From Nostoc punctiforme PCC 73102 (lineage in GTDB: Bacteria; Cyanobacteriota; Cyanobacteriia; Cyanobacteriales; Nostocaceae), in NCBI RefSeq assembly GCF_000020025.1, contig NC_010628.1, forward strand, positions 1,950,001-1,982,000: a stretch of DNA of 32,000 bases, written 5' to 3'. The notes under the pieces were generated by a model. The model saw only the letters and a program-made list of their open reading frames with translations, had not been told where the DNA came from and made no database searches. A program made the position numbers and the translations under genes. Shown piece after piece: positions 1 to 32,000 of the stretch; positions within the stretch are counted from its first letter, which is position 1, and every line of letters begins with the position of its first letter.

Positions 1-1236
1 GTTATGGGGGCGCAATCGGGATAAATGAACATCATAAATTGCTTTTCTCTCTTCTTGGGTGGGCAATCCCACAAAGAAAATTTCATCAAATCGCCCTTTA
101 CGCAGCATTTCCGGCGGTAGGGCTTGGATGTCGTTGGCAGTGGCGACGACAAAAACAGGTGAGCTTTTTTCGGCTAGCCAGTTAATAAAAGTACCAAACA
201 CACGGCTGGCTGTTCCTGCATCACCTTTGCTACCAAGTCCGGCAAAGGCTTTATCTATTTCATCAATCCACAAAATACAGGGAGCGAGGGCTTCGGCTAC
301 TTGGATCATTTGCCGAGTTCGAGATTCTGATTCACCCACCAAACCACCAAATAACCTGCCCACATCCAGACGTAGCAAGGGTAAATGCCAGTGATGAGCG
401 ATCGCTTTTGCTGTTAACGATTTACCAGTTCCCTGAATACCCACCAACATTAAACCACGGGGGTGCGGTAATCCGTACTGTCGGGCCTTATCAGTAAATG
501 AACCTCCCCGCCGAATCAGCCAGTCTTTCAAGTTATCCAGTCCGCCAATATCAGAAATTTGCTCAGTGGCGGGGTAGAAGTCCAGGATTTGGGTTTGGCG
601 GATAGTTTGGCGCTTTTCTTCCAAAACGAGATCCACGTCTTCTGGCTGCAATTCGCCGTGGGTAGCGATCGCTTTTGCTAAAACTCGGCGAATCCTTTCC
701 ATCGAAAGTCCTTGACAAGATAGCACCAAATCATCTAATACTTTGCCAGAAAGGGAGTTACCAGTGCTTTGGAGTAAACGTTCCACCTCAGTTTTAATTT
801 CTGCGGCGGCGGGTAAGGGAAACTCGACGACTGTCAGCACTTCCGTTAAATCGTCAGGAATGGCGATGCGTGGCGACAGTAGGACAATATTTTTTGGTTG
901 CGACTTGAGGAGTCGGGACAGATTGCGGAGTTTGCGGGCGATCGCTACATCATCTAAAAAGCGATGATAATCTCGGAGAATCAATACCGCAGGTGCGGAA
1001 GCTGGTAATTTTTCGATAAATTCTAAAGCTTGCAACGGGTTACGTCGCCCAAACCCAACATCATTGGGGTTTCCTTGATAGCCATCGACAAAATCCCAAG
1101 TATATACTGGGCGATTACCTTGGTTAGTTGCTTCTTCTCGGATAGCTGCTTCTACCCGCTCCTCTTCGTATGTGGGAATATAAATCAAGGGGTAGCGGGC
1201 GCGTAGCAGTAATTTAAACTCTTCACGGAAGTTCAT
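1..1236 (-). CDS. ycf46: AAA+ family ATPase, Ycf46-like (3' end runs off the window; first 412 codons present)
   Basis: Absent from the ORF track because it is open at the window edge. Reverse translation from ATG (rc of 1234-1236) gives [28 protein letters not shown]... with no stop down to position 1. Walker A is [12 protein letters not shown] (rc of ~412-447), Walker B is [11 protein letters not shown], then ...[14 protein letters not shown]. The layout (about 230 aa N-terminal region plus one C-terminal AAA module) matches my recollection of cyanobacterial/plastid Ycf46. Confidence 0.8.
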
Positions 1237-1300
1237 ATATAGCTGTTATTGGTTAGTTTATCTTGAACGCAATGTACAACTTTCTTGGTTCAGAAAGCCA

Positions 1301-1999
1301 ATGAGTAACCAGCAAGAACAATACAATATTGATTTTCTCGTTCAGCAACTACGCACAAGTCAAGATAACGCTGTTCTTAAACAGACTGCTAAACATTTGG
1401 GGTTTCTTGGTGCTAATAACCCGGATGTCATAGCTGCCTTGATTCATGTAGCACGCACTACAATTGATGAACCAACTCGCTGGGCAGCAATTCAAAGTTT
1501 GAGCGAAATTGGTACTGATAATAATGATGTTATCCAAACTTTGATTGAGCAACTTAACACTGCTCGTATACCTACCCGCAGGATAGCAGCTCAGAATTTG
1601 GCAAAAATTGCTGTTGGTAATCAATATGCAATTACTAGTCTAATAAGTTTGGCACAAATAACTGAAGAAGAACATACTCGTCAGTATGTTGCTTATAGTT
1701 TAGGAATTATTGCAAAAGGTAATAGAGACGCTGTTAATGCTCTAATTGATTTAATATATAAAAGTTCCGATGAATATACTCACTACTTATGCGTTGATGC
1801 TTTTACAAAACTTGGTAAGTGGAATAAAGAGATAATTGACGCTTTAATTCATATAGGTAAAACAGCAGAATTTTATATTCGTTCGAAACTATTGCAGACG
1901 TTAAAAGCAAGAGGAATAAATATAAATGGCTATACTTCGAATTCTTCATTTCGTCTATTGTTAGAACAAATGAAAGAAGAAAATAACCAAACTGAATAA
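1301..1999 (+). CDS. HEAT-repeat (PBS-lyase HEAT-like) protein
   Basis: 232 aa made of reiterated ~31-aa helical units (e.g. TRWAAIQSLSEIGTDNNDVIQTLIEQL / RRIAAQNLAKIAVGNQYAITSLISL / RQYVAYSLGIIAKGNRDAVNALIDLI). AT-rich relative to the flanking core genes. Confidence 0.65.
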   Translation: MSNQQEQYNIDFLVQQLRTSQDNAVLKQTAKHLGFLGANNPDVIAALIHVARTTIDEPTRWAAIQSLSEIGTDNNDVIQTLIEQLNTARIPTRRIAAQNLAKIAVGNQYAITSLISLAQITEEEHTRQYVAYSLGIIAKGNRDAVNALIDLIYKSSDEYTHYLCVDAFTKLGKWNKEIIDALIHIGKTAEFYIRSKLLQTLKARGININGYTSNSSFRLLLEQMKEENNQTE

Positions 2000-2069
2000 T
2001 TGGTCTGACTTTTCACGATATCTGGAAAACCTTTCCTCTTGTGGTTCAGGGGGTTGGGTTTCGCGTAGT

Positions 2070-2657
2070 TTATGGTAAAAATTCTGGATCGTTTAATATT
2101 TCTTCCATCATTTGACCAAAAGATGGATGTCTTTGTGCGTCTCCATATTTAGAATCATAATACCAAGCTTCCCACTCACCATCACTTGTAATAACTTGAG
2201 GATTAAGTAAAAAAATCATCTGATAGTCTTCAGTACTAATTTCTAGACACGTTTGTAGATGTTCTACACGAAGATAAGATTGCTCATCACCGTAAATAAA
2301 GTATTCTTCATCTGGTACTGGTTCCAAATCCTGGTGCAGTTCTACTAAACGATGTATATAGGTTTCTCTATCTAAAATATACCACTGAATTTTTTCAACT
2401 GAATAAAATCTGATGTCACACTTTGAAGTAGAATGCAACCCATTAGAAACTTTGAGAAACTCTCTGTAAGAAGGCGGCAAGGTTACACCTAATCTAGCTT
2501 CGGTAGCAGAAATTTCTTCTTCATTTGCACCTGGATAGCATAGAGATCCAGATTCAATAACTTCTGGAGCTAACTCTTCCTGCTCATACTCTTCGAGTGC
2601 TTCTATTCGCTGACGGCTCCATTCTCTAATACGACTTTCCCAGTCAAAAGTCTTCAT
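2070..2657 (-). CDS. SMI1/KNR4 (SUKH-1) family protein
   Basis: 195 aa with the characteristic N-terminal stretch ISATEARLGVTLPPSYREFLKVSNGL, then an acidic/aromatic C-terminal half (WEAWYYD). Confidence 0.65.
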   Translation of the reverse strand: MKTFDWESRIREWSRQRIEALEEYEQEELAPEVIESGSLCYPGANEEEISATEARLGVTLPPSYREFLKVSNGLHSTSKCDIRFYSVEKIQWYILDRETYIHRLVELHQDLEPVPDEEYFIYGDEQSYLRVEHLQTCLEISTEDYQMIFLLNPQVITSDGEWEAWYYDSKYGDAQRHPSFGQMMEEILNDPEFLP

Positions 2658-2919
2658 TATACGATCTTTGTATTGGAAGTTAATTAATCAGTAGTTTAAC
2701 AAAACAAGCTTTAATAGTATTAACTGATAAATTTTTAGTTTAAACATTATAAAGTAGTAATTTATAAAAAAAATAAAAATTTTTATTACATAATGAGTGA
2801 GAAATGACTTATTTAATATTAGTTTAAGCAATAGTTGCTAAATCTTCTAATTTACTGAGTTTTAGTAATTGATAAAATACAACAATTTCTGATATTTTTT
2901 AAATAAAAATATTATACCT

Positions 2920-2957
2920 AATAAAATATAAAACAATAAGCCTGTATGGACAGGCTT
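2920..2957 (-). terminator. Rho-independent terminator downstream of the DUF177 gene
   Basis: 8-bp stem aagcctgt/acaggctt (2938-2957, loop atgg). On the minus strand it is followed by ATTGTTTTATATTTT. It lies 46 nt after the stop at 3003. Confidence 0.6.
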
Positions 2958-3002
2958 AGTTCGTCTAGCCCCAGATTTAAGTCTGACGGAATTATCAAAT
3001 TA

Positions 3003-3524
3003 CTATCCTGGAAGTTGCTTTTTCAAAGCTTCCAGAGAAGCCCAACGGTTATCGACTGGAGTTGCAGGACTATCATCAGAAGTATCAACTGTACTACTTA
3101 CAGGAATGCCTGGACAATTGCGATCGCACAATTGACGCTGAGGTACTGCCAAGCACATCTGCTCATACAGCCATTCGTTGGGATAAAAATAACCATCAGG
3201 TGGCAGGCTTTCAAGCAACTCTTCCATAATTACTTCCCGCTCTAAGGGCAAGTCATTTGCTTGATTTACAGTTTCGTCTAACCAGATGATTTCTTTAGTA
3301 TCAAGTCCTAAGCGGCGATTGTATTGCTGTAAGCATCGGTTGCAGGTACAAGTAATAATTGTTTCTGCCTGAGCGGACACTTCCAGGTAAGTGCCATGAT
3401 GCTGCACACGCACATGACCGCGAACTGGTGTCAACGTTTCCAGACCAGGCAGAAATTCCTTAACCTGAACTTCCTCTGTCCGCTCCGGGGCTTTAGTTAG
3501 CTGCGGAATATAAATTGCGTCCAT
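3003..3524 (-). CDS. DUF177 / YceD-family protein
   Basis: 173 aa. N-terminal IYIPQL...V..F...L..LTPVRG...V.H.G.YLEV, then the Cys pairs CTCNRC ... CDRNCPG typical of YceD/DUF177. Confidence 0.7.
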   Translation of the reverse strand: MDAIYIPQLTKAPERTEEVQVKEFLPGLETLTPVRGHVRVQHHGTYLEVSAQAETIITCTCNRCLQQYNRRLGLDTKEIIWLDETVNQANDLPLEREVIMEELLESLPPDGYFYPNEWLYEQMCLAVPQRQLCDRNCPGIPVSSTVDTSDDSPATPVDNRWASLEALKKQLPG

Positions 3525-3659
3525 AGGATTTGTGAGACATCCTCACGAAAATTAATGGTCATTACCAGCAATAATACTGATACTACATCTTTATTTTAGC
3601 TTTTAGGAACAAGAGAAATTTGGAAATTATATTGAGCTTTCAATTAACTCTTAACTCCT

Positions 3660-3687
3660 GTAGAAACGCGATTAATCGCGTTTCTAC
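3660..3687. other. 28-nt perfect palindrome (14-bp arms) abutting the jag stop codon
   Basis: gtagaaacgcgatt|aatcgcgtttctac. The last base overlaps the TAG stop (rc of 3687-3689). No U-run follows on either strand. Confidence 0.5.
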
Positions 3688-4214
3688 TAACCCCTAACTT
3701 CTTCCAACGAAGCTGGTCGCACAACCAGATGACGATGCGGTTCTTTACCGCGACTAAAGGTTTCCAAATCTCCAAATTCCTTCAAGAAGGTATGGATTTG
3801 TCGCCTTTCAGCAGAACTGAGGGATTTAATTTCCACTTCTTTACCAGAAAAGCGCACTTCATCGGCTGCTGCTTCTGCTAATGCGCGAATTTCAGCTTCT
3901 CTTTTGACCCGGTAGCCATTCAACTCAATAGTGTAAGAGGCTTGTTCCTCTGGGGGTTGGCTCAGGTTTAAAACCGAATTTGCTAGATACTGAATCGCAT
4001 CTAGCACAGAACCATCAGTACCAATTAATATCTGGATTTGTTCTGTCGTCAAATTAGTTTGATCGATTGTCAACCAGTAATTATCTGGTTCTGGGGAATC
4101 GCTGTCTTGAGATTGGGTAGTTTCTAAATAACCCTGAATCTCAGCAGGTACCCCAGTGAGTTCCAGCAGGGTTTTTAACCACTGCTGACCTCGCTGCATC
4201 GAAATATTGCTCAT
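3687..4214 (-). CDS. jag: Jag/KhpB-type R3H-domain RNA-binding protein
   Basis: 175 aa. C-terminal R3H-like segment [14 protein letters not shown]...HRHLVVRP. The start overlaps the yidC stop (ATGA), which is the conserved yidC-jag arrangement. Confidence 0.75.
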
Positions 4215-5362
4215 GATCCCCCTGTAGCCTTCTTCTTAGAACTTTTCGGTTCAAATGGCAATGCTTTTTGTTCGATGACTGTTGTTTCTTTCTCTTGAGT
4301 TTCTACAATTTTTTGCAGTTCTTCTGGTAGAGGTTCGCGTGAGAGAAGATAAGTTTGTGCAGTTTGGAAAATGTTACCAATCACCATATACATCAGCACC
4401 CCGGCTGGTAGGGGGAAGAACAAGAACATCCCAGAAAATATGACTGGAGTGATTTTGTTAACTGTATCTTGCTGCGGATTGCCACCACTGGAATTTTGCC
4501 CAGAAAGCATTTGGCTAACATAAAGGCTGATTCCAAAGAAGACGATCATGGCAACAATATCCCAGTGGATTGTGCCATCTGCATCTTGTGCGCCAACTCT
4601 GCCTAAAGCATCAATGAATAGAAAGCCTTTTTCTGCTGCTAGTCCGGGAATTGTTCCTTGAATGCTAACTTCTCCTGGCTGCAAGGCTTCTACATTGCCA
4701 TCAGCATCAATTTTTATCCGATCTTCGCCTTTAGTGACTTTCCAATCAGGAGTTAGCTTATTTTCTGGGTGTTCTGCTAAAAGTACCTGAAATGGTTTGC
4801 CCTCAACAGTCTGATATTGGATCTTAGTTTGTTCTCCCACAGCTAGTTTGTTACCACTGGGAAGGATTGCAGCTACTTTCACGTGTTCCCCATCTGCAAC
4901 ATAAATATTTTGGGGAGCAGTAGCAAAGGCTTGGGGTTGAATTTGCTCGATTTGTTCTGCGGGAAGGATTTGCAAGTTAACGCTGTAGTTGGCACTGGCA
5001 AAAGGCGAACCCCGCAAAGTGGCAAACAGCGCTAATAAAACCGGCATTTGCACTAATAACGGAAAACAGCCTGCTAAGGGGTTGCCAAATTCTTTTTGAA
5101 CATTGACCATTTCCTCTTGCTGCTTTTGCGGTTCATCCTTATAGCGCTCTTTAATTTCTGCCATCCGCTTCTGCATCAGAGGTTGTACAATTCGCATCTT
5201 CCGCATGTTGCGAATTGAGCCAGCACTCAGGGGATAGAGCGCGAAGCGGACTATCAATGTCAAAGCAACGATCGCCAATCCGTAGCTAGGCACAATACCA
5301 TAGAAGAAATCTATGATTGGCAGCATCACGTTGTTCGAGAGAAAGCCGATACCAAAATCCAT
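4211..5362 (-). CDS. yidC: Membrane protein insertase YidC/Oxa1/Alb3 family
   Basis: 383 aa polytopic protein. It has conserved YidC core stretches ([15 protein letters not shown]...PE...[41 protein letters not shown]) and sits in the rnpA-yidC-jag context. Confidence 0.9.
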
Positions 5363-5568
5363 TATTCTGAATTCAACCTGAGGTACTGTAAACTAACTGA
5401 ATCTAATTTATCTAAATCATAAATTATGTGCGACTACCCTTAGCTACGGATAGCCGCACATGCCAAAAGTAGGGAAGTAGGGAGTGGTATGTATTTTTTG
5501 GTAAGTGCGAAGTTCTGAATTTTGTATTTTATCTGAGCAAATTCTGCATTCCCTATTCCCTACTCCCA

Positions 5569-5961
5569 TCACTTATTAGCAGCTACCGTATATTCGGGAT
5601 TTTTCGCAGCAATTCTTTCATTAATGTAGTCATAGACTTCCCTAAATTTGGGAATTGCACGCAATTCGAGACGACTGCCGTTTTTTAGGGTTAGTACCAT
5701 ATCTCCCCACAAGCCAATGCCACGGGGGATTGTGACAACTTTGACAATTTCTGAGTAAATTATGTCAGTGCGATCGCGCCCCTGCCAACCTCCGATTACG
5801 GTAACTCGGCGATCTGTGATGCGGAAACGCAGCCACAATGCTCTGACAATTGCCCCAACTGTTAATGGTATCCCGACAATGGTTAGCCCAATTAGCACGT
5901 TGACAATTAAATCCCCAATATGGGGACCACCTTCATAATAAACATCTTCACGAATTCCCAT
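5569..5961 (-). CDS. Bacterial PH-domain (bPH_2/YdbS-like) membrane protein
   Basis: 130 aa. A two-helix hydrophobic hairpin (IGDLIVNVLIGLTIVGIPLTVGAIVRALWL) is followed by RFRITDRRV...I.Y..I, typical of DUF304/bPH_2. It overlaps rnpA by 14 nt. Confidence 0.65.
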   Translation of the reverse strand: MGIREDVYYEGGPHIGDLIVNVLIGLTIVGIPLTVGAIVRALWLRFRITDRRVTVIGGWQGRDRTDIIYSEIVKVVTIPRGIGLWGDMVLTLKNGSRLELRAIPKFREVYDYINERIAAKNPEYTVAANK

Positions 5962-6370
5962 CGAACACCTCAGCTTGTGCCAACAACTGCTCTAATTCTT
6001 GCAGAAATTGTGGGCTTACGCACTTAGATTCTGCTGCTGTAGGTTTGACAATGAACACTAATCGCCATCCTGGCGCTAATCTGGGCAGCAAACTATATAA
6101 AGCAGAAGTAATTTGCCGTTTGATTCGGTTGCGAACCACTGCCCTTTTGCTGACTTTTGTGCTTATAGAAATGCCAATGCGTATGCTGGATATATGCACT
6201 GACTCAATTGGTTGTGTAGTCTGAGTGGCAGTGTCCAAAGAAGGTTTTCTTGAATACAACGGCTTCAAGGCTCTCAATGTTAGATAAGAGCCATTACGCC
6301 GAATTCCTTCCCGGAAAACTGCCTGAAAATCCTTGCGGGATTTTAGCCGATTTGCTTTAGGCAAAGCCAC
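5948..6370 (-). CDS. rnpA: Ribonuclease P protein component
   Basis: 140 aa with a GTG start. LPKANRLKSRKDFQAVF at the N-terminus and the RNR motif AVVRNRIKRQI. It lies directly downstream of rpmH. Confidence 0.85.
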   Translation of the reverse strand: MALPKANRLKSRKDFQAVFREGIRRNGSYLTLRALKPLYSRKPSLDTATQTTQPIESVHISSIRIGISISTKVSKRAVVRNRIKRQITSALYSLLPRLAPGWRLVFIVKPTAAESKCVSPQFLQELEQLLAQAEVFDGNS

Positions 6371-6396
6371 AGATACTCTTTTAGGTTAAATATGCC

Positions 6397-6531
6397 CTAA
6401 ACGCTCAAACGGTGACGGCCCTTTTTTCTCCTAGCTCTAATTACGTTTCTACCATCTGGTGTCCGCATTCTGGCACGAAAACCAGAGGTTCTTTTTCTCT
6501 TACGGCTAGTACCGCCTAGTGTTCTTTTCAT
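6397..6531 (-). CDS. rpmH: 50S ribosomal protein L34
   Basis: Below the ORF-track size cutoff. The reverse complement of 6397-6531 translates to [44 protein letters not shown], a canonical L34 sequence upstream of rnpA. Confidence 0.95.
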
Positions 6532-6635
6532 ACTGTTCTCCTCTTAGGTGATTTTTATAAAAACTCACAATCTCTAATTGTATCACTTTTTTAGTGAATT
6601 GGGAATTGGGCATTGGTTACACCCAATCAGCATTC

Positions 6636-7148
6636 TTAATTGATGCTCAAAATCCATGTTCCCATGTAGCGCAATAGTGGCACATCGCCAGGGGAAAGCA
6701 CTTGGCAATTAAAGTAGTAAACTCCGCCAAAGGATGGGTTTTTCACGTTAGACAAGACTACCTCAACTGCGCTACCTGCTGGTACAGGCTCTTGGGGAAA
6801 AATATTAATTAGCTTACCTTCTTTGTCCCACTTCACCTCAGAAAGCGGAACTGCTTTGCCTTTGACTCGGACTTCAATTTTTTTCTGGTCGAAAGTTCCT
6901 TTGTAATAATCAGGGTAGGTAATGGCAAATTGACCAACTGCCAATTTCATTCTTTGGGCTGGAATCCTCAATATATATCGATCCCAACCATTGGCTTGTC
7001 CACCAAAATCTAACCGGAAGGGCAGTTGATTTTCGGCTTTAACGCCGCTAAACAGCGTAAATCCAGGTAGACTTTGTGCCCAAGTCAGGGCTGGAAATCC
7101 AGTCACTAAACAGCTAGTCACGGCTAAAGCGGAAAGTAAACGTCGCAT
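6636..7148 (-). CDS. DUF2808-like exported protein
   Basis: 170 aa. Signal peptide MRRLLSALAVTSCLVTGFPALTWA, then FTLFSGV...DRYILRIPAQ...FAITYPDYYKG.FD, as I recall for cyanobacterial DUF2808. Confidence 0.55.
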   Translation of the reverse strand: MRRLLSALAVTSCLVTGFPALTWAQSLPGFTLFSGVKAENQLPFRLDFGGQANGWDRYILRIPAQRMKLAVGQFAITYPDYYKGTFDQKKIEVRVKGKAVPLSEVKWDKEGKLINIFPQEPVPAGSAVEVVLSNVKNPSFGGVYYFNCQVLSPGDVPLLRYMGTWILSIN

Positions 7149-7909
7149 AATTGAACTTCCTCTACCAAAAAATAAATCTGTTATCTAAAATAACCGTGTG
7201 TTAGTATTCGTTACTAAAGTTTACTACTCACTTCCTGACAATTGACGTTCAGTAACAACAAAAAGTGCCATCCTCCCTGATGTTTAGACAGTAGTAAAAT
7301 TCCTTAGTGATAAATATTACATGTAATCAATTTACTTTATTACCCTTATAGAGTACTGTTTTGATGACTAGGTTGGTCAAATTTGGAACTCAATAGAAAC
7401 ACCGTTGGGATTGGATTGTGTTTCTAAATATGTATAAGTGTATCTAAATTTGAGAATTTTGTTATAAAAATTGAGGCGTGGCATCAGCGATCGCCAGTTA
7501 AGTTGGGCTAAATTGATTAAAATGAGTTGGAATCAAAGTCGTAATCATTAAAATTTGATTTGGAAATTATAAAGCCTTCAAAATTGGGTCAATATTACTC
7601 TATAAGACAGGAATACCAAAATTTCTCAATCCCGAAAATAAGCTGAAGATAAAGATGCAAAATTTGGGAATCAATTTAGGATGTGCAATACGTAACCCTG
7701 TTTGCAACTATCTGAAAATATGACATCTGCGAACGGCAAAGTCAGACATTGCCTGGACAGCTAAGAGTGGGAGAGGAAAGTTTCAAGGTTCAATCTACAA
7801 GTAAAAGTCATGGCTGATGTTCCTGCCTAAGTACTATGAATACGGGATATCCCTCATCTAGACAATTACTTACTGGGCAGAGATTAGGTATTTATCTTCA
7901 GGAGATTTC

Positions 7910-9076
7910 ATGAGAATAGCAGTTGCTAAAGAAATTGAAGTTTGTGAACGTCGTGTGGCATTAATTCCTGACACGGTTGCTCGATTGGTAAAGCAAGGTT
8001 TGGAAGTCTGGGTAGAAAAGGGTGCAGGAGAGCGATCTTTTTTCAGCGATACTGACTATGAAGCCGCAGGAGCCACAATAATTGGCGATACTGCCAAATT
8101 ATGGGGCGAAACAGATATTCTTTTGAAAGTCAGCCCACCACAAGAACGAGAAGATGGACGTTCAGAAGTTGATTTGTTAAAGGAAGGGGCTGTATTAGTC
8201 AGTTTCCTCAATCCTTTAGGAAATCCTGTTGTAGCAGAGCAACTAGCAAATCGGAAAATTACAGCCTTGAGTATGGAAATGATTCCCCGTACCACCAGGG
8301 CGCAAAGTATGGATGCTTTGTCCTCGCAAGCTTCATTAGCAGGTTACAAAGCAGTATTAATTGCGGCAGCTGCATTACCGAAATATTTCCCAATGTTAAC
8401 CACAGCCGCAGGGACGATCGCTCCAGCGAAAGTATTTATTATGGGCGCTGGTGTCGCCGGATTGCAAGCGATCGCTACTGCCAGACGTTTGGGAGCAGTA
8501 GTAGAAGCCTTTGATATCCGTCCCGCCGTTAAAGAAGAAGTGCAAAGCTTAGGGGCAAAATTCGTTGAAGTCAAATTAGACGAAGAAACCGTCGCTGCTG
8601 GCGGTTACGCCAAGGAAATTTCCGAAGCTAGCAAACAACGCACCCAAGAAGTTGTCGCCGAACACGTCAAAAATTCTGATGTGGTGATTACCACCGCCCA
8701 AGTTCCTGGCAGACAAGCACCACGGCTCGTCACAGAAGAAATGGTGGCACAAATGAAACCAGGTTCAGTGATTGTGGATTTGGCTGCTGACCAGGGTGGT
8801 AACTGCGCCTGTACCGAACCCGGTAAAGATATTGTCTGGAATGGCGTAACGATTATCGGCCCCATCAATCTCCCATCATCGATGCCAATTCACGCCAGCC
8901 AATTGTATGCCAAGAACGTAACTTCGTTGATGCAATTGCTAATTAAAGACAAAGCTTTGCGGGTGGACTTTAGCGACGACATCGTTGATGCAGCTTGCGT
9001 TACCCACGCTGGTGAAATTCGCAATCAACGAGTGCGCGATGCGCTACAAGCTTTGAGCGGCGTTGGAGCAGGTTAA
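7910..9076 (+). CDS. pntAA: NAD(P) transhydrogenase subunit alpha, part 1 (dI)
   Basis: 388 aa. MRIAV.KE....ERRVALIPD N-terminus, Rossmann motif IMGAGVAGLQAIATARRLGA, SD GGAG 7 nt upstream of the ATG. Confidence 0.9.
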   Translation: MRIAVAKEIEVCERRVALIPDTVARLVKQGLEVWVEKGAGERSFFSDTDYEAAGATIIGDTAKLWGETDILLKVSPPQEREDGRSEVDLLKEGAVLVSFLNPLGNPVVAEQLANRKITALSMEMIPRTTRAQSMDALSSQASLAGYKAVLIAAAALPKYFPMLTTAAGTIAPAKVFIMGAGVAGLQAIATARRLGAVVEAFDIRPAVKEEVQSLGAKFVEVKLDEETVAAGGYAKEISEASKQRTQEVVAEHVKNSDVVITTAQVPGRQAPRLVTEEMVAQMKPGSVIVDLAADQGGNCACTEPGKDIVWNGVTIIGPINLPSSMPIHASQLYAKNVTSLMQLLIKDKALRVDFSDDIVDAACVTHAGEIRNQRVRDALQALSGVGAG

Positions 9077-9107
9077 TAGCCAAATTACCATAAGGAGTTT
9101 TGATTTC

Positions 9108-9401
9108 ATGACAGAGGCATTACTTGCTGCTTTGTTTGTATTTGTGTTGGCATCATTTATCGGCTTTGAAGTCATCAACAAAATCCCACCGACTCTACAC
9201 ACGCCCTTAATGTCAGGCTCAAACGCGATTTCGGGCATTGCGGTACTGGGAGCAATAGTTGCTGCTGGTGCGAGAGATACGAGTGTGTCAGTAATTCTCG
9301 GTTTGATTGCTGTGGTATTAGCAACAATCAACGTTGTGGGTGGTTTTTTAGTGACAGACAGAATGTTGCAAATGTTCAAGAAGAAGGAGATTAAGGCGTG
9401 A
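9108..9401 (+). CDS. pntAB: NAD(P) transhydrogenase subunit alpha, part 2 (membrane dII-alpha)
   Basis: The track ORF starts at 9063. The internal ATG at 9108 is preferred because AAGGAG (9092-9097) precedes it and it removes the overlap with pntAA. The 97-aa three-helix product is MTEALLAALFVFVLASFIGFEVI...SNAISGI. Confidence 0.85.
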   Translation: MTEALLAALFVFVLASFIGFEVINKIPPTLHTPLMSGSNAISGIAVLGAIVAAGARDTSVSVILGLIAVVLATINVVGGFLVTDRMLQMFKKKEIKA

Positions 9402-10804
9402 GCGACTTTTTACCAACTGGCATTCAGCTGACGTACTTAGTCGCTGCATCGTTATTCATTCTGGGCTTGAAAAAGCTGGGATCGCCTGCTACTGCGAGAA
9501 ACGGTAATATTGTAGCGGCTGTGGGGATGCTGCTGGCAATTGTGGCAACAATGCTGGATCAGCATGTGTTGAACTACGAGATGATATTGTTGGGCTTGGC
9601 GATTGGATCGGGAATTGGTGCGATCGTTGCCTACAAAGTCCAAATGACCGAAATGCCCCAAATGGTGGGTTTACTCAACGGTTTGGGCGGTGCGGCTTCC
9701 GCATTAGTAGCCGTTGCCGAATTCTGGCGGTTATTAGATAGTTCTCAGCCGATACCCCTAGATGTCAACATTTCCATGCTGTTGGATGTGTTAATCGGTG
9801 GTGTTACCTTCACGGGTAGTTTTCTAGCCTTTGCTAAATTGCAAGGTTTAATTAGCGGTTCTCCGATTACATTTCCTTTCCAGCAACCATTTAACCTCTT
9901 GCTTTTGGGTGCTTATATAGTAGGTAGTGCCTATTTAATCATCACACCAGATAGCTTACCCATATTCTTGGGAGTGGTTGGTGTTTCTTTAGTGTTGGGC
10001 GTGATGTTTGTCATCCCCATTGGTGGCGGCGATATGCCAGTAGTAATCTCGCTGTTGAACTCCTTGTCAGGTGTGGCGGCGGCGGCGGCTGGATTCGTGG
10101 TGATGAACAATATGTTAATCATCGCTGGTGCTTTGGTAGGAGCATCTGGTTTAATCCTCACCGAGATTATGTGTAAGGCGATGAACCGCTCCTTATTTAG
10201 TGTGCTGTTCAGCGCTTTTGGTACAGGTTCTAGTTCTGGTGGTGCTGCTGCTAGTGGTGGTGCGATCGATCAAAGTGTCCGCAGCATCGATCCTGAAGAA
10301 GGAGCGATGATGTTGGGTTATGCCCGTTCTGTGGTAATTGTGCCTGGTTATGGTATGGCAGTTGCCCAAGCGCAACATAGCGTCCGGGAATTGTCAGATC
10401 AGTTAGAAAAAATGGGCGTTGATGTCAAGTATGCCATTCACCCTGTTGCTGGGAGAATGCCGGGACACATGAATGTGTTACTTGCAGAGGCAAATGTGCC
10501 TTATACCCAGTTGTACGACATGGATGATATTAATCCCCAGTTCGATCAAGCGGATGTCGCTTTAGTGATTGGAGCAAATGATGTGGTAAATCCGGCGGCG
10601 CGGAGTGATACAAATAGCCCGATTTATGGTATGCCGATTTTGGAAGTAGATCGGGCGAAGCAGACGATTGTAATTAAGCGCGGGATGAGTACGGGTTTTG
10701 CCGGTGTAGATAATGAATTGTTCTACAAGGATAAAACTACGATGCTTTTTGGTAGTGCTAAGGATATGGTGGCGAAGTTGGTTTCGGAAGTGAAGCAACT
10801 TTAA
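9398..10804 (+). CDS. pntB: NAD(P) transhydrogenase subunit beta
   Basis: 468 aa. The GTG start overlaps the pntAB stop (GTGA). Multi-pass N-terminal half and a C-terminal dIII NADP(H) domain (PGYGMAVAQAQH, HPVAGRMPGHMNVLLAEA, VIGANDVVNPAA). Confidence 0.92.
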   Translation: MSDFLPTGIQLTYLVAASLFILGLKKLGSPATARNGNIVAAVGMLLAIVATMLDQHVLNYEMILLGLAIGSGIGAIVAYKVQMTEMPQMVGLLNGLGGAASALVAVAEFWRLLDSSQPIPLDVNISMLLDVLIGGVTFTGSFLAFAKLQGLISGSPITFPFQQPFNLLLLGAYIVGSAYLIITPDSLPIFLGVVGVSLVLGVMFVIPIGGGDMPVVISLLNSLSGVAAAAAGFVVMNNMLIIAGALVGASGLILTEIMCKAMNRSLFSVLFSAFGTGSSSGGAAASGGAIDQSVRSIDPEEGAMMLGYARSVVIVPGYGMAVAQAQHSVRELSDQLEKMGVDVKYAIHPVAGRMPGHMNVLLAEANVPYTQLYDMDDINPQFDQADVALVIGANDVVNPAARSDTNSPIYGMPILEVDRAKQTIVIKRGMSTGFAGVDNELFYKDKTTMLFGSAKDMVAKLVSEVKQL

Positions 10805-10857
10805 CGAACCGCCAAGACGCGAAGGGCGCGAAGTAAAGAAAGAATTAGAGAGTTTGT

Positions 10858-10894
10858 TTGCCTTGGGATTTAAGAATCTTAAGGCAAGTTTTTT
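10858..10894 (+). terminator. Rho-independent terminator of the pnt operon
   Basis: 13-bp stem (with G-U pairs) ttgccttgggatt / aatcttaaggcaa, loop taag, followed by GTTTTTT. It starts 54 nt after the pntB stop. Confidence 0.7.
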
Positions 10895-10925
10895 AGTTAA
10901 GGAAAGAATCTGAAAATTAGGCTAA

Positions 10926-11330
10926 TCAATTTGAATTACGCCAAAAAGCTCCAATATGATTACCATCTAGGTCTTTGACAGAAGTACTATAATAGTTGTC
11001 TTCTCTTAACCCTGGTTTTTCAATTTCAGTAGCTCCATTTGCTATGGCAGCCGCAAAAAATGTATCTACGGCACTCTGATTTTTAGCTGGGAAACTAGAC
11101 AAGCTAGTAAACAGTTGGGTAGTTCCTGGAAGATCGCGGGTTTCAATAAGTGACAAAACTTTTGAATCTGAATCTTCGTCTAAACAATATTGTGCTTCTC
11201 TCATGCCGTTTGCCTCAAAGTTCTTACAGCGAGGAAAACTTAGTGCTGTCATTGTAGCATCATAGAATACTAAACTGCGCTCAAAATCATATACTAGCAA
11301 TACAGGGGATATATTAATTGTAAATGTCAT
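10926..11330 (-). CDS. VOC (glyoxalase/bleomycin-resistance/dioxygenase) family protein
   Basis: 134 aa. V.DFERSL.FY near the N-terminus and Y.....DLDGN.I..F at the C-terminus are the usual VOC-fold signposts. AT-rich codon usage. Confidence 0.5.
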   Translation of the reverse strand: MTFTINISPVLLVYDFERSLVFYDATMTALSFPRCKNFEANGMREAQYCLDEDSDSKVLSLIETRDLPGTTQLFTSLSSFPAKNQSAVDTFFAAAIANGATEIEKPGLREDNYYSTSVKDLDGNHIGAFWRNSN

Positions 11331-11355
11331 TTTTTTGTTTCCTAAGTAAATTTAT

Positions 11356-11694
11356 TTAAGCTAAATCCTTGTAACATTGGGGACAATGATAAATTGAGGC
11401 ATTAGCATCTGTGCTAAAAGCCATATTGCAAAAAGGACAAATAGCCATAGGATGATGGCATTGTTCACAGCCCATAACATCAACAGCATCTGTTGCACTA
11501 AGTAAATCGACAAAGGATTTTCCTTTAGTCCAAAAAGTTTTAGTCACACCAGAAAATATTGCAAATACGATATTAGTATCAAAGTACTGATGACTAAAAA
11601 GACGCTCTTTTTCACATATAGGGCATACTCCTTTCCATACAGATTCTAATCTTTTTCCAGAACCTTCATGTAAGGTAAGCTTGACGATAGACAT
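11356..11694 (-). CDS. Hypothetical small Cys-rich (4 x CxxC, zinc-ribbon-like) protein
   Basis: 112 aa with CPIC (res. 24-27), CEQC, CPFC and CPQC, i.e. four CxxC pairs. No family recognised. Confidence 0.5.
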   Translation of the reverse strand: MSIVKLTLHEGSGKRLESVWKGVCPICEKERLFSHQYFDTNIVFAIFSGVTKTFWTKGKSFVDLLSATDAVDVMGCEQCHHPMAICPFCNMAFSTDANASIYHCPQCYKDLA

Positions 11695-11810
11695 TAATAC
11701 ACCTGACTCTCAGATTTACGTTTTTTATTATACTTTATGCCTCTTTGTAAGTCCTTGTAGATTGATAGGGATTCATTACAGTATAATTAGTATATTTACT
11801 TAAGTAGTAT

Positions 11811-11950
11811 TCTCTTCTTCCTCTATGTACTCTGCGTCTCTGTAGTTCGTTAAAAAGAGCGATCACCTGCAAAATCTTCAGCGTGCGATCGCCCTCTGCT
11901 TCCTCTGTGTCCTCTATGCCTTGAGTGGTTCGTTAAAAAAAGCGATCGCT
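11811..11950 (+). repeat. Two tandem copies of a HIP1-bounded dispersed repeat (CTCTGTG..CTCTGCGTCTCTGTGGTTCGTTAAAAAGAGCGATCGC family)
   Basis: Copy A (~11811-11869) and copy B (~11893-11950) align by eye with the copies at 12611-12745 and 13081-13150. The last HIP1 overlaps the mazF stop codon. Confidence 0.7.
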
Positions 11951-12302
11951 AATATATTGGGTGAGAAATATTTAAGACAACAGCTAATGCTTGACAAATA
12001 AGTTGCATTTCTGAGTCAGAGATTTGACCTAGTTTTCTAACTAATCTTGTTTCTGAAACTGAACGTATTTGAAAAGTATCTACACCAGAAACTTTAGCTA
12101 AACTGTTCTCTGTGCTTGGTTCCAGGCGCACCATCCAAGGTCTAACAGCATATCTTTCTTTCCAATCCGTAACTGGGACAATGACCTTCAAAGGCAAAAT
12201 CCCAATAGCATCATCATTGACTATGATACAAGGACGTTTTTTGCTAATTTCTGTCCCTACTGTTGGATCTAAATTAACTAACCAGACTTCACCTCTATAC
12301 AT
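11949..12302 (-). CDS. mazF: Type II toxin, PemK/MazF-family endoribonuclease
   Basis: 117 aa. MYRGEVWLVNLDPTVGTEISKKRPCIIVNDD is the canonical MazF/PemK N-terminus. An antitoxin-sized ORF lies 22 nt upstream. Confidence 0.85.
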   Translation of the reverse strand: MYRGEVWLVNLDPTVGTEISKKRPCIIVNDDAIGILPLKVIVPVTDWKERYAVRPWMVRLEPSTENSLAKVSGVDTFQIRSVSETRLVRKLGQISDSEMQLICQALAVVLNISHPIY

Positions 12303-12324
12303 AATTTCCTGAGTTGTGTAAGTC

Positions 12325-12561
12325 TTAATCTGGATAGTCGCAAAAGTCTTCTCCCTCTAAGTCAGAGAATATATCTAATTCACTACCAGGTGCATAATCT
12401 GCAATAGCTGTCACTGCCGCTAGTGTTAATTGGCGTTTTTGCTCATCTTTGGTAAGTGAGTGTTTTTCTTGAAGAACTAATTGCAGGGCTGACTCAGCTA
12501 TCTTCAGGCGATCGCTTATGCTCAGGCTTGGGAGTGCTTGGAGAATTTCTTTAGTTTCCAT
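12325..12561 (-). CDS. Putative antitoxin (addiction-module-component-like, not MazE/AbrB-like)
   Basis: 78 aa, directly upstream of mazF. The helical N-terminus (ILQALPSLSISDRLKIAESAL) resembles the 'putative addiction module component' family. Acidic C-terminal tail DLEGEDFCDYPD. Confidence 0.55.
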   Translation of the reverse strand: METKEILQALPSLSISDRLKIAESALQLVLQEKHSLTKDEQKRQLTLAAVTAIADYAPGSELDIFSDLEGEDFCDYPD

Positions 12562-12610
12562 ATTAATTCATAGAGCAACTTATATTACTAATGCTAGTGA
12601 AATTATAATA

Positions 12611-12745
12611 AGCGATCGCCTAAAAAATCTCCACAGTGCGTAGGCAAACGCGAGTGCGTCTCTCGTTCTCTTTTTCCTCTGTGTTCTCTGCGTCTCTGTG
12701 GTTCGTTAAAAAGAGCGATCGCTAAATCTCCACAGTGCGATCGCT
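12611..12745 (+). repeat. Dispersed repeat copies (same family, same orientation as 11811-11950)
   Basis: GCGATCGCCTAAAAAATCTCCACAGTGCG...TTCCTCTGTGTTCTCTGCGTCTCTGTGGTTCGTTAAAAAGAGCGATCGCTAAATCTCCACAGTGCGATCGC. Confidence 0.7.
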
Positions 12746-13080
12746 TGGTTCATTTTCTAAATTTCTTGCCATTCTCTAGCATCAATAAAAATAGATAGAT
12801 GTTTTTTATTGCTTGTGGCAATAATAACCTCATGCCCGTAATTAGCAACTAAAATAGATAGCTTTATTATCTGCTGTAAATTTACCTTGATTATAAATAC
12901 CTTGCAAGTAGATAATTTAAAAACACGAGTAGATATTAATCAGTTTTAGCACTGGTAATCATATTATATTTTAGCGTGAATAACTATTTTAGTTTACTGA
13001 GAACGTCCCGACGTTTACATGGTATCGAACGGATCAAGAATCGGTTCCTAATCGAGTGCGCCTATTGTGTGACATAAAAA

Positions 13081-13150
13081 AGCGATCGCTTCGCTCTCTT
13101 TTTGCTCTGTGTCCTCTGCGCCTCTGTGGTTCGTTAAAAAAAGTGTAGGC
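13081..13150 (+). repeat. Dispersed repeat copy (same family)
   Basis: GCGATCGCTTCGCTCTCTTTTTGCTCTGTGTCCTCTGCGCCTCTGTGGTTCGTTAAAAAAAG. Confidence 0.65.
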
Positions 13151-13191
13151 GATGGCGTAGCCTCTCGTAGAGAAAGCACCGCCCATTTTTT
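13136..13191. terminator. Possible bidirectional terminator-like hairpin downstream of the GAF kinase
   Basis: Imperfect stem ggcgatg (13148-13154) / caccgcc (13177-13183), flanked by A7 (13136-13142) on the left and T6 (13186-13191) on the right. The kinase stop is at 13193. Confidence 0.35.
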
Positions 13192-13192
13192 C

Positions 13193-16100
13193 TTAACTAA
13201 CTGTCCGTTTGAGCGGGATTTCTATCCAGAACTCACAGCCTTTGCCAGGTTCAGAAACACACTTGATATTACCGCCGTGTTTTTCCACAATGATTTGGTA
13301 GCTAATAGATAACCCCAAGCCAGTACCTTGTCCAGGTTGTTTGGTGGTAAAGAAAGGTTCAAAAATGCGCGATCGCTTAATCTCTGGAATTCCACAACCA
13401 TTGTCAGCAATCCAAATCAGAATAGTATTTCCTTCGATAACTTCTGTACGAATCCAAATTTTAGGATTGTCAATTTTTTTTCTACTAGTTGCTGAGTTTT
13501 CTAGTGCATCGATCGCATTGTTGAGAATATTCATAAACACCTGATTCATCTGGGCCCCATAGCAGACTAATGGAGGTAATTCACCATATTGTTTAACTAC
13601 CTCAATAGCAAAAGAATTAGTCTCTGGTTGCAGCCGATGTTGTAAAATCAACAAAGTACTGTCGATACCTTCATGAAGGTCAACGGGTTTCATTCCTGTT
13701 TCATCAAGTCGAGAAAAACTTCGTAACGACAAGACTAATTGAGAGATCCGATCTGCCCCCATCTTCATTGAAGTAAGAATTTTGGGTAAGTCATCACTAA
13801 TAAAATCTAAATCCAGTACTGCTACTTGCTTTTTAATTTCCTCTGTTGTCTTAGGATACTGTTTCTGATAAAGACGCAGTAATTTCAATAAATTTTCGGC
13901 ATGCTCAGTAACATAAGTGATGTTGCCATAAATAAAACTAATCGGGTTGTTAATTTCATGTGCTATACCAGCAACTAACTGCCCTAAACCTGCCATTTTT
14001 TCACTTTGAATTAACTGGCTTTGAGTGTGCTGTAATTCTTTAAGAGTCTGGGTCAGTTCTTCTTTTTGACGTTGAGTTTGTTCGAGTAATTCTGCTTGCT
14101 GAAGTCCTACCCCTAACTGAGTACCAATCTGCATCACCAAATCTACCTCATCCTCTTGCCAATCACGGGGCTTGATATTTTGATAAGCTGCTAGTAATCC
14201 CCAAAGTTTCTCACCCTGAAAAATCGGCACAATCATATATGCCCTAGCCTGCATTAGCTCAAGCAGGGCAATATGACAGATAGAATAATTGGCGCTATAA
14301 ATATCTTTAATGACAATACTTTTACCATTAGCAAAATTTCTACCTTGGGTTTCTTGTAAGTAATCATCTGCAACTACGGGTACAATCTCCCTTACTGGTG
14401 TCCAACCTTGGGCTAATGACTCAGCAACAAATTCACCACTCCAATCAGCCCGGAATCTATAGATTGTGACTCGATCAACTTCCAATAACCTTCGGACTTC
14501 TTCTGTACTAGTAGCAAAGATGGTTCCAATATCAAGAGACTGGCGAATTTTCTCCACTGTTGCGGCTAACGCCTTTTCCCTTTCGGCTGCTTTCCGTTCT
14601 CGCTCGGCAGCTTTAGCTAGTTTTTGAGTCTGCACCTGCATCTGTTTCAATGACTCAGCTTGCTGTAATGCTACCCCTAATTGAACGCCAACTTGCGCTA
14701 ATAAGTTTATTTCCTCATCTTGCCAATAGCGGGGCTGGGAGTTTTGATAAGCTACTAACAATCCCCACAACTTCTCACCCTGAGAAATTGGTACAAAAGC
14801 TTCATTCCGTGCATACTTACCCGCTTGCTTTCCTTGCACAAAAACACCTTCTGTCACTGGCTGCGGCTTAACTATTGGTGTCCAGCCATCAACAATAGAA
14901 TCGGCGACAAATTCGCCACTCCAATCAGGATAGAAGCGATAAATTGCCACTCGTTCCACTTCTAATAGCCGACGGACTTCTTGAGTTGTGGTTTTAAAAA
15001 TGGCTTCAATTTCCAAAGACTGACGAATTTTTTCTACAGTGTTCGCCAACGCCCTTTGTCTTTCAGCAGCTTTACTAATCTCTGCTGCTTGGATTTGCAT
15101 TTGTTGAATAAATTCCGCTTGCTGCAAAGCCACACCTAATTGCGTGCCCACTTGGGTAAGCAAGTAAACCTCATCTTTTTGCCAATCACGGGTTCTGGCG
15201 TTCTCATACACTGCTAGCAAGCCCCAGAGTTTCTGACCGTGGTAAATAGCAATGATTACATAAGCTCTTGCCTGATAAATTTCTAAGATTTTTATGTAGC
15301 AGTCGCTAAAACCTGAATTGTAAATATCATTACAAATTCGGTATACTTCACAACTGCTAAAGCTACCACCTTCGGTATCTTGTAAGTAGGTATCAGCAAC
15401 TGGGGGTTTAGCTAAATCTTTGGCGCTACATTCACTAACATTTTCACTTAATTCCGGCCGCTGCAATTGTTCATCTATGAGGGAAATCCAACCCTCTGCC
15501 ACTGATTCAAACACGAATTCACCACTCCAATCAGGATTGAAGCGATAAATAGCCACGCGGTCAGCATTTAGCAGCTGCCTAAGTTCTACGGTGCTTGTGC
15601 GGAAAATGCTTTCTAAGTCTAGAGACTGACGAATTTTCTCAATGGTTATGGCTATGGTTTTCTGCCATTGGGCTGCTTTTTCTCTGGCTTTTGCTTGTGC
15701 TAGTTGTGCAGATTGTAATTTGACTTGTTCCAGGTAATCTGCTTGCTGTAAAGCAACTCCTAGATGTTCGGCGATTAATTGCACAAACTCAATTTCTGAT
15801 GCTTCCCATTGCCGAGAACTACTACACTGATGAATACACAATAATCCCCATAAATTTTTACCTTTTATCAAGGGGGCAGTTATATTGGCACGTACTTGGA
15901 ATCTTTCTAGAATCTGGATGTAGCAATCACTAGCATTAACTTGATAAATATCAGCTATTGCTCTAATACGACCTTGCTGATACAAGCTTGCGAATTCCTC
16001 ACTAAAGCAGTGGTCGCACAATTTGGCTGCTAGTGCCGAATCCCATTCTGTGGCCACATCTTCATAGATAAATTCCCCTTCCCATGCCAAATCAGGATAC

Positions 16101-16321
16101 AAACGAAACACGCCAACCCGATCGGTTTTCAGAAGTTGGCGGACTTCAGTGACTGTAATTTTGAAGATGGTTTCTATGTCTAGAGACTCGCGGATGCGGG
16201 CAATAACTCCAGACAAGGCTTTTTGTTGCTCATTCTGACGCAAGGAGGATGTCACAGCTGAATGCGATTCTTGCTGTTCTGAATTTGGTTCTATGGGTTG
16301 AGTAGTAGAGGAGTTTTCCAT
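13193..16321 (-). CDS. Multi-GAF sensor histidine kinase (4 GAF modules + DHp/HATPase_c)
   Basis: 1042 aa. There are four repeats of EKIRQSLD(I/L)[25 protein letters not shown]...GW...KLWGLL...Q......W...[13 protein letters not shown], separated by Q/A/E-rich coiled coils. H-box [14 protein letters not shown] (His788 codon = rc of 13958-13960). N, G1 and G2 boxes: [26 protein letters not shown]. Confidence 0.9.
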
Positions 16322-16408
16322 TCCCAGTGGGACTTTAAATATTGAAAGTCTTCTATCTCATGATTCCCGTTGCGATCGCAAAGGTAACAGTTATTTCCTT
16401 AGAATGCC

Positions 16409-16447
16409 AAAAAACAATGTAGGGACACGATACTATCGTGTCCCTAC
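16409..16447 (-). terminator. Rho-independent terminator after petN and the small ORF
   Basis: Perfect 13-bp stem gtagggacacgat/atcgtgtccctac (16419-16447, loop act). On the minus strand it is followed by ATTGTTTTTTGG. Confidence 0.75.
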
Positions 16448-16473
16448 AAGAACATTTTTCAACCACGAGAAAA

Positions 16474-16635
16474 TTATCGCCGCTTGGGAGTGGCGCTGCG
16501 GCTGGTGCGTTTCTCTTCATCTCGGCGACGGCGATCGCGCCAATCTGCCACGGTTAAATAACCAATACCACCGGTGACTACTACGAGCAGCAGTACGGCA
16601 ACTAAAGCTAAAATACTCAAAAATGGACTTTCCAC
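16474..16635 (-). CDS. Unlisted small single-pass membrane protein (53 aa)
   Basis: GTG (rc of 16633-16635) lies 4 nt after GAGG and 7 nt after the petN stop. The product is (M)ESPFLSILALVAVLLLVVVTGGIGYLTVADWRDRRRRDEEKRTSRSATPKRR*: one hydrophobic helix plus an Arg-rich tail. A terminator follows. Below the ORF-track cutoff. Confidence 0.5.
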   Translation of the reverse strand: MESPFLSILALVAVLLLVVVTGGIGYLTVADWRDRRRRDEEKRTSRSATPKRR

Positions 16636-16642
16636 AATGCCT

Positions 16643-16732
16643 CTACAGTCCGTTACGTCCCCAAACTACCATTGCAATTGACCAAGTGAACACAACTAAC
16701 AGCGATACCCAACCTAGTGTCAAAATCTCCAT
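16643..16732 (-). CDS. petN: Cytochrome b6-f complex subunit 8 (PetN)
   Basis: The reverse complement translates to [29 protein letters not shown] (29 aa), essentially the conserved PetN sequence. Below the ORF-track cutoff. Confidence 0.9.
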
Positions 16733-17007
16733 AGTCCCGCTTTTCAAATAATTACAAAAGGTTTCTAATATTTATCATACAGGGATTGGGCAGGCTGAGA
16801 TTTTTTTATAATAAATGGCATTGTAACTTTGGCTGGCGATGTCTACGACGGGCTACGCCTACGCAAATATACACATTTTTCTTGGTAAGCTAGCACTTCA
16901 AGCATTAATAAAGACGAATGTAAAAAAATAGCGATCGCGCTTTCCTACTAGATGCTTTGGGAATACTAGGGTTACGGGTATATATTCAAAATCCTACAAC
17001 CCCTAGT

Positions 17008-18897
17008 ATGATGCAGACATTTTTCAACTATCCTTTCCAATCTAATGGTTTTATTCCCCACGGACATTGTTATCTCTGGCAAACTGGATTAGTTTGGCTC
17101 CACATTATTTCTGATGCTACGATCGCTCTGGCTTATTATTCTATTCCCTTCCTACTGATTTACTTTATTTCCAAACGCAAAGACGTTCCTTTCAATGGAG
17201 TTTTTTTGTTATTTGGTGCTTTTATCATTGCCTGCGGTACTGGACACTTAATGGATATTTGGACGCTTTGGTATCCAGACTATTGGATTGCAGGTGGTTT
17301 AAAAGCTTTAACTGCCATTATTTCAATATACACGGCATTTGCGTTATTTTACCTCATGCCTCAAGCTTTAGCACTACCCAGTCCAGACCAGTTAGAGGCT
17401 ATTAATCGAATACTTTCAACAGAAATTGTCGAGCGCAAGCGTATTGAGAAAGAACTACGTCAAGCAGAAGAAGTTGCTCAAAACTCTAGCCAAGCCAAGA
17501 GTGAATTTCTGGCCAATATGAGTCATGAACTACGCACACCTCTTAACGGTATCCTGGGCTATACACAAATTCTCCAACGCACAGAATCTTTAAGTGAAAA
17601 AGGACGCAAAGGACTCAGCGTTATTTATCAATGTGGTTCTCATCTTTTAACCTTAATTAATGATGTCCTGGATCTCTCCAAGATCGAAGCCCGGAAGTTG
17701 GAATTGTATCCTGTTGATTTCTACTTGCCTGCCTTTATAGATAGCGTGACTGAAATTTGCCGCATCAGGGCAGAACAAAAAGTCATCGCATTTAACATTG
17801 AAATCGATCCTAATTTACCAACGGGTATTCATGGTGATGAAAAACGCTTGCGGCAAGTACTGATTAACTTGCTTAGTAATGCCATGAAGTTTACTCATCA
17901 AGGCAGTGTTACTTTCAAAACTCAGGTCATCAATCAAGAATCAAATGCTAATGGAAAAACTAACTACAAAATTCGCTTTGAGGTAGTAGATACTGGCACT
18001 GGCATAACCCCTGAACAAGCCGAAAAAATATTCCAGCCCTTTGAACAAGTGGGAAGTCAGAAACGACAATCTGAAGGTACAGGCTTAGGATTAGCAATCA
18101 GTCAAAAAATTGTTTTGTTGATGGGTGGTCAAATTAAAGTGCAAAGTGAATTTGGCAAAGGTAGCACTTTCTGGTTTGAGGCAAACTTGTCAGAATCTAA
18201 AGACTGGGCAAAGGTTTCTAGAGTAGTTGAGCAGGGAACTATTATTGCTTATCAAGGAAAAAGGCGCACCATTTTGATTGCAGATGATAAATGGGAAAAC
18301 CGATCGGTAATTGTAAATTTACTAGAGCCAGTTGGGTTTACTGTTGTAGAAGCTAGTAATGGTCAGGAAGCATGGGTACAGTCCCTAGCCCACAAACCAG
18401 ATATGATTATCACTGATTTAGTGATGCCGATATTGGATGGATTTGAGTTAATTAGGCGTTTGCGTCAGTCTGGGGCATTTAAAGAAATTCCGATCGTCGC
18501 TTCGTCAGCAAGTGTGTTTGCAGTCGACCAGCACAAAAGTATTGATGTAGGTGCAGATGCCTTTTTACCAAAGCCTGTAGAAGCTGAAAATCTACTGGAA
18601 ATGCTACGACAGTTTTTGCAACTAGAATGGATTTTTGACGCTAAGGTAGACGCTATCAAAAAAAATTCTCAAGATAGTTCTAATCAACACAATGAGATGA
18701 TTCATCCTAGCAAAGATGTTTTGCAAGAGTTACTCGAACTATCACAAGATGGCGACATTCAAAATATTTTAGAACTGGCTGAAAAACTTTCTGCATCTGA
18801 TGAGAAACTAAACATGTTTTCCCAGCAGCTCATGCAGCTTGCTAGTAATTTCCAACTCAAACGTTTGGAAACTTTTATTGAAAAATACATCAATTAA
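17008..18897 (+). CDS. Hybrid sensor histidine kinase/response regulator with an ethylene-receptor-like N-terminal transmembrane domain
   Basis: The track ORF starts at 16957 (non-ATG); the tandem ATGs at 17008/17011 are the likelier start. Three predicted TM helices align with Arabidopsis ETR1 residues ~20-115 (details in findings). HisKA H-box FLANMSHELRTPLNGILGY (His codon 17524-17526). HATPase_c: GDEKRLRQVLINLLSNAMKF, DTGTGI, GTGLGLAIS. REC: ILIADD...DMIITDLVMPILDG...KP. Then a ~90-aa helical tail. Confidence 0.88.
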   Translation: MMQTFFNYPFQSNGFIPHGHCYLWQTGLVWLHIISDATIALAYYSIPFLLIYFISKRKDVPFNGVFLLFGAFIIACGTGHLMDIWTLWYPDYWIAGGLKALTAIISIYTAFALFYLMPQALALPSPDQLEAINRILSTEIVERKRIEKELRQAEEVAQNSSQAKSEFLANMSHELRTPLNGILGYTQILQRTESLSEKGRKGLSVIYQCGSHLLTLINDVLDLSKIEARKLELYPVDFYLPAFIDSVTEICRIRAEQKVIAFNIEIDPNLPTGIHGDEKRLRQVLINLLSNAMKFTHQGSVTFKTQVINQESNANGKTNYKIRFEVVDTGTGITPEQAEKIFQPFEQVGSQKRQSEGTGLGLAISQKIVLLMGGQIKVQSEFGKGSTFWFEANLSESKDWAKVSRVVEQGTIIAYQGKRRTILIADDKWENRSVIVNLLEPVGFTVVEASNGQEAWVQSLAHKPDMIITDLVMPILDGFELIRRLRQSGAFKEIPIVASSASVFAVDQHKSIDVGADAFLPKPVEAENLLEMLRQFLQLEWIFDAKVDAIKKNSQDSSNQHNEMIHPSKDVLQELLELSQDGDIQNILELAEKLSASDEKLNMFSQQLMQLASNFQLKRLETFIEKYIN

Positions 18898-18927
18898 TTT
18901 CAGTTAAATTCCAATTTCTAATTCATC

Positions 18928-20193
18928 ATGATCAAACCCCTAAATCACGAATTTATTTTAATTGTGGATGATAATCCGACAAATTTATCTGTCCTGTGTG
19001 CAGCGCTCAATAGTGAAGGTTTTCGTTTCCGTGTTGCAGTCGATGGAGAAACTGCGATTGCCCAGGCTGAACGCAATCAGCCAGAGTTGATTTTGCTGGA
19101 TGTACAAATGCCGGGTATTGATGGATTTGAAACTTGTCGTCGTCTTAAAGCCAATCCTGCCACCCAAAACATTCCGATTATTTTCACTACTGCTTTGGCG
19201 GATACAGAAAGCAAAACGAAGGGATTTTCTCTTGGCGCAGTAGATTATATCCCTAAACCGTTTGCACAAGAGGAAGTCATTGCGAGAGTGCGCGTACATT
19301 TACAGCTCAAAAAATTGACTGAATCTTTGGAACAACAAGTTAGCGATCGCACAAAGGCTTTGCAACAAGCCCAAGTCCAATTGGTACAGCAAGAAAAACT
19401 ATCAACACTCGGAGAGTTAATCGCTGGTATTGGCCATGAAATCAACAACCCCATCAATTTTATTTCCAGCAATATTCCACCCTTAGAAGAATACATTGCA
19501 GGAGTAACCGAGTTGCTCCTACTGTATGAACAAGAGTATCCCAACCCAACAGCTAAAATTACTACTGCGATTGAAAGATTGGATCTGAACTTCGTTCTCG
19601 AAGATATGGGAAAAATTGTGAACTCACTTCAACTAGGAAGTGAACGAATTCAAAACCTTTCTAATTCACTCCGCAACTTTTCTCGTTCGGATAGCGATAC
19701 AAAAATACCTGCTGATTTGCACCAAGGGCTAGATAGTACACTAATGATTTTGCAACACCGCCTCAAAGCTAATGGCGAGCGTCCCAGTATTGAAGTTATT
19801 AAAAGTTATGGAGTATTGCCAGAGGTAAATTGCTATCTAGGGCAAATGAATCAAGTATTTATGAACATTTTGGCAAATGCAATTGATGCCCTTGATGAAG
19901 CTATAATGCAAGGCAAAATGAGCAATCTAATTCCTGAGATTAAAATTGCAACAGAGGTCGATTCTGAACAATTAGTTATAATTCGGATTGCTGATAATGG
20001 AATTGGTATTCCTGAACGGCTTAAAAAACGCTTGTTTGAGCCGTTGTTTACTACAAAAAACGTTGGGAAAGGCACCGGACTTGGCTTGTCGATTGCTTAT
20101 GAAATAGTTGTAGAGAAACACAAGGGTGTATTAGATGTAAATTCTCAACCAGGTACAGGAACCGAATTTACCATCAAAATTCCTATAGAATAG
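18928..20193 (+). CDS. Response-regulator receiver fused to a histidine kinase (REC-HK)
   Basis: 421 aa. REC: ILIVDDNPTNL...LILLDVQMPGIDGFE...KP. Coiled coil, H-box GELIAGIGHEINNPINFI, and ATPase boxes [26 protein letters not shown]. It starts 30 nt after the upstream hybrid kinase. Confidence 0.9.
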   Translation: MIKPLNHEFILIVDDNPTNLSVLCAALNSEGFRFRVAVDGETAIAQAERNQPELILLDVQMPGIDGFETCRRLKANPATQNIPIIFTTALADTESKTKGFSLGAVDYIPKPFAQEEVIARVRVHLQLKKLTESLEQQVSDRTKALQQAQVQLVQQEKLSTLGELIAGIGHEINNPINFISSNIPPLEEYIAGVTELLLLYEQEYPNPTAKITTAIERLDLNFVLEDMGKIVNSLQLGSERIQNLSNSLRNFSRSDSDTKIPADLHQGLDSTLMILQHRLKANGERPSIEVIKSYGVLPEVNCYLGQMNQVFMNILANAIDALDEAIMQGKMSNLIPEIKIATEVDSEQLVIIRIADNGIGIPERLKKRLFEPLFTTKNVGKGTGLGLSIAYEIVVEKHKGVLDVNSQPGTGTEFTIKIPIE

Positions 20194-20287
20194 AAGCATT
20201 TAATTAATTACAAAGCTGCTCTAGCATTTATCATACTGGAGACAAGAAAAAATTTCTCTAATACCTAATCACTAATTTCTATATAGA

Positions 20288-20749
20288 GTGAATCCAATTT
20301 TAGATCCTCAATTAATGGTAGAACGCATAGAATCCCTCAAAGCTGGAATAGTTGGAGGTTTCTCTGTGTGTTTTGTTTTTGTACTTCTCAGTGCTTTGAA
20401 TACTTTTGTACTAGCAAAGTATTTTCAGAACCTTGCAAGTCTGCACAGTGATGTTAACTGGCACTTGTGGGTGAGTGGTGCAATCGCAACTTTTAGTGGC
20501 TTACTATTTGGTGTCACTTACCGCTATATCATCCGCTCAGATAAAAATCCCCAACTTAAAGCTGGTGGGGTTCTGGCCTTTGGTTTGGTGCGGGGATTGA
20601 CTCAGATAGAGCTTGGGTTGAATTCAAATATCACAATTTGGTCTTTTTTGGTATTAGCGGCAGAAAGTTTATTGTGGTTTGTGTTTGCTGCGATCGCTCT
20701 TGATTTTGCGATTAAACTCCGTTGGGTTAAACCTTTTTCATCAATCTAA
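20288..20749 (+). CDS. Hypothetical 4-TM membrane protein
   Basis: 153 aa with a GTG start (alternative ATG at 20315) and four hydrophobic segments. No recognised family. Confidence 0.5.
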   Translation: MNPILDPQLMVERIESLKAGIVGGFSVCFVFVLLSALNTFVLAKYFQNLASLHSDVNWHLWVSGAIATFSGLLFGVTYRYIIRSDKNPQLKAGGVLAFGLVRGLTQIELGLNSNITIWSFLVLAAESLLWFVFAAIALDFAIKLRWVKPFSSI

Positions 20750-20824
20750 ATTCCTTTCTCTAAGTCTACTAGTCGCATATAGATCAATATGGTTCATTTA
20801 AGGCTAATAGTCTTTGTCAAAGTC

Positions 20825-21000
20825 ATTTTTTAACGTAGACGCGGAGCGACTTTCCGCAGGCTACCGCAGAGGCACAGAGAAGCCAGTGCGTTGGGGAGAC
20901 AGCGCCGTGGGCGGGTTTCCCGACTTGAGGCGACTGTCGTCGGGTTCCCCGACTTGTAGCAACTGGCGCGACACAGAGAAAAGAAAGAGAAGGAAAAAAT
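20825..21000 (-). repeat. Long variant of the dispersed repeat family (reverse orientation) with an internal 29-nt tandem duplication
   Basis: TTTTTTAACGTAGACGCGGAGCG...CGCAGAGGCACAGAGAAG is the reverse complement of the CTCTGTGCCTCTGCG...GTTAAAAAA theme. The tandem units are GGGTTTCCCGACTTGAGGCGACTGTCGTC (20913-20941) and GGGTTCCCCGACTTGTAGCAACTGGCGCG (20942-20970). Confidence 0.6.
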
Positions 21001-21205
21001 TGCTTAACTGAACTGTATTGGAATATAGATGTGAAATCCTACAAGGGGTTGTGGCGCAAATAGATAAAAAGCTGGAAGCATTACGCTTTTGTAGTATACT
21101 CAATACAATTGGACTACAAGTACTACTTGTGTAATATATTGTGTCAGTTTTGAAAAATAAGTATAAATAATTACTAATATTCGTTCTTAGTATTTCTTCC
21201 CTAAT

Positions 21206-21769
21206 ATGCAAACTAAAATATCCCACTATTATTTGATAGTCGATCTGGAGGCTACGTGCTGTGACAAGAAGACTATTCCTCGTCACGAAATGGAAATCAT
21301 TGAAATCGGTGCGGTGATGCTCAATCGAGCAACATGGGAAATTGATTCTGAGTTTCAGCAATTCATCCAACCTGTGAGACATCCACAACTGACAGATTTT
21401 TGTACCAAATTGACTAGTATTCAGCAGCAAGATGTCGATGAAGCACCAAAGTTCATTGAGGCAATTTCTCGATTTAAAGAATGGATTTGTTCATTTCCCA
21501 ATCATATTTTTTGTTCTTGGGGTAATTACGACAAAAAGCAATTTATTCAAGATTGCGCGTTTCATAATTTCGCTTACCCTTTTACTTCAGAACACATAAA
21601 TATCAAAGAGGAATTCTCAGAATATCTTGGCGTATCTAAAAGATTTGGTATGGCACAAGCTCTCAATGAGCTAGGGATAGAATTGAAAGGTACACATCAT
21701 CGCGGTATTGATGATGCTCACAATATTGCATCTATCTACAGACAGATTCAAAGCGCCAAAATAAGCTGA
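21206..21769 (+). CDS. DEDDh 3'-5' exonuclease (ERI-1/KapD-like)
   Basis: 187 aa. ExoI YLIVDLEATC, ExoII-like FCSWGNYD, ExoIII HHRGIDDAHNIASIY. Confidence 0.75.
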   Translation: MQTKISHYYLIVDLEATCCDKKTIPRHEMEIIEIGAVMLNRATWEIDSEFQQFIQPVRHPQLTDFCTKLTSIQQQDVDEAPKFIEAISRFKEWICSFPNHIFCSWGNYDKKQFIQDCAFHNFAYPFTSEHINIKEEFSEYLGVSKRFGMAQALNELGIELKGTHHRGIDDAHNIASIYRQIQSAKIS

Positions 21770-21843
21770 ATAATGGAACAGCCGTAATGTACCATCTTAA
21801 ACTGTTGCAGTAGATTACGAAGATTGTTGCTATAAAATTATTT

Positions 21844-22233
21844 CTACTCAAAAAGGGTTTTAGAGGAACCTTTTTTATTATTAGGTGAGTATTCAGAACA
21901 ATTCATTGCTTCTCCGGTAAGAACAACAGAAGGATTGACTGCACATTTTAGATAATGATTATTTGAATAAAATCGACAGTTTTTACAGGGGAGTTTGTGT
22001 AAACCGTTAATAGAAATAACCATTTTATCATCGAAAAATGCCCGGATTTTTTGCAATATTAGAAAAAAAACTACCCAACCAATTAGAAAGCCAACAGGAG
22101 ATAAAGATATCGCTAAATCGGGGATGCTTAAGTCATGCGTTTGTGCTTGCTCATTTCTTACTTCACTCAAGTTTCCTTGATGTAAATTACTATTGGCTAC
22201 TAGAGTTTTTTGCAAAATTAGATCGTGATACAT
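21844..22233 (-). CDS. Hypothetical membrane protein with C-terminal CxxC...C...C motif
   Basis: 129 aa with one TM helix (VGFLIGWVVFFLILQKI), then LPCKNCRFYSNNHYLKCAVNPSVVLTGEAMNCSEY. Confidence 0.5.
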   Translation of the reverse strand: MYHDLILQKTLVANSNLHQGNLSEVRNEQAQTHDLSIPDLAISLSPVGFLIGWVVFFLILQKIRAFFDDKMVISINGLHKLPCKNCRFYSNNHYLKCAVNPSVVLTGEAMNCSEYSPNNKKGSSKTLFE

Positions 22234-22907
22234 CTTATTTACCTTTTCCTATATGTATTTACTAACTTGATTTTTGATAGTCGGCTAACTAGAAATTTGG
22301 AACCATAACAAACTTAAAAATTATCCATATTTGTTCATATTAGATATGTAGATATCAAAAAGCTTTGAACAATAAGGGTATTTATGGATTAGGTTGTATC
22401 ATGTGTATTTTAATTAACTAACAATCACTACACAACTGTCAGTAGCACATATTTTAATGTTTACAATGGTTTAATTATAGGTTTAGCAAAATAAGACTTC
22501 GCCTATATCTGCCAAGAGTTTTGCTTGTTATTTTAAGTTATATACCTAAGGGAAGAAATTAGATAATGGACTTATAACTAGATATTTCTATGTTAAGATA
22601 GATCTAAAAATATTCTTAAAATTTTCTAGACATAAAAGCCGTATCAGTTTTCAGCTATTTATTTTATAAAAATTTTGAATGCAACAATGCTTGTATTGGA
22701 AATTTATTAGAGATTTTTTGTTCGCAATGGAGATTTTGGGGTGTGTTAAATAGCCCCATAGACTTGTAGGGATTAATTCTATTGTCTTGAAAATTTTTGT
22801 TCTAATTACCTGATAAAGTAAGATATATATCTGGGTTAAGTGGGCTATCAAATAATAGTCCCTTATCAGATTGCAAGCCAATAATATTGATTTTGAGGCT
22901 ACAATTT

Positions 22908-23705
22908 ATGATAAGATTTTGGCGAAAAAAAATAGTTTTTTTCTTCACAACAATTGTGCTGGCAATTCTGCTAATTTCTCATCAACCAGTACTAATAGCT
23001 GAGGCACAATCTTCTACACCAACACCAACGCCTGCTAGTTCATTTCCCCCTGTGGCTTATCCTAATAGGGCACTAAGTGCTTTCCCTGCACAGCTACCAC
23101 CATTGCCTTATGGTTATGGGGCACTAGGAAAAGCTATTGATGCTGAAACGATGAAATTGCATCATGATGTACACCACGCTAGCTACGTCAAGAACTTAAA
23201 TGATGCATTAAAGCAGTACCCAGATTTGCAAAAAAGAAGTGTTGAAGCTTTATTAGTGGATTTAAAGAGCGTACCTGAAGATATTCGGACAAAGGTGCGT
23301 AATAACGGTGGTGGTCATCTCAACCACACGATTTTTTGGCAACTGATGAGTCCCGACAGTGGTGGACAACCAACGGGAGCGATCGCTCAAGAAATTAACC
23401 AAACTTTTGGCAGTTTTGATGCCTTTAAAAAACAGTTTAACGCAGCAGGTGCTGCTCGGTTCGGTAGTGGCTGGGTTTGGCTAGTACGCAATCCTCAAAA
23501 TCAACTTCAGATTGTTACTACAGCAAATCAGGATAACCCAATAATGGATGGTTTCTATCCGATTATGGGTAACGATCTATGGGAACATGCTTATTACCTT
23601 AAATATCGCAACCGTCGGGCTGAGTATTTGAATAATTGGTGGAATGTTGTGAATTGGCCGCAGATTAACAGACGATCGCAACTTTCATCACAACAACCTC
23701 GTTAG
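22908..23705 (+). CDS. sodA: Manganese superoxide dismutase with N-terminal membrane anchor and Pro/Thr linker
   Basis: The track ORF starts at 22887; ATG 22908 (GAGG 9 nt upstream) is preferred. [17 protein letters not shown], Mn-type [13 protein letters not shown] and [15 protein letters not shown]. The N-terminus has the TM helix [15 protein letters not shown] plus [11 protein letters not shown]. Confidence 0.88.
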
Positions 23706-23748
23706 CAATACCATCAAGGATATCAAACCGCCTATAGAAATCTTTACG

Positions 23749-23777
23749 AAGCTACCTGTGGAGGTAGCTTTATTTAT
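23749..23777 (+). terminator. Rho-independent terminator of sodA
   Basis: 9-bp stem aagctacct/aggtagctt (loop gtgg) followed by TATTTAT. It starts 44 nt after the stop. Confidence 0.6.
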
Positions 23778-23806
23778 AGCACTGCTACGCCTCTACATAC
23801 TTTTTT

Positions 23807-23962
23807 AACGTGAGTTCGATAAACCTCTCCCTGCCTTGAACTTGCATTCAAGTCTGTCCCTCTCCGAGTCGGAGAGGGACGGTTTTGCGTAGTAAAACCA
23901 GGGAGAGGTTTCAGTATTTACGCTAATTAGGCGGTTACTAAATGAGCCGTCGAACTCACGTT
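23807..23962. mobile_element. MITE-like, highly structured 156-bp element with 13-bp terminal inverted repeats
   Basis: TIRs are aacgtgagttcga (23807-23819) and tcgaactcacgtt (23950-23962). Second stem: aaacctctccctg (23821-23833) / cagggagaggttt (23899-23911). Inner hairpin: gtccctctccg-agt-cggagagggac (23856-23880). No coding capacity. Confidence 0.6.
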
Positions 23963-23979
23963 TTTTACCAGATGTCTAA

Positions 23980-25296
23980 TTATGAATTACGGATTTTTAA
24001 AGACCGATGTTTAGAACGAACTATGTATAGTAGAACAATTAGCAATACAAGCGCTTTGATCGTTGATGGCTCCACTACCTTCTTCACTTCCGTAGGGGGT
24101 TTAGGAGTAACATTACACGGAATCTCAATGATCTGTGTGCGATCAAAACCATTACCACTAGGAGTCAGATCGCATTCGCCTTTGCTGGTGAGAGACAAAG
24201 GCGTAGGTGGAGGAGTAGGTATAGGTATAGGTGTATTTCCTTGAGAAACAGATGGTTGACCTGAAGAACTATCGCCATCCATTAATAGAATCATCGCTAT
24301 AACAAGAGCTCCAATTCCTAGTGGCCAGAGTGGAAAGGAATCAGGACTATCTGCTACGACGACATCTCCCTCAGAGCCAGGGATATCAAAGGCTATTGTT
24401 TCTCCATCCAACGGTACTGGACTGTCACTAACCAACATATCTCCTGGGATATCTTCTCCCAAAAGCTGATTAAATTCTTCTGGAATCGCGTTGTTGGGTC
24501 GTCCGAGTTCCCCACCATCTTCGGAGTATGGATAAGATAGTAGCTCAAAAACCCTCTTTTCGAGTTGGTTTGGATCTCCAGAATTCAACGCATTTAAGCC
24601 TGTAGAGATTTTATCTATATAAAAATTCGTCATCTCTGGCGACAGACCTAAAGATTGAATTTGCTCCTTAATGTTAGAAATTTTTGAGGCTTCCTCAAAC
24701 AGCAGTCGTCCGTATGAAAATTTCAAGTCTAGTAGTCCATCACGGAGGCTGACCGAGTTATTGCCTCCTGAATATGGAGACCAGTAGAACTGGTTTGTTA
24801 CCAGTCCGAGTCCTTCTACTGGATTGCGACCAAAATGTTGTCCAAGAAGGTATTGAGAGCTATCCATGATTGCGGGGGATTCGTTTCTCCAAAAAGAGGC
24901 GAAAGGCACCACAGACAGATTGGGATTGTTACCGTAAAAGCTAGCAAAATTCTGGAAATTTTTTTCCCCACCGGCTGCTCGAATCAGGAGGTTTTGATAA
25001 GTACTCCCACCGTTTAATTCCACTAATCGTTGGATTACCGATCCAGTTTTATTGCAAGTCAGACCAAATCCCACATTACATCCAGGAATGACTCGCATCT
25101 GATTCAAATTCTGGTTATTGATTTGGTACTGGAGATACTCAGACTCCAATCCTTGTTGGATACCATAGCGTCCAATATTGAGTTGTGCAAAAGCAGACTG
25201 ACAGGTAGTGAGTCCTACTGCAAGAGATGAGAATGCGATCGTTGCAAAACGAACCGCCTTCGATATTACAATTCTTTGAAAAATTGATTTAGGCAA
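23980..25296 (-). CDS. Exported protein with PEP-CTERM-like C-terminal sorting signal
   Basis: 438 aa. TTG start 4 nt after GGAGGTG. Signal peptide ...AFSSLAVGLTTCQSAFAQ. The C-terminus VVEPSTIKALVLLIVLLYIVRSKHRSLKIRNS has the (P)EP motif + TM helix + basic cluster. There is an internal hydrophobic segment (WPLGIGALVIAMILLM) and a Pro-rich linker (TPIPIPTPPPTP). Confidence 0.6.
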   Translation of the reverse strand: MPKSIFQRIVISKAVRFATIAFSSLAVGLTTCQSAFAQLNIGRYGIQQGLESEYLQYQINNQNLNQMRVIPGCNVGFGLTCNKTGSVIQRLVELNGGSTYQNLLIRAAGGEKNFQNFASFYGNNPNLSVVPFASFWRNESPAIMDSSQYLLGQHFGRNPVEGLGLVTNQFYWSPYSGGNNSVSLRDGLLDLKFSYGRLLFEEASKISNIKEQIQSLGLSPEMTNFYIDKISTGLNALNSGDPNQLEKRVFELLSYPYSEDGGELGRPNNAIPEEFNQLLGEDIPGDMLVSDSPVPLDGETIAFDIPGSEGDVVVADSPDSFPLWPLGIGALVIAMILLMDGDSSSGQPSVSQGNTPIPIPTPPPTPLSLTSKGECDLTPSGNGFDRTQIIEIPCNVTPKPPTEVKKVVEPSTIKALVLLIVLLYIVRSKHRSLKIRNS

Positions 25297-25356
25297 GATG
25301 CACCTCCAATAAACGACAGCAATTTAATTGGGCTGGGCATTTGGTATTGGTTCTTC

Positions 25357-25405
25357 TCCCCAATCTCCAGTCCCCAACCCTCAGTCACCAATCCCCATTC
25401 CCAAA
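25357..25405 (+). repeat. STRR-like heptamer tract (7 units, TCCCCAA/G type)
   Basis: tccccaa tctccag tccccaa ccctcag tcaccaa tccccat tcccaaa. This is a circular permutation of the heterocystous-cyanobacterial STRR1 unit CCCCAGT. Confidence 0.65.
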
Positions 25406-25406
25406 T

Positions 25407-26048
25407 TCAACTCTTAGGTAAATAAATGTTGATCGTGATTCCGGTACCTTTGAGATTTCCTGATGAGAGTGTGTGATATAAGACCATTCCCCGATTTGGT
25501 TGATCGAAAAGAAACGCACGACGTGTAGGTTTGATCTTCCCTTGCTTTACTAAGGAAACGAAGGCTTCTAAATATCTACGTATACCTTTGCGGTTCTCTT
25601 GAGTAGTATTCAGATGATGCTCGATCAGCATCATAAAGAAGTCCAAGCTACGATTTTCCTGCCCCTGAATCAGACTGCCCTCATCTAGAAAAGAACTTGC
25701 TATGAGCCTGTTATCAACTCGTTTAACCTTAAACAGAGTAAAGTAACGCCCTTCTTGTTTCGGATCGTTCGCATAACAGACCCAAGAACCCTCTTGATTT
25801 TGGGTAAAACCTTGTTCAGCAAGGTAAGAAAGCAAAGAATTATTGGCCTTAGTCTGTGGTGGAGGTAATAAATCTTCAATGGGATCTAAAGAGCAAATCC
25901 TCTGTGTTGTTTTCCGTTGAGACACAGCAGCAGCCTCCTGGATACGGAGGCGCAAAGGCTTGTCAGCAGACATTGCCATGCTAGACATTGCAGCCAATAC
26001 AGACACTTGGAGAGCGATCGCTCCAACCAAACGAACAATGATATTCAT
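25407..26048 (-). CDS. Hypothetical exported protein
   Basis: 213 aa. Signal-peptide-like N-terminus MNIIVRLVGAIALQVSVLAAMSSMAMSA. No recognisable family. Same strand as, and upstream of, the PEP-CTERM gene. Confidence 0.5.
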   Translation of the reverse strand: MNIIVRLVGAIALQVSVLAAMSSMAMSADKPLRLRIQEAAAVSQRKTTQRICSLDPIEDLLPPPQTKANNSLLSYLAEQGFTQNQEGSWVCYANDPKQEGRYFTLFKVKRVDNRLIASSFLDEGSLIQGQENRSLDFFMMLIEHHLNTTQENRKGIRRYLEAFVSLVKQGKIKPTRRAFLFDQPNRGMVLYHTLSSGNLKGTGITINIYLPKS

Positions 26049-27044
26049 GTTTTACCTGTTACTTTTACTTACGTTGTCAATAATCAAGTCGTTACTAAAT
26101 CAGGATTGATTTAGCAGTCCTAAATCATTTGTTAAATTTAAGTGTTTGCCTCATTTGATCGAGGTTCGCTTAAGTTTTCACCAGTCAAATAGGAATTTTA
26201 TATATAGGTAACTAAGCACAAAGATAATCAATGTCTAAAGAAAAGACACAATCTTAATGTTTTATTGGCAACAAAAATCGTGCTTTTTGTTACTTTTTTG
26301 TATACAAAAAACCATTGACATTGCGTCAACACTTTTATATTTACTGTTGTCTAAATTTTTACCGATGTTAAGAGGTTTTTATGCCTTCTTCGCTGGCTGT
26401 CATGATTCCTAAAAAAGGGCTTTTTTAGCTCTTTAGTATCTTAAGTATAAGCAGACTTTCAAAAGCTCCGTGCTTTGCACATTGCTGCTTTTGCTGATTT
26501 CCTTGCTGGGTTGAATAACTTTTTGTTTTTTGGAGGTAGCACGCCTAACTAGCTGTTTCAGCATGATTTTAATTTGATGTATAAATAGTATCTCCTGACA
26601 GTAAAATAATATTACCATGAGCTTGAGACATGCAACTGTATTGTGGACAGTTATCAAAGTTGTACACAGTGAATCATAACTACCTCTCTATTAAATTTCA
26701 TGGCAAATAGCTGAGAGTCAAAGTCAATTTACTTATATATCGTTAGTATATTTCAAATATAGTACCCTTGTTCTTAAGACGTTTACTTTTTGTCTCAAAT
26801 GTAACTTATGTTTAAAAAACATACGTATGCCAATATATTCTTATTGCTGGATAAGCTTGATTATCTGAACTTTAAGCTAGAAGCGATGCCTGCGGCGGTA
26901 AACTACGCATCATATCAAGTCTGGGTAATTAATTATGATTCCCACAGCAATTGCACCCCTCCCTAATACATTAGGAGGATAGAAAAAGCGTATCTTTGAC
27001 TACAATTAAGATATTAACTTGGTAATTTTACAAGCCTTGACAGT

Positions 27045-27473
27045 ATGAATGTGGAATTTTTTAACAGGATTCCTTTGATGCCTTTAGTATTACTATGGCT
27101 AGCTTATACTCTCCTGGGATGGTATCTTGCCACTAACCATATTATTTGGTTAGTGGGAGCTTTTATTGCAGCTATAGTTATAGCTATAGTGCGAAAGAGT
27201 AATTCTTGGTTAGAGCGTTTAGTTGAATTTGGATCTCAAACTTTAGCTGTCATATTATTTTTAAGTATATCAATTGCTTTTGTAGCAACTTGGTCGCTAT
27301 TTTTAAGGCTTTTTCTCATACCTTTAGCAACTACCCTTTTAGCTGATTTGGAAATGCGATTTTCTGGCTTTAATAAGCTAGATCCATTTTGGATTTTAAC
27401 AGTTATAGCGGTATTAGGTTTGGTAGTGGGAGAATTAATTGATATTTTACTTTTCCCCAGTAATAGATACTAA
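27045..27473 (+). CDS. Hypothetical 4-TM membrane protein
   Basis: 142 aa with four hydrophobic helices. No recognised family. Confidence 0.5.
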   Translation: MNVEFFNRIPLMPLVLLWLAYTLLGWYLATNHIIWLVGAFIAAIVIAIVRKSNSWLERLVEFGSQTLAVILFLSISIAFVATWSLFLRLFLIPLATTLLADLEMRFSGFNKLDPFWILTVIAVLGLVVGELIDILLFPSNRY

Positions 27474-27651
27474 AAGATTAACTATAAAAAGAAATTTTTA
27501 TTATTTATTAAGTAGGAATGTAGATATGTGCGTCTATACTCGATCTCAAATTTTAGGCGATCGCCGCTCTAGCTGCTTGACAGAGCAAAGCACGATTACT
27601 CGCTATTAGTCAATCGCAATGTTGCAAGTGGCAAAAGTGGGTTAGAATGAT

Positions 27652-28047
27652 GTGCTTTATGACCTTGGTAGTGGTGACGGAAGAATTGTCAATACTGCGG
27701 CACAAAAGTTTGGTACGCGCGGTGTTGGCATAGATATCAATCCTGAACGCATTAAAGAAGCTAATGAGAATGCCCAAAAAGCAGGAGTAACCGATCGTGT
27801 GAAGTTTATTCAACAAGACTTGTTCAACACTGATTTTAGTGAAGCAACAGTAGTTACACTTTACTTACTGCCAGAGGTTAATGCTAAACTCCGTCCAAAG
27901 CTGTTAAAAGAACTCAAACCTGATAGTCGCATTGTCTCCCACGCCTTCGATATGGGCGATTGGAAACCACAGCAGATTCTAAATGTAGAGGGAAAAACTA
28001 TTTATTACTGGGTAGTTCCTGAACAAGTACCAGCGAATTTGCGATAG
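27652..28047 (+). CDS. Class I SAM-dependent methyltransferase, N-terminally truncated (possible pseudogene)
   Basis: Motif I (V)LYDLGSGDGRIV begins at the very first codons (GTG start). The rest reads GVGIDINPERI..A..NA.KAGV, VVTLYLLPE. Upstream in the same frame is homolog-like sequence broken by stops: ..ITRY*SIAMLQVAKVG*NDVLYDLGSG (TAG at 27607 and 27643). Confidence 0.6.
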   Translation: MLYDLGSGDGRIVNTAAQKFGTRGVGIDINPERIKEANENAQKAGVTDRVKFIQQDLFNTDFSEATVVTLYLLPEVNAKLRPKLLKELKPDSRIVSHAFDMGDWKPQQILNVEGKTIYYWVVPEQVPANLR

Positions 28048-28335
28048 GAACTAACCAATTTGTAATGACATTTGTAGACTCGTTACGGCTATGCTCTAAG
28101 CAAAGCTATGCCGCAGGCTTTACGTAATTCGTAATCTAAGAGGCATCAGATTCAAGTTGAGTTTCCATTTCTTGAATCTGTAGCCTAATTTTTAAGACTT
28201 GATTTCATAAATTCAAATTTTTTAACTTTAAATTACCTCCATTGGGGGTTGACAAAACAAATTTAGATATTGAAAAGAATAATATAAAATTCAAAATTGT
28301 TTGACTGAGTTCAAATTCAAGCAAGCTCAGGAAAT

Positions 28336-28673
28336 ATGATAGGGTTAAAGAGAAAGAATGCTTTAATTACAGGTGCAACTTCAGGAATTAGTCAGGCGAT
28401 CGCTATCAGACTCGCTCAATAAGGGTGCAACATCGCTATAAATTACCGCAAACATCCAGAAGCGGCGGTAGACACAGAAGAAATGGCATTGCAAAAAGCC
28501 TGCGGAAATATCGAAAATTGTGGTGTGAAGTCGCTGCTGGCACCTGTGAGGAGATGACAGCCGCAGCAGCTTTTTTAGCCTCGGATGAAGCCGCCTACAT
28601 CATTGGACAGACACTATTTGTACATGGTGGATTGAATCTGTATGCTGACTTCCGAGAAACCTGGTCAGCTTGA
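28336..28673 (+). pseudogene. Short-chain dehydrogenase/reductase (glucose-1-dehydrogenase-like) remnant: premature stop plus large internal deletion/frameshift
   Basis: From ATG 28336: MIGLKRKNALITGATSGISQAIAIRLAQ-TAA(28420-28422)-GCNIAINYRKHPEAAVDTEEMALQKACGNIENCGVKSLL. The reading then jumps frame to ...GTCEEMTAAAAFLASDEAAYIIGQTLFVHGGLNLYADFRETWSA*. The TGxxxGIG cofactor motif and the C-terminal tail are present, but the catalytic middle is missing (about 150 aa by my estimate). Confidence 0.75.
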
Positions 28674-28683
28674 GAAAAAGGTA

Positions 28684-28711
28684 AGGGGGCAGGCGGCAGG
28701 GGGCAAGGGGG
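28684..28711 (+). repeat. G-rich heptamer tract (AGGGGGC x4, STRR-like, complementary orientation)
   Basis: agggggc aggcggc agggggc aaggggg. Confidence 0.45.
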
Positions 28712-28976
28712 ATCGAACAGAAAGGGGATTCGCCAAGTCTTAGAGAGGCTGCATCAGCCAACGGTAGAGCTACGGGTAACGCACAGCTACATGACTACCC
28801 CTGTTGCATTAGCTTCCGGTAGAGTACGAGAACCACGCTTGGTTGTTGTGGGGGACTCAAACCCATTTTCTGCTCCACAGATGGAGAAAGAGGTCATTTC
28901 CCCCTGCCTGTTTGTTGAGTAAGGCTGGCGTACTTTCCATAATTAAGCCGATACATACCATTATTAGTGAAATTAA

Positions 28977-30386
28977 ATGCCCATGACTAGCGCCATCGAT
29001 AAGAACAGTCAACTGGAAGCACAAGCTTGGGAATTATTGGAAGAGTCCGTAATTTTTTACCAAGGAAAACCCATTGGTACTGTAGCCGCTCACGATCCGG
29101 AGTCAGATGCACTCAATTATGACCAGTGCTTTCTCCGCGATTTTGTGCCTTCTGCCTTGGTGTTTCTCATGTATGGGAAAGCAGAGATTGTCCGTAACTT
29201 CTTAGTAGAAACACTGAAGTTACAAAGTCATGAAAAGCAGATAGACTGCTTTGAACCAGGAGCGGGATTAATGCCTGCCAGTTTCAAAGTGCATTTTAAT
29301 GGCAATGAGGAATTTTTGGTCGCTGATTTTGGTGAGCAAGCGATCGCTCGTGTTCCCCCAATTGATTCTTGTATGTGGTGGATTCTTTTGCTACGAGCTT
29401 ATGAAAAAGCTACAGGCGATTTGTCCCTGGCGCGTCAGCCAGATTTTCAAGCCGGAATCAAACTAATTTTGGATCTTTGCTTAGTACATCGGTTTTCCAT
29501 GTACCCAACAATGTTAGTTCCCGATGGCGCGTTTATGATTGACCGTCGTATGGGAGTCTACGAACATCCTCTAGAAATTCAGGTGTTATTTTATGCGTCC
29601 TTGAGGGCTGCTAGTGAATTGCTTTTACCAGATGGGGATGGGGATAGTTATCTCGGCAAAGTCAATAGGCGATTGGGATCTTTGAAATATCATATCCGCA
29701 ACTATTATTGGCTAGATTTGAAGCGATTGGGGGAAATCTATCGTTACAAAGATAACGAATTTGGTAAAGAAATTGTTAATAAATTCAACATCAACTCAGA
29801 ATCAATTCCTAGTTGGTTGACCGAGTGGTTGCCAGAAACGGGAGGATATTTAGCGGGAAATCTGGGGCCGGGACGGATTGATTTTCGCTTTTTTGCTCTG
29901 GGAAATCTGATGGCAATCTTAACTTCCTTAGCAAGCGAAAAAGAATCTCAAAGCATTATGAATTTATTTGTCCAACGTTGGCAAGACTTGATCGGCTATA
30001 TGCCTGTTAAAATTTGCTTTCCGGCTTTAGAAGGTTTAGAGTGGAGAATTGTTACAGGATGTGACTCTAAAAACAGGGCTTGGTCTTATCACAACGGTGG
30101 CAACTGGCCAGTCTTACTGTGGTTATTTGCATCGGCGGCGCAGAAAGCAGGTCGAACAGAACTTGCTCAAGCAGCGATCGCTATTGCCGAAAGGCGTTTA
30201 TTGAAGGATAAATTCCCTGAATATTACGATGGCAACAATGGCCGTTTAATTGGCAAAGAAGCTAGAATCAATCAAACTTGGAGCATTGCCGGATTGTTGA
30301 CCGCTAAAAAGTTCGTGGAAAATCCAGATTACTTAGAATTAATCAGTTTTGCAGAGGGTCTTGAAGTCCCAGGCTGTAGCCTGTAG
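28977..30386 (+). CDS. Alkaline/neutral invertase (glycoside hydrolase family 100)
   Basis: 469 aa. [70 protein letters not shown] are GH100 signature stretches known from Anabaena InvA/InvB and plant neutral invertases. Confidence 0.88.
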
Positions 30387-30430
30387 GTATTTAGCGGTGT
30401 CATTATCAGGGTGTCTCTACTAACTATTTT

Positions 30431-30465
30431 CCTAGTCCCCAGCCCCCAATCCCTAGTCCTTAGAC
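30431..30465 (+). repeat. STRR-like heptamer tract (5 units)
   Basis: cctagtc cccagcc cccaatc cctagtc cttagac, immediately downstream of the invertase gene. Confidence 0.5.
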
Positions 30466-30595
30466 CTCTTATTTAATCATGAGAAGGGAAAAATAACCTC
30501 AAATTCTCAAATACTCGATAACTGATACACTATATTGTAAGAGGTATCTGAAGTGTCATACTTAGTAATATCATCAGATAGTCTTTGCATCCTTA

Positions 30596-30611
30596 ACACG
30601 TTTTAACGTGT
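30596..30611. promoter_or_regulatory. Operator-like inverted repeat ACACGTT-tt-AACGTGT upstream of the 100-aa ORF
   Basis: 7-bp perfect arms separated by 2 nt, ending 7 nt before the ATG at 30619. Confidence 0.3.
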
Positions 30612-30618
30612 ATAACAC

Positions 30619-30921
30619 ATGAAAACTACTTCAGATTTAATTTCAGAATTTGAACAACTATTCAGACAAAAATTACAACTAAATAATTGTAAACTCAGAA
30701 AGAAAAGACAAGAGAATAATTATGAAATTATTACTCCAGCTAAAGACATTTTTTTGATGTATTGGTCTGAATTCCCAGAAGTTAGCTTAATATATCAGGC
30801 TGTAGGGGTACGCACTCAGCAGACTAGTGTTTATGAACGTGCTATCCGGTTGCACATTAGTTCTTGTTTGAGTAGTATTCAGGAGAATCCTACCTCCGAA
30901 ACACCATTATTGGTAAAATAA
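30619..30921 (+). CDS. Hypothetical protein (100 aa)
   Basis: ORF only. AT-rich, no recognised motif. Confidence 0.4.
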   Translation: MKTTSDLISEFEQLFRQKLQLNNCKLRKKRQENNYEIITPAKDIFLMYWSEFPEVSLIYQAVGVRTQQTSVYERAIRLHISSCLSSIQENPTSETPLLVK

Positions 30922-31025
30922 CTAATACTTAGATAACTCACATAATATTTACTAAACTCTCGCCAGTTTTTGTAATATAACTGACGAGAGTTTTTCACCT
31001 AAAATCTGTTGATCGAGAGATAAAA

Positions 31026-31499
31026 ATGCAATCTGAAAAAAATCAAGATCGAGATCAGCTAGATTATAAAACCTTGTTAGCCAATGCAAAGCAAGCCTTA
31101 AAACTTGAATATCATAAATCAGCCGCATTAGCTTCCCAACTGCAAACCATAAAAACTCAGTTAGAGCAAGTTCAGGCTGAAAACAAAACTCTCAAGGAAA
31201 GTGCTTATGAAGATGTAGTTAAGCACTTTGAGGCGCGGACTCAAGCAGCAGAAGCACTCGCATTAAAAACAGAAGTACGCCAAAGATTCCTTGAAGCCAA
31301 TGGTTGCAAGGATGATGAGAGCTTTGATACTCTATGGGATAGCATTAAAAATAAAATTCAGATTCAAGACGGGGAAGTGAGAATCGTTGCTCCAAATGGT
31401 ACTCCCAAATTCACCTTAACGGGTAGCATGATGACTTTGAGGGATTTTATTCAATCCCTCAAAAAAGACCCAATCTCGGAAAAATTTTTCTTGAGCTAG
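31026..31499 (+). CDS. Hypothetical coiled-coil protein (157 aa)
   Basis: The N-terminal ~85 aa is heptad-rich (LASQLQTIKTQLEQVQAENKTLKE). The C-terminal part is globular (DGEVRIVAPNGTPKFTLTGSMMTLRDFIQSLKK). No family recognised. Confidence 0.45.
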   Translation: MQSEKNQDRDQLDYKTLLANAKQALKLEYHKSAALASQLQTIKTQLEQVQAENKTLKESAYEDVVKHFEARTQAAEALALKTEVRQRFLEANGCKDDESFDTLWDSIKNKIQIQDGEVRIVAPNGTPKFTLTGSMMTLRDFIQSLKKDPISEKFFLS

Positions 31500-31556
31500 A
31501 AAGCCAAATTAATGAAAGGCTTTCGCTATAAGTAGACTAAAAATTGTAGCAGAAAG

Positions 31557-31739
31557 CTATTCATCTTCGTCTCCTGGCGGTCTTTCGCTCTCGCTTTGTT
31601 GGGCGTTCCACTCCAAAATAATGCGTTCCAACATCTCAGACTGCGTACAGCTATTAACATCCGCGTACATTTTAATCAACTGCCTCACTTCGGGACTAAT
31701 GTGACGGATCTCTAGTTGGTTATTTTGTAGCATGTCCAT
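31557..31739 (-). CDS. Small ribbon-helix-helix (CopG/Arc-like) protein
   Basis: 60 aa. A predicted beta-strand (LEIRHISPEV) followed by two helices (RQLIKMYADV / SQSEMLERIILEW) and an acidic tail. The fold assignment is by pattern only. Confidence 0.45.
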   Translation of the reverse strand: MDMLQNNQLEIRHISPEVRQLIKMYADVNSCTQSEMLERIILEWNAQQSESERPPGDEDE

Positions 31740-31862
31740 TAACTTTTAGTGTCTATTACATTATGTTGAACCATTAAACTATGTCTGTTGCAATAAATTT
31801 TGTTAATGGCGATCGCTGTCTATCCCCTGCTATGTAATTATTTTTACTTTATAAATAACCTC

Positions 31863-32000
31863 TTAACCAGGTGGGGCTGCTTCTTCAAAGGGACGAATAA
31901 TTGCAGGGGCTGGTGTTACTTCTGGTTTAAAAATTCCTTGTAAGGCTTGTTCTAAGGTTTGGGCCATGACAATCCGGTTTTCGTAAGCCACAACTACCCG
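31863..32000 (-). CDS. C-terminal 45 codons of a gene entering from the right edge (UPF0182-like tail)
   Basis: The reverse complement reads [45 protein letters not shown]. The [13 protein letters not shown] tail resembles what I recall of cyanobacterial UPF0182 proteins. Not in the ORF track because it is open at the edge. Confidence 0.45.

Follow-up and report, generated by a model that had tools for sequence, protein, structure and literature searches.

Does the window analysed here, a 32-kb stretch of Nostoc punctiforme PCC 73102 DNA taken as a whole, encode a bacterial counterpart of the plant ethylene receptor ETR1, and if so, to which partner would its signal be passed? A sequence-only reading had singled out one gene for a hybrid histidine kinase whose membrane sensor seemed to align with the plant ethylene-binding domain (EBD), and we followed up this proposal.

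A hybrid histidine kinase with an ethylene-binding domain

17008..18897, + strand: gene for a hybrid histidine kinase of the order EBD-HisKA-HATPase_c-REC (open reading frame, Pfam domains, identity to ACC80285.1)
17089..17376, + strand: ethylene-binding domain, Pfam ETR1_N, residues 28-123 (Pfam, hydropathy, AF2, hhalign)

The open reading frame opens with a TTG at 16957 and ends at 18897. Translation from the ATG at 17008, a start that agrees with GenBank entry ACC80285.1, gives a protein of 629 amino acids which is 100% identical to that entry from N. punctiforme PCC 73102, and all peptide strings quoted in the sequence-only reading were found in the translation. The RefSeq-length form of the protein has 628 residues, and a 99% relative is also on record. 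The generic annotation anticipated for this gene was indeed what we encountered: ACC80285.1 is described as a hybrid histidine kinase only, and public names include 'ATP-binding protein', 'response regulator', 'hybrid sensor histidine kinase' and 'CikA'. Pfam analysis gave the domain order EBD-HisKA-HATPase-REC, with neither a GAF nor a PAS domain. No experiments on the 629-residue kinase were found in the literature searched, and accession searches were likewise empty.

Pfam model PF25487 (ETR1_N) matched residues 28-123 over model positions 2-97 of 97, essentially its full length, with an E-value of 6.8e-42 (142 bits; cutoff 27). BLASTP against P0391, a protein of the Brassicaceae ETR1 cluster, aligned the EBD with an E-value of 1e-20, and comparison of a profile of 121 cyanobacterial EBD sequences with a plant ETR1 profile by hhalign gave a probability of 99.6% and an E-value of 1e-24 across 101 columns, with 39% identity. 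By these comparisons, the similarity to ETR1 is far above chance and the N-terminal membrane domain genuinely belongs to the EBD family. The proposed alignment with the plant domain was thus upheld by profile methods. The ETR1 strings quoted for it were correct, and the ETR1 N-terminus used for comparison is identical to P0391 at 134 of 135 positions.

Hydropathy analysis revealed three hydrophobic segments (residues 33-55, 58-85 and 94-123), and an AF2 model of the N-terminal region (pLDDT 87.5) contained helices at residues 26-56, 63-88, 92-122 and 126-140, with K56-R57-K58 located in loop 1. The topology check suggested beforehand therefore predicts three transmembrane helices, from both hydropathy and AF2, and the kinase is predicted to be cytoplasmic. 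Helix 3 of the EBD, which ends at residue 123, runs into a helical linker of about 40-50 residues that leads to HisKA, starting at residue 163. A search of the PDB found no solved EBD structure for comparison.

Predicted residues for copper and ethylene binding

17113..17115, + strand: D36, equivalent of ETR1 Asp25, helix 1 (alignments; invariant in orthologues)
17233..17235, + strand: C76, equivalent of the Cu(I) ligand Cys65 of ETR1, helix 2 (alignments, conservation)
17245..17247, + strand: H80, equivalent of the Cu(I) ligand His69 of ETR1, helix 2 (alignments, conservation)
17302..17304, + strand: K99, equivalent of ETR1 Lys91, helix 3 (alignments, conservation)
17056..17070, + strand: P-H-G-H-C motif, residues 17-21 (conservation; predicted non-cytoplasmic)

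ETR1 requires D25, Y32, I35, P36, I62, C65 and H69 to bind ethylene (PMC6682694, PMC11819568), and our alignments showed that all seven are kept in the Nostoc kinase, as D36, Y43, I46, P47, I73, C76 and H80. The codons assigned to the C-x3-H pair (17233-17235 and 17245-17247) were exact and encode C76 and H80, and both hhalign and BLASTP against P0391 placed this pair in register with C65 and H69. Equivalents of Asp25, Tyr32 and Ile35-Pro36 were present as had been stated, and those of I62 and K91 could be added. Lys91 of ETR1 is the partner of Asp25, and signal output proceeds via helix 3 (PMC10266040). The seven binding residues and K99 were invariant in 81-82 Nostocales orthologues whose overall identity was 75-100%, C76 did not vary in alignments A1 and A5 or in the orthologue set, and the most conserved columns of the EBD family were the binding residues.

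One position near the metal differs from ETR1. Gly79 occupies the place of T68, which has been modelled 2.7 A from the copper (PMC10266040); most cyanobacterial EBDs carry Thr at this position and 16-25% carry Gly. The affinity for ethylene could therefore differ. The P-H-G-H-C motif preceding helix 1 falls outside the Pfam model and contains C21, the sole N-terminal Cys. Among 121 EBD proteins H18, G19 and C21 were invariant and P17 and H20 were conserved in at least 90%; conservation of the motif extended to the 82 orthologues and to 67 cluster representatives. The H-G-H-C motif is absent from plant receptors and could be metal-binding.

Kinase, receiver and C-terminal domain

17494..17691, + strand: HisKA, residues 163-228 (Pfam E 7.9e-24)
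17833..18189, + strand: HATPase_c, residues 276-394 (Pfam E 4.4e-29)
18271..18606, + strand: receiver domain, residues 422-533 (Pfam E 5.5e-23)
18709..18894, + strand: C-terminal helical domain of ~60 residues, 568-629 (AF2, conservation)

The full set of catalytic motifs (H, N, G1, F and G2) was intact in the kinase. The phospho-accepting His173 (SHELRTP; codon 17524-17526) was invariant in orthologues, and the N, G1, F and G2 boxes of HATPase_c read NLLSNAMKF, VDTGTGI, FQPFEQ and GTGLGLA, respectively. In the receiver domain, the phospho-accepting Asp470 (codon 18415-18417) was accompanied by D426/D427 and K522. The kinase core had been called ETR1-like, and homology was evident, with BLASTP against P0391 aligning the kinase and receiver at 31% identity over 409 amino acids (E 3e-53) and the kinase strings DVLDLSRLEDGSLQL and GDEKRLMQIILNIVGNAVKF occurring in P0391 opposite the corresponding strings of the window. 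The likeness was, however, not specific to ETR1: the NCBIfam matches were TorS (356 bits), BarA (311) and ArcB (275), all far under the family cutoffs, and a PDB search gave 6qrj with an E-value of 1.5e-52 as against 6e-24 for the ETR1 catalytic domain 4pl9, so that TorS and 6qrj matched equally well or better.

Beyond the receiver lies a 60-residue helical domain that is undescribed before. AF2 modelled it as four short helices (pLDDT 88-93), and it recurs in the distant EBD-HK-REC proteins P0244, P0260 and P0348; neither Pfam nor PDB profiles matched it. Its helical pattern and position after the receiver raised the idea of a pseudo-Hpt domain, which we rejected at the level of sequence. An hhalign comparison with the true Hpt region of P0354 returned a probability of 0.5%, the folded tail contains no conserved His, and Foldseek yielded non-significant matches only (E>1), a few Hpt domains among them. 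No Hpt domain was present in the 629-residue protein or elsewhere in the 32-kb window.

Gene neighbourhood

18928..20193, + strand: downstream REC-HK gene, a receiver-histidine kinase of 421 amino acids (Pfam)
13193..16321, - strand: upstream histidine kinase with four GAF domains, in the opposite orientation (Pfam)
20288..20749, + strand: predicted membrane protein of 153 amino acids, downstream of REC-HK (open reading frame)

The REC-HK gene starts 30 nt past the stop codon of the EBD kinase gene. It was present downstream at 80 of 81 Nostocales loci, with the same 30-nt gap in 48 of the 80, and inserts of 93-391 nt separated the two genes in about 20 of them. Outside this order, a Thermoleptolyngbya orthologue of REC-HK (51% identical) lies directly downstream, and REC-HK genes also follow the distant EBD-HK-REC proteins P0386, P0348 and P0354; in two of these four distant lineages the gene pairs overlap or abut (9872/9872; 7430/7427). 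The pairing is thus tight and ancient, extending over the Nostocales and four distant relatives. P0354 has a true Hpt domain built in, and EBD kinases without a receiver domain are followed by a single-domain receiver gene, as in AzoEtr1. A scan detected no terminator-like site between the EBD kinase and REC-HK genes, and shuffled sequence contained more promoter-like sites than the real one. From the spacing we infer co-transcription of the pair, and REC-HK is likely to be both the operon partner and the signalling target of the EBD kinase.

The fourth GAF domain of the upstream kinase is a cyanobacteriochrome of the red/green type (PDB 6bhn, NpR6012g4, E 1.9e-54) with its Cys-His motif kept, and this gene was found at 71 of 81 loci. 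The upstream kinase shares 49% identity with REC-HK in its kinase module and is a possible light-sensing partner of the EBD kinase. The 153-residue membrane protein, which had no Pfam or NCBIfam match, occurred at 65 of 81 loci, in Nostoc only, and was missing from the distant loci.

Proposed mechanism and alternative explanations

Taken together, it is probable that the protein is a membrane-bound ethylene sensor that depends on copper, belongs to the bacterial ETR1-like family and works as a hybrid kinase in a phosphorelay. Binding of copper and ethylene by this kinase we infer by analogy. As in ETR1, SynEtr1 and AzoEtr1, each monomer would hold a single Cu(I) through the Cys, His and Asp, and this copper would bind ethylene; the Asp-Lys bridge would relay the change to helix 3; and ethylene would lower autophosphorylation of H173 and thereby the flow of phosphoryl groups to D470. 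Inhibition of kinase activity by ethylene is reported for ETR1, and on indirect evidence for SynEtr1 (PMC11819568). Gene order suggests that the signal would then reach the receiver of the downstream REC-HK, either directly from H173 or via an unlinked Hpt protein, and would set the activity of this second kinase, which in turn may control a response regulator. If Synechocystis, Geitlerinema and Azospirillum are a guide, the outputs are likely to be surface, motility, phototaxis or biofilm behaviours.

For the step to REC-HK another wiring has to be considered. Ethylene may be sensed and the output nevertheless bypass the adjacent REC-HK. The kinase's own receiver would then act within the molecule, as regulator or phosphate sink, or pass the signal by way of an Hpt to a response regulator, both of them unlinked, and REC-HK would be a separate system that stays in the neighbourhood for different reasons. 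Absence of an Hpt domain from the protein and the window would fit such a bypass, as would the kinase subtype common to REC-HK and the cyanobacteriochrome kinase (HEINNPI H-box, 49% identity), which is unlike that of the EBD kinase and compatible with those two forming a circuit of their own. However, the conservation of REC-HK at 80 of 81 Nostocales loci and in four distant lineages, with overlapping or abutting genes in two, the built-in Hpt of one relative and the plain receiver that follows receiver-less EBD kinases all speak for coupling, and we consider a bypass unlikely, though a real possibility. An improbable reading is that Cu(I) is held as in ETR1 but the physiological signal is not ethylene, a copper-based sensor having been co-opted for another cue; candidates would be redox status, copper, or a small molecule other than ethylene that is unsaturated or a pi-acceptor. 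The size of the family (8,952 clusters), with many of its cyanobacteria not associated with plants, the Gly at the T68 position and the invariant, possibly metal-binding H-G-H-C before helix 1, which plant receptors do not have, would be in keeping with this. Yet the ethylene-binding residues are all invariant in orthologues, every bacterial EBD that has been tested binds ethylene, and cyanobacteria react to ppb levels of the gas (PMC6682694, PMC11819568).

A further reading is that the three helices are a mere membrane anchor or dimerisation module which has lost ligand sensing. A mere anchor would be expected to drift, and we therefore regard this reading as very unlikely, given that the copper and ethylene residues are invariant in 82 orthologues (identity down to 75%) and in more distant members. 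Harder still to credit is a CikA-type circadian input kinase, the name 'Circadian input-output histidine kinase CikA' being attached to the UniRef cluster of the identical protein. CikA is a soluble GAF-HK protein whose pseudo-receiver lacks the phospho-accepting Asp, whereas the Nostoc kinase lacks a GAF domain, keeps D470 and is predicted to have three transmembrane helices, and no CikA model occurred among its best 25 NCBIfam matches, all of which were below cutoff. We rejected the label on domain content; it looks like automatic name propagation.

The proposed ethylene-sensing phosphorelay may be part of a larger arrangement, which we offer as a rather doubtful speculation. EBD-HK-REC and REC-HK would form an ancient, self-contained two-kinase ethylene cassette that recurs beside bilin light sensors and amounts to a 'split SynEtr1' in Nostoc; next to the Thermoleptolyngbya pair lies a SynEtr1-like EBD-GAF-GAF kinase. 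Ethylene and light would then each have a protein of their own as sensor, with the two signals converging on paralogous kinases that act on a single regulator. The output might steer the behaviour of hormogonia as they colonise plants, and the C-terminal helical domain could be the docking element of the cascade.

Place in the family and significance

Proteins that bind ethylene have been known from cyanobacteria since 2002, and the characterised bacterial receptors number three. A search at E<=1e-3 recovered 8,952 sequence clusters of the EBD family, with many architectures, spread over many cyanobacteria without plant association; direct fusion of EBD and kinase is a minority arrangement (~20 of the 149 nearest clusters). 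Pfam now models the domain (PF25487). Cyanobacterial EBD proteins are well documented and feed into diverse outputs, and an abundance of putative ethylene sensors has been noted in N2-fixing symbiotic filamentous species (PMC12288463, PMC7700396). Bacterial EBDs with the binding residues have all bound ethylene when tested, with plant-like affinity, as shown for SynEtr1[1-130] and AzoEtr1[1-130] expressed in Pichia and for Geitlerinema cells, and ppb levels evoke cyanobacterial responses (PMC6682694, PMC11819568). The view of the Nostoc kinase as a simpler, probably uncharacterised variant was right about the GAF-free layout seen by Pfam but overstated its novelty. Since bacterial ETR1 relatives are a recognised family, the protein, a clear relative of ETR1, is a solid but unsurprising candidate ethylene sensor, which extends the known family and does not overturn current views. 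What is new is the context, namely the conserved pairing with REC-HK, the upstream cyanobacteriochrome kinase and the C-terminal helical domain.

N. punctiforme PCC 73102 is genetically tractable and lives in nitrogen-fixing symbiosis with plants. If confirmed, a working receptor for ethylene in this organism would give a direct handle on whether a symbiont reads a plant hormone, and motility- or biofilm-type outputs could matter where symbiotic Nostoc meets plants. The protein would be a near-minimal receptor, its EBD joined by one helix to a kinase with intact motifs and no intervening GAF or PAS domain, and this architecture makes it a good candidate for solving an EBD structure and for measuring the effect of ethylene on kinase activity.

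Comparison with known systems

The Nostoc kinase resembles Arabidopsis ETR1 in its three-helix EBD with the Asp, Cys, His, Lys and other binding residues in register, followed collinearly by HisKA and HATPase domains whose kinase motifs are complete and, at the C-terminus, a receiver; about 39% of the residues are identical within the EBD and 31% across kinase and receiver. In contrast to ETR1, it has no GAF domain between EBD and kinase, whereas PF01590 (GAF) was detected in all plant homologues. Plant subfamily-1 receptors form disulfide-linked dimers through C4 and C6. These two residues were invariant in the plant sequences, and the Nostoc kinase has in place of Cys4 and Cys6 the single C21 of the PHGHC motif, along with Gly79 for Thr68 and an extra 60-residue C-terminal domain. 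It would act in a bacterial phosphorelay, while ETR1 signals through CTR1 and EIN2. The earlier description as a subfamily-1 receptor without GAF thus fits the EBD-HK-REC layout found by Pfam, but the subfamily label is an analogy only, bacterial EBDs forming a separate third group in published trees (PMC6682694).

SynEtr1 (UirS/PixA, slr1212) of Synechocystis PCC 6803 is likewise a cyanobacterial EBD kinase using His-Asp phosphotransfer; it is stated in the literature to share the seven binding residues, which is the basis of our comparison, and in both proteins the cyanobacterial N-terminal stretch contains just one Cys (PMC6682694). As had been pointed out, SynEtr1 carries a cyanobacteriochrome module (PMC6682694): PAS and cyanobacteriochrome GAF domains separate its EBD from the kinase, which in Nostoc are fused directly, the cyanobacteriochrome residing in a separate nearby gene (13193..16321). 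SynEtr1 lacks a receiver and signals to the adjacent slr1213, whereas the Nostoc kinase has its own receiver and REC-HK as partner.

AzoEtr1 of Azospirillum brasilense, for which ethylene binding has been demonstrated (PMC11819568), likewise joins an EBD to a histidine kinase, keeps the seven binding residues and has a partner gene downstream in the same orientation, but is an EBD-PAS-HK protein of 525 amino acids without a receiver, followed by a single-domain response regulator of 135 amino acids. GeiEtr1 and GeiEtr2 of Geitlerinema PCC 7105 are EBD kinases of a filamentous cyanobacterium, GeiEtr2 also ending in a receiver (PMC6682694); unlike the Nostoc kinase, both have GAF domains between EBD and kinase, and GeiEtr2 has PAS/PAC in addition. 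With the unorthodox hybrid kinases TorS, ArcB and BarA, its best NCBIfam matches, the Nostoc protein shares the kinase core and attached receiver, and it differs from this class in having no Hpt domain and a different sensor domain.

Identity and domain organisation of the EBD protein

In the window the HIP1 octamer GCGATCGC occurs 27 times, compared with about 0.4 expected, as befits a cyanobacterial chromosome, and the housekeeping genes rnpA, yidC, pntAB and petN are among the neighbours. The longest frame (16957..18897, +) has an ATG at 17008, giving a 629-aa product with 100% identity to ACC80285.1 (UniProt B2J0R8) of Nostoc punctiforme PCC 73102, named 'integral membrane sensor hybrid histidine kinase' in the databases. 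Pfam domains were as follows:

Residues 28-123: ETR1_N (PF25487), the ethylene-binding domain (EBD), E = 6.8e-42, model positions 2-97 of 97
Residues 163-228: HisKA
Residues 276-394: HATPase_c
Residues 422-533: Response_reg

This full-length match bore out the sequence-only reading of the N-terminus as an ethylene-receptor-like membrane sensor. Its membrane topology was checked using hydropathy and an AlphaFold model (pLDDT 87.5), which agreed on three membrane helices (26-56, 63-88 and 92-122) and a fourth helix heading toward the kinase; K56-R57-K58 in the first loop fits a predicted topology with the N-terminus outside and the kinase inside. It is virtually certain that the protein is an EBD-family hybrid kinase.

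Plant receptor sequences were fetched by a search with an ETR1 sequence whose N-terminus is identical at 134 of 135 positions to P0391, a Brassicaceae cluster representative. BLASTP against P0391 gave E = 1e-20 for the EBD, and 31% identity over 409 aa (E = 3e-53) for the kinase and receiver. Profile-profile comparison of 121 cyanobacterial EBDs with eight plant ETR1 EBDs gave a probability of 99.6% (E = 1e-24) across 101 columns at 39% identity. The equivalent residues are:

D36: ETR1 D25
Y43: ETR1 Y32
I46: ETR1 I35
P47: ETR1 P36
I73: ETR1 I62
C76 (codon 17233-17235): ETR1 C65
H80 (codon 17245-17247): ETR1 H69
K99: ETR1 K91

The alignments place the Cys/His pair in register with C65/H69, as had been claimed, along with the equivalents of D25, Y32, I35 and P36. 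Seven ETR1 residues (D25, Y32, I35, P36, I62, C65 and H69) are reported to be necessary for ethylene binding (PMC6682694, PMC11819568), and Asp25-Lys91 is the output pair of ETR1 (PMC10266040). At the equivalent of ETR1 T68 the EBD protein has Gly79, invariant among orthologues; in the wider family Thr is found in most members and Gly in 16-25%.

Conservation among relatives

The protein has relatives in 208 genome stretches, and the best 80 loci all came from Nostocales or near kin (Nostoc, Dendronalium, Trichormus, Aliinostoc and Plectonema radiosum) at 75-97% identity. C21, D36, Y43, I46, P47, I73, C76, H80 and K99 on the EBD side were invariant in 82/82 sequences, as were the phospho-accepting H173 and receiver residues D427, D470 and K522. 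This conservation indicates purifying selection on the gene, which keeps every sensing and phosphorelay residue. A MAG contig labelled 'uncultured Acetobacteraceae bacterium' (L008, CAZZZY010000078.1) carries the Nostoc EBD kinase at 90% identity together with the downstream kinase gene, which is probably a binning error.

Two further elements of the protein are conserved:

17056..17070 (+): P-H-G-H-C motif, residues 17-21, just before helix 1 and outside the Pfam model
18709..18894 (+): C-terminal helical domain of about 60 residues (568-629), after the receiver

The motif is (near-)invariant in two sets of cyanobacterial-type EBD proteins (n = 121 and n = 67), whereas plant ETR1 lacks it and has C4/C6 there; it may serve in metal acquisition or dimerisation. 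The papers cited here mention just the single N-terminal Cys (PMC6682694). The C-terminal domain is present too in the distant EBD-HK-REC proteins P0244, P0260 and P0348, and AlphaFold predicts four short helices (pLDDT 88-93). It had no match in Pfam or PDB sequences and no significant Foldseek match, and profile comparison detected no relation to the Hpt domain of another EBD kinase, P0354. A docking role would be a guess.

Pairing with a downstream receiver-histidine kinase

18928..20193 (+): receiver-histidine kinase (REC-HK, Pfam), 421 aa, 30 nt 3' of the EBD gene
20288..20749 (+): predicted multi-helix membrane protein, 153 aa, 3' of REC-HK

A scan of the spacer between the EBD and REC-HK genes revealed no terminator-like site. 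REC-HK was present in 80/81 related loci, the sole exception being a 3.5-kb contig that runs out, and the spacer was 30 nt in 48 of the 80. In about 20 of the 80 (L025, L028, L039-L041, L043, L046, L049, L051, L056-L058, L065, L073, L074, L078 and others) inserts of 93-391 nt replace the 30 nt, and may be small mobile repeats. The 153-aa protein matched neither Pfam nor NCBIfam; it follows REC-HK in 65/81 Nostoc loci and is not found in distant lineages.

The EBD-HK-REC then REC-HK arrangement recurs well beyond Nostocales. The stop codon of P0244 of Thermoleptolyngbya oregonensis shares a base with the start of the next REC-HK gene (51% identity to the Nostoc REC-HK), a REC-HK gene comes after P0348, and a REC-HK-REC gene after P0386. 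P0354 ends in a genuine Hpt domain and precedes a REC-GAF-HK gene, while P0265, an EBD-HK without a receiver, precedes a single-domain response regulator, as does AzoEtr1 (PMC11819568). Our proposal that the next kinase takes up the receptor's signal through its own receiver domain is founded mainly on this gene-order pattern. The Thermoleptolyngbya pair lies inside a dense signalling cluster (L082, CP053540.1, 3642..17236) that also encodes a second, SynEtr1-like EBD protein (EBD-GAF-GAF-HK), proteins of HisKA-EAL and REC-Trans_reg_C-Hpt-REC architecture, a single receiver and a further REC-HK.

Upstream cyanobacteriochrome kinase and other neighbours

11949..12302 (-): MazF/PemK toxin gene
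13193..16321 (-): 4xGAF histidine kinase, 1042 aa, upstream of the EBD gene and on the opposite strand
16418..16448: strong terminator-like hairpin, 14-bp stem, after the 53-aa ORF
16474..16635 (-): 53-aa single-helix membrane ORF, Arg/Lys-rich tail, after petN
16643..16732 (-): petN, 29 aa, Pfam PetN E = 7.3e-19
28977..30386 (+): alkaline/neutral invertase (Glyco_hydro_100, E = 1e-219), unrelated to the EBD finding

The 4xGAF kinase adjoins the EBD kinase in 71/81 loci; petN, the 53-aa ORF and the hairpin lie between the two. GAF4 (residues 582-753) keeps the bilin Cys-His and matched the red/green cyanobacteriochrome NpR6012g4 (PDB 6bhn) at E = 1.9e-54. GAF1 has a DXCF-like 'DHCF' motif, and Cys-Tyr replaces its usual Cys-His. 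The kinase modules of the 4xGAF kinase and REC-HK are 49% identical and share the HEINNPI H-box subtype; the EBD kinase is of a different subtype. The corresponding neighbour in Thermoleptolyngbya is the EBD-GAF-GAF kinase, which carries DXCF and Cys-His motifs. Since SynEtr1 joins an EBD and a cyanobacteriochrome in a single chain (PMC6682694), a functional ethylene-light link is plausible on the basis of gene neighbourhood in two lineages.

The segment from pntB to the cyanobacteriochrome kinase (10805..13192) is strain-variable: here it holds the toxin gene and two ORFs without a family, and in a 99%-related genome (L001) radical-SAM, HicA and HicB genes.

Proposed mechanism

The domains and residue identities, the predicted topology and the pairing of the genes are what the analysis shows; by analogy with ETR1, SynEtr1 and AzoEtr1, we propose that C76/H80 with D36 would hold Cu(I), to which ethylene would bind. 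The D36-K99 bridge would then shift helix 3 (PMC10266040, PMC11819568), and this movement may travel to H173 along a helical linker about 50 residues long, ethylene probably lowering autophosphorylation (PMC10266040, PMC11819568). Synteny suggests that phosphoryl groups would move to D470 and on to the REC-HK receiver, which may be reached either straight from H173 or via an unlinked Hpt; no Hpt domain is encoded in the EBD protein or the 32-kb window. Judged by these analogies, the protein probably binds ethylene, and a copper-dependent ethylene sensor wired as a phosphorelay hybrid kinase is the likely overall explanation; once relay to the downstream kinase is included, the complete model has even odds or slightly better. 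The protein would be useful as a minimal, genetically tractable putative ethylene receptor in a plant symbiont.

Comparison with known ethylene receptors

HMMER, run exhaustively with the N-terminal 141 aa as query, matched 8,952 EBD clusters (built at 50% identity) at E <= 1e-3, of which 2,229 reached E <= 1e-30; 1,221 ETR1-related sequences had been analysed before (PMC10266040). From the 149 nearest cluster representatives, 67 were drawn at random; every one had ETR1_N, and the other domains were:

HATPase_c: 50/67
PAS: about 44/67
Receiver: 16/67
GAF: 13/67
GGDEF: 6/67
EAL: 4/67
Hpt: 3/67

By seed-based classification, about 20 of the 149 nearest clusters have a kinase that begins no more than about 75 residues from the EBD, and seven of these also have a receiver; an EBD joined directly to HK-REC is thus the architecture of a minority, yet one that extends beyond Nostoc.

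The kinase strings quoted as ETR1-like do fall within the P0391 alignment, but the core resembles hybrid kinases in general rather than ETR1 in particular. The description as a subfamily-1 receptor without GAF stood for the domain order; because the GAF domain and double N-terminal Cys of plant subfamily 1 are missing, 'subfamily 1' is an analogy. The earlier observations were confirmed in every detail, and their interpretation is supported. No paper on the protein itself turned up in literature and accession searches. Experiments have been done on SynEtr1, the Geitlerinema receptors and AzoEtr1 (PMC6682694, PMC11819568); beside them, the Nostoc protein is an uncharacterised addition to a well-known kind and will not surprise specialists.
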